DNA of 64,000 nucleotides from positions 310,001-374,000 of the forward strand of contig ML978125.1 in assembly GCA_010015805.1 (NCBI GenBank), in the 5' to 3' direction. The stretch is from Rhizodiscina lignyota (lineage: Eukaryota). Shown here one piece after another: positions 1 through 64,000 of this stretch (positions are counted from its first letter, which is position 1; every line of letters starts with the position of its first letter). The notes beneath the pieces were generated by a model, which saw only the letters and a list, made by a program, of their open reading frames with translations, was not told the origin of the DNA and searched no databases. The position numbers were made by a program, and so were the translations under genes.

Positions 1-477
1 TTTCCAAATCATTCGGCAGGAAGGACTGGTTCAAGTTCGCCGACCTCGAGTGGATCAGCCAAGGCTTGACAGGCGCGGGAAGCTTATCTCGCCGTTTCGC
101 ATCGGAATGTCTGGGCCCTCCATATGTCATTAGGCCAGTGGAGCACTTATTTCAAATTCCTGCCCTGCGCCGGCCGGTGCTCCTTCCGACCCAAGATCCA
201 AGACGAGCTACGAGGCGAGGTAGCTAGGGAGGGCATTGTGTTGATCAACCCCGCATAGCAGCGCCGCTCCAACCTCCGGTGACGCGGATAATGTGTGTTT
301 GCAATGCCCTAAGTATAAGTGCAGCAGGTATAAGTACCGGAACGTTCCCAATTCAGGTTCTGAACATTTTCTGTTACGTTGTTAATCCACAACTCTCCAA
401 TTGAGCCATCCCACGACACTTAAGTGCAAAATATCTATTGTCCCAATCGTCTTGTCCAACTTCTCAATTCAACCAAA

Positions 478-1052
478 ATGCCTTCCGGGTCCTGCTTCTG
501 CGGCGAGACAGGCGTCTCCTACACCGGTGATGTTGCTATGAAGGTTGGTGTAATCTGTTTCTAAAGAATCTCCAATTCTTCATCTCAATTTGCCCTCGCC
601 ACAACTGCTCGAATGTCAATGGGAAGGTCCTGACAACTAGATGTAGGCGCTCTGTCACTGCAACGATTGCAAGAAGATCACCGGTTCCGTGTTCTCTACC
701 AACATTGTTGTGCCAGGCGAGGGATTCGAAGTTAAGGGTAGCCCTAAATCGATCTCCAAGACCGCAGATACAGGGAACGAGATTACGAGCTACTTCTGCG
801 GCAACTGTCCGTTCCCATCTCTCCAACTGCAACCCGGAGCTTTGCTGATATTTCACCTTTGCACTAGGCGGTACAACTCTATATCGTGACGGCGCAAGTT
901 TCGGAACCATGAAAGTCATCAAGGCCGGTGTCATGGACGATGCGGATATCATAAACGGCACCGCAAAACCCGATGTTGAGTTGTATGCTCCATTGAGGAC
1001 CGCTTGGCAGCCAAAGCTGGATGGTTCGGCGGATAAGCAGAGCATGTCATAA
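478..1052 (+). CDS. GFA/Mss4-like (glutathione-dependent formaldehyde-activating family) zinc-binding protein, 3 exons
   Basis: ATG at 478 gives MPSGSCFCGE…; after a GT-AG intron …ALCHCNDCKKITGSVFS…SYFCGNC; after a second intron GTTLYRDG…IKAGVMDD…ELY…W; TAA at 1050-1052. This is the GFA Cys pattern (CxC, CHCxxC, FCxxCG). Confidence 0.85.
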
Positions 1053-1606
1053 ACCTCGATTCTTCGCTGATCCAACAAATACTTGTGAGAGAGGTGATTG
1101 GAACGCGCGCAAATGTGGAGGACATATGTCACCATATTAAACACCAGCTTTTTGAAAAAGGAATATCAAATATCTAAGATTATGAATCTGCGGGATGTCG
1201 CACAGCTATATTTCAAATTGCGTTCCGCGCCCGCGATCCGCCTAATACGACGATTTCCAAAAAGAAAAGCACTACAATTCCAAAGATTGAGTTAACAGCT
1301 CGTTAATGGACATGGTAAATCAAATGGGTTCGCCGCATCACGGGTTCGCAAGTATTTTATATGCCTTTCTTATTTCCAGTTCTCCTTCAAATGGCCATTG
1401 CACGTATTCATACTAGCAGAGATTTCGGTATGGAGCTTCTTGTCCTCTGCACGACAGTATTACGTCTCGAATAACTCGTACTAAGAATAGAGACACACCA
1501 AATCCATTTTCATCATAAAGGTAGCCACGGCGCGGCCATCGTCAAAGCACCATGCCCAGATCGCCACAATCCAACACAACACGCAGTAAGCCAACAAACT
1601 CTGTCA

Positions 1607-4600
1607 CTACACACTCTCGCTCCCATCATCCTCAGGAATATCTTCGAACTCGACAATACGTGACCTCAGTCCTCCCCCACGTCCGGCGCTCACAGGAATA
1701 TTACTCGATCCGTCCTTCCGTCCATGTACAGGCGTCATACTTCCTTTCCCTCTGGACCCAGCTGTCCCACGAGCAGAGAACCCCTGAGCTCTGAGTTTCC
1801 GCTCAAAAGGGGTGACGCCGGGCGTGTCCGGGCCAGCCAGTCCTCCACCTGTAGCAGCAGGTGGCGCCGTGCGTGCCCCCACGCGTCCGAACATGCCAGA
1901 TGTATCGATCGTGGATTGTCCCGGCGTTCCAGGGCCAGTAACACCGCCCGCACTCAGCGCAAGAAGCCGTTCTCGAGCTTTACTTCTGGCAGTGTTGCGT
2001 CTGGAGGGAGTGCGGAGATATCCCGGGAGAGGAGTAGATGTAATCAAGCCCTCCGCATCTCCGAGATCAAAGTTACGCTGCAGGTCGCCGAGCTGGAGGG
2101 CGGACTCGTCGAAAGCGGTCCATTCTTCTGCGCGAGCCATGGAGGCGTCGCTTGGAATGTGCGTGTCATCGGCCCCACCAGTGCCTTCATAGTCAAGGGC
2201 CGTGAGATCGTTTCTGCCATCGAGTCCTGTAATGTTGCCGATACCACCACCTTGATAATCGTCTTCATCGCCGCCGAACTCTGCAGCACTTTCAGGATCA
2301 GTGCGCTGGAGTCGGGCAATGGCGGCTCGCTCGGCCCAGTACCGCATCATGCTTCTGAGATGGCTGTGCCAATGCTTATCTTTGAGTGCCAGGGCGTTTT
2401 GCGCGAGTCTCCGCACTTGGAAGAGTCGCCATCCCAGTTTCGTGAAGAGCTTCTGTGCAGTAATAGCGCTCATTTCTGCTTTGAAGTTCAGGGCTTTGGC
2501 ATCCAATTGTTCAAACCTTCCATGTGTGGCCACAAGTTTGGTGACCATCACTCTGAGGAGATGAGTTTGGCGGTACGAGACCGCTTGAGCAGACCACTGT
2601 GTGATTTGCTGGCTCTTCTGGCGCCAGTCCGCAAACGCCTTGATAGCAGCTCCCATCGTAATGTTCTCTGCTCTCTCGACCGCGTTTCTCTCCATAGCTC
2701 GGATGGTATCAGCTTTGGATCGCCATCGGCTGACCATCTCCCGGACAAGATTCATCTTGCAACGTCTTCGCACAGTAACATAAGCTTCTCGCCTGCGCTG
2801 CTTTTGGCTCTGCTCTGTCGCACCATGCCAAAGTTTGATGGTGTTGGTAGTCAGGATATAAAAGCGAGCGGCAGAGGCCTGCGATTCCATGGCCATGATA
2901 TCTTGTGTGCGACTATGCCAACGGTTGAATCGCTTAGGTATGGCATGCGAGCGGAATACGTCAATAGCCAACGCTTCGTCTTCTCGGTAAGCATCAAAAC
3001 GTCCCCGCCAGCGACTGAACGTGTCTCGAAGTATGATGTGCGTTTGTGCCTGCTGAAAATTCGAGACAGCTTGCTGTAACGCTGAAGCTCGCTCGCGGGT
3101 TCGAGTCGACCAATGTTCTGTCCATTTATGCAGCAACTTGTAATTCCGGACTCTTGCGAACATGGAAGCCTTGGATGCGATCGAGAGTCTGTATAGAGCT
3201 TCTATGGTGACTCGGTCATCGATGCGGCGGGAGAGCCACGAGCAGCGGAGTTGATCGTCCCATGAGGTGAGTGCATTACGAAGGAGACGAAGTCGATTAA
3301 CCTCTGCGGCTTGCTGAGATTGACGAGCCCTAAGATGCCATTTTCGAAGAGCAGAGAGTACGATCCGACTATCGACACCACCAGAGATTCGATGATAGGC
3401 TGGCGCAAGCTTTGCCTGGATCGAGAAAGTTGTTAGAGTGTTAGATAGGAGCTTTCGCCTTCGGAAAGCCTCTGCTGTATCCTCATCGCGGCGAACCACT
3501 TCCAATCGCTGCTGCCAGTGCTCCAGAATCCGCCTTTGTTCATCGTGCACTCTCATTTGCTCAACCAGGCCTTCTCTCTGCTTCATCTTCCAAACGATGT
3601 ACCTCCATCTGCGGAAGAAATTCCTTCTGATCCGATCTTCCGCAAAGTACCTTGCAGAATGCTCATGGAATTCCCAGAACCATTTCCGGTAGACGCGAGA
3701 CACTAGATTCTCCTCATAACACCCAATCGCCAGGTCGTCGTTTTTCAACACAGCAGCCGTTCGCCGCTTCCAGACACCAAAGAACTTATTCAGTCGTTGT
3801 CTTCGGACCTTGAGCTCATTTACAACTGTAACATCTCTCCAGGCATTGAAGAATTTGAATCGAAGCATGTGGCGCCTTGCTGTTGCAGTTCTTGCCACGC
3901 GCTCTCTCGCAGTGACTGCCCAGTGCTCAAAAGCCTTTTCCATTATATGCAAATTGTAGAGTCGCTGCACCCTTCTCTCTTCACGAGCATGTGCGCGTTC
4001 CACGGCCCTAGCCTCTTGCTTATCCCGAAAAGTAAAGTAGAGGCTTCCAAGAGCAGCCCGGAAAACTGACCTCCTGTCGAACGCTTCCGCCATGCGTGAC
4101 AACTTCTCGTGCTGATCCGATAGCGAGCGCGCTTGATCACGCCAGTGCCAGAACCATCGGCGTTGTAGCCGAATATTGCTATGATACTGGAAGGTGTCCA
4201 CATCGGCCAACATTTGCGTCTCTGATGGGTGGTATTGGATCTCTGGAGGAAGTGCCTTTCTGTCAATTGACGCTTGTGATGATCGTCGTGATCTCGAGGC
4301 ATTCCGCGAAGTTCTGCTGCGGTTGCTCGCAGATTCGGCTCTTCTGATAACCTGTATACTGCCCTGGCTAGAAATCGACGCACTTCGTGGCCTGCGTTGT
4401 GAGTGAAGATTATCGGACACTGATCTGTTGTTCACCCGGCCTCTAATCGGGAGCTGTTCCAAGAGGTGACGACGGTCTCCGATTGACCGTCTGCGCTCAC
4501 CTGAAGGATCGCTCGCTCGACTGGACGCGCGCCTGTGGCCAGTTGGTCGCTCAGGTCGCGGAGATGAATCGTCCAGATTCTCTCCCGTCTTCCACGCGCC

Positions 4601-5088
4601 GGCTTCGTAGATCGAATTGAACGACGTGCGCCGTGACTGCTGTCGGGATCCCCTAGAAGAGCTGATGCCCTCCGCTCTGCCTCCGTTCTGCGTTTCCTCC
4701 TCCTCCAGTGGACGCGTGATATCGTCGACTCCCTCATCATCCATATCGAAGTCGACCACGATACCCTGTGACGAAAGCAAGTTCTTGAACCTGCTCGCCA
4801 ACGTATCCGTGTCGGCGCGTCCGGCGACCATGCGCACGAGGAATCGAAAGTACTTTTGCCCGTCATCGTGTGATATGTTCTGCTCTGTGAGAACCGCATC
4901 GTAAGCGGCGAAGAGGCCGGGACCGAACGGCGGTCCTGGGGCCTTGTAGGCGCGTTGGATGATCTCGAAAAGGGTTTCGATATCTACTTTTTATTAGCGT
5001 CCGCTTTTCGAGCCGCTTCAAAGGCAACTTGATCGGTACCGTCATCGCTTAATTCGGGAAAGTCATCATCGATAGCTACATTGCTCAT
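1607..5088 (-). CDS. SFI1: Sfi1 spindle-pole-body centrin-binding protein
   Basis: The 1076-aa ORF has many Trp-containing Sfi1-like repeats (F..WR/W..W) and a C-terminal STPLPGYLRTPS motif. It extends upstream in frame (…LFAAYDAVL…YFRFL) to an intron at ~4984-5039 and a first exon MSNVAIDDDFPELSDD, with ATG at 5088. Confidence 0.85.
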
Positions 5089-5173
5089 TTGAGGATGTTA
5101 TCGTCCGACCTCGCACGCTGCTCATCCGGTGCAAGCGCGAAGTCCGCATATGCAAAGGTGTAGACGTTATGCG

Positions 5174-5261
5174 ACGCGTAATTGTGAAATCGTGGATCTC
5201 ATGAAGACATAAATACATTACTGCAAAGACACAAGCAATTGAAGCGAAAAGGGGAACGCGT
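5174..5261. promoter_or_regulatory. Two MCB (ACGCGT) G1/S cell-cycle boxes upstream of SFI1
   Basis: ACGCGT at 5174-5179 and 5256-5261, plus ACGCG near 5278 and 5336, all within 250 bp of the SFI1 start. SPB genes are typically MBF-regulated. Confidence 0.5.
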
Positions 5262-5738
5262 TCGAGGTGGAAGAGCAACGCGCCGTCGATTGGTCGCGGA
5301 TACTGCTAAGAATGCGGGCGGTTGTGGTCGCGTAGACGCGGCCAAAACTCAGAAAGCGGTCACCGTAGTCCACCTCCGAGTAATGGCACGAGCTTAGCTG
5401 TCCCTAGCTTTCTGATTTCACGCCTGAAATGAGAGACGTAGAAATTCATGCAGGTGATTCTGCGAGTGAGTTGTCACCGTATTAAAGACATATTTACAGA
5501 GAAGTGTTCAATCCATTAAATAGTGCGCAGCTTCGCTCTGAGTTGAGTGGAGTCATTTTACACGGACAACGTCCATATGAACCTGCATTCAAAAGCCCCG
5601 ACTCCGAACGCTGTGCAATGAGATGGTGCAGACCATATCCCCATCATATGATATATATGTCCTTAGCGGCTGTTTATACAATTCCGTGAAATATGTAAGA
5701 TACCAGAACGTTATCTGGCCTTCAGCGCCACTGGCAGA

Positions 5739-6163
5739 TCATTTCGTACTTGTGTTCGGCGTTTGGGTTGATTGTGCTGGTATTGGAGGCGGCTTGACAT
5801 CTTCGAATTCGTCTTGCGAGATGGCTTTTATTGTGTATGCATCTGGACGAGATGTTAGTAAAGCTTCATATGATCGAAATCCTCTTTGTCCATCGTCAAT
5901 GCAAGGTGGATCCCCCCAAATCATGATTGCACAACAGCGCAGAGGAAGCTTTCTGCTATAGAATGGGATCACTTACAGACACCAATGGCGAAGCTGAAGA
6001 TACAGACGCCGGTGATTATGTTCTTGACGAGGTAAGGTTGTCGCGCTCGAATGAGAGCTGGGCCTTGCCGATATTCTCTGTCGTAGTACGATGACCGAGG
6101 CCTGTGACGTGCGATTAGCTTCGCATAGCACTACCTGGCACTCTGGGCTACTTACAAAACCAT
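5739..6163 (-). CDS. COA3: Cytochrome c oxidase assembly factor 3, 3 exons (~78 aa)
   Basis: Exons 6163-6156, 6101-5977 and 5842-5739 have canonical GTAAG…CTAAY…CAG introns. They splice to MVLPRSSYYDREYRQGPALIRARQPYLVKNIITGVCIFSFAIGVYAYTIKAISQDEFEDVKPPP…, matching the Coa3 signature RARxPYxxKN…YxYTIxAxxQDxFxDV. Confidence 0.9.
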
Positions 6164-6517
6164 TTTGAGTGCTTCACGAGGGTTGAATCTGTATAATGCG
6201 GACATGAATTTCGCGAACGTGAGGCTCCTCGGGCCCATGCCGCCCGGGCTTGGCAAGCGCCATCAAACCTTGCCTTGAACAGAACCCGCGCCGAGGCCAC
6301 GCGCTTTGATCTTCCAACCGTACTTTCACGCACGACAACACAAAGCACCCTTTGCCAATTCCCCAAATCGCAGCTCTATTACGTCGCAGCACGGATGAGG
6401 CAGAGCATGGGGAAGCTAGATCCTGCAGCATTTCCCTATTCTACTTCAGAGATAGCTAGACCGTGATTCTTCGCGTGACGCAACGACTCTGACAAGCTTC
6501 AATCACACGACTCAACA

Positions 6518-9177
6518 ATGGCTGCTCCAGCCGTCCAGACACCAGCGACCGTCGATCCCCTCCAGCAGCTCATCACGGCGCGCGACATCGCCCTCAAAAA
6601 CCCTCCAGTCTACCTTCAGATCGTGCCCTCCATCCTCCCCATCATCGGTACTAGTGCCACACTCGACTTCCGCAGATGGGGTGCCGAATTCCTTGCGGAA
6701 ACGTTTGCAAGCCCGACGCTCGGAGCGGAGGACAAGGCAAAACTGGCCCTTAAAGCACTGCCGTTGCTGAAGGAATACCTGGAGGCGCCTCGAGAGGACG
6801 AGTGGGTGGTCAAGAGTACGGTTCAGTCAGCTGCGAGCTGCTACCCACTTATATTCAGATACATGTACGTGATAATACTCCATACCCTGCTAATACCCGT
6901 TTAGATTAGATTTGCTGGACCTAGTTTCGTGGTTGCCAGCCCATACACCTACAGCTGCGCTCTACCTACCTCTGCCCACGTATGCAAGTCTTAGTAGTAG
7001 TTGAATTTCTCATGTGTGTCCTCATTGCAGTATCGATCATGCCACCGATGGCGCAATATGGCAAACCATGGCCGCCATAAAATCAAACATTCTGCGGAGA
7101 ATGGACAGTGCTCCACCCGGGGTTCGAGTGTGCTGCATCAAATTTGTCCAGCGTGTCGTGCAGACGCAGACTCCTGGTCTGATTGCAGATCCACGGGTAC
7201 GACTATATCCAGCTGAAACCATCAAAGTTGCTTCATCATCTAATCATGACGTCCAGCGTCCTGATCAAAATGAAATCTCTCTTGCCTTAGTGCCTCGAGA
7301 CCATCCCCTGATCCCCCCTCCGAATCTCGAGGCCGAAGCATCTGGTCTTCTTGATCGCCTTCTTAGCATTCTCCAAGAAAATTCAAGGTTCGATGCTTCC
7401 GGTTCTCATGCATCATCACGTGTTCTAATTTTCATGAATAGCGATGCATTGCTCGTCACAGCCACTCTCAATTGCCTTGGGAGCCTTATCCGAACTCGAG
7501 CATCTATTGCCAATAAAATCATCACTACCGTTTTGAATTTCAACCCCTTGAAGCTCGCCAACGCTCCAATGACACCACGATCCCGCGTCATGATCAGATC
7601 AATGGAACGGACCACCAGGGCCTTGTTTATGAGTGTCGTCAAGAAGTACGTTTCCAGCAACCTCAGAACGCTGATACCCCTTACTAAACAGTTTCCAGAA
7701 ACCCCAACCATCCAATGGCCGGTCGCATACAACAATATCTCGAACGCCTCCATCAATCCCGCGCTGAAATATTCGACGAGACTAGCCGCAAAAGAGCTGC
7801 TCCCGCTGAGCCAACAGATGGCCTCGACAACGCCAAACGCCAAAGGCTTGGAGCCACGGAACCGGGCCAGTCACAATGGCCTCCTCCGCTACCACCTCCA
7901 CCTGTGACCATTCATCAGCTCTTTACTTTAACCACTGATGAGGGCGTCCGCAACTTTGACGTCCAAGTCATCCCTGTGGATCTCGTCATCAAGATACTTA
8001 CTGAACTGCTTAGAACCATTGACCAAAGTGCAATGGACAAGGCTATCAATGCCATCAGAGCGCGATATCTCACCTTGGCCTCCCCATCCGCCCACACAAG
8101 CCTCACTGTCCCGCCGGCTAGTCGCATGGCAATCGATGACGATGACGACGATGACGAGTATGAGCCTGACTACGCACCGACAGAAGATGCAGAGCAGATC
8201 AGCAACAGATTGGATCAAGACGCTTCTGCCATTGACGCTATGCCACCTGAGATGGCATTAGGACCGTTTAGGTTGCCGACACCGCCTCCACTTTCAGATC
8301 GCGAAACGGTGGAGTTGAGCAGAGGCACGATTAATCGGGTCTTCGGTATGATGAACGCGCTAGATGATCCAAACAACAAGAAAGCGCAGCAGAAGTCTGG
8401 GTTTAATCGGCTTGCGGCGCGTAACTATGACCGCGATGCGTGGATTACAGTCATCTCGCGCTTGGCAACACGTGCGGCTGCAGGGTTGGAAGAGAATGAT
8501 GATGGCATTAAAAAAGAAGAGGCGTCAAATGGTGCCGTGGTGCGTAAGAACAAGATGAACTTCCAGCTTGCGGACTCAATACGAGAGGCATTGAGTCTGT
8601 ACGTGGTGCAAGATTTTAGGAGACGCATTGATGTTGCCGTCTCTTGGCTGAATGAAGAATGGTACAGCGACCGCATTCAGCAGTTGGATTATCAAAACCA
8701 GCTGGCGAATCGCACGGACCATTCTACGGCTGATCAATCGAATGACGACATAAAAGAGCCGGTCAAGCATTATGAGAAGTGGTTGCTGAAGATGATGGAT
8801 GGATTTCTGCCGTATCTTGACGCGAAGGACAAAGTGCTCATTCGGTTCTTGAGTGAAGTTCCGGAGCTCACGCAAGGAGTGTTTGAGAGGGTGAAGAGGC
8901 TGGCCAAAGATCCGGAGAGAGTGCAACTGGCGGTTACCTCCCTTCACTACTTGATCATGCTGAAACCGCCTGCACGAGAGAAGGCCATTGACGCTGTGGA
9001 GGATCTTTGGAGGAACTGTACGTGTCTTAGCCTCTTTGATCTCTTCATGTATTTTTGGTGGCTGACAGATCTGCAGATTCAGATGCAAAGGGAGCGGCGG
9101 CGAAAGTCCTCACGAAATGGAGACCGCATATTCTGCAGGAGGAGCCAAATGGTGCTGCTATCAAGGCTGAAAGTTAA
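6518..9177 (+). CDS. PTA1: mRNA cleavage/polyadenylation factor subunit Pta1 (symplekin N-terminal homolog), multi-exon
   Basis: ORFs at 6518, 7014 and 7715 join through GT-AG introns. Motifs include RRWGAEFLAETF, GVRVCCIKFVQRVV, LEAEASGLLDRLL, WLNEEWYSD and LIRFLSEVP. The last exon ends with TAA at 9175-9177. Confidence 0.85.
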
Positions 9178-10170
9178 GAACCAAGCCAATGCCGAAGGCA
9201 AAGATAGAGGTGATGCATATTTCAGCTTCGGCGTGGTTGCATGGAGAGGAGTTTGGAACTGTTGGCGAGGCCATCTATGGATGGCTACATCATAATCGCG
9301 TATACCCATTATGCAGACAATACGGTTCGCCTTAGTGCTCGACATAGAGATGGGAGAGAGCTATTACCTGAGCAGAGTTGAATTAGTTCTGAATGCGCAC
9401 TTAGCATTCCCAAACGAATGCATATGGGACCCTCTGCTAGCGTGCAATGTATGGTTAACTAAGAGAATCGCAATCTGCGCAACTGAGGCGAGGCTTCGCT
9501 CTCAACCATGCTCAGATTCGTTTCCTTGAGGAGAGTTACACGATTGCCACAATGATAGCGGAGTCTTTCAGAAACATATATCTATAACAAGACTGTTCTC
9601 TTTTCGGTGATTGTTCTCTGATTCGCATCGATATCAAAGCACTGGATGATACTGCCGGTCACCTGTCTTCGTCTTGTGATATCCTTTGCTTTGATGTCGG
9701 CGCGCGAGATTGGTGGTAAATCGGACCTACCTCCGCTCCCATCGGCTGGCTGCTCCGATCCCACTTTCCATCCCTTTATTTCCGTCCCAACCTTCTACCA
9801 CCTCCTCCACTTCAACCAATCTCTCCGACCCAAGACGACGGCTACATACATGCAGACTTCACAGTTCTAGTTTGCTGAGCTACAAAGTGCATCATAGTCG
9901 ATTCGGAGTTTGCAACTTCGTCAGAGCACTTCCCACCTGTCTCCGGCCAGGCCCATCCATATGAATCTGGTTCAGATTTCGGAGATGGGGTTCGTAGAAA
10001 TACTTAAACAGCATGGATCTGAATCACAAACAGAGCACAGTGCTTCAGCAATTCAATTTAGCAAGAATTTGGCTCGTTTTGTTGATTCTTAACTGAAATC
10101 GACAACCTACTTTCTCAATGTCACTACGAACATTACACTTAAACAAGAGTCAGGCGTAACTATTCTCAAA

Positions 10171-11120
10171 ATGCACCTAAATTTAGTCAGGTGTGTACTT
10201 CCTTTACTCTTTGTGATCTATGCTGATTCGTCTCGTCTCAGATTTGCCGTGCAAAGCCCAGAATCGACACTGTGAAGGGATCATTCACGGGAATCAGTGG
10301 ATTGAAGACTTGCGCGTCGTTTTGTGTATATTCTGATCTAAGCTTCTGCCTCTAATGACATGATTAGACAAGGCTGTGGCATCCAGCGCAATGACTGTTA
10401 TAATTATCGTCTATGACGCATTCAGTTTCCGCCCCCACCTCTTTATTAAGTCTCACACGTGTCTCTCAGCTCACTGTTTTCAAGGTGTCGACATTCTCGC
10501 CAATTCCCACAACGTTCAAGTCTTCATGTCAGACTACTTCCACGGTGAAGCTCTCGGTCCGTCAATGTTCCCATCCGCCACCGCCGAAAAGCCAGCTGCC
10601 ATCAAAGCCTTCTCAGAAAACCCTACACATATCCCAACTACCATCAAAGCCACCTCCAGGGTCATGGAGAACCTCAAGGCATCATTCGGCAAATCGATCA
10701 CCGGGCTGTTCGCTGTGGGCTTCTGTTGGGTTGCCAAGATCGTGTATCTCAGTGAGAGAGACGGCACCCTGGTTTCGGTCATAGGCGCAGCACATCCTTC
10801 GTTTATTGCCCTGGAGGATGCGAAAGTTATTGGTGCGGCAATGTGCCGCTTGAAAGGATGAGGATATGGAGGTTGCGAAGAGGTTTGATGAGAACTTGAG
10901 AGTCGAAAATCATGTCCAAAATTCAGATCATTCCTTCACCGTCGTGCTCAGGTTTGACCTTCCATTCGCTCTGTGTGAATCACTTGAATCGTTTAATCCG
11001 CTCGCTGACTTGAACCAAAAACTGTATATCGTAGGTACCTTGCAGGGCTCACCGCAAATATTACCCGAGTGGCGGAAATGCGCGAAAGATCTTACATCTT
11101 ACATGTACCTACACACCGAC
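10171..11120 (+). pseudogene. Degenerate dienelactone hydrolase family gene
   Basis: Remnant motifs are GLKT/Y, IIVYDAF, QGVDILA, VFMSDYFHGE, GFCWVAK (family GFCWGG) and AAHPS. The frame shifts at ~10855 (MCRLKG* versus KDEDMEVAKRF in another frame), one donor is degraded (GCGCGT), and the C-terminal His motif is not recognisable. Boundaries are approximate. Confidence 0.7.
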
Positions 11121-11718
11121 CGCGTACATCCGCCTGGAGAACCCCGTGGAGCACGGCACGTGATTTTTCGCCTTTGTTCTCACCCCGAACGCCCCATAAG
11201 CATGGATTCGAATATTAACCCTCATCATATGGTCTCGATCATGTTTCACTGGCTTGGTTTTCAGCCCTACAGCTGATTCTCAGCTCAGCCGCAATTTAGC
11301 GAGACCAGCCTGGCCGGGTGACAGAAGTTGATATTCCCTTTCAAACTTCATTGTTTTAGCAACAATCTATCTCAACTGGCATGATCATCTCCCGCCTGGA
11401 TAGGCTAAGCTGAGCCTCCATTGACTCTGCTCGGAGAAAGCACTGGGAAAGCCTCGTCAACAGACTCACACATTTTCTTATTTGGGTGCTGAACTTCACC
11501 TGACCTTTCTTCGCTCGTACCTCTGACCGGTGACCTGACGCGGCGTTCATAATTATAGCTGTTGCACAACATGCGTGATTTTCAGCTCAGATTCTCAGAG
11601 AAGGCAACTTGGCAAGTACTTAAGCCTTTAGCTTCTTCAGCTACTTTCCTTTTTTTGGTCATATCTTCTTCTACTTGAACCTTGGCCAGCAAACAGCTCG
11701 AAATAATACACATCAGCC

Positions 11719-12942
11719 ATGACAGCTCAAAGCACTACTCCTGCAGGCATCCACCTTCCCCCCAACTTCAAGATCATTGAGGTTGATGGCAAGATCAGAA
11801 AGCAGCCTACCACAGATCCGACACCGCCGCTTGGTGTGCTCTCCAACTTCAGTGGGGCCTTCACTGGACATGGCTTCAATTTGATTTTTCGTCCTAACAG
11901 CGGACCACCTACGGGAACGACATTTCCCAATCCAATTTCACCTCCCGCACCAACGCCACCCAGCCAGAATGCCCTGGAACTGAATCTTACAACTGAAATG
12001 CTGACTTTCTCCAAGTCTATTGGCAGCATTCCCAATCGCGGGTTGGAGAGCCAGTCTGACATCTTCCTCAATGGCGTGCCGTACATGCAAGTCATCAACG
12101 ATGTCACTAACCCCAGTACCGGGAAGGCTAATGGAACGGCTACTGGCATTCACTTCGAGCCTGGACTGTGGATGCATGTGCCCGCGACTACCTCCGATCC
12201 GATCATCGGTGAGTCGCTGGTGCGTATGGCGTCGATTCCGCACGGCACGACGATCAATGCCCAATGCCTCCAGCCGACGAAAACCTTCTCAGGCCCGCCA
12301 ACATTTGCGCCGGTGGATCCAACTCCGTTCGTAATCGGCTCCAATCCTCCCAAGCTGATCCCGTTCGCCGCTCAAACAGCGTCCAACACGTCTACGCCCA
12401 GAATTCCGCAAGACCTGACCAAGTTCATTGCGGAAGGAACCATTACCCAGGACATACTGACAGATCCCAACACTGTGCTCCGCAACGCTATAAAGGGACA
12501 GAATATCACTAGCACCATCGTCTTCACTGTGGACACGACTCCCACAGCCCCAGAATTGGGCGGTGGAACTGCCAATATTGGCTTTTTGGTGGGGGCCTCA
12601 TCCGGCTCTGTCACAGGACCGAACGCTAACGCAGTCGATATGAGTGCCACGTTCTGGATCGAGACTGTCGAGCACAAGATCACGATTCCAGTCTTCAAGC
12701 CTGGACAGCAGCCCTTGAAGATCGCTGCGCCCGCCTCCCAGCCGGGTGCTCCTACGCCAACCTTCCTCGTGAATCCTCCAAAGGAGATCACCGAGCCAAT
12801 CACGATCACAGTCACTTCCACTCAGATCCAATACTCTCAGAAAGTCATCCTCAACTTCGCCGGTCTGAGCTGGCCACATATTTCCGTAGCAACTCTGGTT
12901 CCAGGATCGGATCTGGAGGTTCCGAATCCAGTTTTTCACTAA
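11719..12942 (+). CDS. Intronless 407-aa conserved protein resembling a bacterial/fungal putative heme-binding family
   Basis: Single uninterrupted ORF with good start context and C-rich codon bias. The motifs GHGFNLIFRP, LELNLT, IPNRG, IHFEPGLW, RMASIPHGTTI, GGGTANIGFL, QIQYSQ.V.LNF and WPHISVATL are recalled from a family found in bacteria and some fungi. The function call is tentative. Confidence 0.65.
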   Translation: MTAQSTTPAGIHLPPNFKIIEVDGKIRKQPTTDPTPPLGVLSNFSGAFTGHGFNLIFRPNSGPPTGTTFPNPISPPAPTPPSQNALELNLTTEMLTFSKSIGSIPNRGLESQSDIFLNGVPYMQVINDVTNPSTGKANGTATGIHFEPGLWMHVPATTSDPIIGESLVRMASIPHGTTINAQCLQPTKTFSGPPTFAPVDPTPFVIGSNPPKLIPFAAQTASNTSTPRIPQDLTKFIAEGTITQDILTDPNTVLRNAIKGQNITSTIVFTVDTTPTAPELGGGTANIGFLVGASSGSVTGPNANAVDMSATFWIETVEHKITIPVFKPGQQPLKIAAPASQPGAPTPTFLVNPPKEITEPITITVTSTQIQYSQKVILNFAGLSWPHISVATLVPGSDLEVPNPVFH

Positions 12943-13789
12943 TTCTCTATCTGCAATGCAGTCTCCACATGAGAATGCGAGGGATTTTGGAGTAATGCTG
13001 GCTGGCAGGTGGAAGTCAAATGCTTTCGGACGATCCTTATCTGTCAAGTAGCCATGGTTCTCCGCTCGGAAAAACCTGATGCTTCATTCTTTTGTACTCG
13101 TATGCAGAGTATATATGATTTGGTCTCGCGATATTTTGAATCAAGCGTATATTTTACTCGCCAAGTGAAAGCTTCAGTGTCCTTCCGCAGAAAAGGTGCT
13201 CAGGATCAGTTCACCAACCGGCGACAAAGGAATATGTCGAACGACTAGGGAGGACTGGCAGTAAAGCCAGGATCTATTCAAAAAGTTCCATACATCGGCC
13301 GGAAGACAATTTTACGGAGGTTCATCGATCGGTGTTGTGATTGGTCAGCTTCAGCTATACCAACTTCAAGATTGGACTCGCCCGCAATCTCAACCTCTTC
13401 GTCTGCAGTGACTTTTCAAGATATTTCCACCGAGCTCAATAGGCTCGTGCAGCTTCTACGCTGACTAGCCGGTCGTTATATGCTCCGCGCTATGCAGAAC
13501 GGCTGTACTTTAGGCCTGCATACTCTTCTACAAGCCTCGCCTTCTATTCGCCAAAAGGTAAAATATGGATAATATTTCTAAGCTACCTTATGGCCGAAAC
13601 TGAACTACAGTAAACCCTGGTTTTAATATTCTCGATTTCCAAGCGCAATGACTTGCTTACCGTCATTCAAGACTCTCCAGAAGATCACAGATTCCAAATC
13701 TATTGACTTTCCTCACACTACAAGTCAGAAATGTCTGCATTGAATCCTTTCTTCACAAACCTTGCTAAAACTGAATTATTCTTTTTACC

Positions 13790-14937
13790 ATGGCAGCAAA
13801 ATTCGACCCGATTATCGTTCCAAATCCAGTCCTTCCAAAAGGTTCATGGATACTCGTCACAGGCGTCAGTGGCTATATCGGCAGCCACGTTGCTGACCAG
13901 CTTCTCGCTGCAGGCTACAAAGTGCGTGGCATTACTCGAAATGCAGAGAAGAGCAAGTTCCTCTTTGATCTAATTTGCGCCGTACGGGGAAGATACCTTT
14001 GAGCTTGTGGAGGTGGCAGACATGGCTGTCGAGGGAGTATTTGACGGTCCGGTGAAGGGTATGTCGATCCTGTCGAGGGCCAAGTCCGCAAACCAATAGA
14101 CTCTGATGAATTACTTCGCTAGGTGTTGCTGGTGTGGTACACCTCGCCAGCCAAGTAGACCTGAATCCAGACCCTAATGTGGTTGTCAACGGCGCGATCA
14201 ATCAAGCAGTCAGCCTGCTTAATTCTGCAATCAAGACATCGTCAGTAAAGCGTTACGTCCTTACCTCGTCGTCAATGGCAGTATAGAACCCTGCCGTAGC
14301 GAACCAGGGCAAGCCTTTCAAGGCCACAGTACATACATACAACGAGGACGCCGTGAAGGAGGCATGGGAGCCTCCTCCATATACGGCAGACCGCGCATTT
14401 GCAGTTTACAGTGCCAGCAAGACGCAACAGGAACAGAACATGTGGGAGGTCTACAAGAAGCACAAGACACAGCGTCCCAATCTGGTTGCCAACAGTGTCG
14501 TGCCGGACCTTAATGGCGGCCTCTGCCTTGACGTGCAGCACCAGGGATTCCCGAGCTCCCTAGGAATATACAAGATCCTGTATGACGGAGATCTACAGCT
14601 GTTCAATGCTATCCAGGGTCCGAAGTACTACGTTGATGTGCAGGATACGGCGAGGCTGCACGTTGCGGCGCTGCTACTCGAGGATGTCGTCGAGGAGAGA
14701 ATCTTTGCGTTTGCGTTCCCGAAGAATTGTAATGATGATCTAGCAACCTTTAGGAAAGTGCGGCCTGATAGAAAATTCCCCGAGAACGACGAGAATGCAG
14801 CGAAGCATTTGGCGGAAGTGCCAAGGGCGAGAACGGAGGATATGCTGCGGAGGCTCGGTAGAAAGGGTTGGACAAGCATGGAAGAGAGCTTCGCAAACAT
14901 GGTGGCTGCTTTTGAACAGGGAGAACAGGGTAGATAG
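13790..14937 (+). pseudogene. NAD(P)-dependent aldehyde reductase / extended SDR (Gre2/ARI1-like) pseudogene
   Basis: Rossmann motif ILVTGVSGYIGSH, plus TSSS, YSASK and YVDVQDTARLH. There is a frameshift at ~13975 (YGEDTFELVEV continues in another frame) and an in-frame TAG at 14284-14286. Intron at ~14059-14122. Confidence 0.8.
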
Positions 14938-15443
14938 ATTTCCTGATTCTCAAATGGAGAAATGAGATGAAATATGCCCGATGAAATGTGTACCGCGGTC
15001 TATCCGAAAACTGAGTGAGCTGGCCTAATGCACGAGACCGTAAAAAAAGACATAGATGTAAACTCCTTCGTGTACAATACAACTACAACAAGAAGTCAGG
15101 ATAGTGGTAAAATAAATTGAGAGATTTGCATGGAAACCTTTTCTTTGCAGTTGTAAAGCATCTCGTCTGCTATGTTAGGTGAGGTTTCCAGGGTGTCGCG
15201 AGACTCGAGTCATGGCAAATGACGTCGCGCGCTGGGAGAGCACAGGCACCTCAGAAGCGCGCGAGCTTCAGCCTACCTTACCCCAGACTTCTCCGCAAAC
15301 AATATGTCCATGCTCTGAAGAAGTGTCGCTTCCGCCTATGGTATTTTCGCAAAATCAACCTATTCAGGCGATTGGTGCTTGCTTCCACCTACCACCTCTA
15401 CCGCGCTCTTAGTATTACCGTCTTCCTCCACAGTTCGCCCACA

Positions 15444-16794
15444 ATGTGCGGACGGTACGCGTTCTACCAGCGTCCAGCACAAGTCCGTCAACAGCTGCAG
15501 GACTCCAATATGCCCTCACAAGAAGCACCAGAAGACGACGAAGTGCGACAGACATACAATTTTGCGCCTGGCAATCATGGATTGGTTTATAGGGCGGATA
15601 CACCAGACACCGGTGGCGGGAGGAGGCAAGAGGACGGTCAAGACAACGAAGATGGGCAAGACGTGAAGGCCACCAAAAACAAGGAGACAGCCACTCAAGA
15701 GGCGAGTGGGGAGGTGCGGTACAAGCTTCAAGCTATGAAATGGGGTGAGTTGATTTATTCAGCGTCGTTTGGCATTGAAAAGCTAACAGCATTCTCTATT
15801 CATAGGTCTAATACCTTTCTGGACCAAACGCTCTCCCGACTACGGCTCAATGCTGCGCACCATAAATTGCCGCGACGACTCGCTCATCGAAGACCGCGGC
15901 ATGTGGACATCAATGAAGCGCAAGAAACGTTGCATCGTTGTCGCACAAGGCTTCTACGAGTGGCTCAAGAAGAACAACGGCAAGGAAAGGATACCGCACT
16001 TCGTGAAACGCAAAGACGGCCAGTTGATGTGCTTTGCGGGGCTGTGGGACTGTGTGAGATATGAAGGTGCCTCGGAGGACGAGAAGCTTTATACGTACAC
16101 GATCATCACGACCGATTCGAATAAGCAGTTAAACTTCTTGCACGATCGGATGCCTGTGATTTTGGACAACGGTAGCGAGGCTATCAGAACGTGGTTGGAT
16201 CCCACCAGGACGGAGTGGAGCAAAGACCTGCAGAGCTTGCTCAAGCCGTATCAAGGTGAATTGGAATGCTATCCGGTTAATAAAGATGTGGGAAAGGTTG
16301 GGAACAACAGCCCGAGCTTCATCGTTCCGCTGGACAGCAAGGAGAACAAGAGTAACATTGCCAACTTCTTTGGTAACCAAAAGAAGGCTGCTACTGGGGT
16401 GGAACCGAAGAAGATTTTGGAGAAATCCGAGAATGAAGTAGATGCGGTGGAGCAGAAGCCCATTAAGGCTGAGGACGAGGGCGAGGAGAGGATCACAGTT
16501 GATGCTCAGAGCACAGAAGACAATGCGCCCAAGCCGGTGCCAGCACACGAGAGCCCGCCGCGTGGCACGAAGCGAGACCACGGGGACGTCGACGGGACGG
16601 ATAGGGCCGAGACGCCGAAGAAACAGGCTAAGGCTGACGTGAAAGTGGAAGCTATGTCACCATCGAAAGCAAAGACACCGGTCAAGTCTTCAAAGAAGAC
16701 GAGGAGCGCGACGAGCAATGGCACTGTGGCGAAGAGCCCGTCTAAACCTGCTGGTGGTGGAAGCCAGAAGATTACGGCGTTTTTTGGGAAATAG
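15444..16794 (+). CDS. HMCES: SRAP-domain abasic-site-protecting protein (HMCES/DUF159), 2 exons
   Basis: Starts MCGRY with the catalytic Cys2; also YNFAPG, MKWG|LIPFW, INCRDD, GFYEW and HDRMPVIL, and a C-terminal PIP-box-like QKITAFF. Intron at ~15746-15805. Confidence 0.9.
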
Positions 16795-18207
16795 GACAAT
16801 ACCCCGAAGTATTGTACGCAGGAATTGGTCGCAGCCTTGCAACTGTGCCGCTTGTTGTTTTTGTTAACGGTAGCGTGGCGCTTGGATGTCATTTGTCTTC
16901 TGGTAAGTTGGAGACATTCTCCGACATCAGAGTTGATCGAAGTTATCGAACTGATCTCATCTTACCCCTGACTTTCGATCCACCTGTAAACTTTTGTCTC
17001 TAACCACAGCTACCATGGGTTCATCCAGCAATTGAAATTCGTCTGACGTGCCGCAAATGGCAGAGAACCTGTTTCGACAGTGGCTGCGGCGCATTGTTGC
17101 TTATGAGTCCAATGCTTGGTTCGACAAGGATGCTGGAATTCCTAAAATCGAACATCCTTGCTCGCCCTATGTATAGGCCGTGATAGTGGATTATTCTCCT
17201 GCAGGTACCGATTGCGTATTTTGTAATTTCACATGTTGTGAGCGGTAATTAACTAGGATAAGACGGCCATCAACTAACGTCGAAGTCTTCATCTCCGAGA
17301 TCTCCATCGGGGGTTGCACTTGTCGAAGGTATCGAATTCGGACGAGTTCGAGTCAGTGGTCGACATGCCTGTCAATATTCGTGCTTGAGAAGATAGACCG
17401 TGAGACAGGGCGCTCCTGTGTTTCCCCGAGCATCGTCGATTGCCCAAGGGCACAAATGACCGGCCGAAAATATTATGGAATGTGGATTGAGACAGGAGAG
17501 ATATCACATCGACCATGGCCTCCTTAGCCACATGGCGATGTGATGGCAATTGATCCGAGTGGATGGCGGGAACGCGCGTGTCGAGTCGCTCGAGTTAATC
17601 TCCACAATGCACAGGCCCCCTGTGGCGTGTGGCTGGTTTGTATCTAGCCTCAAAAAGCAAGCGGGACAGCCATTTCATGGGGTTGTTGCACTCTTGATGG
17701 GAAAGATTCACGTCCGTCGCGCTCATATCTGCCGGTCGTGAGGGCATTGCAGCATTATTGCCGGGTTGTAGCTGCCTTTCCTAGCTCTTTTTGATATGCA
17801 TGCCTGGAGAATTCTTGAAACTTGTGCCTTGGAAGAAAGAAGCCGGGTCTTGTGGAAGGGTGGGGGCTACCTTCATGCGGCGGGACACGAGGCTGAGAGG
17901 CTTGCAGCGGAAGTCGAGATTTCGAAATCCCCACTGCTCTCCGTATCCTTTCGCACTTGCGCCGCTGTCAATCGCTGACGGCACAGTTCTCTCAATCCAT
18001 TTCCCTCTCTTCAACTCTCCTGCTACTCTTGCATTAACAGTCCTTTTGGCCTCTGGATCCGCGTTGGCCTGGAGTAGGGATGAGTGGGCGTGCGGCGATA
18101 CGACGATAACCGGAGATCGACGACCGGACTTTACATACCACGCGACGCGTCTTCATCACAATTGTGTGACCTTGAGCCAATTCCGATTGGCCTGAAAGAC
18201 GTCGGAA

Positions 18208-21200
18208 ATGTCCTCTTTACTTGACCTTCTCACACAGAAACAGCCCCAGTTCCAGACGCATCAAGCGTTGGTTGTCCTGGACCTGCAAAATGACTTTCTT
18301 CAGCCTGAGGGAAAGCTTCCAGTGTCGTCTCGGTCCAATTTTATCAGCAGAATAAAACGCCTGGTTCCCACATTCCGCGACAATGCAGGCGACATCATCT
18401 GGGTCCGTTCTGTGTATGAGAAGGACCGGCCCGCGAACGATGGAACGGATGAGGCGGAGGTTATCATCACGGAAGTTGAAGGTGTAGCAAGTCCAGAGGA
18501 GAGCAGCGAAGAAGTGGCAACGAAAGAGGCATCATCACCAAGTCATGGGTCAAAGTCTTCCGGTCGCGCATTCGACTTGCTCAAGAAAATGTCGAGAAAA
18601 ACGTCGGCGCCACCTGAGCCAACAAACTCTCCCAAAGATGACCCGGAGCACTTTCTCTCAGCAACAGCAAGGCGTCAGCCTGCTTGCATGCCGAACACGA
18701 AGGGCGCCGAACTCTCAGAGGACGTAAGGGATACCATTGACAGAGCAAACGACATTATAGTAAATAAATCGTACTATTCGGCGTTCAACTCAACATCACT
18801 TCTCCTAACCCTGCGGACACGCCTGATCACGGAACTGTATATATGTGGTTGTATGACGAATTTGTCCGTCTATGCGACTGCTCTAGATGCTGCACGGCAC
18901 GGGCTCACCATCAACATCGTCGAAGATTGCCTGGGATACCGCAAGGCTACGAGGCACCGAGAAGCGTTACGACAGATGGCAGATATAATGGGCGCCTACA
19001 CAGTCACAAGCACCGAACTATTGACCGAACTGGAGGAACAAGATCCAGATTTTGTGGCGCCACACACGAAGCCGCCGATTCCGGATGGTGACGCCCTCAA
19101 CGATATGGTACAGAAGCTTAGACTCAGTGACTCATCGTCATTGCACTCTACAAACACGGATAGTGTTAGGAGAACAGCCGACCAGCACCGTCAGGACAGT
19201 GCACATGGGTCAAAATCAGAACGTCCCTCTACGTCTGGCTCCACCGAAGAACCTACATTGCGGCGCAGTCGCTCAGGCAAGCTGCAAAAGAAGCCGCCCA
19301 GCGCTCAAGCAGAGGAGTCAGAGCACACTCTAAAGTACAAGAGATCGAGAATCAGAATGAGGAAACGTGACCAGTCCGCGGGTCCGGGTCCTAGAGACTC
19401 TATGGCCGTTCTAGATCGCCCTGATAAGACCGCTCCTCTGCCGGAAGCCGCAAAGCGTGCCAATAAGCCTCCACAGCTGCCAGCAGCCGCAAGAAGAAGT
19501 GTTGAAGAGCCAGTCCCAAGTCCGCTCCTTTCTCCACCACCTACATCGTCAAGAAATAGCGAGTTATCGAACAACCGGGTTTCGGCAGTTTCGGCAGTGT
19601 CACGAGACGGTTCGACCGAACAATCATCACGGCGAAGCTCACGTTCCCGAGGGTCTGATCGTGGTTCAGGGAATCAGTCTCCTCTACAGCCCGCCTCTCC
19701 AGTTACAACTACGCCAGCAGAGAAGACAGAGGCCGCAAAAGCCGAACTCTTATCCCCGACCGTTGGTCCTCCCTCCGCTATACCTCACCGAGGGAGCAAC
19801 GATTCTATCGCAGCGAAATCACTAGCGCCGTCCATCGCTAAATCTACGACTTCTTCTTTGTCAGCGCACAAGCCGGACGTGGACTATCTCTGTGAAAGAG
19901 ACTCATATCTCTGTACTTCTGTTCTCCCTCCACAGCTCTCCACTACCATCTTCCAAGATCTCTACAACGAAGTGCGATGGCAAATAATGTATCATCAAAC
20001 TGGGTCTGTCCCAAGATTGGTTTGTAATCAAGGGCAGTTTGGTAGAGATGGGAGCATGCCAGTCTACCGACACCCGACAGATCACGCACTTCCTCTACTC
20101 CATTTTAGTCCCGCGGTTCAGCTCGTGCGACACTATGCCGAAAAGATAGTGCAGCACCCTCTCAACCACGTGCTCATACAGCTGTATCGAAACGGCCAAG
20201 ACTACATCTCCGAGCACTCAGACAAGACCCTCGACATCATGCGCGGCTCATCGATAGTGAATGTATCCTTCGGGGCGCAGCGCACCATGCGTCTGCGAAC
20301 CAAGAAATCTGCGCTCAACCAGCAGAGCATCTCGTTCGCCGAAGCGGCGCGCCAAACCCAACGCATCCGGCTCCCTCACAACAGTGCCTTCATCCTTGGC
20401 CAGGACACCAACATGCGCTGGCTGCACGGAATCAACGCGGACAAACGCGCTGCGAAGGATCGATCTGACGCGGAGAAGGCGTTCAGCGGCATGCGCATCT
20501 CGCTGACGTTCCGCAACATCGGCACGTTCCTCAACTCCGACTCCACGCTGATCTGGGGCCAGGGAGCATCGGGCAAGACGCGAGAGAACGCACGGCCGGT
20601 CGTGAGCAACGACATGCTCAAGACGGAGGCGATGGTGCGCGCGTTCGGGAAGGAGAACCAAACGACGGAGTTCGACTGGTCCGAGATCTACGGCGCGGGC
20701 TTCGACATTCTGCATTTCCGCAAGGTGCCGTCGGATAATCCGTCCACGTGCCTGCTCTTCCTGTCGAACGACGCGATCGAGAACGGCCAGGTGGTGATGT
20801 ATCTCGACGAGGCGGGCATTGAGTATGCTGCGATTGAGACGCCGACGAAGGAATCGGACGACAAGATGGGGTGTATGCGGAAGGTGTGCTTCCGCGACTC
20901 AGATCCGCTGCACACTGAAGTCACTGGCGCGTTGGCTGTGCTGCTGTATCTGGATCGACTGAGGCCACTGCCTCATCGCATCACGGCCGATGGCGCGGAT
21001 GAAAAGCCGGTAGAGACGAGAGCCAGCATTGCAAGGACGTATGAGCTGCTGGGACTCTTGACAGAGGCCGTTGACGGAGTGAGGAGAGGTGAGAAATGGC
21101 TACTTCCCGGTATTGAGGGGTATCTTCAGGACGAAGGATATGTGGCCGGCCGCGGCTTCGGTTTCGCCGACTGTGCATATTTCCCGGTTCTCGAGCGGTG

Positions 21201-21366
21201 CTGGGAGGGGTGGGTGGAGGAGAGAGATGGAGAAGTGCCACGGGTCAGGAGCTATCTTGAGAGGATGAGGAAGAGAGGTCAGACGAGGAAGACGAGGGAG
21301 CGCGAGAGCCGGGAGGAGTTGCGGAGGCAGATGAGCGTGGGCAGTCTTCCTGGGAGTAAGAAGTGA
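18208..21366 (+). CDS. Multidomain protein: isochorismatase-like + disordered linker + 2OG-Fe(II) AlkB-like dioxygenase + GST C-terminal-like domain
   Basis: Single 1052-aa ORF. The N-terminus has ALVVLDLQNDF, KSYYSAF and GCMTNLSV. The AlkB-like region has YRNGQDYISEHSDK, W.HGI and RISLTFR. The C-terminus has YVAGRGFGFADCAYFP. Confidence 0.8.
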   Translation: MSSLLDLLTQKQPQFQTHQALVVLDLQNDFLQPEGKLPVSSRSNFISRIKRLVPTFRDNAGDIIWVRSVYEKDRPANDGTDEAEVIITEVEGVASPEESSEEVATKEASSPSHGSKSSGRAFDLLKKMSRKTSAPPEPTNSPKDDPEHFLSATARRQPACMPNTKGAELSEDVRDTIDRANDIIVNKSYYSAFNSTSLLLTLRTRLITELYICGCMTNLSVYATALDAARHGLTINIVEDCLGYRKATRHREALRQMADIMGAYTVTSTELLTELEEQDPDFVAPHTKPPIPDGDALNDMVQKLRLSDSSSLHSTNTDSVRRTADQHRQDSAHGSKSERPSTSGSTEEPTLRRSRSGKLQKKPPSAQAEESEHTLKYKRSRIRMRKRDQSAGPGPRDSMAVLDRPDKTAPLPEAAKRANKPPQLPAAARRSVEEPVPSPLLSPPPTSSRNSELSNNRVSAVSAVSRDGSTEQSSRRSSRSRGSDRGSGNQSPLQPASPVTTTPAEKTEAAKAELLSPTVGPPSAIPHRGSNDSIAAKSLAPSIAKSTTSSLSAHKPDVDYLCERDSYLCTSVLPPQLSTTIFQDLYNEVRWQIMYHQTGSVPRLVCNQGQFGRDGSMPVYRHPTDHALPLLHFSPAVQLVRHYAEKIVQHPLNHVLIQLYRNGQDYISEHSDKTLDIMRGSSIVNVSFGAQRTMRLRTKKSALNQQSISFAEAARQTQRIRLPHNSAFILGQDTNMRWLHGINADKRAAKDRSDAEKAFSGMRISLTFRNIGTFLNSDSTLIWGQGASGKTRENARPVVSNDMLKTEAMVRAFGKENQTTEFDWSEIYGAGFDILHFRKVPSDNPSTCLLFLSNDAIENGQVVMYLDEAGIEYAAIETPTKESDDKMGCMRKVCFRDSDPLHTEVTGALAVLLYLDRLRPLPHRITADGADEKPVETRASIARTYELLGLLTEAVDGVRRGEKWLLPGIEGYLQDEGYVAGRGFGFADCAYFPVLERCWEGWVEERDGEVPRVRSYLERMRKRGQTRKTRERESREELRRQMSVGSLPGSKK

Positions 21367-23038
21367 TTGGCACAGTAGCATATAAAGCCAAATACATATA
21401 TATGACCGGATTTACTACTTATGAAGTTTGAAGCTGTCCGACGTTATAATCAAGGTTGGCTACAGTAGTCCTCTCCAGCCACCCAATAACCGCTCAAATG
21501 GCTTTGAATCCTGTCAAGTTGATGCTCAATTTGACCTTCAACTGTTACAGTACCCGAATCCGCCTCGATTGCGTCGTCGAGTTCGTGATACCTACATACT
21601 TGCGCAAGATCGAGTTCACTTCAATCTCTCATTGAACTAGCCACCAGCTATGCAGTAACGTGAGTCCACAATAAGGTACTTCACAGTGGCTGTCCGTCCT
21701 GCCTCTATTTAGGGAGGACGCTGTAACGGTACTATGCTAGCATGCTTCCCTATTTAGGACGTGGCTCTTGACAGTTGAAAGGGCTTTCAAGCACCCAAAA
21801 CAGTCGTAACGACCTTAATACTGGTAGAAAAATAATCGAATTTGATTTGGTTACATAAAACCTACTTCTTGAGACTATAAGATGATAGCCTGCGTCTGTT
21901 TGTTGTTGAAGGATTGAGATCTTTTGGCTTAGAGCAAGGAAAATTCTCGGTGGGGTACCTACCCTACCTAGGTTTAGGTGGTTTGCGGTACCTGAAAACT
22001 CGGCTAGGGTGCCGACAATCAGAGGCAAGTACCCTAACTCAACACAGCGTCCTCCGTACGAGGTTAATGTTACCGATTGAAGCAATCAATCAATCCCGTG
22101 AGCAAGTGAATCTACACACAAGCAATCGGCACTTTCGACTCGACTTGCCAAGGTTGATAAAAATCGGATTTTTTTCTCTTCAAAACCCAGTTGGTGGGGT
22201 TGAAGGTCGGTAGACTAACTCACTAACTACTCAGGTACCGAAGAAGACCTTATATCATACGATCCGGGACCCGCCCTGCTAATGTCGTATAGGAGGTACT
22301 AGTTCAAGTCCCAATAACCCGGATTGCTCACCCGATTGAGCTTTTCAATCCATCTCGGGATGGATGGAGTCCACACGGTGGGGCCTAACCTGATGTGCGG
22401 GAAGTGCGCGATTGTTTGATGTAGTCCGCCGTAGTCAGGCGGTGAACCACAGCGAACCTAGCGGCTCTACCCCCGTGCCTCGATTTTCGTCCTCAGAAAT
22501 CGAGTGTGCTTGAGAATACACGAAATAGTCACAAACGCTCTTCCAACCCTTAATTTTCCAGTGCATCACATATGGTGCGTCTAATTCCTCCATCATAACT
22601 GGCGTAAGTCCACCTCGGTCGCTCATTGAATGGCCCGTTACCTACCCATCTGATAGACCTGGTCCTACCACAAACGCTCCTCACACGGTGCTTTGCGCTA
22701 TGTGCTTACACAGAGCCAAGTCCACTCAATCTCTCCTCTGGCTTATAGATCTTTGGGAATTGTATATGAGAGGTCCTCCGTACGACGATTGTAATAATAA
22801 AGTGGGGAGTTAGTTCGTTAGCTATATCCTACTCTTGAGTGATTTGTCCTGTTTTCCGAGGCGATGTTGAGGAAGACGAATACAGAGCAGCAAACCAAAA
22901 GACTAAACGAACCAGCAAATAAACATAGTAGTTTGAGCTTGAGATACAACGGTTACTTGGCATCCATTTGACCGGCTTATCGTGAATGCGCGTCAGAGGC
23001 ACAAAAATCTAAGGTAGGCACGCGACTTCATAGACAGG

Positions 23039-23518
23039 TCATTCCTTCCTGCGCTGAAGCTCCATGTCCATAAATATGCTGCGAGGGTTAGGCACGTAGC
23101 CTTCCAGAATGTCACATTCCTCAAACCCAATGCTCGTGTAGAGCCTCCTCGCACCTTCGTATACTGAGCTCCTTCCAGTCTCTAAGCTAACTCGCGAATA
23201 GCCTCTTCGTTGAGCCTCGCGGACGAGGTGGAGAGCGATGTTTGTCGCAACGCCCTTGCGAAGATGCTCGGGTGCCGTCCTCATCGACTTGATCTCGCCG
23301 CGAGTGGGATCGATCTCTTTCAGGGCGCCACAACCAAGCAGAACGCCGTCCACGCCGTCCTGCCATGCCGTGAAGACGGTCACGGACGGCAGGCGGAGAG
23401 TTTTCAGGTCAAGCACACGGCAGAGCTCGACGGGGACATTGTTTTGTAAGGCCACAAAGTGGTCAGTCAGCAGGCTCTGCACCTGCGGGCGCGCCAGGTC
23501 GTCGACTTCTATTCGCAT
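23039..23518 (-). CDS. GNAT N-acetyltransferase, bacterial YsnE/YedL-like
   Basis: Intronless 159 aa with LLGCGALKE, GEIKSMRT, HLRKGVA, SLETG and ARRLY..GFEEC, typical of the YedL/YsnE subfamily. Confidence 0.85.
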   Translation of the reverse strand: MRIEVDDLARPQVQSLLTDHFVALQNNVPVELCRVLDLKTLRLPSVTVFTAWQDGVDGVLLGCGALKEIDPTRGEIKSMRTAPEHLRKGVATNIALHLVREAQRRGYSRVSLETGRSSVYEGARRLYTSIGFEECDILEGYVPNPRSIFMDMELQRRKE

Positions 23519-25139
23519 CTCTTTATGGCCAGGCTAAAGCGGTTGCGCGCGGAACGCGAGTATATCTGCGAACGGCAGACGCTCGCGAGGTGGCAGGCCT
23601 CGAGTGTAATTGTCACGGAGCAGGAGAGCAGCAGTTGGCCGGACGGGACCTGAAGCTTTCGCTCGTATGCATGGATGGCATCTGTTATGCAACACTCCGG
23701 AAATACAGCTGGTCCCTGGCCGCCACGCTCCCACGCCGTTCTTACACAGAACAATGTTGGCCCACGCCGCAAGCGCGTACCTCAGCGGGATTGCTTGGCT
23801 CACGCCAGTCGGGAGCAGCCGTATGCGGAGCTGCAGCGCGAGCACGTTCTCGAATGCGCCGCTCCCATTGGCTGCGCATTCCAGCTCAAATCCAACGTCA
23901 AGCGTCGAGCTCGATGCACTACTCTCCCACCGCAATGCTGAATTTTCGGGTCTGTGACGACACGGACCGCTCACACGGCGCCAGCAGTGCGGAGGCGGCT
24001 TCACTGAAGACTTACCAAGCTTTTTAGTGGCAGAGCGCAGTGTCTTGCTTCAACGAAACTCTGTCGAGTGCATCGCCCGGCCGTGCGAGCTGGCCGGCCT
24101 GCGAGCTGTTGGGCGGCACCTAAGCGGCGTGGGAGCGCTTTTCGGAGCTGCCGCACAGGGCCATAAGCATTATTGCACGATATTATGCGCCGCCAAATGT
24201 GTGGTGAGGTAAATGACTAACGCGCCTTACGACGTAGGCCAAGCAGTTGCTCTCATAGGCAAGCTTCGCCGCGCCCGGGTGGATCTCATCGCCAATGAAC
24301 ATGCTGCACCCACCCTGGAACCCACGACGAATCCGCCTCGTTGGATCGCGTGTTGGGTTGAGACTCATCGAACGTCTGCTGGAACCTGCCTAGAAGGGGA
24401 CTGCTTGTCTGCGAGCGAGCATTCGCCTGTTATCCGGGTCGCTTTAGAGATTAGAGCACGTAACTACGCCAGGGTGCCGACCACTAGCGGCCGCTCCAAT
24501 GGCGAAACAGAAGACTTTTCATAAGAGGCGAGGAGGGGCTCGCATCCTGTCGCTCGTTATTCCTTCTTCAGCGCGCACAGCAGCCCACTCGACCGCACAC
24601 ACCACCAATCCAACCTCAAATTCCCCAGCGACGCCGCCGGAGAAAACACGCAGATAAGATCGTAACCGCAGCGCGTCCAGCCAGTGAGACTGCGCGCTGC
24701 TCTGTCGTGCCCGCCCGCTCGCCAGCGCCACTTGTACTTTCCCTTCTGCAGCCCCATCCCCTAGTGCAGAGGGTCCGTTGCGTTAGACCTTCATACGGCT
24801 CGTCCGGCATCCCGCGCCCTCTCTGATCGTCAGCCTGCGCTTTCCATCGAGGCGGAATCACTGTTCGCTGTTCCCTGTCGACAATCCGCGCGGCCACTCA
24901 CAATTCTGTCGCTCTGAACGTGCTCCCTCGTGCAAGCCGCGTGCGATCTCATAATCACCCACAATCGGCCTATCCGTGTAGCTTTATTAGCCTCGCATCG
25001 CGGCGCGTCAAGAAAGGCGACCACGGACCCGGTGCCCATCATCCCGTCCATATAAGTCAAAGGGTTGAGCCTCTTGGTCTTACTTCCCTAATCGTTTGCG
25101 AACTCCAATTCACCCTTCGCGTCGACAGCTCAGCCCAAC

Positions 25140-27314
25140 ATGTCGAGCCTCCGCGACTACGGCCCAGCTGCTCCCCATGGTCCTAACATGGACGGGGAGC
25201 ACGTTGCTACCGCCAACATCGACCAGATCAGCAACATCCACAACATGGATCCCCGTGAGGAGGCCGTCTTCAAGCAGATCCTCCTACCCGACGACAGCTA
25301 CGACGAGACTGGCACGTACTGGGCCGACATGAACATCTTCCGCCGCATAAAGTTCGTCAACAAGGTCGACAGCGCCGAGTCATGGAGCGAGCTGCAAGCC
25401 ATTGGCCGCATGATCAGGGCCGACCCTCTCAGTCCGGTTATGTACTACATCAAGAACATGGTCATTCCGGGTGCTGGTCTTTTGCTCGAAGGGTGAGATC
25501 ATTTCTTCCATTTTCGGCCGCCGAAACGGTGCAGCTTGGCTGACAGGGGTCTCAGTTATGTGCTCTTCTCCATTGGCAACGTCCGTCCTCTCCTCCAGGC
25601 TGCATTCAAGGAGTGCTGGAAAACATTCGCCATTTGCAACCAGACCTGGACGCAGGCAATTGACTACTTGGAAATTTGCGGTATCATTGTTGGTATGCTG
25701 AAATCGCGGTTCCTGGCGGTGGCGAACATACGCTAACAAACAACTCCACAGGTCAGATTCTTGTCGGTATCATTGGTGACTGGATCGGTCGCCGATGGGG
25801 TCTTATTCAAGATGCTATAATCATGTTTGTCGGTCTGATCATGCTTACTGCTGCCTGGGGTGTCACCCAGAACGGCTGGGTTATCTGCTACGTCTGGTCT
25901 CTGTTCTTCTACGGCATCGGTGTGGGTGGCGAGTATCCCATGACTGCCACCTCCGGTATGGAGAACGCCGTCGGCTCTGGCAAGGTCTCCACGCGTGACG
26001 ACCGTCTGCACCGTGGCCGCAAAGTCACCAGCGCCTTCCTGATGCAGGGCTGGGGTCAATTCCTCAACCAGGTTCTCCTGATCCTGCTCCTCCTCATCAA
26101 CACTGGCGGCCACTCCAGCCCGCCATACTCTGAGCTCGCTACTCAGTGGACATACCGTCTCTCCTTCGCTTTCCCAGCGGCTGGCACGCTCTGGCTCGTC
26201 TACTACCGTACCTACAAGATGCACTCCGCTTCCAAGCAGCTCCAGCTCGCCAAGAAGAAGCAGAGCGTTACTGGCTACGATACTATGGCTCTCAAGTACA
26301 CCTTCACTTATTTCGGCCCTCGTGTCATTGCTACCGCTGGTGCCTGGTTTGCGAATGATATTTTCTTCTACGGCAACAAGCTCTTCCAAGGCCAGTTTAT
26401 CAAGATTCTTACCCCTGGCAACAGCTCCGTCATGGTCGGTTGGCTCTGGAACTTGCTCAACGTCGGTATCTCGCTGGTCGGTTACTACCTTGCCTCTTTC
26501 CTGATTGATAACAAGCTCTGTAAGATTCCCCCTAACCTCCTGGCCTATATTTTACTAACATATCTCAGACGGCCGCAAGTGGATGCAGATTGTCGGTTTC
26601 ATGCTCGACTTCATTCTCTTCACCGTTCCTGGTTTCGATTACGAGCACTACTCCACCACCGGCATCCACTCCTTCCAGACCATGTACTTCCTCTCTTCCT
26701 TCTTCAACCAGTTCGGTCCCAACGCCGTCACCTTCATTGCGGCCGCCGAGGTGTTCCCCACTCCTATCCGTGCCACTGCCCACGGTTTCTCCGCTGCCTG
26801 CGGCAAGCTCGGTGCCCTTACTGCCGCCATTATGCTCAACTACCTCACCCAGCCGCAAATCTTCAAGGTCGTGCCATGGTTCGGTCTTGCCGGCTCTATC
26901 GTCACCTTCCTCTTCCTCCCGGATACCACCGGTCTTGATCTTAAGGAACAGGAACGCCGCTGGCACTTCATCCGCAACGGTCTTGAGCACGAGTACCACG
27001 GTGTTGCCATCCACCCCAAGCACTTGTCCGTCTGGGAGCGTATCCGTGGCGTCGGCAAGCACTACAACGCCGAGCTCGACTACCAGCAGCGCATCGAGGA
27101 GCTCCGCGGCGACTGGGAGCGCTGGATGGAGCGCAAGGCGATGGAGAAGGAGGCTGGTGACATTGACGAGGTTGACGACGACGACTTCTCTGATGAGGTC
27201 TCCACTTACTTCTCGCGTACGAGCAACAGGACGCCCGGCCAGACGCCCATGATGGCCGGCCAGGAGAAGAAGGAGGTCCCCGGGGAGGAGAACGGCAACG
27301 GCGTGCAGATCTAA
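25140..27314 (+). CDS. MFS inorganic phosphate/glycerophosphodiester transporter (Pho84/Git1-like), 4 exons
   Basis: GLLLEG|YVLFSIG, GDWIGRR, GIGVGGEYP, MQGWGQ, WFANDIFFYG, QFGPNAVTF..AAEVFPT and RATAHG.SAA.GKLGA. Introns at ~25493-25555, ~25693-25751 and ~26520-26568. Codon bias is strong. Confidence 0.9.
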
Positions 27315-28410
27315 GCGGAGCTTGGTCTCGCGCGTTGGTTATTGTTTAAGTAGGTTTGGGCTAGTAATAATGGATGGTGACGCAGTTGACGATAGATGGT
27401 TTTGGTCTATGCAATAGATTGGGAAAAAGAATGACTTTTGTGTCCCTTTTTTTCTCTCTCTGGTGGAAAAGATCATGTGTTGACGGTTTTTACATTCGCT
27501 GAATTCCCCCCCTTTTTTTTTCCTGTATACCATACTTTCGCCATCTCTCACCAAAATACCCAAAGTGCCATCGTTGGATCAGTTCTCTCAACATACCACA
27601 TTATCACCATCACTGTACTCTAAAACGTGGCACCGGTGAACTCCAGGTAGAAACATGGTGTACCACTCTATACGATCTAATAATATCACCGAGTGCCCGT
27701 CTGCATTGTACCACGTACCACCGTACCGTTATAGCTTTCCAGGGCGTTGGAATGTGTTGGTGGATGGGCCCCCCGGTCCCGTTCGTGGGAGCGTGGCTGA
27801 TGTGATACGATGCTCGAGCGAGGAGCAGCGCGGCGAGGCCGCAGCACGGGCTGTGAGTGGACGAGCGCCCTGCGTTCGCGGGCACCTGCTCTCGTTCTCG
27901 GTGTCGCCGAGACATTTCGCACTGTCATCAAACCCGCGAATACTCGCGTGAAGCTTATCCTCGCCTTTCCTTTCTTTTTCCTAACCCGTGCTTTTCTGTC
28001 TCCAAAGTGTCGAATTGCTCCCTCGTAGCATGATGATTTGGAAAGTCCGGAAGCTGGAATGCGACGACTCGGATTTCTAACTGACTCGCTCTGAGTAACG
28101 TAGACGACAGATCAGATTTACCATATTCGCTAAAACTGCATACGCGAAGGGTCCTAATTCGGCTGATCGCCAAGTGCATCTGCCGCTTCTCAAAAAATCC
28201 GATCTTTGTAGAAGATCCTTTCGTCTCATCGTCGATGAAGTCGTCATCTCTGTCTTTTCGCTTTCCCCATCAGCATGCACGCTCCTCTTGGCCCACCGAT
28301 TATCGCGGCCTCGAAAGGCAAATCAAGGCTTACGATCCCGCAACCGCAATCTGCATGTCAATGACGGCGAATTTCTGTGAGGTGGCGTCGATGCGATTCC
28401 AGAGACACCT

Positions 28411-31400
28411 TCAGCGTTTCCGCAGCTCGCCTCGCTCAAGACCTGGATCTTCCTTGTTCCGCGGTCTGAAGCACTTCGTGAAGATATGCGATACTCTGTT
28501 TGTCCAGGAATGCAGACCCTCTTGATCGAGATTCTCTGGCTCTTTGCTATCCGTCACTCCTATGTGTGTGTCTCTGAAAGCGCTCTTCTCAGGTATTGGT
28601 ATGCCACCCTCTGAATTGCGTGCGTCTTCATTCCGTGTGCGTTGGGCCGCCCGGTGGAACAGGTTCTCTTTCACTGATTGCAAACATTTTGACTTGGGCA
28701 GTCCCTGGGTTTTCAGCCAGTAAAATGCAAGCCAGACGGCAATTGCTGTCACGACCAAAGACACGATTTCGCCAACAGCTGTGCTCGTCAGTTATGTTCT
28801 ATCCCAAAAGCCGAGTTGAACGTACTCATCCAACGACCAATGTACCCGGTTGTATACAAATAAGAGTTATCCACGTTGATCTGCTGCCTGTGGAACTTAT
28901 CAATTGGAAGCGCAAAGAGACTCGATATGAATGATAATGGTGTGAAGACAACGGTGATGATTGTGAAGCCTATGACGGCGGTGCTTAGCGTCGTGCTGTT
29001 ATGCGACTCTTTCAGACCGGCGTGCTTGGATTTCAGGTCGAGTTGGGTGAGTATCCACTTCTCCACCCGTTCCGCATCTCCATCTATTTTTTCAATGCGC
29101 CGTTTGAACTTCGGCAGCTGCTCCATAGGCCGTTCAATAATTCTTTGAAGCGTCGATTTGACATCTGGCTTCGTATCCTTCCATATCTCTTTAGACCGGT
29201 CTTTCCAAAACGCATTCCAGACTTCTTCTTGTTGGATAAGTACGTTCTTGATCATCGCGAGTTCATCTCGAATGTCGCTTATATAGTGAATGAATCTCTC
29301 CTCTTCTTCGATTTGAATAACATCCATGCCATGCTCCATGTAGCGCTGCACCTCATCGTATGTAGTCGCAACGGCTTTCTCGAATGTGTAGAAGATCGAC
29401 TCTTCCAGCCCAGCCATGCATGGGCGTTCGAGGAAGTTAATGCATTCAGAGATAATGTAGGCCGTAAGCTGCTCGCTAGTCAGGCGACTGATCACTCGCG
29501 ATTTTGTGTTTTCAAATTCATTTCGTATATGACGATACAGAAACTGGTGTCGTGTATCTGGAAATGCGGTTATGACGGCATTGTCAACCTTAAACAGCCA
29601 CAGCTGTGAAACCATGAGCAGTCGTATGATTTCGTCTTTGCTCTGGTCTTCGCTCTGGTCTCTGCCCTGGTCTCTGCTTTGGTCTTTGCTCTGGTCTTTC
29701 GCAACCCGGCTTATCACCTGGTCGCCGTTGCGTTTCGCCAGCTGTGAGTTGCTTAAGCCTAGATAATAGAATTCATCCAACGTACGAGGGAGATGCGCAT
29801 TCGTAAATGACGTCCTTCTTAGAGCCAGATCAGTCTTCCGCGTGGCGAGTAGATATTCTCTGTTCGTCGAATCGAAGTATGGAAGCTGATCAAAGTACGG
29901 TTAGTCATTCCACACCGCCGAAATATGCTTTCTGTCCTTACCACAATCGACGCAAGCTGCGCTGTCTTTGGAGATTTGAGTTCTTGATATGTGCGAGCCG
30001 CATCTGCCTTTCCAGTGGCCGCCTCTGTATTACTGGTCTTCACTGCCCCATTCGAGATGCCACGTCCCTCGTCTCTTTCCACGTCAGCTCCCAGTTCCCT
30101 CTCGTACTTTCCAGTCGCCTCGCCTTCGATCTCGCCGTTTGAATCCTCATTGTCGGCGCCATCTCTGTTATCAAGAAATTCAACAGTTTTTTCTTTGGCG
30201 GTTTCATCGCCATAAGAGTCATAAACTCCAAAATGGACCGTAAAACGGAAGCTCTCACTTTCTGCCGTTGTGACAGTTTCCGAGTAGGTGGTAAAATAGG
30301 AAGGTTCCCGGAATTTCAAACTGGACTCAGCAGCATTCTGTTCGAGAAAGGTCCGAGCAAGAAATTGAAGGATTTGCCTCGTCACATCCTTATCATGGCC
30401 TCGTAGTACGCTGACTTTGCTGATGAGTGCCTTGCGTCACTTAGTGCATATTGCCCATGACGAGGTGCGTCGACTTACAGTGAACAATGGATCCTGATAT
30501 GCAATTAGAAAACCTCACATGCAGTGCTTAGTCGACTTACATTATTCTCATCCAGATGGAACCAAAATGCAGTCCGTTTCTCTCGAATATACCGCCAGGC
30601 CTCGTTAGGGTTTTCGTCTTTGAAGCATTGTTGAAGGGGCGTCTCTAAGACTGCTTTCTGTTTCAACATCATAAGGCGAAGTTGGCGATTTGCCCTCTCA
30701 GGCCTTAAAACAGAGTCGTTTGCCGACAACTCGCAGGCAAATCGAAGCAATTTTTTAATTGAGAATCTTGGGTACGCAATGTCCCACGCTGTTTTTCCGT
30801 TTCGGTCTCGAGCGAAAAGGTTGGCCTTTCTTTCGAGTAATGCTTTAAAGAGTTTCTTCTGTCCTGTTTTGGCTGCTTCATGAATCAGGGTCAATCCTTC
30901 GGAAATTTCTAAATTGGCGTCCGTATGGCCCACGTCGATCAGATGTCCTACGATCTCAGCGCGGGTTTCGACATTGTCGTCAGCAGATGTATAAGGACTC
31001 GACGCAAGGCGAGATACATATGCATCCCAGTTGACGCCCTGACAAAATTCTTTCGGAAGTTCCTTGAGAAAATACACCAAAACAAGGTTGCGTCCTTCCC
31101 AAAGAGCCAAGTCGACAATAGTTTCGCCCTGAAAGGTTCGCTCTTTCCAATCTGCCCGTCTCTCGATTAGGAACTTTACAATGTTCAGCTTGCCAGATGC
31201 AGCGGCCAGGTGCAGAGCTGTGCGGCCTGCTTTATTCTTTTGGTTGATCTTTGCATCATTCTCGACAAGGTAAGTTGCTATCTCCAAGGATCCTCTGGAA
31301 GTGGCCAACTGCAAAGGTGTGAGATAGTCTAGGTCGGCCTCATTGTTGACATCGGCATTGCTGCTCACTAGGACTTTGGTAATCTCCAAGAAACCCATAG

Positions 31401-31859
31401 AGATAGCCAGCTGGAGCGGAGTTATCCCATAGTCGTTCCGCACATTGACGTTTGCACCTTCCTTGATCAAGTACTTGACGACATCAGTCCTCCCATACTG
31501 AGCCGCTTCGTGTAATGCCGTCGTCTCCTCTCCTCTAACTTGGTGATCCACATTGGTTCGTGAATCATTCAGGATAATTTTGACAGCCTCAATATGTCCG
31601 GCCCTCGCTCGTTGAACCAAGGCGTCGTCGATCTTGGCTCGTGGATCGATCAAGCAAGCTTGAAAGAAATTAAGATCAATAGCCCTTTCTGCGAGAAACT
31701 CATTTAAATCTGGGATATAGTCAGGACATAGCGAGACAGTTCCACAACAGCAGATGGCTTACCGTTCTCGGATATCTCTCCAGTCTCATTCGTCGAGATC
31801 TGTGTCAATTGGGGTGAGAGATCGCCTCCACTCCAGCCATTGGCGTTTGATGTTTCCAT
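28411..31859 (-). CDS. Ankyrin-repeat protein with C-terminal CorA-like transmembrane domain, multi-exon
   Basis: Ankyrin repeats TALHEAA, TPLQLA (x2) and TALHLAA. Later motifs are LPYF, RTLDEFYY, RNGDQV, LLMVSQLWL, DIRDELAMI, LDLK and FTIITVVFTPLSFISSLF. Splicing restores the frame, including a 15-nt micro-exon at 30479-30493. The start position is uncertain. Confidence 0.8.
29629..29701 (-). repeat. Coding 12-bp tandem repeat (KDQS/RDQG/EDQS) in the ankyrin/CorA gene
   Basis: About 5-6 imperfect copies of ctctggtcttYg on + encode KDQSKDQSRDQGRDQSEDQSKD. Confidence 0.75.
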
Positions 31860-33119
31860 GTTAGACAGAAGCATTGACCAGATAATACGCGAAGTGTGGC
31901 AGACACATTGCAAGCTCAATGGGCAAGACAATGAAGGCGTAATGTGGGCAAACAAGTTTGCCAATTACAATGGTTCAGAGTGGTGATTCCGGTGAAGAAG
32001 CCAAGCACCGGTGCTCAGCCTGATCAGTCAGAAACCCATATCCGAACCATCGCAGCTTATTAACGCAAAACTAAAGAGACGTAATGGACGGTTTGGCAAC
32101 TTGGGCCAATACTCCGGACTATAGCAGATAAAATGGAGGAGCAAGAGCGAAGTATTAGAAATTCGATTCTCTTCGGCGAGTATGGAAGCATGCGGAGATA
32201 GTAAGAAATATAAGATTGGACGACTGGAAATATGAGGAGCTGAACAGATGCGAAGCCTTGCAGCGATTGCGGCCATGATTGGGTCTCTCGACCTCCCCAT
32301 GGCACTTCGGGTATGCATCGGTTACGACATGCATCGTACCCTGTCCAGAGGAGAGGTTGACGAGTGAAGGACCTCCGTTTGGGGGAGTCGTACATTCTTC
32401 AGTTGCGGAGAGGTCGTCAGGAGGTTCCAATCTGGGAGGTTGTGCAGAGTTGGACGTGGCCACGGAAAACGCCGAAGCTCAACCAGGACTGCCCTAGGAC
32501 GCAAAGGGCTTGGGGGCTTTACGCACCTAAGGAAAGGCACATCCACTCTGAGAGCTGGGTGAAGTTCAGGGCTTATGAGCACCCAGAAATTCCAGAATGC
32601 GGTCCGCGCCGCTAATGCTAGCTCGGCTCGCGAAGCCTTTCGATATCGACATTCCGCAAGTGCCAAGTTGAGGCTCAAAGATTGGAAATGCATTTGGGAC
32701 AGTCATGGCTTACTCTAGTAGTAGGATAGGTCATTAAGGCACCTTATCATTTCATGCACACATATTTTGCAAATAGAGACCTATACTAATACCGTGCTAT
32801 GTATTCCGCCAGAATTTCTCTGACACGGCCATATTTTATGTCGAGACTTCCGTTAGAGGTATCCTACATGCGTAGCTCGAGTACGGGTCAACGGTCCAAC
32901 CTCCCCTTTCAAACTTGGTGAAATTCGTGATCAAGTTGCTATATCAATTAGATGAGTATCTGAGTCACTATAAGGACACCACCAGAAGCTTAGCATTATA
33001 TTCCATTTCATTCCTCGTCTAAAACGTGTACAGCGTACAATTTGCTAATTCAGGAAGGGGCAGATTCCGTTGACAGATTCCGTTTAACGACTTTGCTAGG
33101 CTATCTTTACATATATCAT

Positions 33120-35764
33120 TCATGACTTTCCCCCGAACCTTCCAAACCCAACCGCCCCATCCCGTCTGAAGAACTTCCCCAAATTCTTCAAATTCTCGTT
33201 CAAGTTCCCCGTGCTCACACTAGGCTCAGGCTGTTGCGCAGGTGCCAGTCCTCCAACCGTTGGCGGACTTGGATTATCGCTTCCTCTCTGCCCGCCTGAT
33301 CCTAAAGCCGGACTGCCAAAGCGATCAACCCCCTCTCTCGCCGCGCTGATGAGAGCAGATCCAAACGCACCGGGATCGAAGCGGCCGCCGGCGATGCCCT
33401 TGCTGTCCGCTGCGCCTGTGGTCGCAGGAGCGGTGCTCTGTTGCGACGCAGCAATCTGTAGTGGTCCGAGTAGCGGAGAGGATGCGACAAGATTGACATT
33501 TGAGGGCGCAGAGCAGTGCGCTGTGAATATTTCAAGAAGAGAGGTTTGCTCGGGGCGACGAATACCTTTGAGTTCGAGGATCTTGCGAAAGTTCGTGTCG
33601 GAGCGGTCGGCGATATGGATGAGATAGGCCGAGACAAGGGCTTCGGGTGGTGATGGACGCACTTGAAGAGTCTTGAGAAGCGGATCAAACTTGGCTGTTG
33701 TAGTTGTGACACGTTTTACGAAACTGATAGGAATGTTAGTAAAGTTAAAATTATTAAGGCAATGTGCAAGAGAAAGATGGAACGCACCTTTGTGGAGGAG
33801 GGGTGCCTGGCTCCAAACCAATGGAGCCAAGTTCTGTCAGCCCTTTCTTCAGTGCATATGAGTCAAGGAGCATCTGCTCTGCGCCGACCTCTGAGACTGG
33901 CTTGCATTGCACGATATTATTGATGAATGTAGTTACCACCGAATCAACCATGTTGTCGCAGAATGCGCGCGAATACTGCTGCTTGTGCATGTACTTGATG
34001 ATTTCCGTTGCTTTTTCCTGCAGTCGTTGCAAGAGTAGAGCAACGTACGTGCTTTGGTCGCCAACGCTTTCGAGCTTGCCCCATGGCGTATTGCGCATCT
34101 CACGCCAGGCTGGCTCACATTCCGTCTCGACCTTGCGAACGAGAGCCCGAATCGTGGCACTGGCGATACCCATGAATGCATCTGCTTGGCTTTGCAGGTC
34201 CACGCTCGACCGGAATTCTTCATCAATCCGTCCCTTGATCTTTTCTTCGAGTTGGTTGCTGGTCTGGTAGCAATAATCTGCCGTATTAATAATTACGATG
34301 CAGTCTTCGATCGAGGGTCCTTGAGGTCCAAACCGCTCGGAAAGGAAGTAGAACAACACTTGCTGGCTATACTCTTCCAAGTACTTTGCAAAGGTCTTCG
34401 ATAATTCTAAGAGTCGGCTGCCTGTCGAAAGCTTCGCACATTGAGCAAGTCCAAGGCGATAGAAGTGGAACAGTTCGGTAGACGACGCCATCACAGACTG
34501 GGGTGAAAATTCCTCGTCTGCATTTCGAATAGGCTGTTGTCGATACTTTGGGATAAGTGTACCCAACTGCTTATCCTGTGATTCTACCCATAGCGTCATG
34601 TACGGCTCGAACGCCTCCGATATTAGATGGCCTGATGAAGGGGGCTTTTCGTCTCGAGAAGTCATAGTATCGATCGATGCTCGTGAATCGTTGGCGAAGC
34701 GCCGGTCGAGGCTATGCTCAAAGTCTAGCGTTTCTTGAAGACATGAGAGCAAAAGGTTCACATCGATTGTTTGACCGTCTATTCGCCGCATGGACCGCTG
34801 TAGTATTGCCTTGAAATCATCTCTGGTTCCTTCGCAGAAGGCGTTGGCGAGCATCTCGTTGACCCGCCAGTGCGAAGGGAAGATGCTGGCATGCTCATTG
34901 TCATATGTCTTTAGCATCCGATTGAACCAAGAGTAGCGGCGCGATATATTGTCCAGCGAGCCTGCCTCATCGTTGCCCCGAAAGACCTGCCTGTACTCTC
35001 GGAGTTGAGTATTGCAGTACCACGTTATGAGCCGCGACCGAGCATGTTCGCCCAATGCATCCATAACCAGACAGGCTTCAGCAAGCATTCGTTTCCGCTG
35101 AGATACCTCTGCCTTTGCGAATGTAACCTCAAAGTCCTCACACACTTGCTCCATCAGCTCTCTTTGTAAGTCCGCCACGTTGCGGCTCAGCGTCGCAATC
35201 TGGTCAATCGACCTGTAACTCTTGAAATGCGCCGCTAGCTGCATCACAGCTTGAAGCAGCTGCGCACATTCGCGATACTGCCGTGTCTTGCTCAGCCCCC
35301 TTAGTTGTTCATAAGCCGTCGTGAGCATCTGCAACCGCTTCAGAGCAGTCATCGAGAGCGTGAGATTGCGCTTCGTGCCATCCAGCCTCTTAATGTCCGC
35401 CGTCATCTCTGTGATCGTCTGTTCTGTCTGTATCGCTCGCTCGCGCACATTCTCAATCTTCTTGAAGAGCTCTGCAAGCTCTGCCTTTGCAGCCTGGATG
35501 CGCTGCACGCTTCCCGTATCTGTTGCGAGCTGTGCAGTGACATGTTCGCTGATGTCCTCGTCAAGGTCGCGCTGATACTGTCGTAAGGTATCTGAGGTAG
35601 TTTCGACGGAGGCGAGGGTCGAGGGATGGGAGAATATCGCATTCAAGTGGTCGATGGGGTCGTAGTCGGCTATCACACTCGCGTTAGTACCTCGGAGCAA
35701 CGCTTCGACGACATCTCATACGGGAGTCAAGCGAGCTTGCTGTGGTTACAGTAGCTGCCGGCAT
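33120..35764 (-). CDS. VPS53: GARP complex subunit Vps53, 3 exons
   Basis: DYDPIDHLNAIF, LDGTKRNLTLSMTALKRLQML, SLDNISRRYSWF, AEQMLLD and RILELKG. First exon MPAATVTTASSLDS starts at ATG 35764; introns at ~35672-35721 and ~33732-33786. Confidence 0.92.
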
Positions 35765-37097
35765 AGAGGATCAATTCCAAAGATTAGTCGAAGTGAGAGG
35801 AGAGTTTCGAGGTTATACAGTTTTTGTGTGCAATGTAAAGCCGTACGATAATCCAAAAGATCAACGTAGCTTGCAGGGGTCGCGTGTCAGGGGTTTCTTT
35901 AGACGAGAAGTTGTTCTAGTCGTTCATCTCACCAGCTGCATACACCACATAAATTGAACAGCACTCATTCATTGTGTTACTGTATTTATGGATATATGGA
36001 TTTTCCAAGGCTATCGACCCCGCCGCTGTTTAATCTTCATGAGTGCTTGGGAACTAAGGAGCCCGTCCACGGAAGGCCCTCTCTGCCAACCACTTCAGAG
36101 GCTTTGTCCACAGAAATCTTTGATGCAGAGCATCCCCGGTACTCTCTCCATGATCCTCTAGGTCCTCTTTTCCAAGAATGAATGCTGCAGCTCCGCCAAG
36201 AACGAACCAAATCGCCGAAGGCAACCCAGGACGTTCGATACAGAGCATATCAGGGTACTAGAACATCTCATTGATTTCTTGAGACGTGAGCACTGGAGCT
36301 TGGGGATCATCTAGCTCCATGATCCACTTGAGTGCAAGAAGTGCGTCTTCGGAATTTTTCCATGCCCCCATCAAAAGGCCGCCACGATTTTGTCGTATCT
36401 AGCCGTAGAAACTCATGGAATATGGTTGTCGTCGCTCGTGGAGGACATTAGAAACTGGCTTCTGTGAGAAAGCAAACGCCACACAGCGGACCGGATGCTT
36501 AGCAGCAAAGTTTAGCATCGTAATATGCATTTCATGCTGCGAGATAATTTGACAGCATAGCTCTTGATGATGAGAGGTAATCTTGATGCTCTTGACGCGA
36601 TAGGTCTTGAAAGCGAGCATGGTTAGCAGGAAGTGGAGTTTAAGAGATGTACCCCTACGTTGTGGGTGAAGAAAGGGCCATCGGTTGTTGAACGCTATTT
36701 GCCCACCTACCTCTTTCAGGCATAAGTCTTGAAGTTTGTTCGATGTTATTAGGAGAATACAGAAGCTTCTGAGTATCATACTAGAGTCTGCAAGTATTGA
36801 CGCAGGTTATCATTCACCGCATCTAACAAGTTCACGCGGGAGCCTGAGAGATCAAAATATGACATTATGAAAAGGATGGAGTCTCACGCTCAAGGTACCT
36901 ATGGAAATAGACTTGAAAATACATCTGGACTGCTTCTTCGACTTGATGTGATGCAGTATTGAAGGACAATGGAGGTTGCGAGGATGACTCGAATTAACCA
37001 ACCGCGGCCCGTGACGGACCCCTTACAAATGCCCGAATTTGGCTTCACTGCTCTTGTTCGATCTCACAATCCAAACGTTCGTCTCTTTCATCACAAA

Positions 37098-37905
37098 ATG
37101 AACTTTCTTCGTACAGCTGTGAGATCACGGCCTTTGATATCAACGCGAGCCTTCTCTTTGACGACGAGGCGACGGGCGCTCGCAACTCCGGTCAATCTAC
37201 CAAAATGGTACGACACGGTCACGTTTCATATGAGTGGCAAACATTTCCATGCACTTTTATTTCGCGAAATATCACAGGACTTGCTCTGAACATAATTTGA
37301 CATCCGTCGGACATCCGTCGGATTAATTTTCAAATTCATAACTTGATCTGATGCCCAAATTGCAGGCTTCAAGATAACGGCCATCTCCTAAAACCCCCGA
37401 TCAATAACTACTGCGTCTACAACGACGATGTAACAGTCATGGTATGAGTGATATCTCAAATCATTTCCTGTACGCAAACTGACTCTCCCAGATTGTCGGT
37501 GGCCCCAACGCCCGGACAGACTACCACATCAACGAAACCCCCGAGTGGTTCTATCAGTACAAAGGCCGGATGCTGCTCAAGACCGTCGACGATGGTACCT
37601 TCAAAGACATCTATATCAACGAGGGTGAGATGTTCCTGCTGCCCCCAAACACGCCGCACAATCCGGTTCGTTTCGCCGATACCGTGGGAATCGTGATCGA
37701 GCAACACCGTCCGGAGGACTCGGTCGACCGGCTTCGCTGGTACTGCCAGAACTGCGGGCATCAGGTGCACGAAGCAAGTTTTCACTGCACAGATCTCGGT
37801 ACGCAGATCAAAGAGGCGGTGGAGAAGTTCAAGGCGGACACAGAGACGCGGACGTGCAAGAATTGTGGAACGCTGTGTGATACGGCACCGAAGTCGAGCT
37901 CGTGA
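37098..37905 (+). CDS. BNA1: 3-hydroxyanthranilate 3,4-dioxygenase with N-terminal extension, 3 exons
   Basis: Spliced across introns 37208-37365 and ~37442-37491: …[21 protein letters not shown]…[24 protein letters not shown]…[18 protein letters not shown]…WYCQNC…[11 protein letters not shown]…CKNC. The Fe ligands and rubredoxin-like CxxC pairs are intact. Confidence 0.93.
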
Positions 37906-38727
37906 GAGACGCATGTGAAATAATGCCTCAAATGAGCATGTAGAGTAGTCCGACGTCCCTTCCAAATAGAGCACGTGTGATCGCTTCTGTCATTTCCGCA
38001 TTACCTTGAAGCATGTGCTATCGGTTGGGGTGGAGCCACCATGTCGCGAGGGGTAACTCAACTCACTAAGTCCTCTACAATGTCGAGGGGCAGCTGATTG
38101 ATGGAATCGATGCCGGAAGAGGGTTTGGGCATCGTTGGAGTCTACTTCGAAGGAGCGACATTGAGCTGGAAATTATTTGAGAACGACCGTAAATATTCTG
38201 TATGCACAATGGAGTACAGTGGTGAGTGTGCATCTGAATGCCAGTGTGCTCTTTACAATGCCGTCGACATCCATCTGTGAGGTTCTTATTTGAGTGTGCA
38301 TATCGCAAGCGAGATGCAACAACAAATCTTCGTTAAGGCGAATGCTATTACACATACGTAAGGGCATGCAGCATGAGTGCCGAGGGAGAGTGCGAGCATC
38401 ACTGGAGTCAGCTTCGTAACGGCGACACTACGCCCGTAAGTTGCTATGCAAAGGTCTGAGCAAACATGACTTACATACTGCGAGTTATATATTGAGAGAG
38501 GGCACGAACATCACCAGAGTTTCTTTAGAAGGCACAGGCGCACACGAGAAGGCTGTTTTCGAAGACACTTGTATTCTCTATGTGCATTGAAGGGGGATCG
38601 TCTCAGCTTCTCCTCGAAGTCGAGGATACTGACGCCCGGCACCGCGTGAAGGTGCGATCCCCATCGCCGAGCTCCTCCTTTTACTCTACTCCATTACATC
38701 CAACCTTCCCAACGACCATTCCTTCTC

Positions 38728-40329
38728 TTACCCACTGTAGTACGCCTCGTCATCCATATCCATAAACTCTTCATCCACCTCTTCCCAGATAAGCATCTCC
38801 CCTTCCACCTCCACCACCTTCCCTTGATCCTGCCTCCTCTTGAAGTATTCCTTCCACTCCGGCTCAAGTTCCATCTCTCCCATCAGATCCTCCAAGCTGA
38901 TATCGTCATCCCAACTCTTGACCTTCCCCAGCTGTCCACCTCTTGCATACCTTTGTGCCAACTCCACCAGCTTGACACAGAACCGTACCCAACCTTCCAC
39001 CGCTCGGACGTCCAGTGTGCCGGTGTGCTGTCGGAATTCGACGGTTCGTGGGCGCGCGCCGTTTGCCGCCGATGCAGCGAAATTGACAATGTGCATCTTG
39101 TTGCCCACATACTGGATGAGGGCAGCGACAGGATCCCTTGCCCGATCCACACGATCAAATAGGCACGTGCGGATCTCTTCCAAGCTCTTCAACCCGGGCT
39201 GGTACCACCTCTTCTTCCCGTCGCCGTCGGTTCGGAGGATCGGGCCGGTCGGTTCGGCGTAGAAGTTCTCGCGGTTCGAGACGATTAGGTCGGAGCGGCC
39301 GCGGCGGGACGAGTGGTGGATCGTCGAGATCTCGTGTGCGTAGACGATGACGAGGTAGGCGAGGGTCTGGAGGGTTCGCGTATCGAAGGCGGTGCCGTCG
39401 GGGAGGCCGACGTGGACGTGGAAACCGCATTGGAGGTCGGCGGTCGAAGTGTGGAGCGGTTGGTCGCGTCGGAAGTTGTCGATCGATCGTTTTTTGAGGA
39501 TGTCGGCGGTTGCGAAGGTGAAGGAGTTTGCGGCGTGCCTGAAAGAATGCCTATGGCCCTGTAACGTTGTTACGATCTTTTTCAAATCTTGAAGGAAGGG
39601 GGAAACACTGCGATACGGCGGCGAGACGAGCTCAACGCCGTAAGAATCCCACTCATCCAGATCAAGCGGTCGGGAGACGTTGGAGATGGGTGCAATGGCG
39701 TTTGTCATCGTCCGTTTGTCGGTTCCGCTGAGGCTGATATCGTCGGTGATCGTCCACGCCTCATACCGGTCCTTCTTGGACCAGTCGTCGCTGTGAAAAA
39801 CGTCGAATCGTTGTTGGAGTGCCGAGGACAACAGACCGTGGAGGATGTGGAGTGGCTCGGTATGATACGCTCGAATGGAGGCAGGGACTGTGGTGCGTTT
39901 GCCGGATATGCTGGTGAGCTGCTTTTCCGTAGAGGAGCAGAAGGAAGGCTTGACTGTGGTAGGATTGTCTCCTGCATCCGTCAGCGCCCAGCTGTTGTAC
40001 GGAATGGATCGATGAAGTTTTTGGCGAAGCATAAGCTCTTCCTCCCAAGACACGTCCTTGACGATGGCCGATGTTTTGAAGTGCTCTCGAAGGTAACCGA
40101 GTAACAGGTCCTCGTGGAAGAGAAAGACGAATTCGAGCTCGACGCCAAAAGTGAGGCAGGGTCGCGGTGCAACGTCGCCGGATTCGTAGGAGGAAGGAGT
40201 CGTCGTGCTGTTTACTAGCTGTTCCTGATACTCCCACTGTGCACGGATATTAGCCATTTCGTCTCTTGACAATATTCTCAGCGAGGTGGGGAGAGATGGA
40301 AAGGCAGATGGGAAGGGGTCCAGAGACAT
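38728..40329 (-). CDS. Putative amidoligase enzyme (COOH-NH2 ligase/glutamine-synthetase-like fold)
   Basis: Uninterrupted 533-aa ORF with TFGVELEF, W.ITDD.S, GVELVSP, CGFHVHVG, VNF and TVEFRQH.GTLD. The start could instead be the Met at ~40257. Confidence 0.8.
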   Translation of the reverse strand: MSLDPFPSAFPSLPTSLRILSRDEMANIRAQWEYQEQLVNSTTTPSSYESGDVAPRPCLTFGVELEFVFLFHEDLLLGYLREHFKTSAIVKDVSWEEELMLRQKLHRSIPYNSWALTDAGDNPTTVKPSFCSSTEKQLTSISGKRTTVPASIRAYHTEPLHILHGLLSSALQQRFDVFHSDDWSKKDRYEAWTITDDISLSGTDKRTMTNAIAPISNVSRPLDLDEWDSYGVELVSPPYRSVSPFLQDLKKIVTTLQGHRHSFRHAANSFTFATADILKKRSIDNFRRDQPLHTSTADLQCGFHVHVGLPDGTAFDTRTLQTLAYLVIVYAHEISTIHHSSRRGRSDLIVSNRENFYAEPTGPILRTDGDGKKRWYQPGLKSLEEIRTCLFDRVDRARDPVAALIQYVGNKMHIVNFAASAANGARPRTVEFRQHTGTLDVRAVEGWVRFCVKLVELAQRYARGGQLGKVKSWDDDISLEDLMGEMELEPEWKEYFKRRQDQGKVVEVEGEMLIWEEVDEEFMDMDDEAYYSG

Positions 40330-41185
40330 GTTAGAAAGACACAGATAGATGGCAAGAGAAGATGCAGATTGGGAGAGATGGGCAGGCAGATGGGCAGAGA
40401 TAGAGGTAGATGGCGAGGTAGATGGTGGCGATGTAGATGAAAGGAGATTGCAAGGCAGATAGTTGTAGATGGAGAGATAAATGGATGTAGATGGCGAAGT
40501 AAATGGCGAGAGAGATTGCAGGGGTAGATGGCAGAAATAGCGAAGATGTATGGAGAGGGTAGAGATAGAGGCGATGAGGCAGATGAGGCAAATGGAGGGA
40601 GACGGCGAAGATCGAGGGAAATGGTCGAAATAGACGGAAATGGCCGAGATGGTTGAGATGGAGAGAAACGGCAGAGATGGTAGATATGGCAGAGATGGTA
40701 GATGTAGCAGAGATGGTAGATATGGCAGAGATGGTAGATATGGCAGAGATGGTAGATATAGCGGAGATTGAGAGTGGAGTGAGATAGTAGAGATTGAGTG
40801 AGATGGCAGAGATGGCGAAGAGAATGAAGATGGCGATAGATGGCTGAGATAGAGTGAGATAGTTGAGATAGTGGAGATGGCGGAGTGAGATGATTGGCAT
40901 GGTAGAGGTAGATGGTAGAGGTAGATGGTAGAGGTAGATGGTAGATGGTAGAGGTAGATGGTAGAGGTAGATTGCGGAAGATGGTCGTGTATAGCTGAAA
41001 TTGCTGATGATTGAGATGGCGGGAGATGGTGAAGATGGTAGATTGGCTGATATGGAGTGAGATGGTGGAGCTGGAGTTGCGGTAGACAGGGGACAGGGCG
41101 AAGATCGAGAGGCGTGGAGAGATGCAGCTTGTATGATGGAGATGTTGTGTGTGAGAGAGCTTGTGTGTGAGAGAGCTTGTGTGCA
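40290..41185. repeat. Purine-rich low-complexity minisatellite (AGATGG-based)
   Basis: The + strand is strongly G/A-rich and C-poor. It has five 18-bp units GGCAGAGATGGTAGATAT (40670-40759), a GGTAGA(T) array (~40901-40970) and a duplicated GTGTGAGAGAGCTT (~41149-41183). Confidence 0.9.
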
Positions 41186-41579
41186 TGGGAAATTTGGTGT
41201 CTGAAGAATCTGAAAAATTGAGTGTGCAGATTGAGACTAGAAAGTGTAATGAAGAAAGAAAGAGAAGAGACGGGGATGAAGACCCCTTTATACTCTGGAG
41301 GTGCTAATTCTCACGGGCATTGATCAGAGCAGCAGCAGAAACACAGTTGATAACCGTTGAACCACATGTGCGGATGGACCAATGAAAACACATTGGAAGT
41401 CATGGAGAACGTGATGACCGTTGAAACGTGACGGGCCGCGCCGCAGATTGGTCAAAGCTCTATAAAATCGTAAGTGTACAGCGGGGTATCCACGGGCAAA
41501 AAGCCGTCTGTCCAGAACGCCTCTGCCAATACATGAAGACGGAAATCTAAGTTGTTCCAATAATGCGTGTTGACATTAC

Positions 41580-43963
41580 CTATCCACTGTCAGTGTGGCC
41601 TTTACCCTTCGAACCAAATACTCCTTTCGCCCAATCTTTGGCATGATCAAGTTTGTCAGCCAACCACTGCCACCACTTGTTTATTCTATTCTTCTCGGAT
41701 CCGTCGTCTGCTGCCTGGGTCTCTGTAGCCACAGGACTTTCTGTTGGGGAACCAGACCAGGGGAATGTAGTAGAGATCACGATTCCAGCTTCTGCGACGG
41801 ACAGACGGTCTGAGAGTAATTCTGATGCTTCTTTTGTCGCTTCCGCTAATGCAGAGCTCGCGGCTCCAGCCGCGGCCTCGGCTGCTGCAGACTCGACAGG
41901 CGTAAGAGTGTGAGTAGGTGGATCGTCTGGAGTATCGAGCTTCGGCGTCTCCGGGTCTGAGTGTAAGCCAATGGGTTTCAATGGTAGGCGCAGTGTACCA
42001 TTGTTCGGAGCCGGAGAAAGACCAATGGAATCGCAGACTATGTTGTAGACTTCCGTATTTTCTAGAGGTCGGTCAGCATGGTGGAACAATCAACCGAACT
42101 GTGGTTCTGAGGGGAGTATCTTGGCATGCGGAATCTAGAACTTACGGAAGACTTCAACCCTGCTATTCGGCTTGTGGGGGAAAGCAGGGCCCCTGGCCAC
42201 GAAGATGGCACGCATAAGCGGATGTTCATGATCGTAGCCATGCAAGCCCCTGGGATGATACACATCGCCATTCTTCAGCGCTTCTTGAACGTCAAATTCA
42301 TCTTTCTTCACAATAGCCCAACCTGCCTTTGGCACAATCCACAGAGGGGCAATGCGGTCGTTGTTCGAGAAGTGATAACGTTCCGGCATATTTTTGTCTC
42401 TCAGATAGATCTCCACATTTGGATTGTCTTTCGTATTTTCCTTGACTTGATTGTAAAGGCTCTCCAGGTCCTTGATATTCTTCGGTCGAAGTCCATAGAG
42501 AGGCCAGCCATCAGTGTGCTCTATCTTGCTAGTATCCACGAGGTCTTCCAGTTGCATCAAACGAGTGACATCAGTTGTTGCCATTCCATGATCGCTGACT
42601 ACAACGACGTTGACAAGCTGCGTCAGGTTGCGCGCTTGCAGTCCTTCAAATAACTTCTTCAGCATGTCGTCGACGTTCTTGATCGTCTGGCGGATTTCGG
42701 TGCTATTCGGCCCATATTTATGACCGTGTGTGTCGACAACTGGCACATAAGCGAGCACAAGTTGAGGGCGCTGTTCGTTGATTCGCATCGAGGAAAACTC
42801 TTCATGCTCTTGGCCTGGAAGGTCAATATACTGCAGGACCTTCTTAACCTTGTGCTCTAGCACTTCGCTTCCATTGTACTTGTCCACATGAGCAGGTTCA
42901 ATGCCTCCAATATGTGCCTCGCTACCAGGCCACATGTGGATGGCGCTTCGGACCCCTTGATTCTCAGCTGTCACCCACAGCGGCTCACCGCCCCACCACT
43001 TTGGTTGCTTTGCAGACTTTGGATGTGTATAGTAGAATTCCTCCTCGAAATCTGTATCCCAGAATGTATTCCCAACGATGCCATGAGCCTCGGGATACAT
43101 GCCAGTAGCCATGGTGTAGTGGTTCGGAAAGGTGACGGAAGGAAACGAAGGGAGCATATACAGAGGTGAGATGCCTTCGGCGATGAATGAATTGAGCGTA
43201 GGAGTGAGACCTCGCTGGAGGAAGTCGGCTCGGAAGCCGTCGAGAGACACGAGGATCGTTGTGGGAGGGAAGAAAGCGCTGCCGTTCGACAGCAATGCTT
43301 GCGTGGCCTTTGTCGAAACTTTTGTCGACTTTGAAGCTCTGTACGCTGCATACAAGAGGACTGCGAATAGGAGAATGATCGCGAGATGGATGGCCATACG
43401 CCTGAAAATCAGCTTCCGTCGCGCCTTTTCAGAAGTTAGTACAGTTCCGAGTCTCCACTGATAGTCGATCAACATACCGACTTCTGCTTCCTCACGTCAC
43501 CCAGCCTCTTCAAATCCGCTTCTGACGAGCCCACCGACTCTCTTGGCTCCTCTTCTTCTGAGCTCGGCGTCAATCTCCCGCCCTCCTCCATCTCATACAT
43601 CAACTCACTCTCGCCTTCAAGCCGTTTCCGCCTCTTGCTCCTCCTGCCATCTCTCCGCTCTCTCCGATCTTTTCGCGTGCTCTCTTTCCGCGTTGTACGA
43701 TCATCACTATTTCCCGCACCACCAAACAATCCTTTGATGACTCTACGTTGTGATTCGGGTATCAATTCCTCTCCTTCATAATCGTCCTCGAGAACCTCCC
43801 TATCCCGTTCAGCTATCTCGTTGGATGTTCTGCCATCTACGCTCTCATCCTCCTCTTCGACGCGAGCCTCAATGCTCCGCCTACTGCTCTCTACATCTGG
43901 AGCGTCGTCGTCATACTGGTCCGTCGAGAGGAGCGCTTTCTTCTCGCGATCGATCAAGGGCAT
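41580..43963 (-). CDS. NPP1: Type II membrane nucleotide pyrophosphatase/phosphodiesterase, 3 exons
   Basis: Acidic cytosolic N-terminus and one TM segment, then ILVSLDGFR, PSFPSVTFPNHYT (catalytic Thr), DTHGHKYGP, VSDHGM, GLHGYD and APNNGTL. Introns at ~43420-43475 and ~42065-42145. Confidence 0.88.
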
Positions 43964-44644
43964 TTCGGGGGCGGAGCGTGTATTTCAGCGTCATCAATTC
44001 AGACAAAGCTTCAGAGGAAGGAGCCAATCAAGGACTAGCGCGCCATGTGAACGAGCGTCAAGAAGAAAGGTAGAGTTTACGCCAGACATGGGCAGGTTGT
44101 TCACCTGCCAGCACGACAGCTGCGACATCAACGGAGACGCCGCAGGGATGTACTAGTCCGCATGGGCAATAGCGCGACTGCTTGGGCGAGCTTGTTGGAG
44201 ATTAGCACCGGCATTTCCCCGCACCTACACGACATGGGTGATCTCCGAAGCTCTTGGCAGCTGCATGCTCTCACCACACAATTTGCCCTTCATCCCAAAT
44301 CCTGCTCGCAGGGCATGGGCTCGACAGCCACCAACCCTTTGAATTCGAGGGCAACCATGCCGACTCTGGCCAGCGATTCCACATTCTTCAGCCGCTGTCA
44401 GCCTTGGGCCTTCATCTGTGCCATCACCATTCCCTTCTCGTCATTCCACCGCTGCATGATCCTGCATCATCATGCGACAGCAGCCATGCTCTCCAACTTC
44501 CCGCGTCTGTGTGACCCTCTGACCGCTGGTACGTAGTCAGGTAGTGTAGTATATAGTCATGAAACCCCACTTTCTTTGATTCTCTCTGCGCGAGGCTGCT
44601 TTGTCTTGCTCGCGAGCATTCTATTTCTGCCCCTGTCTATCAAA

Positions 44645-47016
44645 ATGGCCGAGAAAGAACATGCCGAAGGCACTCCGTACATCACCCCAAACTCTTGCGC
44701 CATATCCATGAGCTGACTAATTTTTCCCCCAGTGATGCCGCTCCTGATTTCGTTCCGGAGCGTCGTGGCTCTATCCTCTTCGATAGTGAAGGTAGCATGC
44801 CCTGCCCTGCAACTGTAATCGATGGCTAACGTCCAATACAGCCAAACGCAGAGCGAGCATTGCCAATCTAACGTCCAACACGACGGGAGAGTATGTTATC
44901 CATCCTGGTCTGAGGCTGTCATACTCACCCAGTCAGGATCCAAAATCCCCTCGTCGGCGTCTCGCAAGATGTTCTCATGCAAGATGTCGAGAAATACGCT
45001 GCAGAGTACAATCTGGGACATATCTTACCATTACTCAAGAAGGGTGCTCTGGCTGCGCAGAGCCCACATCTGATTGATAGTTTGCCCGATTTGGACGAAG
45101 ACGAGAGACAAGCTTTCCGAGAGGAGACGACGCACCGCTTCAAGCATCCAAGGATACTGTACTTTACCATCATCCTGAACTCGATTGCTGCCGCAATTCA
45201 GGGTTGGGATCAGACTGGTTCGAACGGCGCTAATCTGGACTGGCCACTGGCTTTTGGTATCGATGACACTGATGGTGGTCCGTGTACTGCAAAGGGAACC
45301 TGCGCCCGAAACCAATGGCTGGTTGGCGTGGTCAACTCAATGCCCTACTTTGCCATCTTCTTATTGTGAGTGTACTACAAGTTCTCCAATTTTTCAAGTT
45401 TGATGTGTTACACAGTGCCGGATGGGCTTCTGACCCCATGAACCACTGGTTCGGTCGACGAACTACAATCTTCGTGGCGGCTATCTTCTCTGTGCTTGCA
45501 CCAATTGGATCAGGCCTCACGCAGCACTGGGGTCAGCTCATCGCTACTCGTATTCTGCTCGGTATCGGTATGGGCCTGAAAGAGGTTACTGTACCAGTCT
45601 TCTCCGCGGAAGTAGCTCCTGCAAATATTCGAGGCGCGCTGGTCATGACGTGGCAGCTTTGGACGGCTTTCGGTATTTTCTTAGGCACCTGTGCCAACCT
45701 TGCCGTGAAAGATGTCGGTAAAATCGCATGGAGGCTTCAACTGGGATCTGCCTTCATCCCGGCCGTCCCGTTGCTCATTGGAATCTATTTCTGTCCGGAA
45801 TCGCCCAGGTAAAGCGTCTTCCTCTGACGTTGTAACTCAGATTACTGACCCGTAGTAGATGGCTGATGTCCAAGGGACGGCATGCGGACGCATACAAGTC
45901 TCTGGTCAGACTTCGGAACCACCCAACCCAGGCTGCCAAGGAGCTCTACTATGTCCATGCTCAGATGCAGCAAGAACAGATTCTGATTGAAGAAGCGGGC
46001 TTCGCTGTCAACGCTAGCTTCTTCACGAGATTTGTTGAAATCTTTACCATACCCCGCCTACGACGTGCGACTCAAGCTTCCGGTATTGTCATGATTGCCC
46101 AGCAAATGTGTGGCAGTAAGTACCAGTACCCATCTGTGACTGTGCGGATTTCTCACTAACCTTCTAGTCAACATCATCGCTTTCTATTCGTCCACAATCT
46201 TCGCTCAAGCTGGTGCTACCGTCACTGGCGCACTTCTCGCTTCTTGGGGATTCGGTCTCATCAATTTCGTCTTCGCTTGGCCAGCAATCTGGACTATTGA
46301 CACCTACGGACGGCGTTCGCTTCTGCTATTTACGTTCCCAAACATGTGCTGGACTCTACTCGCTGCAGGCCTTTGCTTCCTGATTCCTAAATCGAGCACC
46401 GCGCATCTTGGACTTGTCGCTCTTTTCGTATATATGTTCGATGCCTTCTACTCTCCTGGCGAAGGGCCGGTACCGTTTACATACTCCGCGGAAGTCTTCC
46501 CACTGTCGCATCGTGAAGTAGGCATGGCCTGGGCTGTCGCTACAAATAATTTCTGGGCTACCGCTGTGTCTCTTACCTTCCCGCGCCAACTCAGTGCCTT
46601 CAGTCCTACCGGCGCTTTCGGATTCTACGCGGCTATGAATGCTATTGCGTTCGTCATGATCTTCTTGTGGCTTCCAGAGACCAAGCAGAGGACTCTTGAA
46701 GGTAAGCGATTTCTTTTGGGAACCGAATTCCGTCTTTACTAATGCACATGCGATAGAACTTGACTACGTATTCGGCGTTCCAACGCGCACTCACATGAAG
46801 TACCAGGTCGGCACAGTGATGCCGTACTGGATCAAGACGGTCATCTTGCGCCGTAAGGGCCTTACACCCCCAACGCTGTACAAGTTCGACCAATACAGCG
46901 ACGACAGCGCCAGAGAGCAGGTCACTACCAAAGAGGAGGGGACCACCCACATGGACAATGGCACGAATGGGACGAATGGTGACACAAATGGCGCAAAGGA
47001 CGAGGTGACCGTTTAA
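44645..47016 (+). CDS. MFS sugar/polyol (myo-inositol-type) transporter, many exons
   Basis: [74 protein letters not shown] and [12 protein letters not shown]. Three short 5' exons splice in frame. Confidence 0.9.
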
Positions 47017-47579
47017 ACCTCCGCATGGCAACCTAATGAATGTGACATCTCCGGCTCCGTTGTACGGATTGTCAATCGTGGCTTCCTCGTCACAATAGCT
47101 CATGCTTTACACATAAACTGGCATTAAATCAGAATGTGTACGTTACGTAATGTTGATACCAGTACCAATCATTTAATATATCAATTAATTATTTGTACAC
47201 GAGTGACACTGCACTATCCTAGCTACTCGAGATCTTTGGTTCCGTCATAAATGTGATATATTATGAAATTTCGAGGAAACCCAATAACAGAGGAGATTGT
47301 TCTCCAGTTTTAAAATTAAACTCTTCTATATCCATTCATGAGAATACCATATAAGTAATTTGCTGCATCGCAAAGCGGCTCTCGGCATTCCTTGGTTGAA
47401 GTCTACGTCAACATGACCACGCCGAGAGCCGATAGACGGCGACCTGAATGGATTTTCGCGCGAGTAAGGTGTACGACCGATTATAAACAACAGCATATAT
47501 CTTCGACGCCATAAGTACAACTCACCGACCATGATCATCCTGGAAATCCTGCATACCAGCCAAAACCACCGTAGTGATA

Positions 47580-48427
47580 ATGGATTCGCACCCAACGCTC
47601 CCTTCTTCTCCAGCGTCAGTCCATGCGCACGAAGCACGTGCAAGGACGAGCTCAATCGCGATAAGGCAACGAGGTGATGATGATGATGATGATGATGAAA
47701 GGCATGTGCAACGAGGCGCGACGGAGTTATCTCCCATAGACCACTCTTCAACTGGCACGCCGCGAAATGAGAGTGCAAGCCGCCGAAGGCAATCAGGTTC
47801 ACAGGACGCCAACTCAGAAAGAGCTGGGAATGCACGAACGCAGCAAAGCTCTCACTGGTTTGAGAGCGTAAGGAAGTGGTGGGTAAGGCACGTCAGCGTG
47901 TCGGCACCGATAGAGAAGAGACGGGATCATTTGGGTACGTTGCATCCCAAATACACTGGATACATGAGCTAGCTCTCCTGCTCCCGCCGAGAGCGATAAT
48001 TGACATCTCATCCAGCACTCGAGCGCACGTTTCTAGGCTACGTCCGGACCTCTGTCGCCCTTAGCATGACTGGCGTAACCGTCGCGCAGCTCTTCCGGCT
48101 GCAGCACTCCATCAACCCAGATCCCGACTTCGGGTATTATGTCGTCGGGGTTCCGATCGGAGTGACCTTTGTCTGCGCCTCGATCTTCGTGGTGCTCGTC
48201 GGCGCATTCCGCTTCTGGCGGCAGCAGAGCGCCATGTTCAGAGGGAAGTGCTTTGCTGGGGGTTGGGAGATTGTTGCGATCATGGGTCTGAGCATCATTG
48301 TGAGTGGATACATAACAGGAACTGTGTATGGTTTCGATATTGGTCATTATTAACAGCTAGGAAACAGCTATGCGTCGCGCTATTCGCGGTCCTTCTCGCG
48401 GCCGACATCCGTAAGACCTATGGCTGA
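47580..48427 (+). CDS. DUF202 (YidH/Vtc1-like) membrane protein, 3 exons
   Basis: RDHL|ALERTFLGYVRTS signature with three hydrophobic segments and RFWRQQSAM.RG. The last exon is LCVALFAVLLAADIRKTYG*. Confidence 0.8.
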
Positions 48428-48578
48428 TAGATCTCTTTCGGCCATAATCCTAACCCGTGGTATAGAAGGAACCTCATTCTGAATGCAATGCTCTACGCTT
48501 GAGCGCCGTCGCCATGCAAAAAGTATAAATCGAATAGCAAAATTGGGAGCGTCTGACTGCGACGAGGCCCATTACCTA

Positions 48579-50013
48579 TTACGAGGCTGCCTTCATCAGC
48601 CCGCACGCCGAGCAAGTCCACCATTGCTTCTCCATGAAGGAACCGCAGTAACGGCAGTTCCAACCCATCGGATCATCGTCTTTGGAGTTGCTGTCCGGCA
48701 ACCACGTAGGGAGAGGCTGGTTGGACGAGTGCTTCAGGCTCTCGAAAGATCGTTCAGCACCGCAGGCTTCGCAAGCAAGGTAGTTGGAAGGGTTCTCGAG
48801 AGTGCAGACCTCACATGCCCAAATTGGAGAGATAGGTTCTGGGGGCACCGCCGCCGATCTTGAGCTTGACGCATCCAAGGGCACATCCGAGGGAATGCTT
48901 GGTAATGGTTTATTTTTACGTGCATCGGCGTCCGCGACGAGTCTGGAAACCGGGCGGCCATGACGGTCCACTGGACGTGGAGCATGCCTGGTATGACCGT
49001 TCTGAGCTGGCCTGGTGGAGCCATTCAGGACTGATGGTGGAGGCTTGGAATTTGTAGGGACGGCGGGCGGATTCGAAGGCTGCGCAAACTCCAGACCACC
49101 TTCTTTAGTCCACGTGAGGCCCTCTTCTGCTGGCTTCCAACCAGCCAGTTTGCGCTCTTCATCTTCCTCCATCAGCTCGATCATTGCTTGCTGAATCGCC
49201 AATTCGTTTGCTTCGTCTTCTTGTGCCTTTGTCTCGAAGCCGTTACGTTTAGCCTGCTCCAAGGCCTTCTTGCCCTCCTCAGTGCCAGATGCGCACCCCT
49301 TCGTGACTTCTGCACGACGAATAGCGGCGTCTCTTACAGCTTCACGGCTGGGTGGCCTGGGTTGAGCATAGCCGCCAAGCTTATGCCCAGGCCCGTACGG
49401 TCCTTGTCGCCTTTGCCGCTCCGCGTGATTGCGTTGAGCCTGGGCTCTTGCCTGTCGCTGCATCTCCTCGTAGGGCATACGGCGTCCACCCAAGGCCTGG
49501 CCCTTCCCCATGAAGCCTTCGCCTGTGAAGCCTCTCATAAGTTGACGCTCAGCCTCATCGCGGAGCTCGTTCCACAGTGCATGAAATATCTCGTCATGTG
49601 GACCACGTTTGATATGGCATAACCTGAAAATCATGTCAACACTTCGACTAGGTAAAATGGTAGAGAGGAAACACACTCGTGCAAGAGAGTATCCATGCAT
49701 GCTTCATACGGCATGAACTGCCTTGGATCTGCTGCATGGCGAAGTCGTACGAGAATTCGCTCCCCATGATTCTCGTTGAGACCTAAAAAGTGTATCAGCG
49801 CCATCGCAATAAATGGGAAAATTAGGCCGTACCATAGAGCCTGGGGTCATCTGGCAGAAATTCCTGGAGGACCCCAACGCGCCAGCCGCGCTTCCTCATA
49901 ATGGGCTTGACGAAGGAAGCCATTTTCTGGAGTGTAAGGAGGGCTTCTTGAGCACGAGGTAGGTGTGCCATGTGTATATACGTGCCGAAGCACGAGTCGT
50001 GTTCGCGAGCCAT
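48579..50013 (-). CDS. WSS1: WLM-domain metalloprotease (Wss1-like) with C-terminal RanBP2-type zinc fingers
   Basis: VKPIMRKRGWRVGVLQEF, GLN…LVRLR, LHE|LCH (HExxH split by an intron), GPHDEIF, F.GKGQALGG (SHP box), WACEVCTLEN…CEAC and WNCRYC…WWTCSAC. Confidence 0.88.
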
Positions 50014-50457
50014 GATGAATCAAAGTTGGGCTTTTGGAACTGCCCTTTTGAGGGCTTTGATCAGTAGGCTGAGAAATAAGTTGTCGTGGTAGAAGGAGAA
50101 GTTTGAGAGTGACTAGGAGCAGAGAGTGAAGTAGGTACTATGTTACAAGGAAGCGCAAGGGTGACGCAGATTGTAATCTGTGATAAGTTGGCGCGTAGAA
50201 GGTCACGTAGAACCCCACGGAAGGGAAGCGGAGGCGATTTCGATTACAGAAATCGAATGAGTGAACCGTTAGGTTGACTCCAGCCACGTCAGCCGCTCTC
50301 ACCGAGCACTGTTCACCACAACATGTATCGCGCAGCTTGGAGACAAACGGCTGTGACTTTCATCGGTATCGCTGTGATAATACCCGAAATAAAGCGAAAT
50401 AGGGGTGGCTTGGAGCCTGTAAGCTCCACCGTGGCGTAGATCCAGCCGGATTTCCTG

Positions 50458-50491
50458 CACGTGATCAAATCTAAGTACGGCTGGTCACGTG
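50458..50491. promoter_or_regulatory. Two RTCACGTG bHLH (Cbf1/SREBP-type) E-boxes upstream of WSS1
   Basis: CACGTG at 50458-50463 and 50486-50491, each within an RTCACGTG octamer on one strand. Confidence 0.35.
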
Positions 50492-50814
50492 GACTCTAAT
50501 TTTGGAAGTTGTGGTGGCTCAAGTGTACAGCACGCATGTTGATGTTGAATTGATTTGACCATTCGACTAAGTCGAACTCATTTCATCGATGCTTGCGGGC
50601 AGATGCCGTAGCGAAGAGAGCAAGCAATATCTGTTCAGGGACGTATTGGGGCTGTGAAGATAAGCTATATTCAGCTCAATGTGGGAGCCCTGATAAATGG
50701 AGACTCCTTCATGACTTCTGAGACAGTTTCGTAGATAAGTAAAAGTTGGGGTATCGCTCTAGTTTCATGATCCTGAACTCCGAAAACGGCTTCTCATACG
50801 CGAGTTAACCAGTA

Positions 50815-51747
50815 TCAATCGTGATCCTCCTCCGTCAAACCAGGACAGCCCTCCATGGCCCTATCCGGATATTGGTATTTGCACCAGAAGCAATAATTGT
50901 ACTGCTCCCGCAGAGCGTGGACAACCTTCTCAAGTCGCTCAGCCCGTGGCAAAGCATTAAACTCATCGAGTTCCGGATCTTCTTCATCCAGATCTTCCAA
51001 TGGATCCAAATCCTTCCCCAAGGCTTGCCTGTCATGCTCATCCTCATCTGAATCGCCATCCGTGGAATCTTTTGAAAAGAATTCACGGAGATTTCGCCGC
51101 ATCTTTGCCTCTCGCTCTTTCTCTATTTCATGCTGCACCAGTCCTCGCCAGAGAACGTTGGGGCGATGAGGGGTTTTTAACTTGGGTTTTGATGGCGGAC
51201 GCCCTTCCTCGCGTGCGAGATCCTCGGCATCGGTATCGAATCTTTGCAAGACTTTCTGCGCACCAATGAGCTCGCCCTCCAGGCGTCTCTCCTGCTCCTC
51301 CATCCGACGCCGCTCACGGTAGTCGGACTCTGTTTCCTTCACGCGCTTCGCTTCATGCTCGAACTCTTCGCGGATCTTTCGCTTCCTCTCCGAATCAAGC
51401 CCTATTCCGCCGCGACCTTCCCTCATCTCCACACTGATCGGCTCTGATCTCGCGCCCTCACTCTTGCCAAGAGTCTGCCCAGGCTTATAGCCCAGCTTTG
51501 CCATCATCTTGAAGCCCTTGTTTGAGCTGTCTATAGCTGTTGATAAAGCTGCTTCACGAGCTGCCGCCTCTTCTGCCTTCAACTCTTGCTTGGACTTGGC
51601 CCGACCTCTTTCCTCGCCCTCTCGTTTTCTTCGTGCCGCTCGTTGAACTGACGATTCTGTCTGCGTCTTTGCCGGTTCCGCGATAGCCATGGACATGTAG
51701 TCGTCCTCTTCATCATCCACCGCCGCATCCTGAGGTGAACGAGTCAT
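50815..51747 (-). CDS. G-patch domain protein (GPATCH11-like with DUF4187)
   Basis: EDDYMSM N-terminus, G-patch SNKGFKMMAKLGYKPG..LG…GRGGIG, and C-terminal LREQYNYCFWCKYQY…CPGLTEEDHD. Confidence 0.88.
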   Translation of the reverse strand: MTRSPQDAAVDDEEDDYMSMAIAEPAKTQTESSVQRAARRKREGEERGRAKSKQELKAEEAAAREAALSTAIDSSNKGFKMMAKLGYKPGQTLGKSEGARSEPISVEMREGRGGIGLDSERKRKIREEFEHEAKRVKETESDYRERRRMEEQERRLEGELIGAQKVLQRFDTDAEDLAREEGRPPSKPKLKTPHRPNVLWRGLVQHEIEKEREAKMRRNLREFFSKDSTDGDSDEDEHDRQALGKDLDPLEDLDEEDPELDEFNALPRAERLEKVVHALREQYNYCFWCKYQYPDRAMEGCPGLTEEDHD

Positions 51748-53224
51748 GTTGATGTCTGAACGCTCGCTACAGCCAGAGAGTGTGGTTGAGATTGCGGTTT
51801 TAATATCACTGGGCTTGAATTGTAGCCTCGATCTAATGTGTTGGTATGTTTATGGCAACTTCAGAAATGTAAATGATGTCAGGCAATAGTTAAATAGTAA
51901 ATCCACAATTGTCTTCATCAATGAATATTCAACCGAAGTTTAGCCTTCGCGAAAAGCATTCTTCCGAATTTCCAAGATCGCCGCGCCTTTCTACAGTGGT
52001 ACTAGCGTCCACTGAGTGCCTGCAAATCAGTTTCAAATAAATCGAAAGATTCTCTTTCACGTTCACTGCAGTCTCGAGGCTCGTCATTTTGCAGATCGAC
52101 TGCCGAGGCCACAAGCCAGCTCCGCAAGGAGTCAGCGCACCCGCACATGGTTGCGAGAAGATATTTCACAAAGACAATGGGTAACGCAGTTAAGTATGCG
52201 ACGTTTGAAGATTCTGACAGCGCAGGGGGAGCCACCATGCGCGCGATTCACAAAGGGCCCTTAGCCACAGAGAGGAAAGCCCCTGGGCGGGAGCGCCGGC
52301 GTTATCCAAAATCTGGGGAAATGAAATGGCCAACCAGAGGCCGTTCCTGGGCGAAAGTTCGCTCGCAGGCCGTATCCGGGCCTTAATGGACCAGGAAAGG
52401 GAGAAGGGTGCCAGGGTGCTCCCTTCGAAATTAAGCTCTCCCGCCCCAAGTCCCAATCGTCATTCTCAGCGCCCTTGTCCTCTTCTCACTGTGACCGAAG
52501 CTACATAGGCCTTCTGCACCGCACAGGCTGTCACGACTCGAAATTATCCGAGCGTACAGTCCAAGAAATCGTCTCGTCCAGTCCTCGCGAGTCCTTCTTT
52601 TCATATCTTGAGCACAGTCTTCTTTCAGCTGTGAATTTTTCAATAAATGTTGAGGGCGTGCATCGTGTCGCGCCCAGGGGCAAGCAACTTGATCTATCCT
52701 ACAGCAAATCATGACCTGGAATGGATCTCAATATCGTGTTTCAAAGTTCCTGGATGCAGGCAATTTGCACATGCCCGTCCAATTCCCTCGGCACGGCCAG
52801 TCTCGACCTATACCACCCTATACCAGCCTATGCTAAATTGGGTAGGTCTCAAGGATAGGATCTCGGGCACTTGCCAGCTTTGGACAGAAAATCATACTTG
52901 ATTGGCTGTGTGTAGTTTTGTTTGCTCTGTCCATTGGATCCTCGTTATGTGTAACGGACTAACGATCGCTTTCAGCACGCTCTCGGAATATACTTCTCTA
53001 ATGTCTTCTCATTGCTCCAGTGCCATTGCTCTCCGCACTTCTGCCACTTCACCTGCGTGTCATGCACAGATAGCACTGCAGTCTGCAACTGCTTCGCCGG
53101 GGTGACATGTGGTCACATCTGTGATCTTAATAACGGCTCAACGCTCCTTTCAAAGGGGCATGCTTAAGGACAGCGGGCTGCCATTAATACTTCGTTCGTT
53201 ATTACCTTGCCACTGCTCGGACAG

Positions 53225-54712
53225 ATGGACCACGAATTTGATGACCTCGAGGCGAAGCGTTCAGGTGGAATCTCCAAAATGTCGACAGGCGAGCCGAAGC
53301 CCAGCCTGGCGGAGACAATCGAGGATGCGCCGTTGACAGGAGGAGGACCATACGCAGCACGCCCGACCTTCAAGCAAAAGGTCATCAACCACTTCAAGAG
53401 ATTCTGGTGGTTGCACCTTATCGTCTTCCTCGCCGTCGGACTGCTCCTCACGTTGCTGCTGTGAGTTTTGCCTCTTTCTGGAAGAGCTCTTTCATCATCT
53501 CCCTAAAGTCTCCTCTCAACTGAGTGCTGTTGCTCGGACGACTGACAAACTTTAGGATCTTCGTTGGCTTCCCACGAATAGCGCAAAATGGCGTCAGCGA
53601 CTCCAAGCTCAATATCACATCACAAGCCGTCTCGAACCCGACACCCAAGTCCGTGGACATAGATCTGGTTTCGATAGTTAGCAGCAGCAGTTCATTTCAC
53701 CCCACTCTTGATTCATTCGACGCTGCACTTTTCCTGCCCGCAGCCGGTTCAGATCATCCATTTGGTCATCTTACGATACCTTCGCTCAAGGCGGCAAAAA
53801 ACTCCACAGTGACAGTGAACCAGACGATGCAGATCGTGGACATGGAGCAGTTCATCAACTACAACGAGCAGGTTTTGAGCAACGAGACGTATCAGGTCAC
53901 CCTCAAGGGCCGAACAGCTCTCCACGAGGGGAGATTCCCAGTAACGCATGTCAACTTTGAAAAGACGACTACTCTTAAAGGTAGATTCTCGGCTTGCTAC
54001 CTGATATGGAATGAAATGGAGTCACTAACTTGATGTAGGCTTAAATGGTCTGAAGGGCTTCAAGGTCCAGACCTTCAACATTTCCCTTGAGCCTTTGTCT
54101 GACGGCTCCAACATACAAGGCTCGGTCTTCATTCCAAACCCTTCAGTCCTCACCATCACCATGGGCAACGTCACGCTCAACCTTGCTGTCGACAAGACTC
54201 CAATCGGCACTTCGACAATCCAGAACGTGGTCCTCAAGCCGGGTGACAATGTTCTCCCCATGCGTGGCATAAGCGACCAGGCCGCCGTGCTCAACCTCAT
54301 CACGTCAAAGTACAAGGATGGAATCCTGCCGGTCAACATAACTGGCAACTCCTCGGTATACAATGGCCAGCATCTCCCTTACTATGAGGCTGCGCTACAG
54401 AGCAATGTCATGAACACGCAGCTCGATGTTGGCAAGGCTCTTGCTCAGATCGGAATCAACATCTCGTCTCTCACCGGCGGAACAGGAGGTTCAAGCGACA
54501 GTCAACCGTCGTCTGCTGCGGCGTCTTCCTCTGCCGGATCGAGCTCGTCGTCTCCTCCATCGAGTTCCGCGGCGCCTGCGTCCGGTAGTTCAGCTTCTTC
54601 TTCATCCGCCTTGTTACCAGCGGACACCAGTGGTGCGGCCCTGCCTGGCTTCGCTACGTCGACGAACAGTGGCCTTCGTGTGCGCGAGACGCCAGCGGCA
54701 ATTGTGCTGTAG
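53225..54712 (+). CDS. DUF3712-type single-pass membrane protein, 3 exons
   Basis: HFKRFWWLHLIVF TM segment, P.IAQ..V, FHPTLDSF, KTTTLKG|LNGLKGF, IPNPSVLTITMGNVT, GNSSVYNGQHLPYYE.AL and a Ser-rich tail. The start position is uncertain. Confidence 0.75.
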
Positions 54713-55592
54713 CTTGAGGCCTTTTTTTCGTGCAATTGCTCCAATCGCACAAGTCGAGCTGGGAAAAGTTGTCGAAAGTGGTCGTCTGGGGCAAAATAGC
54801 CGAATTGATGTCATTTCAATGCATTGCAATCTCACTAGCTTGCTGGATTACCAAGACTTGAGGCACCTCGGCGATATAAACACCGCGATGTTCCGGATTA
54901 GCTGATGTCCACTTTCCCTGGCTTGGCAAGTGAGATTGGCAAGGAATTTGATGAAACTGTCCGGGGCATGTGGTTGTATGTTTGTGTGTATGATGCGAAA
55001 AGGGAATTTCTCGATAGGGTATTGGGTATGACTTTTCTTTCAGACATACCTTGTGGTATGCGTGCGAATCTGATGTTTCATTCACGTCGCTCTCTTGACT
55101 TGCTGCACTCCAAAATCAGACGTGTGTATAGCTTCTGAGGCATGGCCGACGATTGATCTCATGAATAAAAGTACGATATTGTGGAGCAACTGGACGTTCT
55201 TCTCGCGCGATCATATGGAGTGCTGACCGCCGCGATCAACTGAACGCATGAGGATGGCGCAACAGCAGGCGGGTCAGTGCGGCCGTTCCCCATCCGAGCG
55301 AGACTGCCCTTTACCAAATAGATGGTGTCTCTCGATCCGAACCGCAAAGCGCATTGCATAGAGCTGCCTCTCGGATGCACTTTGCTTGCGACCCAGCCTC
55401 GAGCCGAAGCCGAAGTGCTTACCATTATGGCTGCAAGCTTCGGCGGCCCAATCATGGGCGCTGCGTTGGTGCTGCAGGCCCATGCAAGCGCTGGCCAGCT
55501 CGCCGCTTCTTGCCCTCAGGAACGGCCGATTTCCCCAAACCCTGCAGCTGCGACGCTCTTGGGACTGCAAGCTTGAATGCTCGAACGTGGCG

Positions 55593-55998
55593 TGACTAAG
55601 CCGAGAACACACTATTCGCTGCCGTTTGCGGAATGGGGAATGGCTGCCCTGACGTGCGCGGCGATCCTCAGGAAATCCGCCAACATCAGCTCATGGGAGC
55701 CGGCTGCGAGAGTAACTTGCACAGTCGTGTTTTTTCAACGGTCGATCTCGCACAGCTTTGCAATTGCGCGGTGGAATGCAAGCTGAAATGCGTCCGCGGG
55801 CACTAATTGAAAGGCGTGCACGCCGTGGGACCGGGCATGGTCACTGCGGCGCTGGCGTTGGTTGATTTCCAATGCTTACCGATGACTTATTAGATATCTT
55901 GCTGGTGTTTTGTGACGGCAACCCGAGCAACGCAACCATCACCCCCCCCAACACCGACCTGCGGAAATCTGCCGAAGCTGCTGCTGCTTTCTTAGTAA
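55593..55998. promoter_or_regulatory. Yap1/AP-1 response elements upstream of the quinone reductase
   Basis: TTAGTAA (= TTACTAA) at 55992-55998 and TGACTAA at 55593-55599. Flavodoxin-like quinone reductases are oxidative-stress genes. Confidence 0.5.
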
Positions 55999-56138
55999 AC
56001 CTCAGGAGAACCTTGTACCACCAAGAGTAATTTAAAGCTGAAGCTGCCCCCGCTTCCGCTTCAATTGACCTTGTTCTGCTCACCAAGCCACTCAACACCA
56101 CACAACCTCACCCAAGAGACAACGCAAAACTCGACAAA

Positions 56139-57064
56139 ATGGCTCCAAAGATCGCCATCGTCTACGTAAGTCTTCTCTCCAGCTTCGACAGTGGTCAATT
56201 GCAAAGCGGCAGCTCGCCAGCCTGCAATTGGCCGCTCTCAGCCCACTTTCGCGAGAGCGAGTCCGACCGTGCTCCGGCACCGCAATCGTGTCCACAACAG
56301 TTTCTGACTTGAAATTCATCATAGTATTCCATGTACGGCCACATCGCCAAGCTTGCCGAGGCCGAGAAGAAGGGCATCGAGGCTGCCGGTGGTACCGCTG
56401 ACCTCTTCCAGTGCGTTTCCCCCACCCGGCACATACACGAGCCCCTCCACACCGAGCCAATTCACCACCGGAAACAAGCTGACAAATACTTCAAAACAGA
56501 ATCGAGGAGACCCTCCCTCAAGAGGTGCTCGACAAGATGCACGCCCCGCCCAAGTCGGGCGTGACCATCCTCAGCGACCCCACCACGCTCGAGTCCTACG
56601 ACGGCTTCCTCTTCGGCATCCCGACGCGTTACGGCAACATGCCGGCGCAGTGGAAGACCTTCTGGGACAAGACGGGCGGCCAGTGGCAGACGGGCGCCTT
56701 CTGGGGCAAGTACGCGGGCGTCTTCGTGTCGACCGCCTCGCTCGGTGGTGGCCAGGAGAGCACCGTCCTCGCCACCATGTCTACCCTGACCCACCACGGC
56801 CTCATCTACGTCCCGCTCGGCTACAAGACGACGTTCGGCCTGATGGTCGACCTGTCCGCGGCTAGGGGTGGTTCGCCTTGGGGCGCTGGTACCTTCGCTG
56901 TACGTCCTCAATTGATTCCTAAACATTGAGAGAGAAAATCATACTAACCAAAGGTGGAACAGGGCCCAACCGGCGCGCGCCAGCCATCCGACGCAGAGCT
57001 CCAGATCGCCGAGGAACAGGGCAAGGCCTTCTACAGCCACCTCTCCAAGGTCAACTTCGCCTGA
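56139..57064 (+). CDS. PST2: Flavodoxin-like NAD(P)H:quinone oxidoreductase (WrbA/Pst2/Ycp4 family), 4 exons
   Basis: MAPKIAIVY|YSMYGHI…, GIPTRYGN, FWDKTGGQW, STASLGGGQEST and GGSPWGAGTFA|GPTGARQPS…QGKAF…KVNFA, then TGA at 57062-57064. Codon bias is very strong. Confidence 0.93.
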
Positions 57065-57265
57065 CTGCATGGTAGTGGCCAGGAGGCCACGACGAAAGGG
57101 GATGGTGAGGCAAAGGGCACACAGCAACAAGCAAAAACATCTACAACACCAGGCACATCTCAGCCAGCAGCTCAGCAGACGACGACCACCCGCGTTCCGG
57201 AACAGAAGGAAGGCGATGACAAGGAGGGTCCGTGCGGTCTGCCTGCCAAGTGCTCGATATTATAA
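57065..57265 (+). other. Cryptic in-frame C-terminal extension ending in CaaX (CSIL); candidate readthrough segment
   Basis: After TGA CTG there are 66 sense codons, LHGSGQEATTKGDGEAKGTQQQAKTSTTPGTSQPAAQQTTTTRVPEQKEGDDKEGPCGLPAKCSIL, then TAA at 57263-57265. Confidence 0.7.
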
Positions 57266-58028
57266 TCACGAGAACACACTGAGCTGAAAAAAAAGACCAT
57301 GATGATAATTGCTTGTTTTTGATTAAAGTGCATCCTTTGTTTATACCTTTTCGTTGAGCCGCCTGATACCATGGGAGCTATAGTGGGGGGAGGGGGTAGA
57401 CTTGCATTTGCATAAGCGGGGATGTGTGCAACGAGCACGGGAGAGAAGAGATACCGTACATGAGTAATGGGGGGTATGCGTTGCTATGTGTTATCGCAGA
57501 ATGCAGACACCTTAAAGGGGTAGTAGCTAGTTCCGCTTGTAGAACTGACCTAAATCCAATCATATTCACCAGACTTGCATGAAAGAAGTAACTAGTGCTG
57601 CATGTGGTGAATGCATGAGTTGTCCATTCGCAGTATTTGCAGCTGCTGCTATGTATTACATTGAAAACGAACGCCAGTGCAAGTAACAAAACGTATTCAA
57701 TGCTGAGAAACAAGACAAGATCCCCACGCACGCTATGCTATGATGCTTGCCAATAGTCGACCAGAGCAAGGCCATCGAAAGCCAGGAGGGCTGAGGCCAA
57801 AAAGCATCTCTTGCCCATATACCTTGCAACGCCGACGCTAGCATAGACGCTTGAACCAAAGCTTTTTAAACCATTTTCGAAAACATTTCGTGACAGACGT
57901 TTGTGACGCGTGAGATGATGAACCGCCAGAAGGAAATCGAATCAACGCCGAGCCAAGAGTGGGAGAGTGCAATATCAAAGGTCCAGCCTAGCGTCATACT
58001 TCATTAATCGTTAATAACCCGAGCCTCT

Positions 58029-59543
58029 TCATTCCTCAAGCTTGAACCACCCTGCACCAACGCCTCTAAGGAACTCTTCCTCATTAAGCTGCTCGAATGC
58101 CTCTTCCTCTTCCTCCAGCTCTTTTCCATACAATCCGGTGCTTCCATACGGACCCTTCCTGCTTGGTGCCCGCTCGTTTGGCCACTGTCCGCCGGATGGA
58201 AGATATGTCGTGTTAAACACGCCGTGGACAGACGAAAATCCAGGCTCGAATATGAGGTCCGCGAAGAACAGTTCGATGTACAGCTCTGCAGGGCGGATAG
58301 ACTTTGCGTGCGAGGTGATGAGGCCACGAGCTGTGGAGAGGACGGAGCGCAGTCCTGCCTCCGAAGCCTCCCGGGAATACTTGACGGGCAGATTGCAGAG
58401 ATGCGCAGCACGGACCTGGCAGTCGCCGTACCAGTGGACGTTCGGGTTGGAGAAAAGTGAAGCGCACATTGAAGGGACCGAGATGGAAAGACTCTCCAGC
58501 TTCGGGCAAGACGCGAGAATGTCGCAGATGTGATGCTCCGAAGACGGGAGGTAACCTGGATGTGGATGGAAGAAGCCGTCCTGCGATCGCGGAGAGTGGT
58601 CGAGAACACGGAGAGTTTGCTGCGACGCCTCGACGATCGCCATGACACCCTGGATGGAGATGGTCGACAGGCATGTGATGTGGAACTCTTCGAGGTTTGT
58701 CGCGGTCCGAGCGATGGCAAGCAGGTCGGCGTCGGTGACTGGGAGAGTCGCGCTGTCGCCGATGAGCTTGAGCCGGCGAAGGGTGCTGAAGTCCACGGTG
58801 GCGAGTGGGTGCAGGTTCATGAAGTTCTTGCGATCCTCTCGCTGCTTGTCGTTGAGGTCGACAGCCTGCAATTCGAGCGAGTGGAGCTGATTTCCCGTCG
58901 TGCTGACGAGAAGTCGCTGAAGATCAGATGCAGGCAATCGGCGGATCACAGTGGACGGCAAGCTGGCGTAGCGAAGATTTGTGCAGCTGCGGATGATTGA
59001 ACTAATATCCGCATCAGTATCCACAGTGTGGAAGCCATTGAGCCAGAGTCGTCGGATGTTAGTGGCGACGTTGGGATATTTACGAAGAAAGGCGGCAGTC
59101 TTGCGGAGCCCGACGAACGGGTCTCTGTAGACGTATGCGCCAGTTCTGTCCTCAGCAATCTCGTAGAGCCTGTACTGGCTCTGCTTCTGAGGCAGGTTTG
59201 CCCATCTTTCGCCGCCTCGCCACCTCCTGAGGTAGAGGTTCTTGAGCGAGTAGCCCAGCGCCCAGTCGTGCCAGTATGCACACACTTGGCGGAGTGGCGT
59301 CGCAGCATCCCATCGCACCACATCCTGAACACTGTGTTAGTGATAGTCTTCATCAAGCATCACCAAAATACATACTGGAGTGAGCATGCCATTGACGTAT
59401 TTCTGAGTTTTGGCCTTCTGAGGGAAAGGCATGGGCGCCTGGCTCAGGCCGTATGTGAAGGAAACGCCATCCTCCTTGTTGAGGACGGCGGCCTCTTCCA
59501 AAATGTTATCGAGAATTTCACGTGGGAGGTCGTTGATGATCAT
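58029..59543 (-). CDS. F-box-like / RNI-like leucine-rich conserved fungal protein, 2 exons
   Basis: F-box-like start MIINDLPREILDNIL, intron at ~59328-59376, then LRQVC..W.DWAL and LRR-like segments (IRRLWL, CTNLRY, TNLEEFH, CPKLESLSI). Confidence 0.75.
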
Positions 59544-61199
59544 GCCTTTGATGAAAAGTCGGTGTTGGTACGAGCAGACAAAGAGATGTGGAAGAGAAGT
59601 CAAGTGTGAAAGAGTTGAGGTGCCTTTAAAAGATTCCTTCGAAAATTCTGAACGGTGTGGCCACTTTAATGAGCTATGACGGGATGACGAAATGTGGCCG
59701 ATGGTGGGCGGGCCAGTGACTTATATCTGATTTTCAGTTTTGTCGCCATTAGTGATAAATTGTCACGATGCGGCGAGGGCGTTGTTGTGCCCGGTGATGC
59801 TTCACTGTTAGTCATTGCCAGCCTGCTCCGAGCCTTCCCAAGGCACGCAGCTCAACAGCGCGTGCGATGGCGATTGGAAAGCCATCACGCCGAGCTGCAG
59901 AGCAATTGTGTCATTACCACTTGGCTACGACTGCCTGCCTCGCTTGCAACGGTCGGAGGTGAAAAGTCTGAGCAGGTTCGTTGCGTTAGGGACGGATTTA
60001 GCAATCGAGGGGGTAATAAAAATCGCTGGAAGACAAATCGAAACTCGCAGGTCACGTTGCACCTGCGCACCTGACGCGACGCGCGCCCAGCAGAGGCCTT
60101 GTTCGCTGCCGTTCTTCCTACCACCATCGAATGGACAACGCCTCAATGCGCTGCGGCTACTAACGGCCCCTCTCCATCTCCGCTGTTCTTTTTACTCTAA
60201 ATTGCCTGAGAACGCGGGGAAAGCTCTACGTTGCAGCACCAGTCCCTGATGTAGTGAGACGCTGAACGTGTCTGTCTGCGAGGGGCAGCTTCCTTTGAGA
60301 CGGCAGCGTGGTACATGTTACCACATAATCTTGGCCATCGACTACCATCTCCGAGGAACTGGCCGCCGAATGCCATGAACAAAGAAACAAAGCTTCGTCC
60401 AGACGAATAAATTACAGACGACATTGAAAGTGTGCAATGAAGCGTCAGAGGCCGATTGGGCGAATAGGAAGCGCCAGAAAGGGCCGAGCAGCGTCATGCG
60501 TCCTGCGCAGGAGACCAGCTTGTGGCAACGCATCGTCTCCTCGGCGCGGCTCCCGAACGACTGGATCGATAATCAGCCTCTAAGCGTCCGGGCATCTCGT
60601 AGAACGTTAAATAATGCCGAGAAAAAACCAGAAAAATTTTAAACAATCCTTGTGACTCGTGGCCGTTCTTCGGCTTGCGGCTGGTTCTGGACGGTCAACT
60701 CCGACTGGCGGACTGATGTGGCAACCAGCCAAACACTACGGAGTACTGACGACAGAAGGTGAAGACGCCAGCTTGGCAATAAAGTAAAGTTAAGTTCTGA
60801 TGGTGGTGAGAACTTTATCTCCTCTTCGACATTTTGTTGGACGTCCCGGCACGGTCCGCGCAGATTGGGCGAGAAACCAGCTCCCCTGTCGATGAGGCTG
60901 GGAGAGCACCAGCCATCGAGACTCGCCATCTCCAGCCCTTGTTGTTCACCACCACACACCTTGGCGATGGCTAAGTTACCGCGCTACAGTTGAGTTTCAT
61001 GTACTACGATGCCAATGTAGAAGGCTAGGTGGCTTTCAACCTCTCATTTGTTGCATACGAGCAGTTAATTTCGGCGACTTCAAAAATGACAGCGTTCTCT
61101 CGTTTCTCCCTTCTGGCCATTCGTTCTTTCAAGTCAAGACAATAACATCAAATTAAAATCTACGTCAGATACATCCACTAATTCTTAATCTCATACATC

Positions 61200-62037
61200 A
61201 TGCGCACCTCTACCACAGCCTTGACAGTCCTCTCGCTATCGTTAGCAGCCTACGCCCAATCTGATGCGGAACTCGAATCATCACTACCACTATGCGCAGT
61301 ACGTCTACGATCTCTCAGCACTCTGTACCATGCCAATTATTTGAAGCTAACTCCAATGCCAGGCAACATGCGCAGGAACCGCTGCCACAATGAACGGATG
61401 CGGAATCCAAGACTTCGCTTGCACGTGCGCAGCGTATGGTCCGATGAAAATGTACGTCGCACCGTGTCTCGCGAGCACATCGACCTGTACCGGCGAGCAA
61501 ATAAACAACATGTTCGCGACCATCGACCAAATCTGCTCCAATTACTTCCCACTCTCCTGGAATAATGCGCCGCCCACGGATCCTGCTCAACCAGTCGCTC
61601 CCATTGAGCCTTCAGCGCCGGCAGTACCATCAGATCCCGCTGTTCCCTCAGTACCTACAGATCCAGCCGTGCCTTTAACTCCCACCGTCCCCTCAGATCC
61701 AGCAGCGCCGTCAGTAGCATCGGACCTCGCAGTTCCTTCAGATCCAGCAGCGACTCCGGACCCAGCCATACCTTCAGCACCAGCAGTGCCATCTTCGCCC
61801 GCTGTCCCATCAGCACCAGTTGTTGCACGAGGCATGAAGGCGAGAGGCTACGCAAATCCTTCCACGCTCGCCTCTTCATATCCCACTGGAGTCCTTCCCA
61901 CCGGCTCTGGCGGTGTGCCAATACCAACATCTACGTCTGTCGCACCCATGTTTGAGGGTGCAGCCGGAAGAACGACATTTGGAATGGGAGCTGCAGCGTC
62001 TGCAGCTTTATTAGCACTGTTTTGGGGTTTCGCATAA
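61200..62037 (+). CDS. Secreted CFEM-domain, GPI-anchored cell-surface protein, 2 exons
   Basis: Signal peptide, then an 8-Cys CFEM domain LPLCA|ATC…CGIQDFACTC…PCL…C…IC, a Pro-rich stalk, an omega-site region FEGAAG and a hydrophobic tail. Confidence 0.85.
61570..61820 (+). repeat. Coding tandem repeat (~18 bp, PSDPAV units) in the CFEM stalk
   Basis: Imperfect repeats P(S/T)(D/A/S)PA(V/A/I) recur more than 10 times. Confidence 0.7.
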
Positions 62038-62329
62038 GTTCTGGCACTGTTTTAAAATGTTCTGCATGTACGATTCTTGTTATTTCCGGGATGACATGTT
62101 GTAATGGCTGTACGAAAGGTTGGGAGGAAGCATGCAGATTACGCATGTATGATAGATAGAATTGGCGTTCACCGACACGGTTTTCATGGGATGCCATAGA
62201 GCAGGTTCTGGGTGGGCTTCGGGGAACGAGGATATGAGCCCTTGATTTCTTCTTTTTGTGCTCTCTTCGATAGAGTACCAGCCCAATGCCATGCAGGGGC
62301 TAATTTAACATGAACAATCTATCCATCGT

Positions 62330-64000
62330 TCAGAACTCAAATTCCTTCCTAAACACATCAATATCCATCGCTGGGCCGACCATATCTCCCAGATCTCTCC
62401 TGCCCATCTGACTAAATACCCTGCGTAGGGTGTCAAACAAATTCGTGCTCTGATTTTGCTGTATCATCCGGTCCAGTTCGTTCTCGCTAACTCCCGCGCC
62501 GCCGCCACCACCTTCTACAATCTCCCGCGCCTTTTCGCGGCCCTCACGCTCAACGACCTTGTGCATGGCCAGCGCGCCGAGCAAGTGCTGTGCCGCCTCC
62601 TCGTAGCAGCCGATATTGATACATGACACGCCGAGGTTGTAGCGCGCGCGAACAAAGTTGGGGCGGAGTGCCAGCGCGCGCTCGTACGCATCGATGGCTT
62701 CTTCGCTGCGGCCGGAGTTCGCAAGCGTTGCTCCAAGTCTATTCCACAGCAAGTGGAGCTGCGACTGCTGGTTCGTCGTGCCGGATTCGGTGCTCGCGAG
62801 CGCGGCACCGAAGCAGTCGACTGCTTTGTCGTACTCCTCTGCGCCGTAGAAGAGCACGCCGAGGCCGACTTGCACGTCTGGGTCCATTTGCTCACCAGTG
62901 GGCGAGAGCTGTGCGGCCTTGATGAAGTCGTCTGTTACCTTTTCATGCAAGGCATGGCGATCGGTGAAGCCGATTTGAGCTTCTGAGGAGATGGGACCAT
63001 CCATTACGTCGGGATATTTGGTGGCTAGCCAGCGCTCGAGGGTCCGATATGCAGTGCTGTCGTACCCTTCGTTTGTGTATGAGACGGCGAGACCCATGAG
63101 TGCCTCCAGATTAGAGGGATCGAGTTTGAGAGCCTGTTCTAGTGCGCGGATCGCTGGTGTCTCCTTTTCGTTCTGCGCTTGTGCCGCTCCGAGCTTCACC
63201 CATGCTTCGACATGCTCCGGGTCTTTCTGGACGGCTGCTTCGAATGCCAATGCTGCGAGTGACAGGTTGCCACCCTCTTCCATGATTCGCATACCCTCAG
63301 CAAATGGATCAGAAATATCTTTGAAAAGGTTTTCTTCTTCAAACAAATAGTCGCCTAGCTGTGGATCATTCGAATGCGTGTTCAGGCCGTCGAAGCCCTC
63401 CCATTGGTCCAGGTCGCCCATGTGCATGCCGTCGACGAAGTTTTCTTCTTCGACGAGTTGCCTGGCGTGAGCTGTCTCAGCTTGAATGCCACGCCAGATG
63501 GACTCGAAGTCACCAAAGTCATCAGTCACTGACCTGTCCATTTCGTTGAGCTCCCGCTCCATCGCCGCATTCGCCTCATCATCCAGCTTCTGCTCGTCCG
63601 AAATCGTCTGGTCCGACTCCATCTGTGCAAACTGCGCTTCCCAGTGCTCATCGTCGAGCTCGACCATGCGCCCCTTGCCCTTGCCCTCGTGCTGGATTGG
63701 CTGTTGGTACATCGGGCTGTAGTTGTTCATCATGCCCATGCCCATGCTGTTCATGTTGTATCCCATTCCCATTTGTCTTTGATACATCATTGACGGTGTG
63801 CTGTTGATCGGGCTTGCTGTTCGTGCGTCGTGACTTTGGTTCATCTGTTGGAACTTTGCGAACTCGGCAGGATTGAAACCTCTAGACGTGGGTTTCTGAA
63901 ACGCAGCTTCCATATTTGCGCCATCCATACCGGGGTCAAACTCCGCTGCCCATCCCGGGGAACTGTTATGTGACGTTCGTTCGAGCTCTCTCCGCATTTG
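62330..64000 (-). CDS. PEX5: Peroxisomal PTS1 receptor (5' end lies beyond the window)
   Basis: WxxxF motifs (WAAEF, WEAQF) and TPR motifs LAALAFEAAVQ, AQNEKE, LAVSYTNE, LWNRLGATLANSGRSEEA and PNFVRARYNLGVSCIN. Confidence 0.95.
   Translation of the reverse strand, partial: QMRRELERTSHNSSPGWAAEFDPGMDGANMEAAFQKPTSRGFNPAEFAKFQQMNQSHDARTASPINSTPSMMYQRQMGMGYNMNSMGMGMMNNYSPMYQQPIQHEGKGKGRMVELDDEHWEAQFAQMESDQTISDEQKLDDEANAAMERELNEMDRSVTDDFGDFESIWRGIQAETAHARQLVEEENFVDGMHMGDLDQWEGFDGLNTHSNDPQLGDYLFEEENLFKDISDPFAEGMRIMEEGGNLSLAALAFEAAVQKDPEHVEAWVKLGAAQAQNEKETPAIRALEQALKLDPSNLEALMGLAVSYTNEGYDSTAYRTLERWLATKYPDVMDGPISSEAQIGFTDRHALHEKVTDDFIKAAQLSPTGEQMDPDVQVGLGVLFYGAEEYDKAVDCFGAALASTESGTTNQQSQLHLLWNRLGATLANSGRSEEAIDAYERALALRPNFVRARYNLGVSCINIGCYEEAAQHLLGALAMHKVVEREGREKAREIVEGGGGGAGVSENELDRMIQQNQSTNLFDTLRRVFSQMGRRDLGDMVGPAMDIDVFRKEFEF

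What the first reader, a model, noticed from the sequence alone, without database searches (positions are those of the whole stretch)
57050..57265. Hidden prenylated isoform of the flavodoxin-like quinone reductase via probable stop-codon readthrough (TGA-CTG … CaaX)
Seen in the sequence: the normal protein ends …KVNFA-TGA. The stop is followed by CTG and then 66 open in-frame codons encoding a low-complexity Gln/Thr/Gly linker that ends GPCGLPAKCSIL-TAA, i.e. a canonical CaaX box with a second Cys six residues upstream. Established knowledge: UGA followed by CUR is a leaky stop context, and fungi use UGA-CUA readthrough to append peroxisomal PTS1 signals to metabolic enzymes. CaaX ending in Leu favours geranylgeranylation, and nearby Cys residues are often palmitoylated. 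Yeast encodes short Pst2 and a longer, Cys-tailed, membrane-associated Ycp4 as separate paralogs. Inference: this single gene makes both a soluble Pst2-like and a lipid-anchored Ycp4-like subunit by programmed readthrough. Mixed tetramers could then tether the enzyme to membranes, where it reduces quinones. Readthrough used to append a prenylation signal is not something I know to be described, and standard annotation would miss it.
Basis: partly seen in the sequence, partly recalled or inferred. Interest (0 to 1): 0.9.

Follow-up and report, generated by a model that had tools for sequence, protein, structure and literature searches.

The report
Hidden lipid-anchor tail behind leaky stop
A fungal quinone-reducing enzyme gene ends in a leaky TGA stop followed, in frame, by a conserved tail that ends in a lipid-anchor signal, so one gene probably makes both a soluble and a membrane-tethered form of the enzyme.

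Summary
A four-exon WrbA/Pst2-type flavoprotein gene (204 aa, Rhizodiscina lignyota) ends ...KVNFA-TGA (57062-64). CTG and 65 more open in-frame codons follow, ending DKEGPCGLPAKCSIL-TAA.

It is not chance. A scan for the tail peptide gave 14 metagenome loci, and all 13 with upstream DNA carry a WrbA/Pst2 homologue directly upstream. In 10 of 10 distinct usable sequences:
- the first stop is TGA and the next two bases are CT (CTA-G in 5);
- the extension is in frame and open for 56-95 codons;
- it ends KEGPCGLP[A/S]KC-x-I-[L/M].

The second stop varies (6 TAA, 3 TGA, 1 TAG). Differences in the last 16 codons fall 102/27/327 on codon positions 1/2/3, and extension dN/dS is 0.17-0.63. Nine of 10 have no consensus splice donor that could remove the stop. 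RNA contigs run straight through the stop. No SECIS match was found.

TGA-CU is the published fungal readthrough core motif (PMC4207609). The best reading is conserved programmed readthrough that appends a CaaX lipid anchor, the one-gene counterpart of yeast Ycp4. Translation past the stop and lipidation have not been shown directly.

The parts
56140..57061 (+). Coding part of the WrbA/Pst2-type flavodoxin-like NAD(P)H:quinone oxidoreductase gene (exons 56140-56166, 56325-56410, 56500-56899, 56963-57061; 204 aa short form)
   Evidence: The sequence and splice sites were read. The joined exons are 612 nt, in frame, and end ...KVNFA. The product is identical to P0001, 204 aa. Exon 3 matches Pfam FMN_red at E 1.3e-8, 35 bits against a cut-off of 24.
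57062..57067 (+). Leaky stop context TGA-CTG (UGA followed by CU)
   Evidence: Searches give the sequence. TGA followed by CT is found in 10 of 10 distinct orthologous sequences, while the second stop varies. UGA-CU is the core readthrough element in fungi (PMC4207609, passages).
57065..57214 (+). Readthrough linker: 50 codons, hydrophilic and rich in Thr, Gln, Gly, Lys and Ala, variable in length between species
   Evidence: The frame is open. In 9 relatives the region is in frame and open, with total extension lengths of 56-95 codons. Linker-only dN/dS is 0.29-0.59 in 8 of 9 pairs and 1.36 in one low-divergence pair. A close relative's RNA contig has 3 synonymous changes, 1 Thr-to-Ser change and a codon-aligned 15-nt deletion here.
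57215..57262 (+). Conserved 16-codon tail DDKEGPCGLPAKCSIL. The upstream Cys is at 57233-35 and the CaaX box CSIL at 57251-57262
   Evidence: K, E, G, P, C, G, L, P, K, C and I are invariant in the 10-sequence alignment. Differences fall 102/27/327 on codon positions 1/2/3. The GPCG tail is present in 45 of 124 representative protein hits, and 44 of those also end CxxX.
57263..57265 (+). Second stop (TAA), directly after the CaaX box
   Evidence: A stop directly follows the fourth residue after Cys in 10 of 10 sequences, with a varying codon (6 TAA, 3 TGA, 1 TAG).
57075..57090 (+). Local hairpin GTGGCC-AGGA-GGCCAC starting 11 nt after the stop. It may belong to the feature but is not conserved
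   Evidence: It appears in the fold of 57062-57180, z-score -1.97. The alignment fold of 10 sequences predicts 0 conserved pairs.

Best explanation
This is programmed stop-codon readthrough of a flavodoxin-like NAD(P)H:quinone oxidoreductase gene.

1. Most ribosomes stop at UGA (57062-64) and make the 204-aa soluble enzyme.
2. A minority decode UGA in its UGA-CU context with a near-cognate tRNA and translate 66 more codons. The result is a 271-aa isoform with a flexible hydrophilic linker ending ...KEGPCGLPAKCSIL.
3. The terminal CaaX box is then prenylated. Leu in the last position favours geranylgeranylation. Relatives ending in Met, Ser or Gln would be farnesylated.
4. The invariant Cys six residues upstream is a likely palmitoylation site, as in Ras and yeast Ycp4.
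5. The isoform is therefore tethered to membranes, where quinone substrates are.

Shown here: the anatomy, its conservation in many Pezizomycotina, protein-level purifying selection on the extension, and presence of the extension in RNA contigs. Inferred: translation past the stop, its rate, both lipid modifications, and the membrane location.
For: **The gene-tail link is conserved.**
- The peptide scan gave 237 pattern matches, 15 confirmed by tblastn, in 14 loci.
- All 13 loci with upstream DNA have the WrbA/Pst2 core directly upstream.

**The stop context and frame are conserved.**
- The 10 distinct usable sequences are the window, L001, L002 (=L003), L004, L005, L007, L008, L009 (=L010), L011 (=L012) and L013.
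- The first stop is TGA in 10/10, the next bases are CT in 10/10 (CTA-G 5, CTC 3, CTG 2), and the extension is in frame and open in 10/10.
- The second stop is TAA 6, TGA 3, TAG 1. The other two frames carry 0-6 stops each.
- The chance that one extension stays open on shuffling is 0.02-0.11.

**The extension evolves as protein.**
- Tail-codon differences fall 102/27/327 by codon position.
- dN/dS over the whole extension is 0.17-0.63 in 9 pairs.
- The extension is more conserved than the 150 nt after stop 2 in 7 of 7 pairs, 69-92% against 58-82%.

**The arrangement is widespread.**
- Of the 22 representative proteins read, 9 show W-L exactly at the junction.
- One of these, P0009, equals L004 read with TGA=W, so at least that W is a TGA read under another code.
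- 45 of 124 representatives carry the GPCG tail.

**There is no conserved splice route.**
- 9 of 10 sequences lack any GTNNGY donor that could remove the stop in frame.
- Residues just after the stop are conserved as protein (L-D/P-G).

**RNA evidence.**
- A 256-nt metatranscriptome contig of a close relative is colinear over 57009-57279.
- A second contig, with intron 3 spliced out, crosses 57042-57077 and runs on.

**Context from the literature and names.**
- UGA-CU(A) is the experimentally defined readthrough core in fungi (PMC4207609). UGA CUA G is the strongest form in human cells (PMC4359377).
- Ycp4 of C. albicans has a roughly 90-aa C-terminal extension ending in CAAX (PMC4556627). Yeast Ycp4 is listed as a substrate of the Ras palmitoyltransferase Erf2 (PMC5364179).
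- The named sequences come from Dothideomycetes, Leotiomycetes and Lecanoromycetes.
Against: - There is no direct evidence of translation past the stop. No ribosome profiling or peptide data were available.
- The RNA data are assembled contigs, which drop rare isoforms. One of the two could be carried-over DNA.
- GC3 of the window's extension is 0.53 against 0.86 in the main coding sequence. Codon bias is therefore not that of the core gene, although this is expected if the extension is rarely translated.
- The window's context is TGA-CTG-C, not the optimal CTA-G.
- No conserved RNA structure follows the stop.
- Both copies in L006 are out of frame. That contig has single-base indels throughout, including the core exons, and is an inverted duplicate, so I treat it as error-ridden.
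- Annotated Hyaloscypha models (P0002, P0006) reach the tail by an in-frame 42-nt 'intron'.
- One low-divergence pair has linker dN/dS of 1.36.
- The loci were found through the tail motif, so lineages that lost the tail were not sampled.
- The sequences are related, so 10/10 is not 10 independent events.
Confidence: 0.8

Rival explanations
1. Alternative splicing: a small intron that starts just upstream of the stop removes it and joins the core to the tail exon.
For: - The annotated long forms of Hyaloscypha finlandica and Hyaloscypha sp. PMI_1271 (P0002, P0006) jump from ...HILK to SETAAV..., skipping VSF-stop-LDGSSASGTK.
- In the matching DNA (L011) this corresponds to a 42-nt in-frame GT..AG stretch.
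- In the window, GT at 57050 and several in-frame AGs exist.
- CTGAC at 57061-65 resembles a branch site.
Against: - In 9 of 10 sequences, no donor that could remove the stop in frame fits GTNNGY. All three real introns of the window gene do fit it.
- L007 has a single candidate donor, GTCGCT, 21 nt upstream of the stop.
- Splicing does not require the tail to share the stop's frame or the interval to be open, yet both hold in 10/10.
- Residues directly after the stop are conserved as protein.
- RNA contigs are colinear over the stop.
- A transcript-sized, intron-free ORF of the Hyaloscypha cluster ends ...KVSF (P0003).
- Gene predictors commonly bridge a stop with a short intron to extend an ORF (my knowledge).
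Confidence: 0.06
2. A-to-I mRNA editing turns UGA into UGG (Trp), as in the stop-loss editing of filamentous ascomycetes. The long form would then arise only at certain developmental stages.
For: Stop-loss editing that adds C-terminal extensions is documented in Sordariomycetes, with 403 genes in Fusarium graminearum (PMC13123824, passages). The predicted product would be the same protein.
Against: - That editing is biased towards UAG, read UIG (PMC13123824). Here the stop is TGA in 10 of 10 and never TAG.
- The conserved bases after the stop are the CU of the readthrough motif.
- The documented cases are sexual-stage events in Sordariomycetes, while the named sequences here are from three other classes.
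- No A-to-G difference at 57064 appears in the RNA contig that covers it (table 3), although a contig would not show a minority variant.
Confidence: 0.05
3. The tail is a relic, or is made on its own. Either an ancestral long form was truncated by a nonsense mutation, or the downstream ORF is translated independently.
For: Hard-coded long forms exist in yeasts (P0078 of Huiozyma naganishii ends CCTVM). Metagenome gene callers report the tail as a separate short ORF in many cases.
Against: - A relic would decay, but the tail is under purifying selection in all lineages sampled and the TGA itself is conserved.
- No conserved ATG or other start lies between the stop and the tail.
- The first codon after TGA is already conserved as Leu.
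- The V/L/M first residues of the short ORFs are gene-caller starts at different positions.
Confidence: 0.03

Closest known systems
Readthrough-derived peroxisomal isoforms at the UGA-CU(A) motif in fungi and animals (Ustilago maydis Tpi1, Art1 and Rpe1; human LDHBx and MDH1x; PMC4207609, PMC4359377)
   Same: A UGA stop is followed by CU. A conserved in-frame extension carries a targeting signal at the new C-terminus. The result is dual localisation of a metabolic redox enzyme from one gene. In some lineages the signal sits inside the normal ORF instead.
   Different: The signal here is a CaaX lipid-anchor box with an upstream Cys, not a PTS1 tripeptide. The extension is long (56-95 codons) with a variable linker. 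The enzyme is a flavodoxin-like quinone reductase. Readthrough itself has not been measured here.
Ycp4, the long flavodoxin-like protein of Saccharomycotina
   Same: The same enzyme core is followed by a hydrophilic Lys/Glu/Ala/Thr-rich extension ending in a Cys-containing CaaX box. The likely outcome is membrane tethering.
   Different: Ycp4's tail is hard-coded in a separate paralogue. Here it lies behind the stop of the only copy seen at this locus. The end motif is CC-a-a-X in the yeast sequences seen against GPCGLPxKC-a-a-X here. Homology of the tails was not established.
Large delta antigen of hepatitis delta virus (PMC3185554, passages)
   Same: Bypassing a stop codon adds a C-terminal extension whose CXXX box is prenylated and changes the protein's function.
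   Different: The bypass is ADAR editing of UAG to UIG, the gene is viral, and the tail is 19 aa.
A-to-I stop-loss editing in Sordariomycetes (DBF2; PMC13123824)
   Same: It produces a conserved, disordered C-terminal extension by bypassing a stop in filamentous ascomycetes.
   Different: It acts on UAG by editing. The tail destabilises the protein rather than targeting it.
Predicted prenylation signals in readthrough extensions (one Drosophila gene, PMC3840789; Arabidopsis MT1C, 10.1101/2021.11.09.467898)
   Same: Both concern a CaaX-type signal in a readthrough extension.
   Different: Those are single-species motif predictions. The passages read show no conservation or functional follow-up.

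Membership tests
Functional translational readthrough at the UGA-CU(A) context | The stop codon is UGA, not UAA or UAG | tested here: met
   TGA in 10 of 10 distinct sequences, while the second stop varies (6 TAA, 3 TGA, 1 TAG)
Functional translational readthrough at the UGA-CU(A) context | C at +4 and U at +5, with A at +6 and G at +7 stimulating further | tested here: met
   CT in 10 of 10 and CTA-G in 5 of 10. The window has CTG-C. The motif is as defined in PMC4207609 and PMC4359377
Functional translational readthrough at the UGA-CU(A) context | The extension is in frame, open and conserved as protein across species | tested here: met
   In frame and open in 10/10. Whole-extension dN/dS is 0.17-0.63. 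Tail-codon differences fall 102/27/327 by codon position
Functional translational readthrough at the UGA-CU(A) context | Measured readthrough (reporter, ribosome footprints or peptides) | not testable with these tools
   Only assembled contigs of two runs could be laid
CaaX prenylation substrates | Cys at the fourth position from the C-terminus, with a stop directly after X | tested here: met
   10 of 10 sequences. 47 of 124 representative hits end CxxX
CaaX prenylation substrates | An aliphatic a2 residue, and an X residue that fits farnesyl- or geranylgeranyltransferase I | tested here: met
   a2 is Ile in 10/10. X is Leu in 9 and Met in 1. Other representatives have I or V at a2 and L, M, S, Q, V or A at X. 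The rule linking X to the enzyme is recalled, not tested
CaaX prenylation substrates | Actual attachment of a prenyl group | not testable with these tools
   Needs labelling or mass spectrometry
WrbA / flavodoxin-like NAD(P)H:quinone oxidoreductase (Pst2 type) | Flavodoxin-like FMN reductase domain | tested here: met
   Pfam FMN_red, E 1.3e-8, 35 bits against a cut-off of 24, on exon 3. Precomputed PF03358 and PF00258 on P0001
Ycp4-type long flavodoxin-like protein | The C-terminal extension with CaaX lies inside the annotated ORF | tested here: not met
   Here the extension lies behind TGA. It therefore works like Ycp4 but is not encoded like Ycp4
Selenoprotein (UGA = Sec) | A SECIS element in the 3' region | tested here: not met
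   0 Rfam matches at E up to 1 in 56900-57900. PMC4207609 states that fungi lack the Sec machinery
Fungal A-to-I stop-loss editing | An editable UAG stop | tested here: not met
   The stop is TGA in 10/10. The UAG preference is from PMC13123824

The most novel reading that the evidence does not exclude
Across Pezizomycotina, the single Pst2/WrbA-type quinone reductase gene uses conserved UGA-CU readthrough to make a minor, lipid-anchored isoform. The tail-bearing sequences fall into at least 44 protein clusters at 50% identity, and the named sources span three classes. The isoform would be prenylated at CaaX and probably palmitoylated at the invariant upstream Cys. It would be the one-gene equivalent of the separate Ycp4 paralogue of yeasts. 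It would also be the first conserved cellular case in which readthrough delivers a lipid anchor rather than a peroxisomal or nuclear signal. Because the enzyme is oligomeric, a few percent readthrough might be enough to tether whole complexes to the membrane.
Probability: 0.7. Interest if true: 0.8.

Novelty: new variant of a known kind. Interest (0 to 1): 0.75.

Why it matters
- **A new use for a known mechanism.** Functional readthrough at UGA-CU is established in fungi for peroxisomal targeting. Its authors speculated that it has other functions (PMC4207609 abstract). This would be such a function: a switch from a soluble to a membrane-anchored form of an antioxidant quinone reductase.
- **A gap between yeasts and filamentous fungi.** It would explain how filamentous ascomycetes that lack an annotated Ycp4-type long form could still place this enzyme at membranes. 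[quoted passage not shown]
- **A systematic annotation gap.** A word search with the tail found only one annotated cluster. Most tail sequences in public protein sets are orphan short ORFs.
- **An easy experimental system.** The prediction can be tested with three point alleles.

Tried and rejected
- **Own genome.** A search for paralogues or a separate Ycp4-type gene was not possible because no genome is held for this window. Whether R. lignyota also has a hard-coded long form stays open.
- **Word search with the Hyaloscypha tail.** It found only the query's own cluster among 2 candidates.
- **RNA runs.** Only two runs were offered. X2 looks like the DNA source of the window and says nothing about RNA. 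X1 held a small share (0.08) and gave two contigs. Uncovered parts are not evidence.
- **Conserved RNA structure after the stop.** None was predicted, with 0 pairs. The window's own hairpin at 57075-57090 is not shared.
- **SECIS or other Rfam families.** No match.
- **A micro-intron in the window** (GT at 57050 to CAG at 57080-82, 33 nt). Rejected because it is too short for a spliceosomal intron (my knowledge), the donor is GTCAAC, and no such donor is conserved.
- **L006.** Left out of the counts because of scattered 1-nt indels in core exons and an inverted duplicate structure.
- **L014.** Left out because it starts inside the tail.
- **L003, L010 and L012.** Counted once with L002, L009 and L011. 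L003 and L010 show the same junction and extension as their partners, and L012 differs from L011 by one synonymous base in the displayed stretch.
- **Earlier findings of this scan.** Nothing by words, sequence or place.
- **Literature.** I searched 'readthrough' with 'flavodoxin-like', with 'Pst2', with 'WrbA' and with 'CaaX' plus 'fungi'; 'stop codon readthrough' with 'prenylation'; and 'translational readthrough' with 'farnesylat'. No paper in the held library describes this case. Subscription journals are not covered.
- **Supplementary tables of PMC4207609** (genes ending TGA CT) were not opened.
Full report
**1. What is in the window**

The + strand carries a four-exon gene: 56140-56166, 56325-56410, 56500-56899 and 56963-57061. 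Its donors are GTAAGT, GTGCGT and GTACGT. The joined exons are 612 nt, in frame, and end ...KVNFA. The 204-aa product is identical to P0001, which NCBI names flavoprotein WrbA of Rhizodiscina lignyota. That species is a Dothideomycete. Exon 3 matches Pfam FMN_red at E 1.3e-8, 35 bits against a cut-off of 24.

The stop is TGA at 57062-64 and the next codon is CTG. The same frame stays open for 66 codons (57065-57262) up to TAA at 57263-65. The peptide ends ...EGDDKEGPCGLPAKCSIL. The only adjustment is that CTG is the first of the 66 codons. The extension alone matches no Pfam family at E up to 1.

**2. Is it more than chance?**

Taken alone, the open frame is weak evidence: 9% of shuffles of the window's extension stay open. 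The comparison with other fungi settles the matter.

- A first protein search with the last exon plus extension found P0002, a 237-aa annotated protein of Hyaloscypha finlandica. This species is a Leotiomycete. The last 15 residues of P0002 are identical to the window's extension.
- A scan of metagenome contigs with the two tails gave 237 pattern matches. Fifteen were confirmed by tblastn, in 14 loci.
- All 13 loci with upstream DNA carry a WrbA/Pst2 core directly upstream of the tail. The fourteenth, L014, begins inside the tail.
- L003, L010 and L012 duplicate L002, L009 and L011 and were merged with them. L006 was set aside (section 7). This leaves 9 distinct metagenome sequences plus the window.

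In all 10 sequences:
- the first stop is TGA;
- the next two bases are CT (CTA-G in 5, CTC in 3, CTG in 2);
- the extension is in frame with the stop and open for 56-95 codons;
- it ends KEGPCGLP[A/S]KC-[S/T/E]-I-[L/M], followed directly by a stop.

The second stop varies (6 TAA, 3 TGA, 1 TAG). The other two frames carry 0-6 stops each.

**3. The extension is read as protein**

- In the last 16 codons, pairwise differences fall 102/27/327 on codon positions 1/2/3. Gly, Pro and Cys codons vary freely while the residues stay the same.
- Nei-Gojobori dN/dS over the whole extension is 0.17-0.63 in 9 pairs.
- For the linker alone, dN/dS is 0.29-0.59 in 8 pairs and 1.36 in one low-divergence pair.
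- The extension is more conserved than the 150 nt after the second stop in 7 of 7 pairs, 69-92% against 58-82%.
- A 256-nt RNA-library contig from a close relative of the window's organism covers 57009-57279. It differs by five substitutions, four of which are listed, and one deletion. Three of the four are synonymous third-position changes and one is Thr to Ser. The deletion is 15 nt and codon-aligned.
- Residues directly after the stop are conserved as protein. Leu is invariant, followed mostly by Asp or Pro and then Gly.

**4. How widespread is it?**

A profile of the last exon, W at the stop, and the tail was run against 1.84 billion representative proteins. It gave 124 hits at E up to 0.001.

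- Of the 124, 45 contain GPCG, 47 end CxxX and 44 have both. Most are short orphan ORFs from metagenome gene callers.
- The other 79 match only the core's last exon, so they say nothing about a tail.
- Of the 22 sequences I read, 9 show W-L exactly at the junction. P0009 equals L004 read with TGA=W. For that one, W is a TGA translated under another code. For the other 8 this is inferred.
- Of the 10 representatives looked up, the named sources are Variospora aurantia, Coniosporium uncinatum and the yeast Huiozyma naganishii. Variospora aurantia is a Lecanoromycete.
- The yeast protein (P0078) and P0125 are hard-coded long forms ending CCTVM and CCTLM.

**5. Mechanism**

UGA followed by CU is the experimentally defined core element for efficient readthrough in Ustilago maydis and human cells. 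A at the next position, and G after it, raise the level further (PMC4207609, passages; PMC4359377, passages). In human cells LDHBx reaches 1.6% (PMC4359377).

The invariant TGA-CT here, set against a freely varying second stop, is the signature of that mechanism. It is reinforced by an in-frame, open, protein-constrained extension.

Alternative splicing:
- In 9 of 10 sequences, no donor able to remove the stop in frame fits GTNNGY. All three real introns of the window gene do fit it.
- L007 has one candidate donor, GTCGCT.
- L013 is the exception. It has a GTGCGT donor that overlaps the stop.
- The Hyaloscypha gene models reach the tail by a 42-nt in-frame GT..AG stretch. I read this as a predictor's device.
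- An intron-free, transcript-sized ORF of the same cluster ends ...KVSF (P0003).
- Of the two RNA contigs, one is colinear across the stop and the whole extension. The other has intron 3 spliced out and crosses 57042-57077. I could not see whether this second contig keeps TGA.

A-to-I stop-loss editing in fungi favours UAG (PMC13123824, passages). The stop here is never TAG.

Selenocysteine is excluded by the absence of any Rfam match and by the stated lack of Sec machinery in fungi (PMC4207609).

**6. What the long form would do (inference)**

- CSIL is a CaaX box. Leu in the last position favours geranylgeranyltransferase I, and Met, Ser or Gln in relatives favour farnesyltransferase (recalled rule).
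- The invariant Cys six residues upstream, in a Lys-rich setting, resembles the second membrane signal of Ras.
- Yeast Ycp4 is listed as a substrate of the Ras palmitoyltransferase Erf2 (PMC5364179, table).
- C. albicans Ycp4 has a roughly 90-aa C-terminal extension ending in CAAX, and the C. albicans flavodoxin-like proteins are reported at the plasma membrane (PMC4556627, passages and a section title).
- The long isoform is therefore probably a membrane-tethered quinone reductase hanging on a flexible 50-90 residue linker.
- The idea that mixed oligomers let a small readthrough fraction tether more enzyme is plausible but was not tested.

**7. Results that cut the other way**

- No direct translation data exist.
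- GC3 is 0.53 in the extension against 0.86 in the core coding sequence.
- The window's context is CTG-C rather than CTA-G.
- No conserved RNA structure follows the stop. The window's own hairpin at 57075-57090 is not shared.
- L006 carries two inverted copies whose tails are out of frame. The contig has single-base indels all over, including the core exons, so I excluded it. It does keep TGA-CTAGAT.
- The loci were found through the tail, so losses were not sampled.
- The sequences are related, so 10/10 overstates independence.

**8. Comparison with what is known**

- The mechanism belongs to the known class of functional readthrough at UGA-CU(A).
- The payload is new for that class: a lipid-anchor box instead of a PTS1.
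- The product works like Ycp4 but is not encoded like it.
- Stop bypass that adds a prenylated tail is known in hepatitis delta virus, through editing (PMC3185554, passages).
- Lone predicted prenylation signals in readthrough extensions were noted in Drosophila (one extension; PMC3840789) and Arabidopsis MT1C (10.1101/2021.11.09.467898).
- Six searches of the held library found no description of this case.

**9. Verdict**

- Confidence is about 0.8 that a readthrough isoform with a functional CaaX tail exists.
- Confidence is lower for the specific lipids and the oligomer model.
- It is a new variant of a known kind and is directly testable with three point alleles and a reporter.

Noticed in passing
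window 57075-57090: A perfect 6-bp hairpin with a tetraloop (GTGGCC AGGA GGCCAC) starts 11 nt after the leaky stop. The fold of 57062-57180 has a z-score of -1.97. It is not conserved in the 10-sequence alignment.
   Followed up: partly
window 57149-57163: The close relative's RNA contig lacks 15 nt (PGTSQ) between two ACATCT repeats. This is a codon-aligned length polymorphism of the linker.
   Followed up: yes
L006:1400-3030: This metagenome contig holds two inverted copies of the Hyaloscypha-like gene. Both have scattered 1-nt indels, including in core exons, so it looks like an assembly or sequencing artefact rather than biology.
   Followed up: partly
P0002 (Hyaloscypha finlandica, 237 aa): The annotated model lacks YSMYGHIQ near the N-terminus compared with P0003 and P0006. 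It bridges the stop with a 42-nt in-frame 'intron'. The gene model is probably wrong at both ends.
   Followed up: partly
P0012 (Variospora aurantia) and P0014 (Coniosporium uncinatum): These annotated proteins run from the core into the GPCGLP tail without a W at the junction. P0012 reads ...KAH-DGGED where P0007 has ...KAHA-W-LDG. These may be lineages with a hard-coded long form, or they may be model artefacts.
   Followed up: no
P0020, P0016: Two representatives have R where the others have the stop or W (...VNF-R-IEGP and ...NSS-R-LDGP). This may be CGA in place of TGA. P0020 also has a disrupted end (CKNSLHHIILRH).
   Followed up: no
P0010: A variant tail ends ...SEGPCGCTVA, so the two cysteines are only two residues apart and the LPxK spacer is missing.
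   Followed up: no
L009:1340-1405 (also L010): An extra intron ends only 12 nt before the TGA. The last exon therefore holds four core codons (RVNF), the leaky stop and the whole extension.
   Followed up: partly
window 58029-59336 (- strand): A 435-codon open frame converges on the 3' end of the flavoprotein gene. It was not examined.
   Followed up: no
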